NCBI GenBank assembly: GCA_019828565.1
Contig: JAHDYR010000025.1
Span: 248,001 to 312,000 of the forward strand
DNA: 64,000 nt
From: Carpediemonas membranifera BICM
Lineage: Eukaryota; Protista; Fornicata
Reading direction: 5' to 3'
Within the stretch, counting starts at the first letter, position 1, and each line of letters opens with the position of its first letter. Positions 1 through 64,000 of this stretch are shown here, piece by piece. Position numbers and translations under genes: made by a program. Below the pieces are notes generated by a model. That model had not been told where the DNA came from. It worked only from the letters and a program-made list of their open reading frames with translations, and made no database searches.

Positions 1-585
1 ACCCCTCTCCGCGCCCTCTGCACCCTCGACCCGACGATCTCTGCCGTCGTCCAGACGCTCTCCTTCCGTCGCATCAAGGGCAACAAGTTCACCACTGGCC
101 GCCTCTTCGTCTCGGGCGCCCCCTTCCTCATGCTGCACGACGTCGTCGTCTACGGATGGGTCCTCCTGACCGTCCTCAAGGCCACCCAGGGCCTGCCCGA
201 GGCCCTTGCCCAGACGTACGCCGTGATGAGCTTCCTGATGGTGACCTGGCTCGGCCCCAACATCATGCGCCACACGATCCTCTCCTTCGTCAGCTCCAAC
301 ATCCACTACTACGCCAACGAAAAGAGCGGCGAGGCCATCGACTCCCGCGTCAAGCAGTGCCAGGTGCTCGACACCCCTCTCGTCTGGCCCCTCCACCTGT
401 TCTGTGCGGCGTTCGGCCAGACCCACGGCATCCACCACTACGTGCCCAAGCAGGCGTGGTGGGTCAGGACTATGATCCGCAAGGAGGCCACGACCGCCAT
501 GATCGAGGCCGGTGTCCGCCACAACGACCTCGGGACGTTCTTCCGGGCTAACCGCTGGCCTGGCAGTGCCAAGAAGGAAGAGTAA
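1..585 (+). CDS. Membrane fatty-acid desaturase-like protein, bacterial type (5'-partial)
   Basis: Frame is open from base 1. The C-terminal motifs SNIHYY...QCQVL...WPLHLFCAAFGQTHGIHHYV...GVRHNDLGTFFRANRW (HxxHH box) resemble the proteobacterial FA_desaturase family. Confidence 0.75.
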   Translation, partial: TPLRALCTLDPTISAVVQTLSFRRIKGNKFTTGRLFVSGAPFLMLHDVVVYGWVLLTVLKATQGLPEALAQTYAVMSFLMVTWLGPNIMRHTILSFVSSNIHYYANEKSGEAIDSRVKQCQVLDTPLVWPLHLFCAAFGQTHGIHHYVPKQAWWVRTMIRKEATTAMIEAGVRHNDLGTFFRANRWPGSAKKEE

Positions 586-869
586 TGGCATCTTAGGGCC
601 GTTTGGGCCGCCATTATGATATAAATATTGAAATTACCCGCCTCCAGGCCGCGTGTGACGGAGTTGGGGACACAGAAAGACCGTTAGTCCATCAATTGTT
701 CGCGAAATACGTCATGAGGTCGAGTACAAGAGTTCCGCAGTTTATGTCATGAATCACGTGGTAGAGGTTTATGTGGAGGATTCATGTAAAGGTGACTTAA
801 GCTGTCGACCCCCCTAGGATGAACTCCAGAGGACTGAACAATTCTAATCCTGCGCGGCACAAATCACCC

Positions 870-1118
870 ATGATGAATCACAGCTGTGAGCTAGAAATCC
901 CATTCAACGATGCGACACACATCCAGTACATCATTAACTCATTTGCTGTCGACGGTGAGCGTAATGAGGAGTCTGCGAAAGAGTTTGAGATTGAAGGTAA
1001 CGTTTTGAAGATAAGAATCACCGCAAAGACCACTCGGATGCTCAGGATAGCGACATGGTCCTTTTTCGAGTTTCTTACTCTTGGCGTCGCTACAATTGAA
1101 CAATTTGGCGAGGTTTAG
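870..1118 (+). CDS. PCC1: KEOPS/EKC complex subunit Pcc1/LAGE3
   Basis: CELEIPF...INSFAVDGE...KEFEIEGNVLKIRITAKTTRMLRIATWSFFEFL...TIEQFG matches the Pcc1 pattern. An upstream in-frame ATG at 819 is also possible. Confidence 0.85.
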   Translation: MMNHSCELEIPFNDATHIQYIINSFAVDGERNEESAKEFEIEGNVLKIRITAKTTRMLRIATWSFFEFLTLGVATIEQFGEV

Positions 1119-1146
1119 AGGTGCTGACCTTTCGAGGCTCCCGCGT

Positions 1147-2581
1147 ATGAGCGAACGAGAACGACTGCGTCCCGACTTGACGACGTTATATGTCGCTCCC
1201 GATCCCGATGGTGGCGCCGGTGACAGTTGCCATCAAGCCCACCGTCTCTGCGAGATACTTCATGAGAGTGATTCAAGTGAGTCTCCCTGCCGACTTAAGA
1301 CGTGAGTAGGGGGATACAGGGCAGCATGTAGCACTTTACTGACCCTTCAACAGCTTGTGGCATAAACTGCACCGAGAAACACGTTCAATGAATCCGCAGT
1401 CTTCTCACTTGAAGCAAAATGCTGCTAACAGGAAGGATATGTTGGCATTAGCATCAATGGTTGCCAAACTTTCATCAAATGAGGGCTGCAGCCACCTGAA
1501 GGACAAATATTACATGTACAAGAGCGAATCTGAGGCTGCAGGCAATAATCTGAGAAGCAATAGCGAGAATATGCGCCGCAGGATCAGGGAATGCATCAAC
1601 CTGCTCGGAAAAGTCTCCGAAGGCCGCTACGGTGCAGACGCCATTCGCCAGCAGCTTTCCTCGCTCAGTGCCCCCCTCGGCGCCCTCACGGACATCATAG
1701 CGCAGAATAAGGAAGAGTACGATCACCTCTCGGCTCGGTCGACCCAGCTCCGGCGCACGGCCTCAGTTCTGGACGAGCTTCCCTCCTTCCTGACTGCCGA
1801 GCCGCAGCACCGCACCCGGGGCGTCCCCGGGCCCGCCGTGAAGGTTTGGAGCGAGGAGGCAGAGAAAGAAATGAAGCACGAGGCTGCCCAGCGGTGGCGC
1901 AAGGGAGAAGAGCGGAGGAAGGCTGAGCATGCTGAGGCCATAGAGGCCGAGGCTGCGGCGAAGAAAATGGAGGAGGCTCGCAGAGTGAGAGACGAGCAGG
2001 CGAAGCAGAAGGAGCTCCGGAAGACAGTCGAGCGGTATCGTCGCCAGCGCGAGCAGGAGAAGGCTGAGGCGGAAGCCCAGGCCGCGAAGGAGGAGGAGGA
2101 GCGCGCAAGGAAAGAAAAGGCCGCTCTCGAGCGTCGAAGAAAGGAACTCCACCGCAAGCTCGAGCTCTCCCGCCCGCCCGACGATGGGGAGGAGGAGGAG
2201 CCTCAGCCCCGACCTAAAACTGCGGCGGACCGTGAGGCCGAGGTGAGGGCTGTTCTCGAGCGGCACCGGCGTAATATGGAGTCTGTCGCCCGGAAGCGGA
2301 GGACTATCGAGGACATCGCCCGCAGGAAGGCCGCCCCGCAGCGTATTGCCGAGGAGATGGCCGTACGGGAGGACGCTAAGGTGCGGGCCCGCGTGGAGAG
2401 CGATCCGAGCAGGATAAGACGGCCGACTACTGCACAGGCATTCAGGATGGCGAGCATGCATGCCGGGGAAGGCTTCCTTGATGGGACGCCCGAGCCTGCT
2501 GCCGTCAACACGGGTTTCGACCCCATAAGCGCCGGGAGACTGGGGGGGCTCGCCACCCCTGCCTGGAGGAAGGGGCTTTGA
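1147..2581 (+). CDS. Coiled-coil protein, CCDC112-like (intron 1302-1353)
   Basis: The intron GTGAGT...ACTGAC...CAG (52 nt) joins the ATG-1147 frame to ORF 1355-2581 in frame. Long E/K/R-rich coiled coil; C-terminal SRIRRPT and TPAWRKGL resemble the CCDC112 terminus. Confidence 0.6.
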
Positions 2582-2920
2582 CGGCATGGTCGTAAATGGT
2601 GTGGCGACTGTTGCTGGGCGAGTGTGCCAAGGTGGAGGTAAATCTGTCATGATGATGGGGCCGAACCAGGTCCAAATCCGGAGAGCGTGCGGACAACGGT
2701 AGAGATCGTCGGGTTGAGTCTTTCGTCACTGACTCAGTCCCACTGTGCATGTGAGAATCAAAGATCAAATTATGCAGTCAACGAAATGACCATGAGCCTC
2801 TGTCATATGTTCCTGCCTCGCGTCTGGGGACCTCTGCGGCAAGGGCGATCGGTTCGACTCGGGGCAAAGTCGGCAATATCGAAGGCGTTCACCGATATCG
2901 TGCCGAAGGAACACATTCCG

Positions 2921-5900
2921 ATGGCCTTCAAACAACCACAGCACAAGCAGCGAATCAGTTCCTCTTATGAGCTCAAAAGTCACTGTTTCTCATTCATTTC
3001 CAACCAATTTTTCGCGATTTTCTTGCTTTTCAGTCTTATACCAGCCACACATGCGTTGAACTGGCTCCAGGAACAGAAGATATACGCCTCTGACTTCAGT
3101 TCCGGCGATCGCTTTGGCCAAGCGGTGTCAATTTCGAGCGACTCCGCCCTCGTCGGAGCCCACTGGAATGCCAATGCACACGGCACGGCCGCCGGTGCTG
3201 TGTACGTGTTCGTCCGTAACGAGACGGACAACACGTGGTCGCAACAGGACAAGCTCATCGGCTCCCAGATCGACGAGTATGATTACTTTGGTGTGGCCGT
3301 CGCGACTGACGGGGACGTCGCGGCCGTCGGAGCCCACAACCACGAGGTCAACTCCGAGGTCAGCGCCGGCATAGTCACCGTGTTTAACAGGGACGCAGAC
3401 GGCGTGTGGACCGAGGTGGCCTTCTTCGCTGCAGACACACCTCAGGCATACGGCACGTTCGGTCACAGCATCGCCATGTCGGGCGACTACATCGCCGTCG
3501 GGGCAGACGCGGTCGACCCCGGCTCGAGTGACGCCGTCGTCCCTGGAGTGGTGGGGTCGGCATTCATCTACTACAACAACCCGGTGACCGGCTGGGGGTT
3601 CCAGCAGGAGCTCTCCCCAGCAGGCACCCTGTACAGCGACAGAGTGGCAGAATCCATCTCCATCGATGGCGACACCGTCGTCTTCGGAGCGCCATACGCC
3701 AGGTCGAACGAGGGTGTCGTCTTCGTCTACATCCTGTCAGGGGCGACGTGGACCCACCAGATCACCCTCAGCGCCAGTGACGCGGCGTCGGGGGACCGGT
3801 TTGGCTGGGCCGTGAGTGTCTGCGGCGACTACCTCTTCGTGGGGGCGGACTGCAGCGGGACCGATGGCAGCGGCAAGGCGTACATCTTCGAGAGGATTGG
3901 GTCGACCTGGGACGAGGTCATGGCCATCGAAAACCCCCTCTCCGCTGGCCTATTCGGGACCACGGTGTCTGTCAGTGGCAACACTGGCATCATCGCAGCC
4001 AGGGGCACCGCCGCTCTCATATACTACCGCGACGGCGGCGTGTGGTCTCGGATAGACACCCTGGAGCCTGTATCCGCGACATACGTCGACAGGTTCGGCA
4101 GCGCTGTGGCAATCAGCGGCAACATCACCATCATCGCCGACGTGTGGGACAGCAGGGCCGGTTTCGGGACTGGTGCAGTTTATGCATTTGCCGGATACTG
4201 CGACCTGGGCTATAAGCGGTCAGAGTCTCTGTGTGTCGCGTGTTCTGAGGGCGAGTACCAGGACACATATGGCATGACGAGCTGCAAGACGGTCGAGGCC
4301 GGGTACTACGCCCCCAGCGGGTCAGCGCAGACGTCACCACTCGTGTGCGACGGGGGTCGGTGGCAGAATGAGACGGGCCAGGCATCGTGCAAGACGACCG
4401 ACGAGGGCTACTTCACGCCCAGCAACGGGACGGCGATGACGACGCAGATCCCGTGCTCCGCCGGGTATTACCAGGGCGCCAGCGGGGCGTCGTCCTGTGA
4501 GACCGCGCAGGTCGGGTACTACGCCCCCGCCGGGAGCCCGCAGACCGCCCAGCTGGCGTGCAACGGGGGCAAGTTCCAGAACGAGACGGGCCAGGCCACA
4601 TGCTACACGGTCGAGGCGGGGTTCTACACGCCGGCCACAGGACCCCAGTCGGCAGCGATAGAGTGCAACGACGGCAAGTACCAGCCGGACCCGGGCCAGT
4701 CGACCTGTCTCACGGCCACCGCGGGCTGCGTTGTGCCCGCCACCGGGCCCCAGACGACCGCAACACCCTGCAACACGGGATACTTCCAGGGCGAGAGTGG
4801 CGAAAGCACGTGCGACCACTGCCCCGCCCGCTTCAGCACAGGAGGCACGGGGGCGTACGCGGCGTGCGTGGAGTTCATCATCCAGGACACTGCCCTGTCG
4901 TCGGAGTCGGCCCCAATCACCGTGGAGACGGGGCACATGGCGTCCGCCCTCACTGCCGTGGCGGTGGGCAGCTGGTCGACGGAGCTGGTCGGCAATGGGA
5001 CAGAAGTGCTCGCCGTGCCCCTCGTCGCTCCCGGGGACGACCTCTCAGGCAACCACACCGTCGTGTGCACTCTCGCGGACGCCACCACAGCGACGGCGTA
5101 CGCCTCCTTCGACCCGGACTTCGTACTGGACGCGCCCACGCCTGTCATATCAGGCACCACCATCCGGGCGACGGCCATCGGCCCCGCATGCCCCACGGTC
5201 ATGGCGTTCGGCACCATGGGCGCGTTCCCTCTCGATGCCGTGGCCGTGCAGGGCAGCACCATCGCTTGCGCCTCAGCCGACGTCGCCGTCACTGCCGGGG
5301 ATGTGAATACGCATTTTAACCCGAGTATTTCAGCGGTTTCGGCCAACGTCGAGGTTAACATCACCCTTGACGGAGCCAAGTTCGGGTCGACATCTGGACT
5401 TGCAGTCGAATTTGACTCGACCGCTCTTTCTGTGACAATTTCGTCTTCTGGCCAGCTTTGCTTCACACCAGGCGACTTCGAGCCCGGCTCCAACCACACC
5501 GTCGTCGCCAGTCTCGGTGGGACTGCATTCCTCTCCACCACGATCACTGCCGTCGTTGTCCTCGACGGCCCAGACGTTTCCAGCCCGGGCTCATCGGCCT
5601 CATCTCTGTGGGTCGTCCTCCTCGCTGCCAGCGGGGCTGGCGCGGTGGTCATCCTCGCGACATTAGCGCTCCTGGCCGTCTGCTGTGTCAGCTGCGTCAT
5701 CTGTGCTGGTGCGGCGGGGCAGACCGCCGTTGTGGCCGTGAGACGCAGCAAGACTCACTCCAAGACAATCACGCAGCCCTGGGCCCCGCTGCTACAGGCC
5801 GCGTTCGACGGCGACAGCAACCGTGTGAAGGCGCTATGCAGCGCGGGGGTCGACGTCAATGAGGCTGACGCCGACCGCATGACAGCGATCAGCCTGGCGG

Positions 5901-6415
5901 CCCGCATGGGCCATAGCGGAGTGGTGGTGGCCCTGCTGGCCGCGGGAGCATCACCCACCATGCCACATCAGCCAAGGACAGTGTCACAGCCCGCTATCGA
6001 GACCTTCACCGGCCGTACCGCGGGCCCGCTGCACTTGGCGGCAGAGTCAGGTCATGCAGCGTGCGTTAAACTGCTCCTAGACGCCGGCGCGGACATCCAC
6101 GTGGCGGACAGCGAGGGGCAGACCCCGCTCGACCTGGCGATGACCGGGGAGCACGACGAGTGCGTTGCCCTGCTCAAGGCCGCCACAGCGCCACCCAAGG
6201 TGCTGCCAGCCATGCCGCAGGAGCTCGGGCGGCTGTCGAAGACGCTGCCCAAGGCATCGCTGCCGAGCGCCCGTGGTACACCCAGGACGGCCGCCCCAAA
6301 GCTCGTGCTGCCGTCCTGGGTGTCCACAGCGTCCGCCGTGACGCCAACCCTGCCACCTCAGCCGCGGAATGAAGCCTCGCCTGCTTTACCCGCAGACAAT
6401 GAGGCAAGCGGCTGA
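2921..6415 (+). CDS. Single-pass receptor-like protein: signal peptide, FG-GAP beta-propeller, Cys-rich (GCC2/GCC3, TNFR-like) repeats, beta-rich stalk, TM helix, cytoplasmic ankyrin repeats
   Basis: Hydrophobic FFAIFLLFSLIPATHA; about 7 repeats of FGxxVAISGD..VGA..GAVYVF; about 6 CxxGxYQxxxGQxSC repeats; TM LWVVLLAA...LALLAVCCVSCVIC; ankyrin motifs PLHLAAESGHAACVKLLLDAGAD and GQTPLDLA. Start codon uncertain. Confidence 0.85.
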   Translation: MAFKQPQHKQRISSSYELKSHCFSFISNQFFAIFLLFSLIPATHALNWLQEQKIYASDFSSGDRFGQAVSISSDSALVGAHWNANAHGTAAGAVYVFVRNETDNTWSQQDKLIGSQIDEYDYFGVAVATDGDVAAVGAHNHEVNSEVSAGIVTVFNRDADGVWTEVAFFAADTPQAYGTFGHSIAMSGDYIAVGADAVDPGSSDAVVPGVVGSAFIYYNNPVTGWGFQQELSPAGTLYSDRVAESISIDGDTVVFGAPYARSNEGVVFVYILSGATWTHQITLSASDAASGDRFGWAVSVCGDYLFVGADCSGTDGSGKAYIFERIGSTWDEVMAIENPLSAGLFGTTVSVSGNTGIIAARGTAALIYYRDGGVWSRIDTLEPVSATYVDRFGSAVAISGNITIIADVWDSRAGFGTGAVYAFAGYCDLGYKRSESLCVACSEGEYQDTYGMTSCKTVEAGYYAPSGSAQTSPLVCDGGRWQNETGQASCKTTDEGYFTPSNGTAMTTQIPCSAGYYQGASGASSCETAQVGYYAPAGSPQTAQLACNGGKFQNETGQATCYTVEAGFYTPATGPQSAAIECNDGKYQPDPGQSTCLTATAGCVVPATGPQTTATPCNTGYFQGESGESTCDHCPARFSTGGTGAYAACVEFIIQDTALSSESAPITVETGHMASALTAVAVGSWSTELVGNGTEVLAVPLVAPGDDLSGNHTVVCTLADATTATAYASFDPDFVLDAPTPVISGTTIRATAIGPACPTVMAFGTMGAFPLDAVAVQGSTIACASADVAVTAGDVNTHFNPSISAVSANVEVNITLDGAKFGSTSGLAVEFDSTALSVTISSSGQLCFTPGDFEPGSNHTVVASLGGTAFLSTTITAVVVLDGPDVSSPGSSASSLWVVLLAASGAGAVVILATLALLAVCCVSCVICAGAAGQTAVVAVRRSKTHSKTITQPWAPLLQAAFDGDSNRVKALCSAGVDVNEADADRMTAISLAARMGHSGVVVALLAAGASPTMPHQPRTVSQPAIETFTGRTAGPLHLAAESGHAACVKLLLDAGADIHVADSEGQTPLDLAMTGEHDECVALLKAATAPPKVLPAMPQELGRLSKTLPKASLPSARGTPRTAAPKLVLPSWVSTASAVTPTLPPQPRNEASPALPADNEASG

Positions 6416-6461
6416 CTCATTTATGTTTTCGGATACGTTATAAAGCGCCTGTTGAGCCCAT

Positions 6462-7673
6462 CTATTGCCTGTTTATGCTGATGTATTTCGCTATCTGCTT
6501 GGCGGCCTTGCTGACCTCCGGCGACCCCCCAAGATCGCTCTCCCCGCCCCACCGGCTCTGCAGCCCTGCCCAAGCCGCCCGGCCGGCGGAGTCCCGCCCC
6601 AGTCGGAACAGCGCGATGGTCTTATTGAGCCTGATCTCCGCACTGTCCGGGTCGAACTCGAGGGCCCGGTCGAAGGCGGCGAGGCAGTTGTCGGCATCGC
6701 CCAGATCCGCGAGAACAACGCCCATGAGCCCGAATATCGGAGCGTAGTCCGGCTTCAGTGCGGCTGCAGCCCTCAACTGATGGTACGCGGCGAGGGGGTG
6801 GCCCAGACTGACATGGACGAGGCCCTGGTTGTACGCGATAATCCAAGCGAACGGGGCCAGGTACCGTGCCCGACGGAGACACTGCAGCGCGACGAACGGC
6901 TGGTCCTGGGATAGGAAGCACAGCCCGATGTTGCTCCACAGTTGGGCCGACTGGGGCCGTTGGGCGGCGACGGCGCGGTACTTGGCCAGCGCCGCGTCGA
7001 TGTCACCCGAGTCTTGCATGACCGACGCGGCCGCCAGGAGAGTGCGGGGGGCCCGCTTATCGTACACCAGGGAGCGGCCCAGTAGCTGGAATGCCTCCTG
7101 CGTTTCCCCCAGCCGCAGTTTAAGGAGGCCGACCGTCCTGAGCAGACCTGGGTCGAGCGGGGCGAAGCCGAGGGCCTCCGTGTAGACCTTGATGGCGTAC
7201 TGGTAGTCTTCGACGATGACGCACAGTTTTCCGAGCTTCAGGTATGTGGGCAGATGCCGCTCGATGTCGTTCGCTCGAAGGAATGCCTCGCGAGCAGCGT
7301 CGTAGTCTTGTACGAAGGTTAGACACGACCCCTTGTGGTACCACGACTCCCAGTCATCAAGTTTGAGCTCCTCAAGGCGACCGTAGAGCTGTATTGCTTG
7401 CGAGTGGAGTCCAAGAAGCGTCGCAGACCTCGCCATCTGCTTCAAATATGACGCATTGTTTGGATTCAACTCGACTACTTGCTCAAAGAGGGAATATGAC
7501 TGCGCGATCTTCCCTTGCCGCCGGAAAATGAGGCCTTTGATAAAAATTGCGTATTCGGTGAGCGTTCCGGCCGATTCCATAACGTCAATCAACGATAGGC
7601 ACTCGTCTAGCCTTTCACGCACATATAGATTGTATACAGTCTGGTTTGCAGATCTGTCGGCACACGTTGCCAT
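6462..7673 (-). CDS. BBS4: BBSome TPR subunit BBS4
   Basis: EYAIFIKGLIFRRQGKIAQS, LKQMARS, AAASVMQDSGDIDAALAKYR and LWSNIGLCF...CLRRARYLAPFAWIIAYNQGLVH are colinear with BBS4. Confidence 0.92.
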   Translation of the reverse strand: MATCADRSANQTVYNLYVRERLDECLSLIDVMESAGTLTEYAIFIKGLIFRRQGKIAQSYSLFEQVVELNPNNASYLKQMARSATLLGLHSQAIQLYGRLEELKLDDWESWYHKGSCLTFVQDYDAAREAFLRANDIERHLPTYLKLGKLCVIVEDYQYAIKVYTEALGFAPLDPGLLRTVGLLKLRLGETQEAFQLLGRSLVYDKRAPRTLLAAASVMQDSGDIDAALAKYRAVAAQRPQSAQLWSNIGLCFLSQDQPFVALQCLRRARYLAPFAWIIAYNQGLVHVSLGHPLAAYHQLRAAAALKPDYAPIFGLMGVVLADLGDADNCLAAFDRALEFDPDSAEIRLNKTIALFRLGRDSAGRAAWAGLQSRWGGESDLGGSPEVSKAAKQIAKYISINRQ

Positions 7674-7838
7674 TGCTGGCCAAATCGGGCAAAACTTCAA
7701 ATGCCGACTAAGATTGCTTGCCACCCAACACATGCCTCACCGTCTGCCCTAAACTGCCGTTCTGTCCCTCATAGCGCAAGACCGGGCCTCCGCAGTTTAC
7801 GCTCATCATTTTCATCCCTTGCTGGATCACCACGACAC

Positions 7839-8492
7839 ATGGTTGGATGCATTAGCTTCCTATTCTGTGGTCTTTTTGGACGTAATAAGTCCTCAAGCGT
7901 TGCTATTCTCGGTCTTAGTGGCACCGGCAAGACCAAACTCGCCTACTTCCTTCATTCTGGGAGCCTCCTCGAAACATGCACCTCTGTGAACATCAACAGA
8001 TTGTCCTGTCATCCAGATCCGCGTAACTCTCGCACCGTGGACCTCATTGACGTTCCTTCTCACATGAATGCCTCGCTTGACACGCTCTCAAAAGACATCT
8101 CCGCTGTAGCGACCATCGTTGTCCTCCTCACCCCCGGCCTCGCTGCGAGCACCGCAGGCACTGGGATGAACGACACTGTGCAGCTTGTCGCCCGCCTCCT
8201 CACGATGACAACCCGCAAGACTAGGATCTTCCTCGGAGTCAACGACGACTCGGACCCTGGTGCGACTGTTACAGCGCTAGAGACAGCGATGACAGACCAC
8301 TACCGCCGCCGACAGCAGGCGGGCATGAAGGACTCGTCGGGCCAGGCCGAAGAGGGCGTCTTCCTGCTCCCGGGGCAGGCGTTCTCCTTCGAGAAGCACG
8401 CGTCGTGCCCGGTGACCTTTGGGCGGGTGAGCATCCCTCGGACGGCGGTCCGGGAGGAACTTGACATCAGCACGCTCATGCCCCAGTTGTAG
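7839..8492 (+). CDS. SRPRB: Signal recognition particle receptor beta subunit-like small GTPase (divergent)
   Basis: P-loop GLSGTGKT, ETCTS switch motif, LIDVPSH, and C-terminal GQAFSFEK...VTF typical of SRbeta. Confidence 0.75.
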   Translation: MVGCISFLFCGLFGRNKSSSVAILGLSGTGKTKLAYFLHSGSLLETCTSVNINRLSCHPDPRNSRTVDLIDVPSHMNASLDTLSKDISAVATIVVLLTPGLAASTAGTGMNDTVQLVARLLTMTTRKTRIFLGVNDDSDPGATVTALETAMTDHYRRRQQAGMKDSSGQAEEGVFLLPGQAFSFEKHASCPVTFGRVSIPRTAVREELDISTLMPQL

Positions 8493-8767
8493 GCTTGTAG
8501 GTTTGTAAAGAATGGAGTCGGAGTGGTTGTGGGGGACTAGTACTGGTACCGTTTCGTCTGCCAGCGGCGCTCTCTGAGTGAGGCGTCGATGAGGGTCGAT
8601 AGCTAGAACGAGGACCAAGTGACTGCGAGCCCGTTGTTCTGCTCTCAGATGCCTGACCTGGTCACTGCATCAGTGTGTCTGAGCAGGCTGACTTCCAGTG
8701 GTGAATATCCATGATGCCTCATCATAATCATTTGATGAGGCCACGGCCCTGCCAAGTCCAATTCTCG

Positions 8768-9664
8768 ATGTCCCTGCGCCGTCTGATGAAGACAGCGCCA
8801 CCGCTGGACTTTGTTGTGAAGTTCACGGACGAGAGCCGCAAGAAGATCACGCTTACGAAGGGGAAGAACAAGATGGTGGAGATCCCCGTGTTTCAGGACA
8901 AGGAGGCCATCCAGGGCACTCTTAAGATGACTCCCAAGCGGCAAATAGACCACCACGGCCTCCTGGTGGAGCTGATCGGCGTTGTCGAGTTCACAAACCA
9001 AACGAAGCAAGACACGGAAATCCTCCGCGTCAAGCAGACGCTTCTCGAGCCCGGCTCGATGGCCGAGGAGGTTACAGTCCCCTTCAAGATCGAGTCCGAG
9101 GAGATCAGCTTCGAGACATACAACGGAGCGAACGTCGGCCTGCACTATTACGTGCGCTTCTCTCTCTACAAGACGCCCACGAAGAGCACGCCCTGGTCGT
9201 TCAGCGAGGAGGTCGCCATCCACATCCCCCGCCCCCCTCCGCTCTCGGACCCCGCCATCAAGGACGATGTCGGCGTCGAGGACACGGTGCATATCGACTT
9301 CGAGTACAACAAGACGAAGTACCACCTCGATGACGTTATCATGGGTAAGATCTTCTTCATCCTCTGCCGCGTGCAGCTCAGGTCAGTCGAGCTCATGGTT
9401 GTCCGGAGGGAGAGCTACAACGTCAACAACGACGTCCACAATGACACCCAGACTGTTCTCAAGTATGAGCTGGTCGACGGCTCACCTGTGAGGGGTGAGA
9501 CTGTGCCGATCCGCCTCTTCCTGAAGGGGAGGGGCCTTACCCCAACCTACACGAACGTCAACAACAAGTTTAGCGTCAGATACTTCCTGATCCTGAGCAT
9601 GATCGACGAGAGCGAGCACCGCTGCTACAACCAGCAGGAGATCTTCCTCTACAGACGCCAGTAA
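8768..9664 (+). CDS. VPS26: Retromer subunit VPS26
   Basis: FETYNGANVGLHY, IKDDVGVEDTVHIDFEYNKTKYHLDDVIMGKIFF, YELVDGSPVRGETVPIRLFL, TPTYTNVNNKFSVRYFL. Confidence 0.96.
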   Translation: MSLRRLMKTAPPLDFVVKFTDESRKKITLTKGKNKMVEIPVFQDKEAIQGTLKMTPKRQIDHHGLLVELIGVVEFTNQTKQDTEILRVKQTLLEPGSMAEEVTVPFKIESEEISFETYNGANVGLHYYVRFSLYKTPTKSTPWSFSEEVAIHIPRPPPLSDPAIKDDVGVEDTVHIDFEYNKTKYHLDDVIMGKIFFILCRVQLRSVELMVVRRESYNVNNDVHNDTQTVLKYELVDGSPVRGETVPIRLFLKGRGLTPTYTNVNNKFSVRYFLILSMIDESEHRCYNQQEIFLYRRQ

Positions 9665-9823
9665 ATTAGCATACACCCTAACTGAAGACAGGGCGGGGTG
9701 TGAGCAGCAGTGGCCAGCTAATGGCATGCAGTAGCTCTTTCGTTTGACAGCGAGACCTCTCCGAGCCCCAGCACCGGACCCGCAGTTTAATCGGGAAATA
9801 GTGCGCGAGGCTGGGAACTTGAT

Positions 9824-11363
9824 ATGTTCAGCAATAGATCGAAGAGCTCGTCCGGCGCTCGTAGCAACGCCACTTTTCTAACTCTCTACAACCTTATAAG
9901 CGGCAAGGAAGACTTCACCTTCCAAGATGAGCAGGAGCAGCGTGTTATGGACTGGGCGACAAAGCGCCGCAATGGTACGTCGCGCCGTCAGATTCATTTA
10001 CCCAGTTCTTCTTGAAATCGACACCATTTTCACCCGTAACAGTGACGAAGCGATCTCTACAACCGAGACCATACACCAAGTGACCAAGGCAACAGAGTTC
10101 GAGTCTTTCCGCGAGGAATGCAACGCTAATCCGCACATGGACCGTGTTTCATACCTCGCCCTCCTCTACTCCTACCGTAACAGCTCCGCCGAGAAGGACT
10201 GGTGGTCCCGTAACGAGAGCAGGCTATTCAGGGTCCGCATGTCGCTGGTGAAGTTCATGGTGGAGAGCAAGCGCGACCTGGTGCTGTCCTCAGGCCTGTT
10301 CTACGCCCTGCCCCAGTTCAAGGCGATGAAGGCGGAGCAGAATAAGGCCTCCACACCGAACAAGAGGACGGCGCTGCCCGATTTCATCGAGAGCTTGCCG
10401 GACGACTACGTGGTCGGCAAGTTCAGTGTCGCCAGTCTCTTGGCGCCCCGTTCCGACTGTGTCATGTACAAGGGCAACGTGTTTATCCCCAAAACCTCGA
10501 TAGACGACGTCGTAGGCCTCGTCTTCGACCTGCAGCAGACGTTCAATGCATACGTAGCCCCCGAGCGCCCGTTCCTGATCCGTCCCTCTGCCAAGCTCCA
10601 GGCCATGATGGACCGCATCGCGGAGATGGGCCTGACCACGACGGACAGCGCCATGTTCGAGACCAAGGTCAACGCCAACATGACGGCGGCCGTATTCCAG
10701 CAGGGCTGCCTCGGTGGGAACAACAAGTACGCCGCCCCCGTGCACCCGCCGTGCATCACGGCCATGTTCCACGCGCTGCTCGAGAACCACAAGCTGTACC
10801 ACCACGGCCGGTTCCAGCTGTACCTATACCTCAAAGGGATCGGGATGCCGATGGAGGAGGCTATCAATATGATGCGGACGCTCATGGTGCACGCTAAGTC
10901 GGGCATCGACGTCACTGGGTTCCAAAAGAACTATGAGTACAACATCCGCCATTCGTACGGCAAGGAGGGCAGCCGCAAGTCGTACGGGGCCATGTCGTGC
11001 ATGAAGTCGATGAAGACACCCAACCCCAGCAACGTCAGCGAGGTCCACGGGTGTCCGCTCGAGCAGAAGCTCAGAGGCACGGAGGGCGAGACCCACCTCG
11101 ACGGTGAGTTCCTCTCGCTCCTGTTCAAACGCTACATCGCCCACGCCCCAGGGATCAACATGACTGAGTCGCAGTTTACCGAAAGGATGAATGGCCAGCT
11201 GGGGTCCGGAAACGTGCAACAGGCGTGCCAGGAGCTGTTCTTCATGTCGCAGGGGCCGCAGAGTGCCCAGTACATCGACGCGGCAACCCATCCGACCTTG
11301 TGGCATCGGTGTGCAGCGGCATGCCAGTCGTCGTCAGCTGACCTCGAGGATATCGCCATGTAA
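9824..11363 (+). CDS. PRIM2: DNA primase large subunit (intron 9975-10005)
   Basis: Fe-S domain motifs PPC...LYHHGRFQLYLYLKGIG, YNIRHSYGKEG...YGAMSC, HGCP, QQAC. The 31-nt intron joins ORF 9824 to ORF 9927 giving WATKRRNVLLEID. Confidence 0.93.
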
Positions 11364-11487
11364 AGTCTTTAGGGATCCGAATCTGATTCGATATGCCAGA
11401 TCGCGCCGAATCCAGCTTGACGGCTCATCAAATGATTGAACGATGTGGACAAAGTTCCTCTGTTTGGCGCTATTGGTGAGTGCTTGC

Positions 11488-12590
11488 ATGACATCAACAG
11501 CGGACGTGGAGGCAATAGTGTCATATAGTTATGGAACAACGGTTTGTTTCTCGCGGGATTCCGCCCTGCCTTGCTTACGAAGAGGCTGTCGAATTTGATC
11601 CGACAATCAATAGAATACATCCACACAGCATACGAGCGTTACCCAAAGCTTGCATTTAGCTTCAATGGCGGCAAAGACTGTACCGTACTCCTCCATCTGC
11701 TCCGTGCGGCGCTATTCGAGCAATCAGGGTCCCTGAGCGACCATCCCTTCGACGTCTACCTCTTCGACGTGGAGGAGGAGTTCAAGGAGGTGACTGATTT
11801 CGTCCATCAGACCGTCTCGGAGTACAATCTGAACCTCGTCGAGTCCAAGGCGCCCCACATGATCAGGGCCCTACAGGAGATCGTCGACACAGGCATCAAC
11901 GCCATGATGCTGGGTGTGAGGGGTGCTGACCCGACTGGAAACATCCCCGTGTTCGCTGAACCGACCCTTGGGTGGCCCAAGCTGACCCGCGTCGCCCCCA
12001 TCATCCACTGGGAGTACGTCGACGTCTGGGAGTTCCTGCTGAGGTTTAACCTTCCGTACTGCTCCCTTTACGACCACGGGTTCACGTCCCTCGGCGCACC
12101 GTCCCGTACTAAGCCCAACCCAGCCCTGCGGTATGACACGCTGGCGACGACTGTCGGGCACGTCGAGGACAAGCCGTGGGAGCAGGCGATACACTCCACA
12201 CCGGCGTCTCCGTCGGGCCGTGCGTACCTCTCCCTCAACACCACCGGCGGGCACTCGCACCTGACCCACGCCTGCCCCGCCCACACGCCGTGCGGGATAT
12301 GGTCGTCCGCACGGGCAATGATGCGCGGAAGATGGGCTCTGGACGTGGGCGACGACACCCTCCGCCCGACGGCACTCCCCGCGCACATCGAGCTGCTTCG
12401 GAGGGGGATCGCGTTGCCCACACCACTGTCGCTCTTCAAGGGCGGGTCAAACCGGCTGTCTCTCGGCAACCTGGACCCTGAGGGCACGGTGGAGCGGGGG
12501 TCGACTTCACCGGTGGGTGAGACGGACTACCTCCCGGCGTACTACCTGCCCATTGCCACCCAGGAGCGGAGCGGGCGGATAGTCACATGA
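11488..12590 (+). CDS. FAD1: FAD synthase (PAPS reductase family) (intron 11542-11582)
   Basis: SFNGGKDCTVLL, GVRGADP, GWP..RVAPIIHWEYVDVWEFL, YCSLYDHGFTSLG, TKPNPAL, YLPAY...ERSGR. A 41-nt GTTTGT...TTACGAAG intron supplies an in-frame ATG exon. Confidence 0.9.
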
Positions 12591-12833
12591 GATGGTCTAT
12601 ATGGGGGCAATGTCCTCTGTTGGAGCATGTTTCTTTATCTTACTAGCTTTCCAGTGTAAATGACGGGTCGACTGCCTGCCGTGGGAGGGTGCCGGACGGA
12701 ACCAGACCTTGAGAAGGAGGCGTGCAAGTAGTGGTGCTGTCGGACCGTGCTGCCACGCTCCTGCTGGTCTTGCAGCGGTTTGGTAGACGCACCTTTAAGC
12801 GCCACCCGGTTTGTTCACGAATATTATCTCCCG

Positions 12834-15800
12834 ATGGAACCATCGTTGCCCATAACAGGGAATGAGTCTCATATATACCATCGAAATGGGACGTTCGGCC
12901 TCGGAACGTCACTGCCGAAGATTTTTCCCAATGCTACGCCCGAAACGATTGTGTCTCCACCAAAAACTGCGAGGAACGCTTCTCCGCCACGAAGAGTGCC
13001 TGTAAGGGGCGGAAATCGGCTCCGAACGGCGCCTATCACCCGGAGTATGGTCAGTCCGAGAGACAGCGACATGAGGGAAATCTCGCGCCTCGTAACGCCG
13101 CGGACCAGGGGCGGAATGACGCCCAAGACCGGCACCCCGTTCACTGTGAGGACGAACACACTCTCACACCAGGCCGTTGCCCAAGCCCTCTGCCTGTCGT
13201 CCATCCACGGCAGTCTGAAGGCCGCCCAGTCCGAAGCAGTGGTCACCGCCCCGCCCGCCGTCGAGGGCTCGGTGCTCGGCTTCCTTTCCGCGATATACTC
13301 GACGCTGGAGGGCCGTATAGTGACCCAGTCGGACGCGGCCACCCGTGTCACCCGGGCCCTCGCCGGGACTCGGATGAGCGAGCTGTGGCACATCGACGCG
13401 CCAGAGGACCCGGACGCCTCGGAGCTGGAGCGAACGATAGTCAGCAGCATGGCAGACGCGGGCGACATTGACGTGTTCCCGACGGTGCTCGAGGAGTTGA
13501 CGACCAGACTAAGGCAGACCAAGATCCTTGAGACAGACGTGCTTGCAGAGCAGCTGGAGGCTGCCTTCAAGACTACCAAGGGCCCTATGGCGATCGACCG
13601 TGTACTGCGGGTGTCGATGGACGCCCTCGGGAAGCTGTCCGACACTGCCGGCCACACGAGCAGACACGCCAAACGGGCAATCAACATATGCGTCGAACAG
13701 CTGAGTACCGTGAGCAAGCGGTACAGACAGCTTATCGGCGACCTCAAGGCGGACCACGAGGCTCAGCTCGGGCTCCTTAGGGATGAGATCAGCAGCCTTC
13801 AGGTGGAGCTGAAGACGGAGCGTGACACCGCTCTGGCGCAGAAGGAGGCGGACCTTGAGCTGATCGAGAGCCTCAACGACAGGGCGGCCAGCCAAGAGCA
13901 GCAGCTCACTACCCTCCACATCATCGCCAAGGAGAACGACGTTCTCGGCCGCATCAAGCAGTTCGGACAAGAGCAGCAGGCCGCGTCCGCCCAGGCGTTT
14001 GAGATGGACCTGCAGCACGACAGGATCCGGTCCCTGCAGGACGAGCTCCTTAACTTGCGGCAGGCGTTGGCGAAGAAGGACGCCGTCATCGGACATAGAG
14101 ATGAGCTCGTCGCATCGCTCTCCAGCGACATCAACAACCTGCGGAAGCTCCTGCTGCAGGTCTACGGCACCGCCCCGCTGGACTTCATGGATCCAAGCAA
14201 CGACAAGGGCGGCCTGCTTTCTGGCAAGGCCCAGCTGGACGAGGTCTCGACTGACAGCATCGTCGGGTCGGGCGTCTGGTGTTTCGTGCCCGTGGACACC
14301 GAGGACCCACACCGCACCGAGGACATCGTGCGGGCCCTGTCCTCGGGTCACTACGAGGTCACCGCGGATGACAGCGCGGGCCAGCCTGACCTCATCGTGG
14401 GTGGCGCTGAGCCTCCGATGACACTGTCTAAGTCATTGCTGACCGAGCGGCAGGCCTGGGAGGTCGAGCGTGTGAAGCTGCTGGGCCAGCTGATGGAGAT
14501 CAAGGGCGTCGACGTCAAGGCGGCCGGCACCAAGTTCAGCGGCCACCTTGATCCCACAAACCACGACCTCCTCAAGCAGCAGTGGCACGCTGAGCGAATG
14601 CTGCTTCAGAAGGAGCTTGCTGTCCAACGCGAGCGCCTGTCACTTGACCCGACCTTCCAGAAGCGCGTCTACCCCATCGTCCGCCGCTTCGTCCCGACGC
14701 TCGTCGAGACCAACCCGCTACCGACCCCCGACCGGCACAACGAGTGGATGTGGTTGCATCGCCTCATCCATGTGTTGTACGCCCATATCAGCATTAGGGT
14801 CCGGGGCCAGCTCAACACAGTGGCATACGGCACTTACTCGCCGGTGCCGTCGTTCACGAGGATGGTGTGGGAGTTCCTCGTCGGCAAGTACGACAACGCC
14901 GCCCCCGCCCTGGTCGCGGTGGACCTCGCCCAGGCGTGCGAGCACCACCGCGCGGCTGACCGGTGGATCGAGATCTTCGCGAAGTTCTTCGATGGAGAGA
15001 GAGACATCAGCGCGCTCATCTTCTTCCTCCATGCCCTACAGGTGTCCAACGACTCGTGCATTGGCCTCGCCTTCCCCCCGGCCCCCGAGACATCCCACCC
15101 CGCCTACATCGACGTCACACGGTGTAGTGCGGTTGTCAAGGAGCTGTTCCCCGCCATCACGTCAGCACAGTACGCGCTCTTCATGCAGGCCGTGAACAGC
15201 GCCTCATCACAGGTGCCCGACCGGGAGATCGCCTTCATCCTCGGCCGCGAGTCCCTCGGCGAGAGAAGGCTTCAGCTGTCAGTTTTCCTCGAGATGTGCA
15301 TTCAGCAGCATCTGCAGGGCGTCAGGTCCAAGTCCGACGCTGTGGCCAAGGTGTTCAACGCGGTCGACACTGAGCACGACGGCGCCCTCCTGTTTGAGCC
15401 GTTCAAACGGATGGTCGAGCAGCTCGACCCCGTCCTCACTGTGCCACAGGTGCTGGCGGCGTACACGGAGGCCCTAGACAGACAGCATCAGCAGGTGCAC
15501 GCTGGCAACGCTGGCGACGCCTCCACCGCGATGGGCGTGACCTGCGGCAGCGTGCTGTGGGTGCTGCACCGGCTAGGGTCGCTGACACCGTACAGCAGGC
15601 GGGCTGTGGTTGGCATGGCGCGACTGCCCGACATCCCCGAGCAGCGTGGGACCAGCATGGTCGACGTGCTCGCGGCCACCGTCCGGAAGCACATTTACCC
15701 GCTCGCCAACAGCGTCATCAAGGAGCTCGGCATGGTCATGTCAGTCCACCGTGCACACGACGGTGGCGTGCTGGGCGTGTTGAAGCGGGCGTCGCCGTTC

Positions 15801-16451
15801 CACGGCAACGTCGCCGTCTTCACATCCTACCCGCATCTGACCCGCGCACTGACCGAGGTGTCCAGCAGAGACTTCAACTGCAGCATCCTGGGCACGCGTG
15901 CGTCGAGCGTGTATCTCGACGACCTGCCGTCGATCGAGGCCGGGCTCGTGGAGATCATCTGCTCCCTTGAACTCGAGCTCTCCAGCAAGGGCTCACCACT
16001 GAGGTGTATCAGCTCGGCGAACTACTGCCTGTCGTACATCACCACGGCCATCGGGGTCGTCCAGGGCATTACCGGCGCCGTTCCCGTTGACATAATGACA
16101 AACGCCGTCGAGACCGCCAGCAAGGCGATTGGCCAGGTTTCACACGCGACAACACTCACGCTGTCTTCATCGGAGCCTGGCGAGTACCGCTCCCAGGCAG
16201 CAAAGGCGGTGGCACTGTCGCGCTCGATCATCGTCGTCCAGGGCCTCATGCGGTCCTGGCTCTCACGGTACAGGGCGCACGATGAGTCCCGCGGCAGTGA
16301 CATCGACGACGACCAGGCGGCGGTGATGCTGAGGCGGGCGAACAGGCGCAAGGAACGGCAGCGGGAGCGGAGGGAGCGGCGGGATAGGACGGGGCCCGAG
16401 AGCCGCACAGAGGACAGCAGCGACAGCGACGAGGAGCTCGACGCACTGTGA
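12834..16451 (+). CDS. Large coiled-coil protein with EF-hand-like and IQ-like motifs (TSNAXIP1-like, possibly axonemal)
   Basis: 1200-aa ORF with coding codon bias; central coiled coil; EFLVGKY...ACEHH...IEIFAKFFDG block; VFNAVDTEHDGALLFEPF EF-hand-like; VQGLMRSWLSR IQ-like. Confidence 0.55.
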   Translation: MEPSLPITGNESHIYHRNGTFGLGTSLPKIFPNATPETIVSPPKTARNASPPRRVPVRGGNRLRTAPITRSMVSPRDSDMREISRLVTPRTRGGMTPKTGTPFTVRTNTLSHQAVAQALCLSSIHGSLKAAQSEAVVTAPPAVEGSVLGFLSAIYSTLEGRIVTQSDAATRVTRALAGTRMSELWHIDAPEDPDASELERTIVSSMADAGDIDVFPTVLEELTTRLRQTKILETDVLAEQLEAAFKTTKGPMAIDRVLRVSMDALGKLSDTAGHTSRHAKRAINICVEQLSTVSKRYRQLIGDLKADHEAQLGLLRDEISSLQVELKTERDTALAQKEADLELIESLNDRAASQEQQLTTLHIIAKENDVLGRIKQFGQEQQAASAQAFEMDLQHDRIRSLQDELLNLRQALAKKDAVIGHRDELVASLSSDINNLRKLLLQVYGTAPLDFMDPSNDKGGLLSGKAQLDEVSTDSIVGSGVWCFVPVDTEDPHRTEDIVRALSSGHYEVTADDSAGQPDLIVGGAEPPMTLSKSLLTERQAWEVERVKLLGQLMEIKGVDVKAAGTKFSGHLDPTNHDLLKQQWHAERMLLQKELAVQRERLSLDPTFQKRVYPIVRRFVPTLVETNPLPTPDRHNEWMWLHRLIHVLYAHISIRVRGQLNTVAYGTYSPVPSFTRMVWEFLVGKYDNAAPALVAVDLAQACEHHRAADRWIEIFAKFFDGERDISALIFFLHALQVSNDSCIGLAFPPAPETSHPAYIDVTRCSAVVKELFPAITSAQYALFMQAVNSASSQVPDREIAFILGRESLGERRLQLSVFLEMCIQQHLQGVRSKSDAVAKVFNAVDTEHDGALLFEPFKRMVEQLDPVLTVPQVLAAYTEALDRQHQQVHAGNAGDASTAMGVTCGSVLWVLHRLGSLTPYSRRAVVGMARLPDIPEQRGTSMVDVLAATVRKHIYPLANSVIKELGMVMSVHRAHDGGVLGVLKRASPFHGNVAVFTSYPHLTRALTEVSSRDFNCSILGTRASSVYLDDLPSIEAGLVEIICSLELELSSKGSPLRCISSANYCLSYITTAIGVVQGITGAVPVDIMTNAVETASKAIGQVSHATTLTLSSSEPGEYRSQAAKAVALSRSIIVVQGLMRSWLSRYRAHDESRGSDIDDDQAAVMLRRANRRKERQRERRERRDRTGPESRTEDSSDSDEELDAL

Positions 16452-16546
16452 AATGACAACATATGGATAAACTTTCTGTCGGAGACTTTGACTGTCGTTG
16501 ACCGTTTGTTGGCTGTGGATGACAAGCATGGCCGGATCTGGCTTTG

Positions 16547-18327
16547 ATGACTGAGCTGCAAGCTCTAATAGAGACGCTTAAAGGCAATATAAGCCATCAT
16601 CTTAGCCTTTTACGCGAATATTCCCAATCGGGGTCGTGCAGCGGCGAGGAGAGAGCAAAGCTAGCCGAATTCGCGGTGAACAGCGTACTTCCCTTGATAC
16701 GGGGCCTTGCCCAAGATTCTTCCAGCAACGCGGTAGCGCACGATGACTCGGTCACACTGAAAGCACTTGTGAACGGCTACATCTTCAGCTGCGATACAGC
16801 TCGACCGTCCCCGGGAATGTACCCAGTATCATCGCCATCGCGTACACCGAGCAGTGCCAGGAGGCTATCGAAGACTACGAGGGGACGAACGCCGACCTTG
16901 TCGCCATGCTGTTAGCCATCCCAGGTCTAACGGACGCTGCCCGGAGTCGAGTCGAGCATGCCGTGGGTACCCTCCTCGATGGACCTCAGCTGAGCATGAA
17001 CGTCGAACTGCATGAGGACGAGTCCCTCGAGGACAGCCTGCACACGCTGCTCCAGGGCACACTCTGGGCGATCCTGATGCAGGCTGGGGCCGACCCCGAC
17101 CTGGAGCGGCACATTGGTGGCCATGGGGAGGTCGACTCATCGATATCGGGGGCACGCTTCCTTTGGTTCATGTGCAAGAAGTTTTTCTTCACTCATAACG
17201 TCGCCGAGAAGGACGGCATAACTATCGCTCATCACATGCGGCATGAGTACCGAATATACGATGGTCACCTCTTCCACGGCCGGGAGAACAAGATATATTT
17301 GATCCAATTTTCTCGGGCCCGGATCCCAAGGGTCATCCGAGTCGTGATGGACCAGACCGAGTCATATCAGATCGTTGGGGTCACCCCGCATGGTCTATAT
17401 GGCTGGGGGTTTAACGACTACTGCCAGCTGGGGTTCAAAAGCACGGGATACTCCGCGGTTCCCCGCCGGCTGACGTTTGAGGGTTGCTCTGAAGTGCAGC
17501 AGTACGAGCAGCAGCTGCCGCCGTGGAATAAGGACCGTCTCGTCATACAGATCTCCATGACGGCCGTACGGACCTTCATTCTGACCCCAGTCGGGTTTGT
17601 GGCGACTGGGGTGGGTCTCCAGCAGTTTCTTCCTGATAACCGGATCACTTACAAGGCGTTCAACCCAGTGCACCTCCCCAACCACTTCATCCCATCGAGA
17701 GTTATGGACTTCAGATACGTTACCATAATACCATCCGGCCAGGGCCAGATGATTACTGGAGAGAACACCCTCGGTCAGCTGGGTCTCGGGCACACCAGAT
17801 CCGTCACCGGGTTTCAATCATCGCCCCACCGCTTCGACGAGGTGCTGCAGTGCACCCCGTTCTACAACATCTTCCTCCAGGGCGCCGCCGTGTTGTTCGC
17901 AGGGAAGGTGTGCAACATCATGGTGAATTCGGGCCTGCTGCCCGGGGGCGTCAGTGACCAGGACATCGTCTCTGACCCACTCCGACTCATCATGCCAGCT
18001 GGATTGAGTCGATTCCTCTTCCACTTCGACCCGAAAGTTCAGCTCATCCACGCCCTCGCCTACGGCGGCGAGACACACGTCCACTGGTGGCGGGGCTGGC
18101 ATGCCAAGCAAGCCACCGCACCGTTCGAGGCATCTGCTGTGATCTTCCCCCACCTCAAACCGGGCGAGCTGCGGCTGTATCTGAGGGATGGAGACGGGTC
18201 GTGGAGGAAGCTCAACCTCATGAAGCCGGGGAAGTGCGCCCAGTGCGACGGCGTGATCCACCGCATGAAGAGCTTCAAGGTGCACGAGTTGCACGACATG
18301 CCGCCCCCTGGTGAAGGGCGGGGTTGA
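16547..18327 (+). pseudogene. Lineage-specific RCC1-like repeat family, copy A, with an apparent frameshift near 16790-16801
   Basis: Shares LSMNxEL..LHTLxQGxxWAxLMxxGADPD..WFxCKKFFF..VAEKDG and GxNxxGQLGLGH with copies B and C. Paralog-like sequence switches frame between ...TLKALVNGYIFSCDT and STVPGNVPSIIAIAY. It could instead be expressed from a downstream start, or be an assembly indel. Confidence 0.6.
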
Positions 18328-18374
18328 CCTGGTAAAGTTTGGACAATTTGATGGGTTCATTTTCCAGAACCTCG

Positions 18375-18838
18375 ATGGCCGATATTGAGTTCACAAACAT
18401 CGAACAGCTGGTTCCTGCCATGAAGGACGTCAGTGTTCGATTTATTGTGGTGAACAAGAAAGATCCAGAGGTTATTGACGCCAATCGGACGAAATGCGAC
18501 GCCTTGATAGCTGGTATGCCCTTTCCATCCACTCTCACACAGACGCTACAGGCCAGGTGACAGCAAATCTCTGGGGCGATGAGCTATCGCTCGAGATCGG
18601 CGACATTGCCGAGATCCAGCATGGCTACACGACCCTATTCCATGACCGACTCGTGATCCAGACCGGCCGCCACGGGAAGATCATCCGCACGGGTGAGATT
18701 GACATGGTCTTCTCCATGGAGAACAACATGAGCCTCAAGATGTTCACCCGCTCCGAGGTGGACGGGCAGGTGCACTGGAGGTCCGAGCGGGAGGTCATGC
18801 CCCGCGACCGGTCCAGGGGCGACGGCAGGCACGGATGA
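18375..18838 (+). CDS. NABP2: SOSS-B / hSSB1 OB-fold single-stranded DNA-binding protein (intron 18514-18542)
   Basis: Spliced product MKDVSVRFIVV...ALIADATGQVTANLWG...GDIAEIQHGYTTLF..RLVIQTGRHGKIIRTGEIDMVFSMENNMS matches NABP1/2. Confidence 0.88.
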
Positions 18839-19063
18839 TGAGCGATGGCGGTATAATGGCAGTTGGCTGTCTCGTAGTCAGCAGGAGGAGTGCGGCGCTG
18901 GCATTGATTCCCATAAAGCGTCTAACATGCGCACAGTCTTGGCAGGCTACTGCCATTGCCCATAGAGCCTGGCTACCGCGACAGCATCCTCGCGCGAATC
19001 TCGAAATGCGACTCGGCGGGTTTTGCAGCTTTCTCCAGCGTCTCGGTTTTATTGTTACTCTTC

Positions 19064-22000
19064 ATGGCGGACAGCAAACCGAAGCCTATGAGCACCAAGC
19101 AGCTCAAGAAGCATTACGCTACCATCTTCAGTCCCCCGGCTGGCACAGAGACGGCTACCGACGGCCCTGCGTACTACCCCGTCGATGTCTTCGCCAAATG
19201 GAACATGAAGCGCCATCAGTGCCCCGGATGCGGCTGCAACTACTGGGCCTCGCACCCCAATCCCACCAACTGCGGCGATTCCACCTGCACGATGAAGTAC
19301 GGCTTCATCAACAACGCCCCCTTCGCCTCTGACGTCCGCCCCGCCAAGGTTGGCGACGCCTACACCATGACCGACGTCTGGAACAACTTCCAGGCCAAGA
19401 TGGAGAGCCTGAAGACGACCGTGACGAACCCCTCGAAGAACAACGAGGTGATCGAGACCATCGGCCACACGGCGATCCCCCGCTACCCCGTTGTCGCCCG
19501 CTGGCGCAAGGACGTAGACTTCGTCATCGCCGGCATCTTCTGCTTCCAGCCGCACTGTGTCTCCGGCGAGCTGGAGCCCCCCGCTAACCCCCTTGTCTGC
19601 CCGCAGTTCTGCCTCCGCTTCGGTGACCTCGACAACATCGGCTTCACCGGCCGCCACTACTCCGGCTTCCACATGCTCGGCGAGCAGGTGTTCAACGGGC
19701 CCGAGAAGGACGTCTACTTCAAGGACGGCACCATCGACAACAACCTCCACTGGCTGACCGACAACGACGGCCTTGCCCTCGACATTGACCGCCTCCGCCT
19801 CAAGGAGGACGTGTGGAGCGGCGGCGGGAACCTTGGCCCGTGCGTCGAGGTCTTCATCGACGGCCTCGAGGTCGGCAACATGGTCTTCATGCAGTACCGC
19901 GTCGACGACAACAACGAGCTCGTGCCCCTCGAGCGCCAGACCGTGGACGTCGGTATCGGCCTCGAGCGCCTGCCCTGGCTCCTCAACGGCTCCGAGACCA
20001 GCTACGGCCACGCCTTCCCCGTCGCCCGGGGGGCGCTCGCCGAGATTGCCGGCATCCAGGAGGAGTCCGACGACTACAAGACCTCTGTGGCGATGTGGAA
20101 CGCCTTCGCCCCATACTCATGCCACCTCGACATGGACGAGGCGACCCCCGAGAAGGCCTGGCAGACTGTCCTCACAGAGATGGCCAAGGACGGTGTCGCC
20201 GTGCCCGAGGTCCCGGAGGACGGCAATTTCGCCCGCGCGATCATCGACGCCATCGGCCCAGTCAAGGACATGTATATCGTCCTCGACCATACCCGGACGC
20301 TGCTGTTCGCCCTGTTTGACGGATGCATCCCCTCGAACCAGGGAGGCGGGTCTAACCTCCGTCGCGTCATTCGCCGCACGTTCCGCATCATGCAGGACCG
20401 CGGATGGAACATGGACGGGGCCAAGGACGCGATGGTCGACCGGCTCTGGGCCGTCATGGTCGCCCACACGACCGATCTCCGCACCATGCACGGCGAGGCT
20501 GACCTCCACATCGACGAGCGGTCGTTCAAGGGCATCATCGACTCGGAGTACACGAAGATGATGGCCACGGACGCCAAGGCCGTCGCTGAGGACACCAAGG
20601 CCGTCAAGGAGCAGCTCGACAAGCTCGCCAAGGTCCTCAAGGGCCTGCCCGCCGACGAGTCTGCCCACGACGCCAAGGCCGCGGCCATCCTGGACTTCTG
20701 GGCCGAGCTCTTCGTCGATAAGGCCGTCGCCCTCGACTCGGTCAAGCTTGTTCTCGAGACGATGGCGAAGGACAAGAAGGCTGCCAAGTACGCCGAGATC
20801 CTGAAGACTGTCGGCACGGAGCCCCCCAGCAACGTGTCGAGCGAGATCAACGACCGCCAGGAGGCCCGCAGAGCCACGCAGAACCAGACGGAGAAGAAGA
20901 AGGCTGCCGTGTACCACCTGGACGCCGCCACGGCGAGACAGACGGAGTACATGCTCGAGCGGGACGACGCCGACGAGCAGCACCACGACCTGGTCCGCGA
21001 GTTCGACAGCAAGGTCGTCGCCGTGATCGAGAACGTCATCACCGAGCATGACACGGCCGAGCACAAGTACAAGGGCCACCGCAACGTCGTCGTCATCGCC
21101 CAGACGTACTGCTACCCCGTGTCGGGCGGCCAAGACTGCGACCAGGGCACCGTGACCGTCGACGGCACGCGGTACCGCCTGTACGCCGTGACCAAGGACG
21201 GGCCTGTCGTCATCCACTACCTCTGCGCCATGGATGGCGCCCCGGTCGACCTCGACGTCGCACCGGGCACCCCAATTCACGTGGAGATCGACTTCACCCG
21301 CCGCACGCAGCTCCGGGTGCACCACACGGCCGCCCACCTCATCCACGCGGCCGCCCACAAGGTCCTCGGCGCCCACGTGTGGCAGCAGGGCGCCCACAAG
21401 CGGGTGGACCTGGCGCGGCTCGATATCTCCCACTACGCCCCCGTGTCGTTCGAGCAGCGCATGGAGATCCAGGCGGCGGCCAATGAGCTCATCAAGGGCG
21501 GCCATGCGATCCACAAGTACACGCTCGCCAAGGAGTCTGCCGAGAAGCAGTACGGCTACACGTTGTACCAGGGCGGCATCGTCCCGGGAAACACAGTCAG
21601 GACCGTCCGTATCGGCGAGGACGACGCCATCGTCGACGTCGAGGCCTGCTGCGGCACCCACTGCGACAACACCGACGAGCTCGGCCAGATCGTCGTCATC
21701 CGGACCAACTCGGTCCGCGACGGAGTCCAGCGCCTCGAGTTCGTCGCCGGTGACGCCGCTGCCCGCTTCCTGCAGTCCGTCGAGGAGCGGGAGCAGGCCC
21801 TGTGCACGTGCCACGGCCTCGACACTCCTGAGGACCTCGTCGATGCCGCCCGCGCCACCTTCAAGGACCGCGCCAAGTGCGAGAAGGCGCTGATCGGGCT
21901 CAAGGACAACGTGCTGGCCCTCGCCGCCACGGCCTTGGACCGCCGCACGGTCATCCACACTGACGCGTACATGATGAACAAGGCGAACAAGCTCATGGCC

Positions 22001-22924
22001 ACCGTCGCCCAAACTGCCGCTGCCAATGGCTGGGCGGACTGGGCGCTGCTCTTCGCCTTTGAGCAGGACGGCAACACCACGCTCCAGGGCTTCGCGTGCG
22101 AGTCCGTGGCCGACAAGGCCAAGCAGCTGTTCGAGGAGAACAAGGCCGACAGGAAGGTCACCCTCCGCGAGCAGGTCAAGACCGACAAGAAGGCCGGCAA
22201 GGTGTCCAACCTCACCGTCTCGCTCCCCCCCGCCGCCGCAGCCGCCGTCATCGCCGACTTTGAGCGCGTCGTCGAGCCCCGCCACAAGACGGCCCCGTCC
22301 TCCCGTGCCGTCGCCGCGGAGGGCAGCTTCAAGCCGGACACGGAGAACGTACGCATGCAGGCCCGCGAGCAGGCGATGATGGAGCTGTACCAGAGCCAGG
22401 ACGCTGACACGCTCGTCACCATCGCCACCCGCATCACGCAGGAGGCGGACCTCTTCCACGCACAGTGCGTCGGCCTTATCGAGACAATCTACGGCCTCCT
22501 TGGCGCCACGTACGGCCCCCTGGTCGACGCTGACGCCGCCAACGGCCGCAGCGTGCTGTACACCCACGAGATGGTCAGCGGCACGTGGTCCGAACCCGCC
22601 CTTCTCGCCGAGGCCCTCCGCGGACCCGGCAAGCACGCTGCCCTGATCAGCGGGCCCCGCACCAACACCGCCCAGGCCGGCGTCACGGGCTATATCATGG
22701 GGTGGGCGAACGCTGAGGCCGCCGAGGAGCTCAAGACTGTCTTCGGTGGCGACGCCAAGGTCTGGGAGGACCAGGAGGCGGGCTGCCCCATGTATGAGGA
22801 GGTCGATGGCCTCGTGAAGGTGACGGCGACGACCGACCTGAACTGGATGAAGCAGTGCCTCAAGGCCGCCGGGTACGCCGACGACAAGTGGAACGAGAGC
22901 AAGGGGAAGAAGGGCAAGAAGTAG
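19064..22924 (+). CDS. alaS: Alanyl-tRNA synthetase, archaeal type
   Basis: N-terminal CxxC...CGDxxC zinc motif, [60 protein letters not shown]; editing site HTAAH and EACCGTH. Confidence 0.96.
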   Translation: [1286 protein letters not shown]

Positions 22925-23312
22925 AGTAAACGGTTTCCTGTCGTACCTTCAATCCACAATAAGTCACTGAATCTTTATAACCATCACCCTGACCCTTGGT
23001 CTCGTCTCGATGAATCAGCCTCGCCAAAGTCGAGCCAAGGCACAATAAGTGTTGCGCAGTATAAACACATTTTTCGAACCCTCCCAGACAGGGCCTGAAA
23101 GGAACGATCAAAGTGCCAAACTGTACAACATCATCCGTCCGTAGACGAATGTTGGCGGTTAGCCAATTGATGATACTGGAATGATGTTGGAAGGCGCGGG
23201 ATCGAGGTGCGACTGAACGGAGAGCCACTGAGCTCATCTTCCGTGGTAAGAACGCCACAGAACATAAACTGCACAATCAGGCACTGCGACAAACAGGCCT
23301 ACCGAAGCGAGT

Positions 23313-25049
23313 ATGGCTGATGCTGACAAACCTCAACCCGTGGTTCCTGCAGCTAAGAAGCCTTCTGGTCCAGCGTCGTTGTACGACCTCGCAATGAAGA
23401 ATGAAAAGGCGATTCTCGAATACTGCCGTGCAAACCGCGCTGCCGTCTCTGCAATCGACAAAGGAGGCTGCACATTATGTCATTATACCATGCTACTCAA
23501 CAAGATCAACGTATCAACCGAGCTGATCCGCCTCGGGACAAGCAGCTTCGTCATTGCAAACAACGACAAGCAGCGCGGCGCCCTGGCAGGTATGTCGGTA
23601 TTCCACATCGCCTGCAAGCGGGGCTTCCACCCCGTCGTCCATGCAATCCTCGAGGAGAAGACGCCCGAGGAGCTGGCCCGCATTACGCAGTTCACGAGTG
23701 CGACAGGGGTGTGCGGCATCCACCTGGCAGCAATGGAGGGGCATACCAACATAGTGCACCTAATCGTAGAGGCCAACCCCCTCTGCGCGACACTGGCGGA
23801 CAACAATGGCTGGACCTCCCTCCACCATGCGGCCTTCAACGAGCACTGTGACACTATCTCCTACCTCTGCACCAGCCCCAAGATCCAAACGAGCGTCGAC
23901 AGACACTCCGACCTCGACGGCCGGACCCCGCTGCACGAAGCGGCGAGGAACGACTCGCCCAAAGCCTGCCGTCTGCTGCTCTCCCACGGGGCCTCGCTCA
24001 CGGTTCGGGACGACAGCGGGCTCTCGCCGTTCCGTCTGGCCAAGCGCATGAACTCACCGCACGCGGCTAACCTGCTGAGCCGGGCGGCCTGGCTGCACTA
24101 CACCGTCGGGCTATGTGGCTTGCGACCCAAAGCGAGGTCGGCCGACAAGGGCGGTGTGGGTTGGCGTTTCAGCACTAGGCCCTGGTTCAGGCCGCCTTGG
24201 GTGTACTGGCTCGTCGTGTGGCCCCCAGCTATGCTGTACCTGCTGTCGATGGTCTACCACCTCTCGGCCCGGTCCTGGGTCGGGATCGCCCAAATCGTCA
24301 CGTTCAGCGCCGCCGTGGTGTGGTTCCTCGTGCTGCTCTTCATGCACACGCTCCTGTGGCGGTCCAACCCTGGCCGCATCCGGCCCCTGCCCGACACAGA
24401 ATACTACGCCGCCGTCAACGCCGGCGAGACAGTCTGTCACACTTGCCGGACAAGGCGGCTGTTGCGGGCGAAACACTGCGCCTCCTGCGGGGTCTGCGTC
24501 CATCGAATGGACCATCATTGCCTCTGGGTCGGCAACTGCATCGGCGCCCACAACCACCGCCTGTTCATGGCGTTCCTGGTGTTCCAGCAGGGATTCAACG
24601 TCATCAGCGCCTTCGCCCTCGTGGTGCTGGTCTTCCTCGACCCCATGCTGTACCAGATCACATGGACATGGCAGGGGGTGCTCTGGGCGATAGGGTCAAT
24701 GATATTTAAGTATTTTATCACGATAGCCACTTTTATTTACTTGCTTGCGAGCACTATTCCGGTCTTGTCACTGTGTAAGAACCATCTGAAGCAGATCTCG
24801 GTCAACATCACGACGAACGAGGGCATGAACCGCGAGAAGTACCCTCACATGGCGCTGACGTCGCCCACCCACAAGTTCAGTCCCTTTAACGACGGTTGCA
24901 TGCCCAACATCGGTCAGTTCATCCGTGGATACGGGATGTGGCGGCGTGCGGACGTCTCAGAAGAGTGGGACGCGAGGCTGAAGGCTATGAGAGTCGAGCG
25001 GATCCGGAAGATGATGGCGGACGTCCGGCAGGCTGATAATAAAGTATGA
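23313..25049 (+). CDS. Ankyrin-repeat DHHC palmitoyltransferase (Akr1/ZDHHC17-like)
   Basis: About 6 ankyrin repeats, TM helices, CHTC...RAKHCASCGVCVHRMDHHCLWVGNCIGAHNHRLF, and the TTNE motif. Confidence 0.93.
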   Translation: MADADKPQPVVPAAKKPSGPASLYDLAMKNEKAILEYCRANRAAVSAIDKGGCTLCHYTMLLNKINVSTELIRLGTSSFVIANNDKQRGALAGMSVFHIACKRGFHPVVHAILEEKTPEELARITQFTSATGVCGIHLAAMEGHTNIVHLIVEANPLCATLADNNGWTSLHHAAFNEHCDTISYLCTSPKIQTSVDRHSDLDGRTPLHEAARNDSPKACRLLLSHGASLTVRDDSGLSPFRLAKRMNSPHAANLLSRAAWLHYTVGLCGLRPKARSADKGGVGWRFSTRPWFRPPWVYWLVVWPPAMLYLLSMVYHLSARSWVGIAQIVTFSAAVVWFLVLLFMHTLLWRSNPGRIRPLPDTEYYAAVNAGETVCHTCRTRRLLRAKHCASCGVCVHRMDHHCLWVGNCIGAHNHRLFMAFLVFQQGFNVISAFALVVLVFLDPMLYQITWTWQGVLWAIGSMIFKYFITIATFIYLLASTIPVLSLCKNHLKQISVNITTNEGMNREKYPHMALTSPTHKFSPFNDGCMPNIGQFIRGYGMWRRADVSEEWDARLKAMRVERIRKMMADVRQADNKV

Positions 25050-25150
25050 CTCGTCCTCAGGCCCGCAGCCCATTGATACGACTATCATGTTTATGTCCAG
25101 CGTCCTGCTTGGCCACAGCTTGGGGTGGGCCGGAGCCGCCACAGACGACC

Positions 25151-25525
25151 TCACATCGCCTCGTCCTCCTGCTCCTCCGGTGGTGGCCCGCACGGCTCGA
25201 TCATGTGCTCCATGAACTCATACCGCATCCTGGCCTGCGACTTCCCTTCCACCAGTGCGGAGTAGGCGAGGATGTGGTCGTGGCCGATGTAGGATGTGAT
25301 TGAGTCGCGATGCTGGTTGGTAAGCCACTCACTGCGTAAACTATGTAGTGCTATATGCTGGTACATACTGTTTTGTGGTGTCTGCGTTGCCAGTTCCTGG
25401 TGTACGTGCTGCTAGAGGGGCAAGTTGGCTGAAATACGATGTCTTGACGTCAGCAGCATTCTTTGTGTTGAATATGTCCTGATAACCCTATGTAACTGTG
25501 ATCTAGATGCCCATATACACACCAT
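25151..25525 (-). CDS. SF3B5: Splicing factor 3B subunit 5 (introns 25332-25368 and probably 25488-25522)
   Basis: Spliced product ...SQLAPLAARTPGTGNADTTKHEWLTNQHRDSITSYIGH...SQARMRYEFMEHMIEPCGPPP. The first exon appears to be the ATG alone (less certain). Confidence 0.92.
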
Positions 25526-25650
25526 ATGTCTTAGGTGGACAGTTTTGACTCCTTTTGCTCTCCATGCCCGACCGTACATGGCATATCATGTAACAGTATA
25601 AATCACTTCACCATAGCCCTTAAACAACTACCCCACGCTCATTTAACAAC

Positions 25651-26679
25651 CTATTCCAGCAGCTGGACCTCGTCGACGTCCAGCACTGTCAGCGACGAGT
25701 CTGTCAGCGCCCCCTTCATGTTGGGCCGACACGCCGCCGCCACCCGTGTCCCGCTGGGGTTAAACTTCAGCCTGACCACGGCCCCGCTGAACGGCACAGG
25801 CGTGAGTGGCGATGTCTTGCTGGAGTCGATGACGCTGAGCGAGTGGACCTGCACGGTCCGGTCGCCCCCGCCCGACAGGAAGAGACGGCCGCCAGGGTGC
25901 ACCGCGATGGTGTAGACTATGTGGTCTGTCGGAGGGGTGGTTGTCTTGTCCTGGTGAACCCGGAAGGCCACCTTGTTGGCCTTCGTAGAAACAGTCGTGA
26001 TGGCCATGCGGCATGCGATCGAGGCGACCGTGAAGAACTCGTCGCCCCTCAGCCACTTCACTGCAGCTGTAGGGTGGGCTAGCAAGGACTCGCGGGCCTT
26101 GATGATGACACTGCCGGGTGGTCCACCGTTGGGCACCGACAGCATCGCCAATGCGTCGACAACAACGACCTTGCGCCCCTTAGTCGCCACTAGCATCCGC
26201 CCTTCGTTATTTGAGAGGTCTATGTCGATGATATCGTCCTCGAACTCGAGGGTGGCCGGCAAGTTCTCGCCACGAATGTCGATGGCCGTGAGCCGGTTCC
26301 CACTGGCGCACCACAGATGGGTATTACCGCATATAAGACGCGTCACAGGGGCGGGGAACGGATCGGAGATCTGCAGACGCTCGTCGGTGTCAGGATCTAT
26401 GCCAATTATGCTGCCATTCTTCAATCCAGTGAAAATAAACGGGCTCTCACAAAATCTATCTGCATGAGGCTCTAGACAAGCACAAACCATATTCACAGCA
26501 GAGAACCGGGCTATCAAGGTAAACTTCTTTTGGCGCTGTGCCCTCTGTGTTGTATATCCGGAGATACTGAGTGAGTTTTGGCTTGATAAACTTACTGAGT
26601 CATAGTATGATGCAACAAGAGCAGTATCAGACCCCCAACTGATGTCTGTAATCAGCCCTTTAGTCCTTGCAAGCTCCAT
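25651..26679 (-). CDS. Bub3/Rae1-family WD40 protein (divergent)
   Basis: RESLLAHPT..V, VASIACRMAI, AFRVHQ, VYTIAVHP..LFLSGGGDRTV are colinear with the Bub3/Rae1 C-terminal blades. Confidence 0.75.
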   Translation of the reverse strand: MELARTKGLITDISWGSDTALVASYYDSVSLSSQNSLSISGYTTQRAQRQKKFTLIARFSAVNMVCACLEPHADRFCESPFIFTGLKNGSIIGIDPDTDERLQISDPFPAPVTRLICGNTHLWCASGNRLTAIDIRGENLPATLEFEDDIIDIDLSNNEGRMLVATKGRKVVVVDALAMLSVPNGGPPGSVIIKARESLLAHPTAAVKWLRGDEFFTVASIACRMAITTVSTKANKVAFRVHQDKTTTPPTDHIVYTIAVHPGGRLFLSGGGDRTVQVHSLSVIDSSKTSPLTPVPFSGAVVRLKFNPSGTRVAAACRPNMKGALTDSSLTVLDVDEVQLLE

Positions 26680-26803
26680 GCCTTCTGCATAAACTGCGAT
26701 TCACACTTCCGGACACCAAGAAGAGTTAGCCAAACGCCGATGGAGCAGTACCTGAGCCCGGAACCGCTCCGCCGTCACATAGCACAATAAATTTACCCTA
26801 GCC

Positions 26804-27622
26804 TTAGTTGGCGAATTCCTCATCACTTGCGTGCTCGCTGACGGGCAGGCTGTCCTGGTTCCCTGCCCGGAAGAGCAGCTCGGGGTTGAAGAGAGACCGT
26901 GCGTAGTCGACGATGGCCTGGGACAGAGTTGTCGAGAGGTTCTTCTGGTGCACGACCTTGGCCTGCTTGCGGAAGGCCTTCATGCCGAAAGGTACTGTCT
27001 TACTGAAAAGCCAGTTGATAAAAGAGGCCCAAATGGGGCCTTCAAAAGGCAGCTTGGGGTCAAGGTCGCAGAAGACCGTGATGTGCGTCTGGTGGCGCCC
27101 CGTGGCCTTGTCGATAACGGGGTAGATGCGGCTGATGCCGTCGGGCATGCTCATGCGGCACTCAGCGGGGACGCCCTTGGGTATGGGGATGTCGTCGCCG
27201 GGGTGGGTAACGAAGGTCATGAAGAGAGCGTCCTTGTCGGTCTCATCGGTGAAGTACTGGCCGGAGAGCAGGATCTCACGGACCTTGTACTTCTTGGGAA
27301 TGAGGGGAAGGGGCAGCTTGATGATGATCTGTCCGACCTGGTGCCAGTCGTTCTTGCCGAGCTCCGCCGTCATGTTGTTGAGCTTGTGGCAGGTAGGGAC
27401 CCAATCGGCCCAACGATCAACGTCGGTGCTCACGGCAAGGCACTCGCTCATCGGGTTGTCGATGACGTAATCGAGATAGACGCTGTAGATGCCTGGGCCG
27501 CTGAGACCAACTTGGAAGCCCACCTTGATGTCCTCCTTGTCTACTGGCCAGTTCCAAGCACGATCAGTGGGGCGCTGAAGTCTCTCGCGCTGGTGATCGC
27601 TGATTTTGGTCTCGAATACCAT
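26804..27622 (-). CDS. START-like lipid-binding domain protein
   Basis: CLAVSTDVDRWADWVP, KLPLP...RE, DLDPKLP..INWL pattern of START/SRPBCC folds. Confidence 0.6.
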   Translation of the reverse strand: MVFETKISDHQRERLQRPTDRAWNWPVDKEDIKVGFQVGLSGPGIYSVYLDYVIDNPMSECLAVSTDVDRWADWVPTCHKLNNMTAELGKNDWHQVGQIIIKLPLPLIPKKYKVREILLSGQYFTDETDKDALFMTFVTHPGDDIPIPKGVPAECRMSMPDGISRIYPVIDKATGRHQTHITVFCDLDPKLPFEGPIWASFINWLFSKTVPFGMKAFRKQAKVVHQKNLSTTLSQAIVDYARSLFNPELLFRAGNQDSLPVSEHASDEEFAN

Positions 27623-27949
27623 GTCTAAAGGGCAATAGTAGGTCCTCGGGGTTTGCAGAAATGAAGCCATCAATCCGAAACGGGACAGAACCTTGAGGGG
27701 GCATACATCTGTGTCCTGGCGGTTCAGGTGAACTGCTGGAGCTCTCTTGTTCCTGCTTTATTGGACGTTTTCCAACTGCTCAGTGGCGCCACCTGGGGCA
27801 AGGTCGAGTATCAGCGGCGACCTGGCGATCTAAGTACAACAGGTGTTGGAGGAGTGACTGACAGTTACTTACAGTGTCTGGTAGATTCTGTCGAATCTTG
27901 TGATCGAGACGACTCGTTCGCGAGTTCTCCGCCAAAACGACTTTGCCCA

Positions 27950-29155
27950 ATGGAAGGCTACAGCTCCACTATGATTAACGGGACGCGGTTCACTGTGCCA
28001 TCCCGCTACCAGGTCGTTCGAGCTCTAGGCCACGGCGCCTATGGCGTTGTTTGCTTGGCAAAAGACACGATTACGGGCGAAAACGTCGCCATCAAGAAGA
28101 TTGCGCGCCTCTTTGTTCGTTAGATGTTCCCTTATTACCCAGGATCACGTTATCGACACGAAGCGGGCCCTTCGCGAGCTCCGCATTCTCTCGCACTTCA
28201 GCCACCAGAATATTATCGAGCTGAAGGACATGTACGCCGCCCCCGCCCAGTCCCCTCTCACACAGCATTATTATCGGCAATGAGGAGGACTTCGAGGACC
28301 TGTACGTCATCACGGACCTCATGGACACCGACATGCACCAGATCATCTCGTCCAGCCAGTCCCTGTCCGAGGAGCACATCTGTTCGTCACCCCGCTCCAC
28401 GTCACACAGCATACTTCATGTACCAGCTCCTGCATGCTCTGCACTACACCCACAGCGCACACATCATCCACCGCGACCTGAAGCCCTCCAACATCCTCCT
28501 CAACAGCAACTGTGACCTCAAACTGTGCGACTTTGGCCTAGCCAGACACCGTGACGAGGAGAACGACGAACAGGGCAAGTACATCCTCACGGAGTACGTC
28601 GCCACCAGATGGTACCGCGCCCCCGAGATCATTTGCGGCTGGAAGCACTACCACGGCTGTGTCGACGTCTGGAGCGTCGGCTGCATCTTCGCCGAGCTCC
28701 TCCAACGCCGCCCACTCTTTGCGGGCAAGGACTACCTCAAACAGCTCCACCTCATCATGGACGTCACAGGGACGCCGGACGACGCGCAGATCAAGGGGAT
28801 AGCGTCCAGCAGGGCTAGGGCATACCTCAAAAGCTTGCCGCCCAAGCGGGGCATCCCAATCAAGCACCTCTTGCCGAAAGCCTCTCCCGAGGCCGTCGAC
28901 CTCCTCAACAGGATGCTTACGTTCAACCCGATGGACCGGATAACGGTGGAGGAGGCGCTCAAGCACCCGTTCATCACCTCCGTGCACATTAAGGGGGCAG
29001 GGGCGACGTACACCGGCCCCGAGATCGAGTTCGAGTTCGACGACGGCAACATCGAGCTGACGAAGCCCCTGCTGCGGCAGTACATCTTCAGGGAGTACGT
29101 CAAGTTCCAACAGTCGATGAAGAAGGGGGCGACGGGCATGAGCCACACACTGTAA
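27950..29155 (+). CDS. ERK-type MAP kinase, TEY activation loop (introns 28115-28142, 28232-28265, 28382-28409)
   Basis: GHGAYGVV, VAIKK, HRDLKPSN, DFGLAR, TEYVATRWYRAPE. Three short introns restore one continuous frame. Confidence 0.96.
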
Positions 29156-29215
29156 ACAATTATCGGGGCAGGGGATGACCATGCTTGGTTTATCTAAGTC
29201 TATGTAACATATCTA

Positions 29216-30088
29216 TCAGACGAACGCCGCGCTCTCGGCCAGCCCATGCCGTACCGACACGAGCCAGTGCTTCGTCCGAGTCACGGCCGCACCCTCCACC
29301 TCCGTCAGGGGGCGGGTGGTCAGTCCGTTCGCCTGGATGCTGGAGAGCACGTCGTACAGGATACCGACGTCCCTATAGAGCTGCGTGTTCGCGGGCGGGG
29401 CGCCGAGTGTCATGGCTCCTTGCGGGTGAAGCACGGGGCCGGGCTGGGCTGAGAGAGCAGAGGCCGCCAGGGGGACTACGCTAGGGCCGAAGGAACCCGC
29501 GGTGTACAGTGCCGGGGGGAGCTCGGCCCCGGTGGTGGAGAAGGGCGCCAGGGCGGCGGGGCTGTCAATCGGCAGGGGCTCGGACGCCACTACGGGGGGC
29601 GGGACGGTCAAATCCTCGCCATCTGGTACAATTCCGACCTCAGCGGCCGCCATGTTCAGCCGGGTGGCCTCAGTCTCCCGGACCCGGACCACGGCCTTGC
29701 GGAAGGTCTGCACGGCGCCCAGGTTTTGCTCGGGGAACATCTCGTTGTACTCTGCCTTCAGTCCGGGGATGTCTGAGCCCGCTATGGGCTCTGCTACCCC
29801 GAGGTGCTTCCGCATGAGGAACTCGAGCACTGTTTGATCCCGGGGCTCTCGGGGCTTCGGACCGCGTTTCACTTTGCGCAGGGTGCCATTGTGTGCTGCT
29901 GTAACCCATCTAGTGAGGCTTTCTTTTCTGATATGTGGGTTTTTGGCCAGTGTTGCTTCGAGGCCATCGCGTTCAACCTCCTCTACGTGGTGAAGCTTCT
30001 CCTCGAATGAGAAAACTCTCCGTTTCCCTTTAGGTCCATGTCGGGTCTCGAATACGGGCTCGGCACCTGCTCGCAAGCCCGGATCCAT
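29216..30088 (-). CDS. Putative DNA-binding protein with CENP-B/psq/Brinker-like HTH and a Pro/Ala-rich tail
   Basis: KRRVFSFEEKLHHVEEV...IRKESLTRWV followed by basic KRGPKPR. Confidence 0.55.
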   Translation of the reverse strand: MDPGLRAGAEPVFETRHGPKGKRRVFSFEEKLHHVEEVERDGLEATLAKNPHIRKESLTRWVTAAHNGTLRKVKRGPKPREPRDQTVLEFLMRKHLGVAEPIAGSDIPGLKAEYNEMFPEQNLGAVQTFRKAVVRVRETEATRLNMAAAEVGIVPDGEDLTVPPPVVASEPLPIDSPAALAPFSTTGAELPPALYTAGSFGPSVVPLAASALSAQPGPVLHPQGAMTLGAPPANTQLYRDVGILYDVLSSIQANGLTTRPLTEVEGAAVTRTKHWLVSVRHGLAESAAFV

Positions 30089-30313
30089 GTGCAAGCGGAG
30101 AGTGTGTTGATGACTGACCCAAGTCGAAGGCGACAAGGCGTCCTCAGTAGCACACTGTCGCTGTGTGAGCACAGTACGCTGCAGTAAAGATGGCCCGACC
30201 TTTGTTTTCGTTTTCGATACACGTTTCGCCAAGACCTTGACGCTCTCGTTCACAGATTGTCAGAGCACCGGTTTACCTGAACTAAAGGGATCAACTGCAG
30301 ACCACACGCGCGT

Positions 30314-31655
30314 TTACAACATCTCGGCGTCCATTGCAACGGAGAGCCGCTCCCCCAGCCCCGCCCGCGTGTCTGCGTCGGCCACCTGGCACCGCTGCAG
30401 CACCGTCATCAGTGTGCTCTCGATCGTGGGGAACGCCTTCGACCCTAAGAACCGGGGGCAGGGCTTGAGCTTGCCCTTGTCCAGCAGGTCCGGCAGCAGT
30501 GGTACTAGGTCCGCATTGACGCTGCTCTCGCCAAACCGACCCACGACGAGCAGGGCACCGTAGAACCCGTCCCGCGGCCCGGCGAGCAGGGCCTCTCTGA
30601 CGAATTCAAAGGCGGACTCCTGCATTTTCGGGTACTTCCCGCCGTACTGGAAGAGCACCTCCGCCAGCATCTTGGCGGCCTCCTCCCTGACGTCTCGGCC
30701 GGTGATGTCCTCGGGATCGTACGGCCCCAGCGTCTCGGTGACAACCATCGTGACCAGTGCGGGCAGCACCTCCTGCAGGCTCGACTCCAGTGGGGGCCTT
30801 AGCGACGAGTTGGCCCAGACGGCCGCGAGGAGGCTACAGGCAGCCCTAATGGGGAACAGGTCGTCCGCGAGGTTCTTCATGATCGTCGCCAGGGCCTCTC
30901 TGACGATGAACGGGACGCTGTCCGACACGCGGTGCGTCCTCAACTCCGCACAGAGCTTGGGCAGCGCCGCCTCGACCTCAGCCCGCTTGGACTCGTCCGC
31001 AAGAGGCTTGAGCGCGTCCTTCACGCGATGCAGGAACTCCTGGGACACCTGCGGCATGACCCGCGCCCTGTGGAGGATGTACGACAGCCCGTGCTCGGCG
31101 TCCGTCAGCGCCCCCCGGGCCCCCTGGGTCACGGGCGGGTTCGCGTCAAAGTCCTCGGGCAGGATGGTCTCGACAATGTCGTTCTGTGCCCGCTCTAGGG
31201 CCTCGACGGAGACGTTCTCGTTCGTGGCGGGCATCTTTCCCGTCACCGCGAGCCAGTGGACTGATAGAGATGGCTCCGCAGGACGCCGCGGGTCTGAATT
31301 GAGCAGCTCGTTGATGTTGACGACGTCGTCTGCCACACAGTACGTATCCCCGTTCCCGATCGTGCGGTAGCGGGATGAGCGGGATGATGGTCCCAACACA
31401 ACGTTCATATTGCGGGTCTTCAAAGCTTCGTTCACATCGTCAGCAGTTAGCTTGTTGTCTGGTGACTGGTACGCAAAGCGCCGTGCAAGCTGTATGAATA
31501 GGCGCAGAGAAACGAACGGAAAGGACATTCGCCAGCCGGAACTGAAGCTCGTCTGCCATAATAGACGCAACAGCGTCGTCTAGCTCTGTAGGAATAAACT
31601 CAGACGAAACATTCTGAGCTAGCGCCGTAAGCGCGACGCTCCTGTGGCTGGACAT
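30314..31655 (-). CDS. TAF6: TFIID subunit TAF6 (intron 31490-31517)
   Basis: Histone fold DDAVASIMADELQFRL...KLTADDVNEALKTRN, SVHWLAVTGKMPATNEN, then a HEAT-like region. Confidence 0.9.
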
Positions 31656-31682
31656 GGCTATCACGGTGCAGTTTATGTCAAG

Positions 31683-31745
31683 ACAACGAACGTTGTGACG
31701 CCCCCACTGGACAGTGTACAGTGTACACGCAGTGTACAGTGCACG
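31683..31745. repeat. Short direct and inverted repeats upstream of TAF6
   Basis: CAGTGTACAGTG at 31712 and 31730; CACTG-GA-CAGTG at 31705-31716; ACAACG-AA-CGTTGT at 31683-31696. Confidence 0.6.
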
Positions 31746-31776
31746 CGCATCTGCCGACAGAGATCCGCTTCATCAC

Positions 31777-33447
31777 TCAGATTGAATCATGAGCAGCCGC
31801 AGTCCAGATACTAGTCTTGACAGGCTCTGGAATGGTTCCTGGGGTAGACAAAGACCAAGGCCACAAATCCACCGGGATGAGATCGAAACCAGGGTGCGAT
31901 GGGGGTTTGCACTCGACAGCCACGACTGTGCCCCCGCGTCGAGACACCTCAAACCACTGCCCCGAAGAGTTCCGCATAATAGCAACACCGGGGCTGGGGG
32001 AAGAGAAGGATGCTGCCTCAAACGGAACTTCCAGCCAGCGTTCGTGCGCCCACTGCATCGTCCTCCCCTCACTGACCCAGACGACGACGTCGCACTCGCA
32101 GAAAACAGCCTTGACTCTCTCTAAGAGCCTGAGCGGGGTGACCTTGCGTAACACACCGGTCCTACCCCGCCCGGGCAGCACACCGGAGGCAGCAAGAGTG
32201 TGGCTGACCCGGCCAACATACAGCAGCCGGTGGTTGCTTAGGAATGTGTTGAATGATCGACTCCGACTTATGATACGATCGACTGAAAATGGGAGCTCCT
32301 CGAAGCCAGTCATATCGTTCCTGTGCCCGAGTCCCAGCTGGCCGTCGTAGTTGTCACCACTGATCACCTGCTGGTCGCCCATGGAGAGGATGACGGTGTC
32401 GAATGCATGCATGATATGATCTGGGACAAAGCCAGCGGGCACGGCGACTGGGTGGAACCGCCAGCTGTTCGCGCCGACAAACCACATTGCGCAGCTTCCA
32501 CTCATGACAGTCTCGACCGGGGTGAGTATAAACGTTTGCGCTCCTTCCATTGACACGTCAGTCACCATCCTGTGCTTCTCCCAGTCGGTCAGGCTGGCCT
32601 CGAGCTCGGTGACCTTGGGGCAGGCGGTGAAGGTGAGGCGGGTCGGGTCGACGAAGTCAGATGACTTGGACCCCAGTTGACGCATTAAGTTGTATCCCCA
32701 GCCCCACAAACCCTTGGGCGTCCTGGCGATGTGTGTGACCTCGTTGCTGTAGACCTCGAGAGCCCTGGGCATTCTGGCCCTGGTGAGGGCTGCGTGCTTG
32801 GCAGCGTAGAGCATGAAGAGTCGGCCCATGTACATGCGGTGGTGGTAGCAACTGCCTATTCCCGTGAACTGATAGCTCTCGCCGTCCTTCTCGGCGACGT
32901 TCAGTGTGAAGAAGAACTTGCGGCAGAGGAACCAGAGGCACTTGGCCTCGGGAGCGAGAGCGTTGCGGATCTTGTCGTGCATCTCGGTCCCGTCTGGCTC
33001 ATGCTCTTGAGCCTCCTTCGGCACCCTGTCCTCGAGGTCGGGGTTGGCCCCGCCACCCATGAGACACGCCCACACCGCACCCTGGTTGAGCGTGTGCAGG
33101 GCGACCGGGAGCTCCTCGCCATCCGCGAGCTCGAGGTTCATGGACAGCGGGGGGGCGCTGGTGATGATCGATTGGGCGCGGTCGAGGAGGGTTTGCGCGG
33201 ATGGTTCGAGAGGGGGGATCTTGGAGAGCGTGGCGATGAGGGATTCGAGAGAAGTGGTGCTCGCTGGTATCGTGATGCTCTTTAAGTTCTTGATCGGTGG
33301 TATTTGCTCGTCGAAGTGTCTGGAGTAGGCATGTTCGAGCAACGAGGGGATGTCCCCGGGGATGGAGGCCGTTACAGAGAGCGAAAGACTGATTGCAGAG
33401 ATAAGTGCGTCTCTAACAGCAACTAGCGCGGAATCAGCGCTGCTCAT
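31777..33447 (-). CDS. Lineage-specific RCC1-like repeat family, copy B
   Basis: LSMNLEL..LHTLNQGAVWACLMGGGANPDLE..WFLCRKFFFTLNVAEKDG; LWGWGYN..QLG; SGDNYDGQLGLGH. Confidence 0.85.
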   Translation of the reverse strand: MSSADSALVAVRDALISAISLSLSVTASIPGDIPSLLEHAYSRHFDEQIPPIKNLKSITIPASTTSLESLIATLSKIPPLEPSAQTLLDRAQSIITSAPPLSMNLELADGEELPVALHTLNQGAVWACLMGGGANPDLEDRVPKEAQEHEPDGTEMHDKIRNALAPEAKCLWFLCRKFFFTLNVAEKDGESYQFTGIGSCYHHRMYMGRLFMLYAAKHAALTRARMPRALEVYSNEVTHIARTPKGLWGWGYNLMRQLGSKSSDFVDPTRLTFTACPKVTELEASLTDWEKHRMVTDVSMEGAQTFILTPVETVMSGSCAMWFVGANSWRFHPVAVPAGFVPDHIMHAFDTVILSMGDQQVISGDNYDGQLGLGHRNDMTGFEELPFSVDRIISRSRSFNTFLSNHRLLYVGRVSHTLAASGVLPGRGRTGVLRKVTPLRLLERVKAVFCECDVVVWVSEGRTMQWAHERWLEVPFEAASFSSPSPGVAIMRNSSGQWFEVSRRGGTVVAVECKPPSHPGFDLIPVDLWPWSLSTPGTIPEPVKTSIWTAAAHDSI

Positions 33448-33617
33448 TGCTTTCAGGGCTCGTTTTGGTCGATGCCAAAACTATGACTTTCGATCTCGCG
33501 GTCGCCCTTGCTGAGAGACCGCCGGCCAGGCAGGCGCTGGAACCGATGAGCGTTCCATGGCGGCGTGTGATCCGCATGTTCGCCACCCAACAGATCGAAA
33601 ATTGTGTTTAATGCTTC

Positions 33618-36600
33618 TTAACCGGAAAGGATACCTTCGAGCTTTGTATCATAGGGAGCTCCGAGCTGCCTCAGCTTCTGAGAGGCCTCGGTCAGCGCGG
33701 CCTGCCCGTCCTGGCTCTGCTGGCACTGGAAGAGGACGGCCCGCATCCCCGCGGACAGTTCCGGGTCATACGGCTTCGTGTCAGACGTGCCGTACGCCTT
33801 GACGAACAGCTCGACGACCTTGGCGAGGGCCTGCGGGGTCCCGACTACGGCGGGCTCGTTGTTGTTGACGAGCTCAAGCAGCAGCTTGTTGGCGTACGCG
33901 ATCTCCTCGTCATCCTTCGTGAGCGGCAGGGCGTCGAACCAGCCCGCCAGCAGCTGCGACCGGTCGAAGAGTCCGTTGATGCTCGACAGCTCCTGGGAGC
34001 ACGCGATGCGGGCGATGCAGTTATACGCGTTGTCGTTGACCACCGCCTCACGGGCGCCGGTGTTGATTTGCGCCAGGCAGGCGTTGATGAGGTCGCTGCA
34101 CACGTCGACAACATATCGGGGCAGGTGCGTCGCCGCGAGACCGAGCAGGGAGAACGCGAGCTGCTTGAGGTTGGCCTTGCTCGTGTGGTCGTTGACCTTC
34201 TCGAGGGCGAAACGGATGGCGTTGCTGGCATGCCCGAGGGCGTTCTTATCGGTGTTGGCGTACTGGATCAGCGCCGAGCAGACGACGAGCCCGCTGGTCT
34301 GCATGTTCGACGAGTGGGCGAACCACTGTTTGAGGTGGTTGTCCAGGTATGTGTGGAAACGCTTGTTTGGCTTGAGCTTCGACCCGGAGGGGATCTTGAC
34401 CTGCATCACGTCCGTGCCAAAGTGCTCAAACAGCGCCATGTAAAGCGCCGCAACCTCAGCCACGAGGGAGTCGACCTCCTCCTGGACCTGCTCGAGCTGC
34501 TCCGCTTGGTCGGCCTGATCGTATAGCTCGCCGCGGTCGACGTCCTGGGCCTCCTGGAGGAGGATGCGGCAGAGGCTGTTGCATTCCTCGCCGACAGAGC
34601 AGAGCATCGGCAGTGCGTTCTTGACAACGTCGAGGTCGTGACCCTTGTTGACGATGCGCACAAGGCCCGAGATCTGCGCCTCGATGGCCTCCATCATGCT
34701 TTCGTCGTTGAACATCTCCACGATACCGTCGAGGCAGTGCTTCAGGGCCGCCGAGACGTCTTGGCCGGTGTGTTTGTTGACGAAGCAGAGTACGACGCCG
34801 ATGGCCGACACGAGAGTGGCAGCCTCGGCGCGGGCTTCGTCAGAGTGCAGGTAGCCGCTCTTCTCCTCGGCGATGGACATGGCCTGCTCCGTGTAGCCCA
34901 TGCAGGCGGCGGGGCACTGCCTGAAGATGATGCCGATCGCCCGCATGGCGGAGACGATGTCGTCGATGATGGCAGAGGGAGAGTAGTATCTCTCACCACC
35001 GATCTCGATGATGTCGTTCTCCTCGGCCCCGGGCGGGATGGTCGTCGTCAGTTGGGCCGACTGCACGGCAGTCTGAAGGAGCTGCGGCATGACCTTCGGG
35101 ACGAAGTCGCTGAAGCCCTCCTTGAGAGCCCTGGCGAGCCCGCTGAACCCGCTGTGGAAGTACTGGGTGATGTCGTCGGACCCGTCTCCCGTGGCGACGA
35201 GCAGGCCTTGTTCGGATTGCTGCATCAGCACGGCCATCACTGCCTGGGCGTCGGCGAGGAAGCGCTCGCGGCCGGCGGTGAGGCCGATGTTGGTGATGGT
35301 GGTGATGGCGCGGGCCCGGATGGCGGCGTCCTCGGGGGCGGTAGAGACCGTGAGCACGTTGATCAGACCGGGCATGAAGCTGGCGTAGTAGGCGCGGAAC
35401 TCGTCGCTGGCGCACACGGCGACGTCGCCGACGGTGGAGAGCGCCTGCATACGGCAGAGGCGGCGGGCCGAACCGAGCATGTTGGCGAGGTTCTCGAGGA
35501 TGCGGGGCAGGAAGGGCTTGAGCACCTCGGCATCGGAGTCGAGGCAGAAGTTCGAGATGGCGGCGATGGCGTGTGCCTTAACGCGGTCGGTCTCCTCGGG
35601 GTTGGAGACCATCTGGATGAACATCTCGAGGACGCGGCCGGTGAACTCAGGAGAGTGCATGATGTCGGGAAGGTCCGATGCCATGTGGCCGAGCGAGTTC
35701 ATGCAGGCCCAACGGACACGGGGGTGGGGGTCCTTACGGGCTGCGTCGATCATGCCGATGAGCTGCTCAACGTGCTCGGGCGTGATGACGCGCTCCATAC
35801 CCTCAGCGACGATTCCGACCGTCATAATGCCGGCGTGGCGGTACTTCCAGTCGTCGTTGTGGCTGAACTGAGGTAGGACGTCGAACAGCACGGGAAGGAG
35901 AAGCTGGCCGCCGATGGCAATGGCCACAGAGTCGACAGCGGTCTCGGCCATCTCGATGGGGGAGCCTTGCTCGAAGCCCTCGTCCATCTGGTCGGGGTCG
36001 TCGGTGGTCAGCCAGCCGTCGATATCGTCGTCCAGCTCGGTCATGAACGTCATGAGCGTTGGGAAGAACGTCTGCACGAAGTTGGGAACCTCGCGCATCA
36101 TGCGGGGAGCGCTGGTGCAGAGGGCCACACCGAGCTCGACAGCGCCGGACCGGATCTCCTGGATGACGTCGGGGGTCGTGATGATCTGCAGGATCATGTT
36201 GGCGACGTCGGCCGCGTGGGAGCGGTATATGAGGGGTTGGGACGACCCGAGCTCGACCATGTGGTTCAGGATCTCGCGGGAGCGGTACTCGTCGCCGCTG
36301 CCGATGAAGCCGCCGAGAGCGGAGGCCATGGGAGGGATGAGAACGGTGTACCGCTCTACGTGCTCCTCCTCGACGGTCTCGATGATGTTCTGGGTAGCCA
36401 GAGATGCGTTGAGGCGCACATCGCCGTCAGGATGCTGCACACCCGACGAAAGGGCATGGATGAGGCCGGCGTGGTACTCGGGGCCGCGGTTGCTCGAGAG
36501 GATGTGGTGGAAGTAATACTGGAGCTTCGCAGTGACGATGAGCGCGGTCTCGGTGATGGGGGCGGACGTGGCGTTCATCGCCTCGAGCACACTCATGATG

Positions 36601-37016
36601 GTAACGACGCTGTTGACGAGGATGGTGGACTCGATGCCGTCGATAGAGATGGCCAGGTTGACGCATGAAATGTACAGCTCGGCGATGGGCTTGGCGAACA
36701 CGTGGTCAAGGGCACCGGAGTTGAGCACCTCGACGAGGAACGTCATGATCTTCTCGATCATCGGACGCATGCGGTCCTTCTCGTTGGCGAGCTCGGCACC
36801 CTCCCAGTTCTTCCTGCTAAGGTTGCCAAGGAGACGACGAAGATGGACAAGGACAAGGCGACGAACATTCAGATCGCCGTCGGACAAAAGCATCACGAGT
36901 GCTTCGACGAACTGAAGGGGAGCAACTTGAGAAAGCTGACGCTCGGCCTCACCAACCTTGTTTCCATCCAAGGTATCCAGGAGCAGCGCTCTAACCTGAG
37001 CAGCGACCGAGTCCAT
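33618..37016 (-). CDS. IPO5: Importin-5 / karyopherin beta-3 (Pse1-like)
   Basis: About 1130 aa of HEAT repeats; DWKYRHAGIM..AEG, DPHPRVRWACMNSLGHMASD, RVKAHA.AA..NF. Confidence 0.85.
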   Translation of the reverse strand: MDSVAAQVRALLLDTLDGNKVGEAERQLSQVAPLQFVEALVMLLSDGDLNVRRLVLVHLRRLLGNLSRKNWEGAELANEKDRMRPMIEKIMTFLVEVLNSGALDHVFAKPIAELYISCVNLAISIDGIESTILVNSVVTIMSVLEAMNATSAPITETALIVTAKLQYYFHHILSSNRGPEYHAGLIHALSSGVQHPDGDVRLNASLATQNIIETVEEEHVERYTVLIPPMASALGGFIGSGDEYRSREILNHMVELGSSQPLIYRSHAADVANMILQIITTPDVIQEIRSGAVELGVALCTSAPRMMREVPNFVQTFFPTLMTFMTELDDDIDGWLTTDDPDQMDEGFEQGSPIEMAETAVDSVAIAIGGQLLLPVLFDVLPQFSHNDDWKYRHAGIMTVGIVAEGMERVITPEHVEQLIGMIDAARKDPHPRVRWACMNSLGHMASDLPDIMHSPEFTGRVLEMFIQMVSNPEETDRVKAHAIAAISNFCLDSDAEVLKPFLPRILENLANMLGSARRLCRMQALSTVGDVAVCASDEFRAYYASFMPGLINVLTVSTAPEDAAIRARAITTITNIGLTAGRERFLADAQAVMAVLMQQSEQGLLVATGDGSDDITQYFHSGFSGLARALKEGFSDFVPKVMPQLLQTAVQSAQLTTTIPPGAEENDIIEIGGERYYSPSAIIDDIVSAMRAIGIIFRQCPAACMGYTEQAMSIAEEKSGYLHSDEARAEAATLVSAIGVVLCFVNKHTGQDVSAALKHCLDGIVEMFNDESMMEAIEAQISGLVRIVNKGHDLDVVKNALPMLCSVGEECNSLCRILLQEAQDVDRGELYDQADQAEQLEQVQEEVDSLVAEVAALYMALFEHFGTDVMQVKIPSGSKLKPNKRFHTYLDNHLKQWFAHSSNMQTSGLVVCSALIQYANTDKNALGHASNAIRFALEKVNDHTSKANLKQLAFSLLGLAATHLPRYVVDVCSDLINACLAQINTGAREAVVNDNAYNCIARIACSQELSSINGLFDRSQLLAGWFDALPLTKDDEEIAYANKLLLELVNNNEPAVVGTPQALAKVVELFVKAYGTSDTKPYDPELSAGMRAVLFQCQQSQDGQAALTEASQKLRQLGAPYDTKLEGILSG

Positions 37017-37241
37017 AGACAATGCGGGCTTCACTTATTTTTTATTGGTCAGATTTGACACATTTTGACGGAAAGCAGTATCCAGAAGCGCCCTGTAACG
37101 CTACAGTCCCAGCACAGCTGCTGCATCATATTGCCATGAATACCGTTGCACTCTACTGGTCGACTCGGAGTGACTGGAGCTACAGTGACTCAATCGATGG
37201 TCCACACAGCAATAAGAGATATTTACCCAGATAACGCTACC

Positions 37242-39091
37242 TTAAGCGAAGAATGTCTCCTGAATGACCAGGAAGCACGAGAATACGAAGCAGGCCGACC
37301 CGACGACGATGACGATGACGGGGAACGGCGGGAACGAGTACCACGAGCCGTACGGTGTCATCAGCGAGCGCTGGACCTCCTCGCTGGACCCCTCCCCGGC
37401 CAGGTGAGGCTCACGGGCGAGGAGCTTCTTGACCTGCCACCAGCTCTTCAGCTGGACGAGGGCTGGTGCGAAGAACATGATGAGGAAAGCGGCCAGACCC
37501 CCAAACTGCACCACAACGGTCGCCTTGCGGACAAAGACGGCGCCAATGAGCGGGGGGACGACTGCGACGAGCCTGCACGCGATACGCACGACCTTGTGGT
37601 GCTTGCCGAGGAATTTGTCGGGCATACGCCACTTGAGGGGAATGGCCTCGGCGATGTTGTTGCCGAGAGTCACGCCATTGAGTGGGAACGCGGACAGCAG
37701 GTCGATCGGGGGGAACAGGATGACAAGATATGAGATAATCACCGCATACCACACGCGGGACGACCGTTCGGCCGTGTAGTCCATCCACTGCAAGGAGACG
37801 ATGCCCTTGACCTCGTCGCCGAAGTACAGCGTGGCGACGACACCAATGAGGACGTACAGGACGCAGGTGGTCCCGATGGCACCGAAGAAGACCTTCTTGG
37901 AGTCCCGCTTGTCGTGAAGCATCGCCATGAGCGGCGTCGTGCTGTGGTGGAACAGCTGGGCGAAGAGAGTGGTCGAGAACACCTGCCCAATGCCGGCCCA
38001 GTTGAACAAGGGCGGGTGGACAACGGTGTAAGGGAAGTCGGCCCGGGAGATGGCGGGATCGTACGGCTTGCGGAGGATGGCGACGCCCATCGTGACGAGC
38101 ATGACGGCAATGGCGAAGAACCTGAAGAGCGTGAGCGCGACCTGGACCACGACCTGCTCCTTCATCTCGGTGCATGACATGGGGACGACGACGAGGGCGA
38201 AGAGGGCGAGGAACAGCCAGTACGAGGCCGTGCACTTTAAGGGCAGATCAGTGGCGTACATGTCACACTCCCCGACCACCGTGACCCAGGGGATCGGGAT
38301 GGCGAGTGACCCGGAGGCGGCGAATATGCCAGCGTACGTCCAGAGGGCCGAGAGCAGGTAGAGGTAGAGGCACACCTCGTAGACACGCTCACCGACTGGC
38401 CCGAAGAAGATCTTGACGAGTTGGTTGCCCTCGTAGCACGCGTCGATGGTGAAGGGGATGTGGTGGAAGGGCGGGGCAGTCTCGGCCATCTCGATGTCGC
38501 TGGTGGCAGGCGACAGGGTCACGGGCGAGGACATCGTCGAGAGCAGCATCGCCTCTGAGTGCGTGCGGCTGATGGGCGCGGAGATGAAGCCGTGCTCGGC
38601 GCTGAGGTTGTCGCGGGTCAGCTCGGGCAGGGGCTGTTCAGTCTCGGTCTCGGTGTCGGTGTCGGCCTCGGTAGTGTGGGCCGGGTGCCCCTCGTCGGAC
38701 CCGGCGTCGGAGTGGACCGAGGCGTCAGGCTTGGTGGTCGTAGCCGTGGTGTCCTCCGTGGCATCGTCGTTGACTGGCGGGGGCGCAGAATGGCACTCGA
38801 CCTCTGGGTAGGGCGGCAGGTCCTGGTGGTGCGCATGTTTCTCGAGGGGAAGCGCACGGGTGAGTTCGGAAGCGCGCCCGGACGATTCCACCTGCCACAT
38901 GGCAGTGATCGCGGCAAGAAGAGATGCTACAAGCCTGAATAATGGCGGTAAATGGGTCCTTACATGAAAATAACCGACAGAACTATGCCACCGGCAGCAG
39001 TTGCAGCGGGGATGGAGAGAATACCGGCCCCAAGGATGTAGTTGATGGTGAAAGCGTATGTGAAGGCCGTAGAGGCCTTAGAACCATGCAT
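37242..39091 (-). CDS. Amino-acid transporter, TMEM104/SLC38-like (intron 38935-38963)
   Basis: First exon FTINYILGAGILSIP (Aa_trans TM1) splices in frame to ORF 37242-38900; about 11 TM helices; FAQLFHHS and FPLNGVTLGNN. Confidence 0.88.
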
Positions 39092-40378
39092 TGAGAAGCG
39101 CATAAGCAACAGAGAAGGATTTCAGCTCACCACTTTCTCACTGTGCAAAGAAAAACGCGATGTGCGAGAGAGTCAAATCTGTTTTTCTCGGACGCTCGTA
39201 AAAGGGCCCGAGAAGCATTGGAGCTCAGAACTAAGAATCCGGGGCCGGTATTGAGCCTGGTGCAGAGCAAGATCGACACTAGAATCGCGGATCGGGCTCC
39301 CGTGAAGGATGGTTTCGTAAACTTCTTTCACACGAATTCAAGGCTGATCTCGGCAGAATCATCTGGATGTGTGGCAGGAATATCGTGAGCGGTGGGGTGA
39401 TGGCGCTCTGTTGGTCCAGTGCCACGAGATGAGGGGTTGAGATGCTGGCAACTGATCCCATGGCCGGCTGATACGATTCGATAAAATCTAACCGTATTCA
39501 CCTCCTTGGAGTGCCCAAGGCACCCTGGTACAATCAGTGCCATGCCCTGAGGGATGGGGCAGGCTCCCTGGGGAAGGGGGGTTGACTGCGTCACGGCATT
39601 TCTCCGATCTCTTGTGTACGTAGGTTAAGGCACCTGTAGCCGTATCCCAGGGCTGCTGACGGGGCCACTGGCTCGTTGCTGTTGTCATGACACTGTGTGG
39701 TCTGACTGGTATCCCAGATCTGACGTATATTGAATATGATAAGCGACTACAAATCGTAGTAGTTACGCTGGCCCGCCCGTACAGCTTGCTCTGTGTCGTA
39801 TCTACGCCAGTATGTGTTCCATCCCGGATTCGACACCAATGTCGGACGGTGGGATCCGAGGCCGGTGAGGCTTCCTTTCGTCGGGGCGGGGGATCTCCGT
39901 GAAATGGAGGGGCTCCAAGCTACTGCCATTCTAGCGAAATAGCAGGGTTTTGTCGATAATTTTCTGTTGTTTGGCGGTGATTTGTGTCCGCTGTTGTGTT
40001 ATGTGATTTGTAGTGAGTTTGTCAGAGCGCAACGCCGATGCTTGTTCACAAACAGTGCATTTCGGTGTTCTCTGCATCATTCATTCGCTTGTTGTGCTTC
40101 ATGTTCACCCTTCATTCCCCTCCTGTACCCAGCATGTTTGAGACTCTCGCCGGGATCGCCTTTGGGCTGTTGACCACTTCAAAATCTGTTTCTAGATCGC
40201 CTGCCACGCGTGACTGAGTCACCTTTGGATGGATTCGGGTCATGTCCAGAGGATGCTCCAGATGAGCGTCGTTCAAACCGCATTGTCCAAATGGCCAACG
40301 GCGCGCTTTATAAATGGAGGGGCGCAGCCAAGAACGCATGGAGCCCATGTAGGGAAGCACAAGACACCCGCCAGACGG

Positions 40379-41704
40379 TCACCGGTCGGCCTTGACCCTC
40401 CTGTCGACAGGTACCTGAAGGATGCCGAATGTCCTCGACGCGCTGAGGTTGATCTGAAGCAAGACGCCGTGGTTCGTCCCCACCGCCGTCGACGAGCAGG
40501 ACCACAGTATGAGGATCAGCTGCAGCAGGGCGACCTCGAGCACGGAGCGGGACCCCCCACGGGAGGCAACGAGCACGCGGTTAAGCTCCTCGGCGAGCTG
40601 CTCAGCGACCTCCGCGATCGACGTGTGGACGCCAGGCACGGGGATGAGCTGGGCGACGTACCTGTTGAAGTCATCCTCGAACTCGGGCACGAGGCTCTCA
40701 CGGAGATCCCCCGCGGCGTATGCGAAGGCCTGCTCGCGGGTGCCGTGCTCGGCCAGCAGCAGGAACTGCGCGGTTGTCACTAGACGCCGAAGCTTGCGTC
40801 CATCCACTTCGCCGATGGACTCGAGAACGTCCGTGGACGCCTGGAGGAGCTGGCCGACGTCCACCATCGCCCTGATGCCCGCCCGAGCCTCTATGGTGTC
40901 ATTCATCGCCCTCAGAGACTGGCCAAGCGGTGGGAACCGGCTCTCTGCGTCCGCCACCGACTCTGGCACGCCGCCGTACACCCGTGTGGCGAGTGCGGCC
41001 GCGGACTTCGGCATTCCCCTGTACATGAGGTGGGAGAGCACCATCTGCTTCGTGAAGTGTGCCTTGTTCGTCGCAGTGTTGGCGCCACCGCGAGAGGAGG
41101 GCGGGAGGACGTTGACGGCGTTGATCCTCGTCCTCAGCGTGTGAATGGTGTCCTGCACCTCGGAATCGAAGTCAAAGACGAAGCCGGTCTTCCCGAAGTT
41201 CACATCGACTGCAACGTTCAATGAACGCGTGCCGACACATGGGAAGCACGGACCTTTGAAATACGCGCCAAAGTCCATGGCCAGCGGGTCCGCAACCTTG
41301 GAGCCGTTCACAGTGAACTGAATAGTGCCCAGGGCGAAGTTGACCAGCAGTCCTACGATGTCGCCGGCCCTGTACGGCTGCCCTAGATGGCGGTGGGTCT
41401 CCCCAGAGCCCATGAAGAGCGAGCCGTCGTCCGAGTGGAAGCCTACAGAACGCGGCTCCCATCCAGGAAGCTTGTTCTTGTGCGTTGACCGGGCGCACAG
41501 TCCGACGCCGATGAAGCCGTCCTGCCCTTGCTCGCGGATGGTCACTTCGAAGTAGTAGATACCGACCATGGAGGGGATCGGGTTGTCCGATCGGACAATG
41601 CATGCGTCGCTATCACCTTCCGCAGGGAATACATACACGCAAGAGAGGCCAGTCTTGTCAATTCGCCATTTGGGATCGGTCTTCATGTCATCTTGCTCGA
41701 TCAT
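40379..41704 (-). CDS. RanBP9/Gid1-like SPRY-LisH-CTLH protein
   Basis: RSDNPIPSMVGIYYFEVTI...GFIGVGL...LPGWEPRSVGFHSDDG; LisH-like QMVLSHLMYRGMPKSAAALA. Upstream ATGs at 41794 and 41779 are possible. Confidence 0.88.
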   Translation of the reverse strand: MIEQDDMKTDPKWRIDKTGLSCVYVFPAEGDSDACIVRSDNPIPSMVGIYYFEVTIREQGQDGFIGVGLCARSTHKNKLPGWEPRSVGFHSDDGSLFMGSGETHRHLGQPYRAGDIVGLLVNFALGTIQFTVNGSKVADPLAMDFGAYFKGPCFPCVGTRSLNVAVDVNFGKTGFVFDFDSEVQDTIHTLRTRINAVNVLPPSSRGGANTATNKAHFTKQMVLSHLMYRGMPKSAAALATRVYGGVPESVADAESRFPPLGQSLRAMNDTIEARAGIRAMVDVGQLLQASTDVLESIGEVDGRKLRRLVTTAQFLLLAEHGTREQAFAYAAGDLRESLVPEFEDDFNRYVAQLIPVPGVHTSIAEVAEQLAEELNRVLVASRGGSRSVLEVALLQLILILWSCSSTAVGTNHGVLLQINLSASRTFGILQVPVDRRVKADR

Positions 41705-41900
41705 CCGCGACGGAAGCGAGTAGCTGTGACTAGTAGCCCTAATGTAGCGGCTTACGAGCAAGAAGCGACTTTGGTTCATCTCCGAGCCCGCCATTCCACA
41801 GTGCTCCCTTTTCGCACTTTACGCAAAACTGCGAACTTCATCCGCGGCGTCACCCAAGTCGTTTATTGTTTGAGTTTTTAAGGGGTTATATACATACAGC

Positions 41901-44900
41901 CTACATGCGGGCCGGGTGAACGTACCCGTATGCAGACGCGCCAGGGTCGGGTGACGCCTGCACGCCGCTCTGGAGCTGAGTGAAGCCGGCCGTCGTGGGC
42001 TGCGGCATCCTACGAGCAGCCTCGAAGTGCCCGTCGGTAGCAGTGAAGCCCGCTCCAGCGAACGACGATGTGTTGGCCGCCGCGAAGTTTGACCTCTGGA
42101 CGGGCGCCGTGAGCGATGCGAGGGCAAAGCGCTTGAACTCCGCCATGAGCGAGTTCGACGCCGAGTCGAAGACATCGTAGTGCTTCTTGCGGTAGTGCCA
42201 TCCAGCGGCGGTGGGGGTGAAGATCTCGTGGTACAAGTTGAGCCAAGCCTCGACGTTGCCGTTCTGCATCATGCCGCCGACCTCGGGTTTCTTCAGCGCG
42301 AGCCAGATCTCAAAGGAGCCGACAAACCTGCGAGAGGCGACGATGACGTACGCGACGGTGGCGGGCTGGTGGTGAGAGAAGACGCGGGAGTAGAAGTACT
42401 CGCCGATGGCCTGCCGCATGCCCTGGGCGGGGTCCTGGTGGTCCGCGAGGTGCGGGTCCGACGCCGCGTCCCAGTAATGGCGGTGCGAGTACACCTTGCG
42501 GTAGTTCTCGACGAGCGGCTCGATGTAGCTGGCGCAGAGGTCATCGATGCCCTCGTACACCGTGTCATCGTGCTCAAACGGGTCCTGGACGACGAGCTTG
42601 GTACCAATGGCGGTCTCGTCCGTCTTCTCGAGCTCCTCGACGTGGATGTGGCGGTACAGCTGATCGGACTCGATCTTGACGGTGATGTCGAGGAAGTAGC
42701 GGGCCGCACGGTGCTCCTCGTGGATGGCTGTACGCCGCTCCCGGTCGTTGTTGTAGCCGTCAAAGGCCGAGGGCCTCACGATGTATGACCCCTTCTCGAG
42801 CTGCATCAGCTTCATGATCGCCTGAGAGCTCGTGAGGTTCTCAAACCGCCCGAACTCGTCGAGGAACTGCCTGGGTATCCAGCGGTGGGTCCCCTCGAGC
42901 GACATCTCGACCCGCCCGACGTCGGTGGCCCTGGACGGCCGGATGAACTGCTGCCGCGTAACACCGCCGATGAAGCGGGCCGACAGCTTCTTGTGGGGCG
43001 GCCGGTGGTCCTCGTACGGCGACGAGCACTCCTCGAGCAGGGCGATGGCGAACTCCTCGGTGATGACGGCCTTGGCGGCGGGATTCTCGGAGGCGAGGAG
43101 GGTTGCGGAGACGCAGATCTCCTTAATGATCTCGTTGAATCTCGGTCTGTCGTCCCGTCGCAGGGACTTGAGGTCGTTCAGGGCACCCTGCCCGGGGCCG
43201 TCGGCCATGGTTTGCGATAGCGCAGTGTACGTCGAGGCCTCGGCGTTGAGGCAGCCGTCGGCGTCACGGTGGTCTTGGAGTGACATGATGTCCTTGTGCT
43301 CGAGGTAGGCCGCGGCGATGCAGTAGGCGGCGTAGTAATCCTTCGTCGTCCGTTCTAGCCGGATAGCGTCGAAGAAGGGGAGTAGCTCGCGGTTGGCCTT
43401 CTGCAACTCGCGCTTATTCCTTGGGCGCCCGGCGTCGTGGATGTGGAAGGTGACGGAGGCGTTCCAGGGGACAATAGCCTCTTCCGCCATCATGTTGGCC
43501 TGCAGGAAGATGCTCTGCACAGTGGGGGCGGCGTGCGGCAGGTAGTGGAGCACCGCCTTCGCCTTGAGCGGCCCGAGGCCCGGGATGAAACGGACGACTG
43601 CCCGCTCAAAGGCGCTGCTGCCCAGGGCACGGCGGGCCTCCACACCGACCTTAGCGACGGAGTAGACGAGCTCGTCCTCCAGCTCCGTGTACAGGGTCGA
43701 AGACGGAACCGTGGACTGCAGCTCGTGCAGGGGGAGGCACATGGCGTCGTCGGCACTGCCCATGACGGTGGCGAGGGCCGCAAGGGGATTCAGGACGGAT
43801 ACAGCGAGGAGGAAGGCGCGGCGGGAGGGTGCGTCCGGGATCATCTCTGGGACGGCGGAGCGGACCCGATTGGACGCGGCCATGATCTTGGCGAGCGTGC
43901 CGTCGGCCGATATGATGGCGGGGCTGTTGATATCCTGTGCTGTGTACAGCTTGGTGTCGCCGAGGACCGAGTTCAGCGCCACGCCCGAGTACTCTAGATA
44001 CCGTTCGATGGGCTTCTCGATGAGCTCGCGGATGATGTCCGTGTTGCTGCCGATGTCCTCGATGGCGATGACGGACGGCCTACACTTGGCGTCGATGAAG
44101 CGGATGAAATCGAGCAGGTCCTCTGCGGCGTATAGCTTCTCCTGCTCTGACCGGCAGTGGTGGATGTACCCGAACCGGCGGATGTCGATCGGCTCACCGC
44201 GGCCGTTGATGCAGACGGCGATCGTCGAGTCCGTGTGCGACTCCGCGGGGACAACCGCGACGATCCGCTCCGAGTTGCGGTTGTACGAGTGGGAGCTGGC
44301 ACCGCTGCGGGCCCTGCTCTGCTCGGCGTCGAAGGCCGACCACCCCTCGGGTCGGGGCGGCCTCGTGTCGATGTACTGGGTCAACCGCTCGCGGCACCGC
44401 GCTGTGATGTAGCTGCGGGAGGCGGCCAGCAGCAACGACCACACCTCTCGCCTCATGCGGCGCTGGACGAGGAGGCCCGCGTCGTAGTATGCGAGCATCT
44501 TCAGCCTCTGGAAGCTGAGGGCAGTTACCTCGTCGCGGCACTTGTTCTCACGCCACGCGGCGAGGTTCTCGGACCCGATCTCGGCCTCCACGCGGTCGAA
44601 CATGAAGTGGAACCGGTCGCGGTGGAAGCGTTCGTCTTCCGCAGTGAACATAAAGCGCTCCCGCTCCTTGGCGCTGCGGTTCTCGTCCTTGAGGTCGTAG
44701 AACTCGTCCGCGGAGACGACCTGGATGGAGACGAGGCCGTTCTTCTGAGCCTGGTCGAGTCGGGCGACAAGCGTGGCCGGCCACATGTCGATGTCTCTCT
44801 GCGCGCACTTGTTGCGGACGTTGACGATCTCGTCGAGATCCTCGCCCGACAGCTGGTTGCTCCGTGCGAGGGCTATGGCCGACCGGTCCGGCTCGTGGCG

Positions 44901-46424
44901 CCAGTACGGCTCGAGCAGCCTCGTCGCGGGGAAGCGGACGGGGTAGAACTCGGCCCAGGGGAAGGGCTCGTCCCTGCCGTCGACCTCGTCGATCATGCGG
45001 TCCACGCGGACATACCGCTGCTGGTAGCCTGCAAACGAGACGTCTCGGTCGCGGTGGCGGAAGAAAATGTCGCTGAGCTCGTGGGTCTCGGTGACCGTCT
45101 TCTTGCCCTTCTCTGTGAGATACACCAGCACTTGCGGCGAGCGACGGAAGTACGTCCGCGCCTCGCGAACGACATCGGGGTGGACGGTCAAGAGCTCTGT
45201 GGCTGCCTCGACGAGCCTCGCCTGGAGCTCCTTGTCGTCGTTGATGAAGTACCGTTCGTTGGGGTGCGCTTCAGCGCGGGCCTGGAGGGGGTGGGGGTCA
45301 ATCATGGGCAGCGAGAGGTCGGATGCCTTGGGGTTGACCATGATGGTGCGGTCCAGGATCCCGTGGCCCTCGGAGAGGTACTGTGAGAGACATCCGACGA
45401 AGTTCTGCAGCATGGACTGGTGCTCGGAGCCGGGCCTGGTCGTGTGGACGTCGGGGACGATGAAGAAGAGCGTCCTGAGCAGGTTCTCCTGGTCGAGGAG
45501 GTTCAGGGCCCCGCGGTGTTGCCTTTTGTCCCCAGCCGTGGGCATCGACACGGTCGTGATGAACCGGATGAGGTCGTGGGCGTCCTCGGGCGCCGTTACA
45601 GGGCCAGTCACCTCGGCCCGCTGCTCGGCGTCCTCGTAATCTAAGAGGCGGAGGTTTGAACCGACTGCCTCGTCGTATGTTTCAGCCAGGTGCTCATAAA
45701 ACGCCTTAAGCCGCGGTAGGACGGCCTTTGCCCTGTCGATCTCCCGCCGCAGCCGGAGGTACCGGAGGTAGTAGTTGTGGATGTGCCGCACCATCTTCTC
45801 GGTCAGGGGACGCAGCTCCGCCTTGTCCGCCACCGCTATGTCGAAGGCGATGATCTTCTGGGGCTCCAGGCCACTCTCGAAGAGGGCAAGGCAGTGCTTC
45901 ACCGCATTGTTGATCTTCGACACGCGGATCTTGTCACCGGGGCCGTAGATCGTGGCCATCTCCTCTTCGGAGATGTACGATGTCGGGATGGTGAGGTAGT
46001 CGCGCTCCTCGTCGTTCAGGGACCAGCGGTGGAGGGTCATGTCTGTGTGGTAGTTCGGGACCCCGTCGCGGGCTTCATGAATGGTAATATTCGGGAATGC
46101 CATCGCTAGAACCCACTCCTCCATGGCTGTTCTTTCATTCTTGTCCTTGACGGCGTCGTTGTGCTTCCAGCCCTTCTTCACTCCGACAAAACCTCGCCGT
46201 TGCATCCGCTCCGGGATATCTTTGTCGATGATTATCTTTTCCGCTTCCGCTACCTCTAATTCTTCCGCCTCTTCCGCCTCTACAGCTTCTCCCTCCTCCT
46301 CCTCGTGCACGTCGTCGTTCATATCCAAGTCTTCCATGTTATCGATGTTGTCGTAGGCGTCAAAGTCATCGAATTCATCCTCGTCATCGTCAAGGATACG
46401 AGGCCTTTTCGAAACCGAGGACAT
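41901..46424 (-). CDS. SPT6: Transcription elongation factor Spt6
   Basis: Acidic N-terminus, DIPERMQ, YqgF/HHH region (LPLHELQ, FIPGLGPLKA), C-terminal tandem SH2-like region (YIVRPS, YRHIHVEE, YEGIDDL). Confidence 0.92.
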   Translation of the reverse strand: MSSVSKRPRILDDDEDEFDDFDAYDNIDNMEDLDMNDDVHEEEEGEAVEAEEAEELEVAEAEKIIIDKDIPERMQRRGFVGVKKGWKHNDAVKDKNERTAMEEWVLAMAFPNITIHEARDGVPNYHTDMTLHRWSLNDEERDYLTIPTSYISEEEMATIYGPGDKIRVSKINNAVKHCLALFESGLEPQKIIAFDIAVADKAELRPLTEKMVRHIHNYYLRYLRLRREIDRAKAVLPRLKAFYEHLAETYDEAVGSNLRLLDYEDAEQRAEVTGPVTAPEDAHDLIRFITTVSMPTAGDKRQHRGALNLLDQENLLRTLFFIVPDVHTTRPGSEHQSMLQNFVGCLSQYLSEGHGILDRTIMVNPKASDLSLPMIDPHPLQARAEAHPNERYFINDDKELQARLVEAATELLTVHPDVVREARTYFRRSPQVLVYLTEKGKKTVTETHELSDIFFRHRDRDVSFAGYQQRYVRVDRMIDEVDGRDEPFPWAEFYPVRFPATRLLEPYWRHEPDRSAIALARSNQLSGEDLDEIVNVRNKCAQRDIDMWPATLVARLDQAQKNGLVSIQVVSADEFYDLKDENRSAKERERFMFTAEDERFHRDRFHFMFDRVEAEIGSENLAAWRENKCRDEVTALSFQRLKMLAYYDAGLLVQRRMRREVWSLLLAASRSYITARCRERLTQYIDTRPPRPEGWSAFDAEQSRARSGASSHSYNRNSERIVAVVPAESHTDSTIAVCINGRGEPIDIRRFGYIHHCRSEQEKLYAAEDLLDFIRFIDAKCRPSVIAIEDIGSNTDIIRELIEKPIERYLEYSGVALNSVLGDTKLYTAQDINSPAIISADGTLAKIMAASNRVRSAVPEMIPDAPSRRAFLLAVSVLNPLAALATVMGSADDAMCLPLHELQSTVPSSTLYTELEDELVYSVAKVGVEARRALGSSAFERAVVRFIPGLGPLKAKAVLHYLPHAAPTVQSIFLQANMMAEEAIVPWNASVTFHIHDAGRPRNKRELQKANRELLPFFDAIRLERTTKDYYAAYCIAAAYLEHKDIMSLQDHRDADGCLNAEASTYTALSQTMADGPGQGALNDLKSLRRDDRPRFNEIIKEICVSATLLASENPAAKAVITEEFAIALLEECSSPYEDHRPPHKKLSARFIGGVTRQQFIRPSRATDVGRVEMSLEGTHRWIPRQFLDEFGRFENLTSSQAIMKLMQLEKGSYIVRPSAFDGYNNDRERRTAIHEEHRAARYFLDITVKIESDQLYRHIHVEELEKTDETAIGTKLVVQDPFEHDDTVYEGIDDLCASYIEPLVENYRKVYSHRHYWDAASDPHLADHQDPAQGMRQAIGEYFYSRVFSHHQPATVAYVIVASRRFVGSFEIWLALKKPEVGGMMQNGNVEAWLNLYHEIFTPTAAGWHYRKKHYDVFDSASNSLMAEFKRFALASLTAPVQRSNFAAANTSSFAGAGFTATDGHFEAARRMPQPTTAGFTQLQSGVQASPDPGASAYGYVHPARM

Positions 46425-46457
46425 TGAGGACTTCGGCGAACTTCGGCTCGCGCTAGT

Positions 46458-46475
46458 TTTTTTTCATGAAAAAAA
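46458..46475. promoter_or_regulatory. 18-bp perfect palindrome T7-CATG-A7 just upstream of the Spt6 start
   Basis: TTTTTTTCATGAAAAAAA read directly from the sequence; function is inferred only. Confidence 0.4.
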
Positions 46476-47265
46476 TGGGCTTAACCTGCGTCCCTGTGAC
46501 AGGGGCTTCTGCGGCGCAACAACGGGTCATGAGTTTACATAGCTCGGTCCGCATAAGGGATGGGATCGTGCCTGATGAGAAATATGGTCAGCGTAGTCGA
46601 ACAACATGTGAGTTCAGCTGAGCTTTGATTGATTCGTGTAAGGATGGTCGGACAGCCTGGAAATAAATCGTGCGGTGATATACTACTAGCCTATCTCAGA
46701 ATCTGATGCGATCTTGCTCTAATCGGGCCTGGGTGAGTCGGGAATGGTCAGGGAATCGGAGACATGCGCGAAGATGTTTGTCAATCACTGCAAGAGCGGC
46801 TTGGATCACTCGCTATCAGCATATTTCTTCTTCGCCGTGAATAGCACACGCCCTGGCTCCTTGATTGGCACGGAATGCTCTGCTGACTTTGATTTGACAG
46901 GATCCGTTGGCGGCGGAGGATAGTAAATGGAGCATACCTTCGAAGAATTGCATGATTCGATCAGTACATGCTTTGCTCCAGTTTCAGAATCAATGGTTTC
47001 GATCGTGGTCTCACTGCTCATCGATGATAACCTCGTAAACTGCACCCTGCTGGGAACGCCCAGACCAACGCTTACAGCGCAGTTTTTCAGGTGGAAGAGG
47101 AAATTGTGTCTTTACCGTTGCTACAGAATCATAAAGATTGTTTCATCATTCGTTGTTAAGACAACCCAGCAAGTCGCCATTTACAATCTTGGTGGGTCTA
47201 CGCTCACATCTCCCACAGGCGCCCCATGCTGTTCCAAGCATCAGCTCCGGTATCTTATCTTCCGC

Positions 47266-47682
47266 TCACACCGAGACGGCGGCGCGAGGGAAGGCCTCCT
47301 CGACGGACTCGCGGACAAGACCGTACATGGCCACGCCATGCCTGATCTTGGCCTTGTCGAGCCATGACAGGTGGCGCTTGGTGTCGAGTCGGGCGTTGGG
47401 CTGGGAGAGGATCGACTTCTTGAAGACAAGAGTCGTGATCGTCTTGGCGAGATAGCTGAACTCTTGCTCGTTGCTGTTGTTCCTGAACTGGTTGAAGACG
47501 GCATTGCCAAAGTCTTCTTCACTGTGTAATTCACAAATGATTGATACGTACGAAACTGAACATTCGTTCTCAGTATCGGGCTTAGGAGGGCATTCAAGAA
47601 CCTCCATTGTGGGCATAGGTTTGCTTGCTGTTGCATTAGCGGTCGGCTTGCTTGTATTCGAGCCCATCTGTGACTTGTGCAC
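47266..47682 (-). CDS. Small protein, or terminal exon of the upstream gene, with an SRI-like helical motif
   Basis: EFSYLAKTITTLVFKK...KAKIRHGVAMY loosely resembles the Set2-Rpb1-interacting domain. Same frame as ORF 47719-49011. Confidence 0.45.
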   Translation of the reverse strand: MHKSQMGSNTSKPTANATASKPMPTMEVLECPPKPDTENECSVSYVSIICELHSEEDFGNAVFNQFRNNSNEQEFSYLAKTITTLVFKKSILSQPNARLDTKRHLSWLDKAKIRHGVAMYGLVRESVEEAFPRAAVSV

Positions 47683-47718
47683 CCTTATTTATGACGGATA
47701 TAAATCAAACTGGCTCGT

Positions 47719-49322
47719 TCACCTCGCCCGTCTGCCCTTGACCCGATATGTCGTCCCTCTGCCCTTCTTGCGCTTGCTAGGCCTGACTCTCTTCCGCCTA
47801 GCCTTCCCGAGTTCCCTTGAAACATGCTTCGTTCTTCTCACGACCCTAAACTGTGTGTCATACAACTGCAGCAGGGTCGGAGCCAGCTCTCGCACCGCCA
47901 TGTACTGCAGGTCGTGCTCCGGGGCGGGCGAGGGGGCCTCTGAGTCGGTCTCGTACACGTCTCGATCGATGAGGACCTCTCGTACTGGCCAGGCTATGGC
48001 CTCCAGCTCCGGCTCATCATTTGATTGCTCCTTATGATCTGACTGGGGTTCAGCGTCGGATGGTGTGAGCGGCACGAGGGTCGGCGTGGGGGCGGGCTGG
48101 CTGTTGAAGTCGAACACGGCCTCCTGCCCGAACTCCGGGCCCGGGCTCTGGACCATCCCGGGGGTGGGCTCCAGCATGGCCTCGTCCTCGGGCACCTCGC
48201 CTTCATCGTCGGCGTCTACGATCTCCACAGTCACATCGAGGTCATCCATCTCGTCCAGGTCAGATGCGGCTTCTTCGTCCTCGAGGCCGGCCAAGCGATC
48301 GAGTCTCGGGTCCGTGGGTGGGGGTGACTCGACAACCGACTCGGTGAGGGGCGGGGTCAGGGTCGACGGCGTCGTCAGGAGGGCGGGCGTGATGTTCTGG
48401 GGCTGGGCCTCGAGGCTGACGTTCAGCGTCGAGTCCGGGCTCTCCTCGAGCGAGCGTGCGATGGGCGTCAGCACGGCTGGGTCTGGCTGCATGATCTCGG
48501 AGGGGTCAATTGCCGAATCCTCCTGCTCGGACTCGCTGATGGACTCCGTGCTCGTCATGTTCGAGCTGTCAGTCTCCTCGGAAGCGTCAGACTCGGAATC
48601 GCTGAGCTCGTCTTCCTCCTCCACCAGTTCACTCGGCGTGCCCTCTGCTATGAGGGAGAGCACGACGGTCTCATCGCCCATGGGCTGCGCCGGGCTGACG
48701 GCAAGGCCCAGGTCATCCAGCGGGACAATATCTTCTGCCTCGGACTCTGGCTCGACTATGCTGCTGGGGTGCGTGAGCGGGGCGAGCGGGGTCCGGGTCG
48801 ACCGTACGTCTGGCGTGGCTGTGTGGGGGGTGGGCGGCTCCGTCTTGGTCGCGTCTTCGAGCAGCTGGATGATCGGAGTCTCCATGGGGGTCTCACCTGC
48901 GAAGTTCTTGAGCTCCTCGGTGGTGTAGCGAGGGGTCAGGGCTGAGTCTGGTGTCAGCATGAGAGACTCCTCGCCGATCGGGGAAAGAACGGGATTGAAT
49001 TTCGGACGCATGAACGAGGCAGCGCGAGCTGATAGACGCTTCTTCCGCTTATTGCTGTGTGAGGTCGGGCTGGAGGATGCTGATGCACAAACTTTCGCTG
49101 CTTAGGAATGTGGGCGAAACGTCGCCGCAATGCTTCTGCAACGTTCTCATTATTGAGATTCGGTGCATTCATGCTCCTGTTGTCGCGGTTCTGATCATTA
49201 AACTGACTCTGAGGATTGTGCGGTGTTGTTTGCGCTCGTTTGCCCGTATAAGTGATCGCAATCGAGATTTCAGGGGACCGAACTTCATCCACAAGCCTAG
49301 TTAGCGACTTCAGGGGATCCAT
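47719..49322 (-). CDS. Disordered acidic/Pro-rich protein with a basic C-terminal tract (intron 49055-49092)
   Basis: The GTTTGT...CTCACACAG intron joins the MDPLKSL exon to ORF 47719-49011. Many SP/TP sites; ends KARRKRVRPSKRKKGR. Confidence 0.7.
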
Positions 49323-49795
49323 ACGTTTCGATCCTCTGTTTGGCGGTTCAAGCTGGCGACGAAGGCTCCGGCATGCAATGCAAAACCCGCCAAGTGGCAA
49401 ACCTGCGCATGGCCCAATGGCACCGCGTCATCAGTGTCTGAACACGAGGGCGCCTGTTAGCAGTCAAACTACGGATAGACCCGTCCTCAACCAGACCTGC
49501 CTGTCGCCAGCGACGGCTGCTGAAAAGTCCAAGGAGGGCACTTCACATCACGCATGCCGTCCACACGAAAAAAATTAACAGGACTCCCACTGCTTTTTTG
49601 GCAGTATACATAACCGTAAAGGCCTCATGTATTGGTATTTTTTCCTGCGCAGAAAAAAAAACAGCTTGAGGAACCGGTTGCTTGTTTGTTTCCCGTACCT
49701 CTGCATCGTCTTTGGGCATCATTTTGGCTTCTTATTTGCCCTCAAAGCGATCATCGCGGAGGAACTCCCGCTTTCCATCCCTCTAACACAGCGAT

Positions 49796-50353
49796 ATGGA
49801 CTCTTCTCTCACCGTCAAGATCCCCGAGGGCGTTCGCATTGAGTGCGGTCGCCGTGTCGTCCGCGTCTCTGGTCCCCGTGGCCAGCTTGTCAAGAGCTTC
49901 AAGCACGCCAACGTTGAGCTCAAGTCCAAGGCCGACGCCATCGTCGTGACCACCTGGTTCAACAACAACGCCCAGCTTGCCCTCCTCCGCACTGTGGCCT
50001 CCCACATCCAGAACATGATCACTGGTGTCACCAAGGGCTACCGCTACAAGCTCCGCTGCGCCGCTGCTCATTTCAACATCGTCTCCACGATCAACGAGAA
50101 GGAGCGCACTGTTGAGCTTCGCCATTTCCTTGGTGAGAAGATGGTCCGCGTTGTCAAGCTCCAGAACGGCGTCACCGCCACCCGTGACCCCAACTCCAAG
50201 GACGGTATCGTCCTCGAGGGCAACGACATCGCCGCCGTCTCCCAGACCGCTGCTTCCATCCAGCAGTGCACTCGCGTCCGCAACAAGGATCTCCGTAAGT
50301 TCCTTGATGGTGCCTACGTCCAGGAGCGTGGCCCCATCCCCGACGAGGAGTAA
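49796..50353 (+). CDS. RPL9: 60S ribosomal protein L9 (uL6)
   Basis: VSGPRGQL.KSFKH, SHIQNMITGVTKGYRYKLR, FLGEK, RVRNKDLRKFLDG.YV; strong codon bias. Confidence 0.98.
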   Translation: MDSSLTVKIPEGVRIECGRRVVRVSGPRGQLVKSFKHANVELKSKADAIVVTTWFNNNAQLALLRTVASHIQNMITGVTKGYRYKLRCAAAHFNIVSTINEKERTVELRHFLGEKMVRVVKLQNGVTATRDPNSKDGIVLEGNDIAAVSQTAASIQQCTRVRNKDLRKFLDGAYVQERGPIPDEE

Positions 50354-50415
50354 GCCATAAACTTCTTCCGGAGACTCTCTCTTTAAACACCACTTTTATT
50401 GTCACAATAATCCAG

Positions 50416-51749
50416 CTAGACACTGCCACGTCGCCGCACCATGCGTATGTTCTTCTGCTCCTGACGTATTGTCGCCGTCAGATCCATGGGGATGAGCATG
50501 TCATCGGCAAATCGCCCAGTCGCCCGTGCCCGCATCGAGAAGGCGGGGGAGCCGGCGATCGTCCCGATGGAGAGCGGTGAGCCTGCCAGCGGGTCCTGCT
50601 CGACGACGCCGGTCTTCTTACTCGGGATGAGGGAGGCGAGGACGGGCTCGTCGATGGTGAAGATGACGTCCAGCAGTGATGCGATCTTCAGATACACAGC
50701 CCCGATGTCGGGCGAATCATATTCGGTGAAACGGTCCATGACAGGCGTCACGCGTCGGTAGCAGGAGTCGCATAGCACACAGAAGTCCTCGGATCGACTG
50801 AAGGCCCGCATGCTGACATGTTCGAAGACGAGGAGGTAGTGCAGGTCGACGGCAAGCTGCACAGTCAGCTCGAGTCGGACTATGTGGCGGCGGAGCTTGA
50901 GCAGGTCTGTCCTCTTGTCGTGGAGGCCGCGGAACTGCCATTCACTGTGTAATCAAATGATTGGTGACTTACGCAAGTTGAGCGTCACACTCGAGAAGGT
51001 ACGATGAGATATTGGATAGCACTCCTCGACTTGCCTTTGGGCCCTTCAAGACCGTCTGCGGGATGTTGGCGAGCACGGCGGACTCCAGTGTCCCTGCCGC
51101 CTTGTGGAAGAACCTGCTGGTGAACAGCGACGGCGATATGAGGTTGAGGACCAGAGCTGTGAGAACGGCGAGGGTGATGCCACCCATCCGTGTTACGATG
51201 AGGAAGAGTGGCGTGCTCCACTGCGCCACGTAGATCTGGACATAGACAACACCGAACGCCGCTGCCACCAAGCCCCCGGGGAAGTGGAGCATGACACATA
51301 TGGCGTAGGCGATGATGAACCCGAACGGGATGCCGATCCAGATGGGGGCGCCGGCGAGGACGAAGATGAGGCCGACGATGACACCAACGAAGGAGCAGAT
51401 TATCGTGGAGTACGCCCTGTAGATGGTGCTGAGGAAGGACGGCGCGAGTACAGTCAGGAAGATGATGGGCGTTGTGATCTTGTCTGCGTGAGGTCGGTGA
51501 AGCAAACTTACCAGTGTTGTTGACGAGCTCATTGAGCACGACGAGGAATAGTAAGCCAATAAAGAGCTGAAGGAAGTAGAATAGCCGGGATATGTTCAAG
51601 ATGAGCCGGATCCGGCCCCACACGGCGATGATGAGCCATACCAGCCCGTGGACGTAGCCGTGGAACAGCGCGTAGGAGTACTTAAATGTACCCTCCAATG
51701 CTCGTCGTCCATGCTGCGGTCTGTGTGCCTGGAATGATGCATGCGGCAT
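50416..51749 (-). CDS. FUSC / aromatic-acid-exporter-like membrane protein (introns 51484-51511, 50945-50972)
   Basis: Two 28-nt GTAAGT introns join three listed ORFs into one frame. About 6 TM helices with LAPS..ST, GVIVG and TRMGGITLAVLTALVLNL, followed by a helical soluble domain. The 5' end is uncertain. Confidence 0.7.
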
Positions 51750-51932
51750 GAACCATGGAACGGTGTCACCAATGCCATCCGTCGAGTCAAGTCGCGGTGT
51801 CGGATACCGGCGGATAACAGGGTGTGACTGGATATAGCGGACACGGTTCTACTCATCCCCGGTCTGGCCTGGGCGATCCTGGGGCCTGGGCAGGATCCCG
51901 CAGGTTATGTCACTTCACTCTGGATGACGCTC

Positions 51933-53000
51933 ATGACCTCGCCAGCGCCTGTAAGCTCGCTGATTGAGAGGATCAAGTCATCAATCATAGACCATGACGC
52001 GAAAGTTGACACACTGACACAGCTTCGGGAGTACGCAACCAGCCCAACGAGAGTACGTCCACCTCATTGTCCAATTCTCACGCAGCAACTGAGCAGATAC
52101 GACATCAATGACCACATTATGCAACAAATAGTAATTGGAGACCAGGAAGTTAAGGTCGCTGGCCTTGAGCTTCTCTCTGCGATCGTCGACAAGTCTTCGC
52201 CATGCGCCGAGCAGTATGCCTCCGATATGACGACAACTGACGGCCCTGTGAACCTCTTTCTCTCCCTCCTCTCCTCAGGCCAGGATTTCTTCGTGCGTAT
52301 GTCTGCTGTCGAGCTCCTAACCCGCCTCCTCCGCGTGGCCCGCAAGCGGGTGCAGGAGGCGGTCCTCTCCAACAAGGACGGCGGCATCAACAACCTTATG
52401 GACCTCATCGAGTGCGACATGGAAGCGCTGAGGAATGACGCCATCATCCTGCTGACGAGGCTCATCGAAGAGTCCGTGGAGCTCCAGAAGGTCCTGGCGT
52501 TCAATCGCGTCATGGACCGCGTGCTCGCAGTGCTCGTCACAGAAGAGAACATCGCCATTAGGAGGGACGCGACGGCCCTGCTCACCGCGCTTCTCTCAAA
52601 CAGCACAACCGTGACACTCTTCAAGGAGACCGCGACCGATGGTCTGCTCCGCCTGGCGAATAAGATCATTCTCAAGGAGCTGGGCCATCCAGAGTCGGTG
52701 CAGTTTTTGACCTCGATCCTGAGTCCTCTGGCCGGCGGGCAGGGTGTCAGTTCCGCCGCCCTCGAGCGGGAGCAGGAAGCCAACACAGAGCTGCGGACGA
52801 GCTTGGACCAAGCTAACAGGGAGATCGCGTCCCTGCGTGCGGACATGGCGGAACGAGACGAGTACAAGGAGCTCCTGGAGGGCGCCTTGGCTGATCAGGA
52901 GGAAGTCATCGAAACGCTCAAGATGCAGATCAGGAAGTGGAGTGGGGCGCCGCACTTTCTTGCCCCGAGTAGAGAGGTGGCTGACTTGCTGTCTGAGTGA
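51933..53000 (+). CDS. USO1: Miniature p115/Uso1 vesicle tether (probable in-frame intron 52053-52085)
   Basis: DFFVR...LLT, GINNLMDL...EALRNDAIILLTRL...ELQKVLAF head motif; C-terminal LLEGALADQEEVIETLK resembles Uso1_p115_C. Confidence 0.8.
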   Translation: MTSPAPVSSLIERIKSSIIDHDAKVDTLTQLREYATSPTRVRPPHCPILTQQLSRYDINDHIMQQIVIGDQEVKVAGLELLSAIVDKSSPCAEQYASDMTTTDGPVNLFLSLLSSGQDFFVRMSAVELLTRLLRVARKRVQEAVLSNKDGGINNLMDLIECDMEALRNDAIILLTRLIEESVELQKVLAFNRVMDRVLAVLVTEENIAIRRDATALLTALLSNSTTVTLFKETATDGLLRLANKIILKELGHPESVQFLTSILSPLAGGQGVSSAALEREQEANTELRTSLDQANREIASLRADMAERDEYKELLEGALADQEEVIETLKMQIRKWSGAPHFLAPSREVADLLSE

Positions 53001-53071
53001 GTAAACTTTGGCTTTGATGCCGCATTCCGATGCTGGGATGGCGATGGTACTATCCTGCACATTTTCATACC

Positions 53072-53539
53072 ATGAACAGCGATACTACCTGTTTTGTTGC
53101 CGCTGGCGATTTATTTGACAGTCTTGAACCTAAGTTAAGCACCAAGAGGGGCGATGCGCTCTCATTTTTTACTGTATACAAGTACGTCTCGAAGTTACAC
53201 GATTATGGTGAAGAAGTCGACATGGACGTCATTGCAGACTCATTTAAGAGCGTCAGCTCATTTTCAGACAAAGTTACAAGGAAGGAGTTTGGTCATCTTC
53301 TCGAGGTAATCGACCACCGCATCGCACGAACCCGCGATCTAATTTGGGATTTCCGGTCGATGAAGCGCCCCGGCCAGGTGGGGATCCCAAACACAGAGGC
53401 CCACTTGCTGTTCCAGAAGTACATGGGCATCCACTACAACGATGCCGAGTTCGATGACTGGATTCTCAAACGGCCCAGCCCATTCTCGAACGTGCTTTTC
53501 AAGGAGGTCGTCGTTCAACTTGCCGGGTCCGATGACTAG
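53072..53539 (+). CDS. Hypothetical protein with degenerate EF-hand-like helices
   Basis: FKSVSSFSDKVTRKEF and WDFRSMKRPGQVGIPNTEAHLLF have EF-hand spacing but lack full Ca ligands. Confidence 0.5.
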   Translation: MNSDTTCFVAAGDLFDSLEPKLSTKRGDALSFFTVYKYVSKLHDYGEEVDMDVIADSFKSVSSFSDKVTRKEFGHLLEVIDHRIARTRDLIWDFRSMKRPGQVGIPNTEAHLLFQKYMGIHYNDAEFDDWILKRPSPFSNVLFKEVVVQLAGSDD

Positions 53540-53747
53540 ATCTATGTCGTCATGTCGGGCCGGATCTGATACAGGACCAGCTGTGAAGAGTTGGCTGCTT
53601 CCCGTCGTTGAAGATCTCTCGTCGGAGTCTTAGGCCATGCTGATGCCGCCTTTGTGCCGGCGGTAAATGTCGCTGGACCGCTTACTTCTTGGTTTCCGGT
53701 TCCCGCGTGTGACCTCTGTATGAATGACATGCCACCAGCGGACAGCG

Positions 53748-56552
53748 ATGGAGGAGGATGACCATGAGCGTCATGTGCTCATCTCTCGTCTCATTGCAAA
53801 GCGGAAGACAATTAAGGCCCTCAAGGCCCAATACAAGGCAATTGTAGTTGAGAATAACGCCATCGAGGCTGTGTTGAAAGGATCCCAGGCCCTGTATGTT
53901 GTAATCACCGCCACGTGCAAGATACTGAAGTCAAACGATGCTTTCAAGCGCATTTACAACGAACCATCGCGACGGCACCTCCCATCGACGCTCTTCCGCA
54001 ATGCCGTCAACCTCCCAACCGCACTGACCCCACGAGCTGTCTTTGAAGACCAGCTAGTGAGTGGGGAACGCTGCCACAACCTGCTGTGGACAGTACAGGC
54101 CGAGTTCGAGTCTGGTCGACTCCGGAAGGTCGCGATGGTGGGAGTTGTCGAACGAACGGCCCCGCCGGAGCAGTATCAGGGCGAGAACAGCACTACAGCG
54201 ATCTTCAGGATGATGAACACCTTCGCGGCAAACGCCTTCTGGGTGGCGTGCATCAGCAAACGTTACATCAACGGTGTGCGCATCTTCTACGTCAGCCACC
54301 ACATCGAGGCCTGGTACGAGGTCCCTGCAGCAGAGATCTGCGACGACACGGCCATGACCTTCCTCCAGGGCGTCGACCCTGAGCAGCGGGAGTCTGTGGC
54401 TGCAACATGGATGGACTTTGTCCACGGTAAGTCTGCCACTGTGGACGTGACATACCGTGCCGTCGGCCGTCTCACAGGAAAGAAGACGTGGATCCGCTCG
54501 AGGGCGGTGAAGCTGGTGGATGTGCAGGAGGGGGATCCGATGGAGACGAGCTGGATCTTCGGGACCATCGAGGACATATCGGAGAAGCTGAGGCGGGAGG
54601 CCGAGTACGAGCGCCAGTCGCACATATTCGACCAGATCACTAACCACATCCAGGATGTCGTGTTTATTGCGGATGTCCGGAATTACCCCGAGACCGGTCT
54701 GATCGAGGGCACAACCGTGTCCAACTACTGGGAAACCATGACGGGGACGCCCGCGACGTTCTTCGAGGGCAGCTTCGACCCCGATTGCCTCCGCCCCCTC
54801 CTTGTTCCTGAGGAAGCGGAATGGTTTATGAACCGGATCCGGCTCTTCTTGCGGGGAGCCGGCCCGTTCAACATCAGCCACAGGTTTATCCACCAGCTGA
54901 CGGGCGAGATCACGCACTGGATGACGAGATCAACCATCGTCCGAGACAACGCGGGTCGACCCGTCACAGCGATCATCGTCGGTTCCTACAAAACTGCGGA
55001 GCATTTCTTATCCGTCGAGATGGCCAAGAAGAAGCTGATATTCGACCAGATGTCACGGTCCATCGACGACATCTTCTACGTTGCCAACTTCAACCCCGAG
55101 ATAATGCCCGAGGACACCCCCCAGATCTTCATCCCGCTCAAGTTTGTCTCAGATTCGTCCTCCGCAGTTTTAGGTATTGCTCCAGAGTTGCTTTGCTACC
55201 ACCCTTCGCTGTGGCTCGAGCGCATTGCCCCCGAAGACCGCGACCGCGTGTGCAAGGCAGTCCGGACTTACCGCCACGAATGCCTGGACTGCCCCAGCAG
55301 AGCAAAGCTGGAGGTGAAGAGCGCGATCCTGGTCAATGAGGAGCACCGCACCGTTGTCTGCTGCAGCAGGCCGATCGTCGGTCTCCGGGGCGATGTACGC
55401 CGTCTCGTCGGCACATGGTCGGATATCACAAGCCTTGTCCGCCAGGAAGAGGACCTGAACCGCGCCATCCGTCGTTTCGACATGATCAGTGACTCCGTTG
55501 ACTCCCTCTTCTACCTCATCGCCTCGCCCGAGGGAACGAGTGAATATCGCATCGTTTACGTCAACCGTTTCAACGAGCAATGGACTGGACGGACCCGCGA
55601 GGCCCTCTACCAGCGGGGGTCGGCAGAGTGGTACGACCAGATCCACCCCGACGACAGGGACATGGTCAGACGCACGTTTGACGACAGCACTGGCCGGAAG
55701 AGGGAGCGGCAGTACCGCATGCTATTCGACGACGGCAACGTCCGCTACACCATCAATCGCCGGGTGCAGTTTAAGACAGTAGGCGGCATGAGATATTTGG
55801 CCGGGTTTGTTTTCGACATCACTGAGATGGTTGAGGCCCAGCAGCGCAAGACCGAGGCCCTCGCTCAGATGCACAATGCTCAGCGGCTCGAGAGCCTCGG
55901 CGTCCTCGCGGGAGGCGTGTCACATGATCTGAACAACGTCCTCACGATCATCATGGGCGACGCCGATCTGATCCTCGAGATATCAGCCCCGGATGACCCG
56001 ATCTGCCTCTTCATCGACTCCATCCTGTGTGCATGCATGAAGGCGAGCAGGTTCACGAGCCAGCTGCTCGCGTACAGCGGGCAGGGCCAGCACATGATCG
56101 TCAAGGTCAACCTCACCGTGCTCCTCGAGGGCATGGCGGAATTCATCACGGCGAGCATGCCCCCACACATCACGGTCCACTGGAAGCTGTCACGGGCGAG
56201 CACGCTGCCCAGCATCAAGGGCGACCCTGCGCAGCTACAGCAGGTCGTCAACAACGTCGTGTCCAACGGGGTCGAGGCGATTGGGTCTAATGAGGGCCAT
56301 CTCACCATCTCCACGGGGTTCTGCTCCAAGTCGAACGACTGCGTCTACCTGACGATCGCCGACACCGGCTGCGGCATGAGCAACGAAGTAGCCGAGCGGA
56401 TCTTCGACCCGTTCTACTCGACCAAGACGACCTCGGGCCGGGGGCTTGGGATGGCCGCGGTTCGGGGCATCGTTGCCCATCACAGGGGCACCATAGAAAC
56501 GGTGTCCGTGCCCAACGAGGGCAGCATCATCGTGCTGAAGTTCCCCGTGTAG
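53748..56552 (+). CDS. Soluble multi-PAS sensor histidine kinase, bacterial type, no receiver domain
   Basis: Four to five PAS/PAC modules (FYVS..IE, VDPEQRE, IAPEDRDRV, IHPDDRDMV, DIT/DIS); H-box LESLGVLAGGVSHDLNN; N-box NVVSNGVEAI; DTGCGM; IFDPFYSTK; GRGLGM. Confidence 0.95.
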   Translation: MEEDDHERHVLISRLIAKRKTIKALKAQYKAIVVENNAIEAVLKGSQALYVVITATCKILKSNDAFKRIYNEPSRRHLPSTLFRNAVNLPTALTPRAVFEDQLVSGERCHNLLWTVQAEFESGRLRKVAMVGVVERTAPPEQYQGENSTTAIFRMMNTFAANAFWVACISKRYINGVRIFYVSHHIEAWYEVPAAEICDDTAMTFLQGVDPEQRESVAATWMDFVHGKSATVDVTYRAVGRLTGKKTWIRSRAVKLVDVQEGDPMETSWIFGTIEDISEKLRREAEYERQSHIFDQITNHIQDVVFIADVRNYPETGLIEGTTVSNYWETMTGTPATFFEGSFDPDCLRPLLVPEEAEWFMNRIRLFLRGAGPFNISHRFIHQLTGEITHWMTRSTIVRDNAGRPVTAIIVGSYKTAEHFLSVEMAKKKLIFDQMSRSIDDIFYVANFNPEIMPEDTPQIFIPLKFVSDSSSAVLGIAPELLCYHPSLWLERIAPEDRDRVCKAVRTYRHECLDCPSRAKLEVKSAILVNEEHRTVVCCSRPIVGLRGDVRRLVGTWSDITSLVRQEEDLNRAIRRFDMISDSVDSLFYLIASPEGTSEYRIVYVNRFNEQWTGRTREALYQRGSAEWYDQIHPDDRDMVRRTFDDSTGRKRERQYRMLFDDGNVRYTINRRVQFKTVGGMRYLAGFVFDITEMVEAQQRKTEALAQMHNAQRLESLGVLAGGVSHDLNNVLTIIMGDADLILEISAPDDPICLFIDSILCACMKASRFTSQLLAYSGQGQHMIVKVNLTVLLEGMAEFITASMPPHITVHWKLSRASTLPSIKGDPAQLQQVVNNVVSNGVEAIGSNEGHLTISTGFCSKSNDCVYLTIADTGCGMSNEVAERIFDPFYSTKTTSGRGLGMAAVRGIVAHHRGTIETVSVPNEGSIIVLKFPV

Positions 56553-56941
56553 GTCAGGCTGGTATAAAATATTGCGGCTGTGAACTGGGTTGGGTCGATA
56601 ACGGTGGTGAGTTAGTCTACTGAAGAAGGTCCTGACCCACGTACAGACTGCTGGCAGTGGAGATGCGATTGACATGTGACGGGGTGACTTCGGCAAGGGT
56701 CGACCATCGGTGATTGTGTATGAAGTGCGAACGGCATCCACTCGAACTCTTGTCGGTCTTATCAATGTTATGTAGTGCTCTCGTTGACTGCCCAAGCCAC
56801 TCAGCCGCTGTCTGGCTGAGTCCAGTGTCCTTGACCGGCCGTAAGATCGCAACAGACTTGAGTCAACGATCGCCCAAATCACTCAGCACTCCCAATCACC
56901 AGAACCGCACTATTTACCATAGTATCGTGATTAAATATCCC

Positions 56942-58603
56942 CTACAGCCGGAGTGGGTAGAGCGCCTTGGGCTCGGCCATGGGCAGGTCGTCCATCGACA
57001 TCTTGGCCACATCCCCACCAAAGCTCACGCTGAACCACTTCCCGCCACTGTCCTTGAAGGCTGGCCGCCCATCCCCTGTGATCAGCTCCGTTGCCTCGAA
57101 CGGGAGCGCCAGCACCTCATGCAGGCCGGTGTCGAACTGATGCCGACTGACGTGGGTCTGGCCGCCGCAGGTCCAGCAGAGCAGGCGGGAATCGGTGCTA
57201 TACGGGTCGTAGAAGAGGCTCGTCGGCTGGCAGGGGAAGACCAGCGGCGTGGCCGTGGAGCAGACGTCGCCGACCGAGAAGCCAGGCAGTAACCGCGCCT
57301 GGGCAATACATACCGGTACCTCGCCAGCAAACAGCACGCGGGGCCCACTGAGGAAGACACTGCACACGTCGGTGACGGGGAGCCCGTCCTCGTCGCCCTC
57401 CTCGAAGTTCGAGTACTCGATCTCGCAGGCACCAAAGATGACGTCGACATGGAACGGCAGGGCCTGGAACCCGGTGATGTCCTTGCAATGACCCAGCCCG
57501 AGCTGGCCGTAGGAGTTCAGTCCCGCGATCAGCTGGTGGCTGCCCGACGTGAGCACGACGGAGTAGGACTCCGAGAGAATGGTGTCGGGGACGAAGGAGG
57601 AGGGCAGGGCGATCTGGTTGAATAACCGGCCGTCCTTGAACTGGCCTAAGAAGCCGTTGGTGTTTCGTCCGGCAACGACAAGCCCCACCGGTGTCAGGAG
57701 GAAAGAACGGTCGTCCGTAAGGTGAATTCCGACAACCAGCCTGTCCTTGTGCCATGCTGGCAGGTTTGACTCATACTTGGCGACGTCCGGGCACGCCGGG
57801 AACCGAAGACGGACGGGGTGCCGGATAGCCTCGAGAGCCACGTCTGCCCGACCCTCGCCCACGCCCAGCTGTCCGTTTTCACACGAGCCCCAGACGTAGA
57901 TGCCTTTGGGCGTCGTGGCGACGAGCGTGGACCCGTGGTTGCTGTGCATGTCGGTTATGGGTGGCATGCGGCGCCAGGTGTACTGTAGGTCGGGCGGATC
58001 AAGGTAGACCTCGGAGTAGCGGGCGAAGAGACGACCTGCGTACCTGCGAAGGAATCGGAAGTGGTGGTATTGTTTGACGATGCCGTCCTTCTCTGCTACT
58101 TGGTGGACGAAGAAAAACTTCTTGCAAAGGAACCAGGGCGCCTTATCTGGGTATGTCCGCTTTCTTTCCCGGTTCAATACGTCGGGGTCGGCCCCTGAGT
58201 GCATAAGAACGGCCCACAGAGTGCCCTGGAGGAGTGTGTGGAGCTGCTCGGGCAGCACTTGTCCGGCCGTCAAGTCGACGTTCATGCTCAGCTCTGGGCC
58301 ATCGCACATTATCTTCCTGGCCCGAGCGATCAATGATTCCGCCCTTGGCGAGAGGAATGGCGGCAAAGTGTCAAGCATGTGAATGAACTTCTTCTGAGCG
58401 TCCTCTAGGACATCCGAAGCATCGGAAACATCACGACGCCGTCGTATAAGTGATTCAAATTCGTATCTGATTGCACACGTCAACATTTGTGGGATGTTCC
58501 CCGGTGTTGAACTTGTGGCTAAGATTGATTGCTGGTATGCGTCAGCTAAGCATCGAAGCGTATTTCCTGTCATATCATTGCCCTTCCTGCCCTCATCTTC
58601 CAT
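56942..58603 (-). CDS. Lineage-specific RCC1-like repeat family, copy C
   Basis: LSMNVDL..LHTLLQGTLWAVLMHSGADPD..WFLCKKFFFVHQVAEKDG; IYVWGSCENGQLG; AGLNSYGQLGLGH. Confidence 0.85.
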   Translation of the reverse strand: MEDEGRKGNDMTGNTLRCLADAYQQSILATSSTPGNIPQMLTCAIRYEFESLIRRRRDVSDASDVLEDAQKKFIHMLDTLPPFLSPRAESLIARARKIMCDGPELSMNVDLTAGQVLPEQLHTLLQGTLWAVLMHSGADPDVLNRERKRTYPDKAPWFLCKKFFFVHQVAEKDGIVKQYHHFRFLRRYAGRLFARYSEVYLDPPDLQYTWRRMPPITDMHSNHGSTLVATTPKGIYVWGSCENGQLGVGEGRADVALEAIRHPVRLRFPACPDVAKYESNLPAWHKDRLVVGIHLTDDRSFLLTPVGLVVAGRNTNGFLGQFKDGRLFNQIALPSSFVPDTILSESYSVVLTSGSHQLIAGLNSYGQLGLGHCKDITGFQALPFHVDVIFGACEIEYSNFEEGDEDGLPVTDVCSVFLSGPRVLFAGEVPVCIAQARLLPGFSVGDVCSTATPLVFPCQPTSLFYDPYSTDSRLLCWTCGGQTHVSRHQFDTGLHEVLALPFEATELITGDGRPAFKDSGGKWFSVSFGGDVAKMSMDDLPMAEPKALYPLRL

Positions 58604-59066
58604 GATTTGTCTCGAATGACAAGGCACTGCCCGCGGCGAAATTGAGAGCCTATCCTGCTCGATATTTGGAAGATTTTTGACTCTGTCGGAGTCAGGACGA
58701 AGACGAAAACGTGGCAAAAGCGGTATATTCACGCCTTGGTCATCCTATTGTTTCGGCCCGACCCCGTTCCATTACCATTGTTGCAGTTTGACCAAAGAGC
58801 ATAGACGATGCCTGAGGTGCTGGAAACACGGGCACTGACTGATGGTCATGTGCGTCACCCGGCTTGATGTAGTTGCTGTCTGACGTGGGGCTCACCATTT
58901 GAGGCTCACGAGATCACCGGGTTCTCATCCGATGAGGATGATGAAGACGATCTCCCAGCCGACATAAGAAGGGAGGAGTGGGCCATGGTAGTATTGCGCA
59001 GTACAATAGCTTGGTTGACCCAATAGAGTCAGTCGAACCCAATCCTGCGAAAACTAGCCAGTCTTC

Positions 59067-59890
59067 ATGCCGTTCGAGAGGTCGTGGTTTGTGCTACTCT
59101 GAGATTCTGACATAGCCCTTTCTGCCATATTAAGTTGCCTCCGGACAACGAGGCCTTCCTCGTTCATGTGAAGAACTGCAAGACCCACCACGGCCGGGTT
59201 CCACGGAAAGCGGAGGATACGGCTCCAAAGAACATGCCAGTCAGAGAAGAGCCCGCCAAGCCCGCTCAGTTGCGCCAAGACACCGCTCAGCAGCACGAGA
59301 ATTCAGCGATCTCCGCTGTTTCAATCGTTTCTCCGCCTTCCCGCCCAACTAAGGATGTCCTACAGGAATCCGGCCTGAGATACAACACTGCCGCCTTCAG
59401 TCCCGCCTTCATGGCCAAGGAGAACCTGTCCGAGCCTGATGTCGAGCAGGAACAGCCCGTCAACCACGACGATACGATGCACAGCTTAGACCTCGATAAG
59501 GAGGAGTTCGAGGAGAGCTACGGGTACGACGACGACAGGTACGCCCCCAGCCCCAGTCCGAGTTATCATTCGGAGCCGACCGAGCCGTCGCCCCCGATCC
59601 CAGCGCGGGGCTACGCTGAGATCCACCGCAAGCAGCCCGCCGCCGCCCCTGTGCTGTCTCCCGTGCACGACCAGCGCTCCGACCCCGAGTTCGAACAGCG
59701 AAGGGCACCGCCGTCGACAATCAGAACCGAAGCCAGACCGCCGCGTGAACCAAAGCACCCCAGCCAGGTCCCGAAGTTCGTCGTAGCGGAGGGCCTGATG
59801 GACTTCTGTCCGTTCTGCGGCGTCCGGTTCATCGAGGATGCCTTATTCTGCGGCCGGTGCGGGGCGGAGCGGATGGCGTATGAGCCATGA
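59067..59890 (+). CDS. C2HC zinc-finger protein with C-terminal zinc ribbon, ZC2HC1-like (intron 59087-59115)
   Basis: Splicing creates CPFC...HVKNC (C2HC); C-terminus FCPFCG...FCGRCG. Confidence 0.75.
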
Positions 59891-60053
59891 TCGCGCCGAA
59901 GTTGTACTCTAAATCACATGTCTCTGCTACACAGTCGTACTACTGCGCTCGTTGCCGCTGCCATCGTCACCATGGCCTGAAGTCGGTGGAGTCACGGTTG
60001 AAGTATAGGACTATCTTCCGCCAGCCGAGAGGACGGACATTGTGACGACGCAT

Positions 60054-60995
60054 ATGGACATACTTGACCGCGAAACTGATCCAGGGAGCTCGAAACAGTT
60101 CAAACCAATTTCGCCACTTGAGGCTGAAAGGATGGACGCAGAACCCGGCCGCCGCGGGTCCTCTGAGCTCAGTTCTCCGAGAAAGGGACAAGCATGCTTC
60201 TTTCATGCTGATATGAGCGAGCTGAAGCGCCCTCGTCTTTCCACCACAGCCAGCGGTGTGAGCCTTGAGCCCTACACCGCATTCGGAGCCTTCAAGTCAC
60301 CCCTACGTCTCGACGACCCTAACGCTGTGAAGCCACTGCTGGACGTCGTCCCCTCAAAGAACGCCTTCATCTGCGACCCGATGTGGCGGGTGGACGCCGA
60401 GACTGTCGCCCGCCTCCTCAACGGCCACGCCAGCGTCGACAAGGTCGGAAACAACTTTGACATCGTTGACTGTCGCAACGAGTACGAGTATAAGGGCGGC
60501 CACATCACTGGGGCGATCTCCTGCCCGACGCTCGACCAAGCTTTGGAGGCTCTGTTCGAGGACAACGACATGCGCCCGTCGGACCGCTGCATCATCCTCC
60601 ACTGCGAGTTCTCTGAGATGCGGGCGCCGATGCGGTACCAAGAGTTGTGCACGTACGACCAGCAGCTGGCAGCCGCATCATTTGATGAGGACATCACCGG
60701 GTTCTACCCCCAGATGTACGTGCTCGACGGCGGCTACTGTCAGTTTCACCGCCGCTTCCCGCAGCTGTGCCAGGGGGGTTATGTCCCGTGCTCGGAGGAG
60801 GACAACGATGCTTTCCTGCGAACATCGCGGTCGGGCTCGGTGACGTTCCGGAAGCACCCTGATCCTGATAGCCTATCCTATCTTGGACGTTCCAGCAGTC
60901 GAGGGTCGAGGCCGGCGAGTCGGCGAGCCAGTCGGATCACTACGCCGAAGTTTTCTGCCGACTTTGAAAGAGCGCTGACGTTTAATCTGGTGTAG
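60054..60995 (+). CDS. CDC25: Cdc25 phosphatase (rhodanese fold)
   Basis: IVDCR.EYEYKGGHI.GA, catalytic HCEFSEMRAP (CX5R), YPQMYVLDGGY. Confidence 0.93.
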   Translation: MDILDRETDPGSSKQFKPISPLEAERMDAEPGRRGSSELSSPRKGQACFFHADMSELKRPRLSTTASGVSLEPYTAFGAFKSPLRLDDPNAVKPLLDVVPSKNAFICDPMWRVDAETVARLLNGHASVDKVGNNFDIVDCRNEYEYKGGHITGAISCPTLDQALEALFEDNDMRPSDRCIILHCEFSEMRAPMRYQELCTYDQQLAAASFDEDITGFYPQMYVLDGGYCQFHRRFPQLCQGGYVPCSEEDNDAFLRTSRSGSVTFRKHPDPDSLSYLGRSSSRGSRPASRRASRITTPKFSADFERALTFNLV

Positions 60996-61547
60996 ATTCA
61001 GTATATGACACTATATGTATACCTATACATAGTAAACCGCAAGCACAGGCCGGGTTAGCGAGGTGTGTGGCTTGACCATGTTGGGTCTGCCTTTGTCTGC
61101 TCAGCAGCATTTGTCAAAGCAGCAATACTCGGGGACATCCAAACTATTGCTCCCGAGAGTCAATGAATCCAGTTACCGGGCTGGGCAACGGTCCAATCAT
61201 GTGCGCGTCACCTGCACAATATTCCATCACCTATTACCCACCCGACAACAAGCTTACCAACGACAACAACTGAACACAACACCATCAAGACTGAGGCACA
61301 ATAAAGCCATTACGCCAGCCGTGTCGCTGGAGCGGGGAAATTAGAAGGTGCGGTCAGCCGCGCCAGCAGAGGCCCCGGCAGTTACCCTCGGCATGAGCGA
61401 CGGTAATGTCGAGCTTGAGCCGATGGATGTCCCAACGACTGGGATACAGGCCTGGTTCTGCGGGAGAGTGTCGATCAATGCCGTCATGCCTCAGGGGCAC
61501 CGGTGAGAGGTGCGCGTAACCTGCACATTCTTTGGACAAGCATCCAG

Positions 61548-62038
61548 ATGCAGCGCCCACAGGCCGCAGCACCGGTCGAAAATGATGCATCAAGCTCAAC
61601 AGACTATGTATCGCGAGTATTGGAGCTTCGGGAGGAGATCAAGCGCTCCTGTGGCTTCCAGCTGTATTATACACCCGCTGGGGATAGAGAAATGACCAAC
61701 ATGATTGAGACGCGTCAGTACCCGTTTACAAAGATAACACAGAGTTCCGTACTCTCAAGAAGCAGGCCGGCTTGAAGGGCGCTGTGCAGAACATCCACTA
61801 CACCCGCCTAGTCCAAGCCCTGCAAGACGAGAAGGCCTCGGAGCGCCCGGACCCGAACTACTTCACGCTGGAGGCAGGAGAGTCGTCCAGGCCGCCCAGG
61901 CCATTCTGCTCGGTCTGTGGATACTGGGGCCTGTACAAGTGTCCGCAGAAGAAGTGCAACGCGAGAGTGTGCTCGATAGAGTGCCGCAAGGTGCATATCC
62001 AGGCCCAGAAGTGCGGTGCAAACATCGTAGTCAGTTGA
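61548..62038 (+). CDS. ZNHIT1: SWR1 subunit Vps71/ZNHIT1, zf-HIT (intron 61714-61742)
   Basis: PNYFT.EA..S.RPPRPFCSVCGYWG.YKC..CNARVCSIECRKVH. A 29-nt GTCAGT...TAACACAG intron joins ORFs 61503 and 61772. A further upstream exon from 61393 is possible. Confidence 0.85.
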
Positions 62039-62217
62039 TGGGCGTGTTGCTCGCCCTTGCTCTGGAACAGTAAAGCTTAGCGACAGTACGAAGGCCTGGC
62101 TGAAAACCGGGCGTCGTCAAGACAATCAGCAGGCATGGGATGGGCACAGTAAGCTCTAGCAGCCCTGCTCGCTGGCCTGGGCGATGACGACTTGGGACAG
62201 TCGGGCAAATTGCGACG

Positions 62218-62982
62218 ATGAGTGAACTTGCGGGGAAAAGAAAGCATGCGGTCACTGAGAACGGAGAACTGCTGTCTATGAGCTGCATAGTCATAGAAAA
62301 TATACCAAGAGGCACTCAGCTGCGGACGATCATCCAGTTTGTGAGGGATGCGGGCCCAATCCGCCAGTTCCACAAGTCTCAGGAGCCGATGATCTCTCTT
62401 TCGTACCCAGACAGCGATAGCGAGGGCGATATCTCAGCAGTGATCGCGTTCCTTCATGAGCTCTCGGCCGAGCAAGCCACAGATCACGGCATCCTCGACG
62501 GAGCCCCCATGGTGCCCGGCGGACCCCGGATGAAGGTCCGCAGGGCTGCTGACTCCGATCTTCCACGCCTATTTACTGACGAAATCGGCAAGGGCGAGGC
62601 CAAGGCCGAGGAGAAGCGCAGCAAGGCCCTCGCAACGCAGCGTCGCAAGACAGACTGGACCGGCGATGATGAGGATATTGCCGGGTTTGTGCCTCATACG
62701 GTAGTCGTTAGGGGCGCATATGCCCCGGATGAGATGGCTATCGACGTCAAGAAGCGCGTGAGGGAGGCCGCTATGAAGTTCGGCCGGGTCGACTCTGTCA
62801 AGGCACCCGAGTCGGCCGACCAGGTTATTCTGGTGCGGTATATGCCGGTGCCTGGCAACCAGGACGCGGCGGTGGGGGCGGCCCGGGGCTTCATGGTGGC
62901 TGTCGAGACGGGCCAGGTGGACGCTGTCGGTGAGGATGCGTGCGCTTATCTCTGGGACGGCGAGGAGACATTTGAGGCATGA
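62218..62982 (+). CDS. HTATSF1: Tat-SF1/Cus2-like RRM-UHM U2 snRNP factor (divergent)
   Basis: RRM1 IVIENIP...AVIAFL..SAEQA..LDG..MKVRRA; UHM TVVVRGAY.P.E..REAAMKFGRV; terminal AYLWDG.ETF. Confidence 0.7.
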   Translation: MSELAGKRKHAVTENGELLSMSCIVIENIPRGTQLRTIIQFVRDAGPIRQFHKSQEPMISLSYPDSDSEGDISAVIAFLHELSAEQATDHGILDGAPMVPGGPRMKVRRAADSDLPRLFTDEIGKGEAKAEEKRSKALATQRRKTDWTGDDEDIAGFVPHTVVVRGAYAPDEMAIDVKKRVREAAMKFGRVDSVKAPESADQVILVRYMPVPGNQDAAVGAARGFMVAVETGQVDAVGEDACAYLWDGEETFEA

Positions 62983-63206
62983 GGGGGCTGTTTTTCCTCT
63001 TCGCTGGCCGTTGAAAAGGGCCCAGCCTGGATGGCGGCACTGACGATGGTGGCAGGCAAGCACTCTGGCCAGCAATGCAACGCAGTATAGTCCTGTGGGG
63101 CCCCATTTCTTCCCTGACGACCGTGCCGAGACCCAGCGCCGTCGGTCTCGCGCTGTCATGGTGCCGCATAAATATCACCACGAACACGAAAGAACACGTC
63201 ATCAGG

Positions 63207-63740
63207 ATGCAATCAAGCATGAGATCAGTACTTAGCTCCTTTGCTGCGGGATGCTTTGCTAGCTACGGTACTACGAGGATCACTAGGGGTCTACATGACC
63301 TTGGGACGCCAAAGCATGAGCGAACTCGCCTGGCGCAGTCCGATTCAATGGTCGATAGCGGAATCGGTATGGCACTGGACACACTGCTTCACTGCTTCGC
63401 TCCCGAGCCCAGCGATTTGACCGAGACGATGGTCTTCGGCGGCCTCATCGGTGGCGCGGGGTCCGCGCTCCAGTCTGTGCTCACGGGCGGAACCAACATG
63501 GAGCATGCCGAGGCCGCCATCGAAGGCGCACTTGACGGGCTGGTCATGGATTCTCTTCTGTTCGTTAGTGGCGGCGAACGGGCAATGGATCTTGTCTGGG
63601 CAGGAGCGGCTGCCAGCGCCGTTACTAGTCTGCTCAGTCGCGATAGGTCCCTGCAGAAGGCCGGCCGTGCAGCTGTTGGGGGCGGGATATACTGGGGGCT
63701 GTTTGCAGTTGGCACGCAGTTCTTCTCGAAGCACAAGTAG
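63207..63740 (+). CDS. Small Gly/Ala-rich membrane protein, possibly Tim17/22/23 family
   Basis: GGLIGGAG, GALDG, WAGAAASA and AAVGGG small-residue helices of suitable size; weak similarity only. Confidence 0.4.
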   Translation: MQSSMRSVLSSFAAGCFASYGTTRITRGLHDLGTPKHERTRLAQSDSMVDSGIGMALDTLLHCFAPEPSDLTETMVFGGLIGGAGSALQSVLTGGTNMEHAEAAIEGALDGLVMDSLLFVSGGERAMDLVWAGAAASAVTSLLSRDRSLQKAGRAAVGGGIYWGLFAVGTQFFSKHK

Positions 63741-64000
63741 AAGCCAGCGCTTTGAGTGGCTGGCCAGACTCGCGCGACGCAGGATGAACGATTCATGAGG
63801 GTTCCATACATAAATTCGCGAGTTTCCTGAAATGAAAATGTTTGAGTCTGCCGAAATGGATCCACAATTAATCTCCAGCTGTGGGCGAAGAAATATGAGA
63901 CAGATGAGGGCCTAAGAGGACCTTATACTGGGTCTGATTTGCCTCTCGGGCTCAAACGGAGTTTTTGCCATTTTTGCCAAAACCTTCATTGACTCCAAGG

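Follow-up and report, generated by a model that had tools for sequence, protein, structure and literature searches.

The histidine kinases closest to the one described here are bacterial CckA-type PAS hybrid kinases, found in Acidobacteriota, Geobacteraceae, Planctomycetota, Zetaproteobacteria and others and recognizable by the signature QKLESLGVLAGGIAHDFNN / LLAYSGKG / FTTKFTGRGLG. Another arrangement is that of Bacillus, where several receiver-less, PAS-rich kinases (KinA-E) signal to one stand-alone receiver, Spo0F, and onward to the phosphotransferase Spo0B. Spo0F is a single-domain intermediary receiver (PMC9981736). In Caulobacter, CckA is modulated by DivL, a pseudokinase partner devoid of the phospho-accepting histidine (10.1101/323444). 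The usual eukaryotic His-Asp scheme consists of a hybrid kinase, an HPt and a regulator; in the Dhk-RdeA-RegA system of Dictyostelium, a phosphorelay controls the cAMP phosphodiesterase RegA (PMC4758236). The original prediction that eukaryotic histidine kinases are mostly hybrids agrees with the literature (PMC6324907, PMC6944256), in which receiver-less exceptions are also recorded: phytochromes, ERS2-type receptors, CSK, EsiliHK6 of Ectocarpus and one Tetrahymena kinase (PMC6324907). Such kinases are mostly rewired relics of the plastid lineage. The accompanying view that two-component signalling is uncharacterized in metamonads has to be abandoned, since seven hybrid kinases have already been described in Trichomonas; Giardia and Spironucleus have none (PMC6324907).

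Here we describe a five-PAS histidine kinase from Carpediemonas membranifera, encoded in a 64,000-nucleotide stretch of DNA (the window) and ending without a receiver domain. It is one of 14 paralogs, found on 8 contigs by genome searches, and no receiver is attached to any of them (0/14). This free-living, low-oxygen fornicate thus possesses a rich system, unlike Giardia and Spironucleus, which lack one altogether, and it appears to have followed a course opposite to the usual eukaryotic one, from hybrid to non-hybrid, with a subsequent 14-fold expansion in which the histidine was mostly kept. The resemblance to Caulobacter CckA/DivL lies in the same H-box class and in the presence of active multi-PAS kinases beside His-less multi-PAS relatives (10.1101/323444); however, the Carpediemonas kinase has neither membrane anchor nor receiver, and the His-less copies are paralogs within the family. 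The likeness to the Bacillus Kin-Spo0F relay is restricted to the proposed wiring, by analogy: the kinases belong to another subfamily, an HPt takes the place of Spo0B, the Carpediemonas receiver begins with a low-complexity stretch of 160 aa, and a phosphodiesterase would form the output. The kit of seven hybrids, one HPt and one receiver joined to a class I phosphodiesterase recalls Dictyostelium, but the kinase studied here is non-hybrid and of another class, and the receiver-phosphodiesterase has a divergent nucleotide pocket. The kinase shares nuclear encoding and the lack of a receiver with phytochromes, ethylene receptors and CSK (PMC6324907). Those proteins, however, are linked to plastids or cyanobacteria and have often turned into Ser/Thr kinases, whereas the Carpediemonas family combines a PAS-only input (Pfam shows PAS domains and no GAF/PHY or ethylene-binding membrane domain in these kinases), a non-cyanobacterial source, 14 copies and a histidine in 9 of them.

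Gene model, domains and genomic setting

The uninterrupted open reading frame extends from 53724 or 53748 to 56552 on the + strand (942 or 934 aa) and ends in LKFPV*. The GenBank model (934 aa) starts at 53748, where the alignment of the paralog L035 also begins. The features of the locus are:

53030-53539, + strand: upstream host gene, no Pfam match, transcribed at depth ~200 (context only)
53724, + strand: alternative in-frame ATG of the kinase open reading frame
53748-56552, + strand: five-PAS histidine kinase gene without a receiver, 934 aa, no intron needed (open reading frame, Pfam, GenBank model, AlphaFold model, RNA-derived contigs)
53748-53879, + strand: N-terminal helix, probable coiled coil, found in most paralogs (alignment, AlphaFold model)
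53880-54158, + strand: PAS-A, the most divergent PAS domain, missed by Pfam (model secondary structure; mean family identity 24%)
54189-54581, + strand: PAS-B, PAS_3 type (Pfam, AlphaFold model)
54615-54995, + strand: PAS-C, PAS_3 type, with the family motif W-x3-R-x3-F-x2-G (alignment, PAS_3 match, AlphaFold model)
55029-55430, + strand: PAS-D, PAS_3 type (PAS_3 match, AlphaFold model)
55461-55823, + strand: PAS-E, PAS_3 type, kinase-proximal (Pfam, AlphaFold model)
55857-56093, + strand: DHp domain, phospho-acceptor His codon 55923-55925 within an H-D-L-N-N motif (Pfam, alignment)
56199-56549, + strand: HATPase_c domain with N, G1, F and G2 boxes (Pfam, alignment)
56550-56941, + strand: stop codon, T-A-A-A motif ~15 nt downstream and the short space before the convergent gene, free of any receiver exon
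56942-58732, - strand: convergent RCC1-repeat host gene downstream (context only)

Pfam recognizes four PAS_3 stretches, HisKA (weakly, E 2e-3) and HATPase_c in the kinase, and no Response_reg. The AlphaFold model, built on ten paralogs (mean pLDDT 75.8, pTM 0.31), comprises the N-terminal helix, five PAS folds, DHp and CA; modelled from the single sequence, PAS-B/C reached a pLDDT of 39. Foldseek searches with the whole model returned generic PAS-kinase matches only, with low TM. The H-box (LAGGVSHDLNN), N-box, G1 (DTGCGM), F (FDPF) and G2 (GRGLGM) boxes are all intact, and the kinase has no transmembrane-like window (highest Kyte-Doolittle 19-mer 1.37). The original prediction of an intronless, soluble multi-PAS kinase with intact boxes, which stops right after the ATPase domain and lies between eukaryotic genes, is thus borne out by the open reading frame, Pfam and the neighbouring genes, the number of PAS domains being five. 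Judged by its H-box and CA boxes, the protein is a HisKA-type sensor kinase of the CckA/NtrB-like class, as had been proposed. An acidic residue at H+1 together with Asn/Thr at H+4 is consistent with both kinase and phosphatase activity, and the protein is best read as a soluble, probably dimeric sensor kinase/phosphatase. Among the NCBIfam models it scores best against VirA-like, AtoS and CckA, in each case far under the cut-off, and the Caulobacter CckA structure (PDB 5idj) matches with an E-value of 3e-22. A CckA ortholog is nevertheless ruled out by the scores against the CckA models (97-121 bits for a cut-off of 1000), the missing transmembrane-like window and the missing REC. The N-to-G1 insert measures 32 aa, compared with ~47 in most bacterial relatives; a short insert is common to two or three Acidobacteriota proteins (L054, L106, P0022).

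The five PAS domains would set the autophosphorylation of the histidine through ligand or protein contact. They are 24-32% identical across paralogs, as against 50% for DHp plus CA, which fits diversified inputs feeding a shared output. The suggestion that the signal might be O2 or redox state finds no support in the sequence. The LOV motif NCRFLQ with its reactive Cys is absent from all 10 aligned paralogs. In FixL the haem-ligating His is expected in the helix after the P-[ED] motif, and the four such helices checked in the kinase contain none; these motif searches leave room for other haem- or flavin-binding modes in PAS domains.

The kinase gene lies on a contig of 1.02 Mb, flanked by genes for an RPL9-type ribosomal L6 protein, an ARM protein, an RCC1-repeat protein and a rhodanese/Cdc25-type protein; further eukaryotic neighbours encode importin-beta, an Spt6-type protein, a DHHC protein and the primase large subunit. 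The ARM protein gene contains an RNA-supported GT..AG intron (52052-52086). The GC3 of the kinase gene (0.79) falls inside the range of the flanking genes (0.62-0.91). Expression was assessed from the contigs of a public RNA run holding a spliced GT..AG junction (X1 and X2 are the same data set), which span most of the gene at a depth of about 2-10, as compared with 200-260 for the two genes upstream and 25 for the one downstream, contig depth being a poor measure of expression. They show no splice joint in or after the gene and are absent over 56488-56861; the last 65 bases of the kinase and the intergenic gap are without cover. The stop codons of the kinase and of the convergent gene are 390 bp apart, and genome receiver searches detected no receiver in this gap or near the locus; a downstream receiver exon is therefore rejected. 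A canonical eukaryotic hybrid kinase is rejected as well, no C-terminal receiver having been found (the last 65 bases are those without RNA cover). The open reading frame is a genuine nuclear gene of C. membranifera, transcribed at a low level. Many host genes have the same T-A-A-A motif ~15 nt past the stop codon.

The paralog family and its bacterial relatives

The search for REC, HPt and HisKA genes covered 24.2 Mb in 69 contigs, spliced paralogs being searched one open frame or exon at a time, by reference. It was productive: 13 further paralogs, seven hybrid kinases, one HPt, one stand-alone receiver and one receiver-phosphodiesterase. Ten of the 14 paralogs are single open frames of 917-979 aa, and GT..AG intron candidates of about 30 nt can be read from the sequence in L030 and L040. 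Every PAS_3 match in the genome falls within this family, and no unassigned receiver is found near any copy. The kinase cores are monophyletic (SH-aLRT 100 and 98 in two quick, unrooted trees without bootstrap). Nine paralogs keep the phospho-accepting histidine, as H-[DE], and five have lost it to Cys (L034) or Ser (L030, L032, L033, L040); the four His-less paralogs placed in the tree form one subclade. Several paralogs also lack the first Asn of the N-box. The combination that defines DivL, a lost phospho-His on an intact ATPase fold, characterizes these five paralogs and not the kinase studied here, and they are probably modulators in the manner of DivL, or phosphatases.

Ranking after the paralogs, the best 112 matches to the core are bacterial-type PAS kinases with 39-45% identity, all but one of which (111/112) have a C-terminal receiver. 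At the 80 best GTDB loci, the receiver is in frame in 75, in a shifted frame in 1, cut by the contig end in 2 and lacking in 2, and no cyanobacterium is among them. Since a word search with the PAS region proved insensitive (it found only 2 known paralogs), a large profile search was used: among 1.84 billion representatives, the full-length colinear matches are all from C. membranifera, and the next ones are multi-stretch matches with a C-terminal receiver in 119 of 138 cases. The full-length family is thus likely confined to Carpediemonas, although fragments from other fornicates could rank lower. The family and the CckA-type bacterial hybrids have in common cores that are 39-46% identical, the signature motifs and soluble PAS_3 arrays; they differ in the receiver, nearly constant in the bacterial proteins and absent from the 14 Carpediemonas copies, and in the five-PAS architecture, for which the profile search yielded no colinear relative outside Carpediemonas.

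In a quick, unrooted tree the Carpediemonas clade joins next to rows that are mainly Acidobacteriota (split SH-aLRT 100), and this affinity is a lead only because of the nature of that tree. The predicted lateral, bacterial origin is well founded: the kinase gene is laterally acquired and integrated in the nuclear genome, as indicated by its flanks, GC3 and transcription, by a single lineage-specific clade and by nearest relatives that are bacterial hybrids in the quick, unrooted trees. What was acquired is probably not a prokaryote-style two-component pair, as first proposed; the closest relatives being CckA-type hybrid kinases, loss of the receiver is the most likely course, and not the import of a kinase that was simple from the start. 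On the sequence comparisons, the simplest and most likely reading is a single transfer of a hybrid kinase, with loss of the receiver before the 14-copy expansion: all 14 copies would go back to a single multi-PAS hybrid kinase of the CckA type, acquired laterally from bacteria, and its C-terminal receiver would have disappeared before the expansion in the Carpediemonas lineage. A donor already devoid of the receiver is conceivable.

Receivers and other candidate partners

The phospho-His of a kinase passes to an Asp and not straight to an HPt, so that the nine receivers of the genome are the known acceptor candidates. Seven of them belong to PocR-HisKA-HATPase-REC hybrid kinases, which are unrelated to the family and fall in a different class of kinase, as seen from their best models (TorS/BarA/LuxQ) and their SHD(M)RTP H-box. 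One is part of a REC-PDEase_I protein (receiver plus class I phosphodiesterase), in which the metal ligands are kept and the nucleotide pocket is divergent. The last is a stand-alone receiver protein of 315 aa (L043, contig C1), including its low-complexity N-terminus. The genome also encodes one HPt, with its His kept and a 31-nt intron candidate. The kinase and partner genes are unlinked. The predicted need for a separate response regulator is consistent with these candidates, but the image of a single orphan kinase is not, given the 14 paralogs. Because this kit is eukaryote-style (seven hybrids, HPt, REC-PDE), the pathway may be a relay rather than a plain two-step transfer.

The stand-alone receiver keeps all catalytic residues (D-D, D, S, K); the catalytic Asp and Lys are kept in all eight others. 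CckA-type and receiver-only intermediary receivers are marked by a FATGUY/FxSGY-like motif (PMC9981736), and S[GA]Y occurs at the S/T site in 50 of 66 donor-type receivers as against 2 of 61 others. Among the nine genome receivers, S-A-Y is found at this site in the stand-alone protein only; in its IVSAY stretch the S and Y match FxSGY and the G and F differ. It also matches donor-type receivers better (66 bits) than the other eight do, the values for the hybrid receivers being median 31-43 bits. It is thus most likely, by sequence, the best-fitting acceptor among the nine.

This receiver might even have been cut from the C-terminus of the same donor hybrid, a gene fission that would be compatible with phosphotransfer in trans and would give the receiver an origin; we regard this as a reasonable possibility, somewhat short of probable. 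The S-A-Y motif speaks for it, as does the fact that donor receivers chosen only by their kinase score as well against the stand-alone receiver (median 49.8 bits) as those chosen by receiver (44.7). Grouping it with the donors is not rejected by the AU test (p 0.70), and the constrained tree is 9.2 lnL better than the quick free tree. However, it lacks both a Gly present in 66/66 donor receivers and the Thr two positions past the phospho-Asp, its top single match is an NtrC-type regulator, and quick free trees (unrooted, no bootstrap) place it outside the donor clade. Its profile classifier score against the donor class is intermediate, and a plasmid tblastn and an NCBIfam scan with it gave nothing informative.

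Proposed phosphotransfer in trans and competing explanations

The intact core, the missing receiver, the transcription, the monophyly and the hybrid relatives are observed features of the family, from which we infer every step beyond domain content. We give about even chances to a scheme in which the stand-alone receiver is the target, in trans, of the His-bearing kinases and possibly feeds the HPt and the phosphodiesterase. The phosphate of the kinase would have to pass in trans to an Asp, and the nine His-bearing paralogs would converge on this one receiver, which would be either an end point or a Spo0F/MrrA-like intermediary passing the phosphate via the single HPt to the receiver-phosphodiesterase. 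The relay would thereby merge with the branch that serves the seven PocR hybrids. Intact boxes, the H-D-x-x-N motif, the S-A-Y receiver and the presence of an HPt and a REC-PDE are what recommends this balanced estimate; the unlinked genes, a receiver without the donor Gly, the histidine lost in 5 of 14 copies, the divergent phosphodiesterase pocket and low expression are what holds it there. More tentatively, the whole could constitute a split, four-part relay like that of Bacillus: a hybrid that was split, or a kinase half paired with a separate receiver, in which nine active kinases and five pseudokinases would address one receiver and then the HPt and receiver-phosphodiesterase, merging with the independent hybrid branch. 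If so, a cytosolic, non-plastid family of eukaryotic kinases would be signalling directly from His to Asp in trans.

An unlikely alternative to transfer through the stand-alone receiver is that the kinases phosphorylate the receiver-phosphodiesterase directly, or the receivers of the PocR hybrids in trans as a multikinase network, and that the stand-alone receiver serves the HPt branch only. These eight receivers have the required Asp and Lys, and cross-phosphorylation between bacterial hybrid kinases is documented (PMC8175716). Nevertheless, the PocR hybrids are of another kinase class, and these receivers have the poorer match to the donor type and not one S[GA]Y motif.

It is equally improbable that a rewiring of the family has replaced His-Asp transfer by ATP-dependent conformational change, a scaffold role or Ser/Thr phosphorylation, with the histidine a relic. 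The loss of this residue in five copies hints that its phosphorylation may be dispensable, the first N-box Asn is missing in several, and such rewiring is a known fate of receiver-less eukaryotic kinases, for instance plant phytochromes, ERS2-type receptors and plant CSK (PMC6324907). But H-[DE] is kept in nine copies, the catalytic core is far better conserved than the PAS domains, the loss is limited to one subclade, and the genome has intact receivers and an HPt. Finally, a contaminant, an assembly chimera or the splicing of a downstream receiver exon onto the transcript, which an intronless, bacterial-looking gene with 65 terminal bases outside RNA cover might bring to mind, is extremely improbable, contamination and chimerism being ruled out by the 1.02-Mb contig with its eukaryotic flanks, the host-like GC3, the 14 integrated paralogs on 8 host contigs (nearer to each other than to any bacterium) and the kinase RNA in a spliced transcriptome, and the exon being opposed by the uncovered intergenic gap and the lack of unassigned receiver exons near any copy.

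Phosphotransfer in trans to the stand-alone receiver is open to a direct test of specificity by phosphotransfer profiling, since the candidate network has few members, all of them listed (14 + 7 kinases, one HPt, two regulators). Questions that it makes addressable are how specificity is maintained with one or two receivers common to many kinases, and what makes hybrids the normal choice in eukaryotes. In the literature searched, we found no paper pairing Carpediemonas with histidine kinases or two-component signalling, and the word 'histidine' is absent from the Carpediemonas genome paper; we have thus found no earlier description of this kinase system, the genes of which are already annotated in GenBank as histidine kinases.

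Kinase paralogs and their GenBank models

Among the His-less paralogs of the studied kinase, two lie on the same contig (C13) and a third is shortened:

L032:2969-6011 and L033:3021-6062, pair of His-less paralogs on C13
L030:4300-6068, shortened His-less paralog

The C13 copies are 99.7% identical, inverted relative to each other and spaced about 18 kb apart; they represent either a recent duplication or an assembly artefact. At the intron site of another His-less paralog (L040), each copy shows a GT donor for which the assembly offers no clean AG; L033 carries an additional frameshift. L030, which has two intron candidates, lacks everything from PAS-A through the greater part of PAS-C: its N-terminal helix runs straight into the final portion of PAS-C.

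The GenBank models at two other paralog loci, L038 and L041, appear mis-built:

L038:4808-4844 and 5454-5488, two "introns" in the model of the C1 paralog
L041:5468-6148, KAG9396574.1, kinase joined to the neighbouring tRNA-editing (YbaK-type) gene

Splicing out either L038 "intron" deletes conserved residues, and both resemble frameshifts that the model has bridged.

Neighbouring genes

L043:2647-3573, L038:1417-2346 and L052:2-1036, TnpB/Fanzor-like ORFs, judged by eye
window 53030-53539 (+), small, highly transcribed gene just upstream of the studied kinase
L039:1-2265 (-), divergent class I phosphodiesterase gene

The first TnpB/Fanzor-like ORF directly adjoins the stand-alone receiver, the second a kinase paralog and the third the HPt gene, which probably reflects merely the abundance of that element. 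The small upstream gene has no match in Pfam or NCBIfam and, by eye, resembles a degenerate EF-hand protein. The L039 phosphodiesterase gene, which is head-to-head with the C54 kinase pair, encodes GD in place of the first HD motif.

HPt, phosphodiesterase and PocR proteins

L052:1381-1773 (contig C26, about 369518-369910), the single HPt gene of the genome, phospho-His present (HKLRGSS)
L051:2403-4229 (-), fusion of a receiver with a class I phosphodiesterase, arrangement RegA-like
L044-L050, seven soluble PocR-sensor hybrid kinases, TorS/BarA class

The HPt gene contains a 31-nt GT..AG intron candidate. The L051 phosphodiesterase retains its metal ligands and has a serine-rich insert; in its pocket, the usual EFFxQG and invariant Gln are not recognisable. 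A GT..AG intron candidate occupies an identical position in the L049 and L050 hybrid receivers. The genome contains 20 PocR matches; outside the hybrids, about 11 of these domains lie within open frames of 1900-2160 aa, and a 762-aa frame (C67:818859-820637) combines one PocR domain with a phosphodiesterase.
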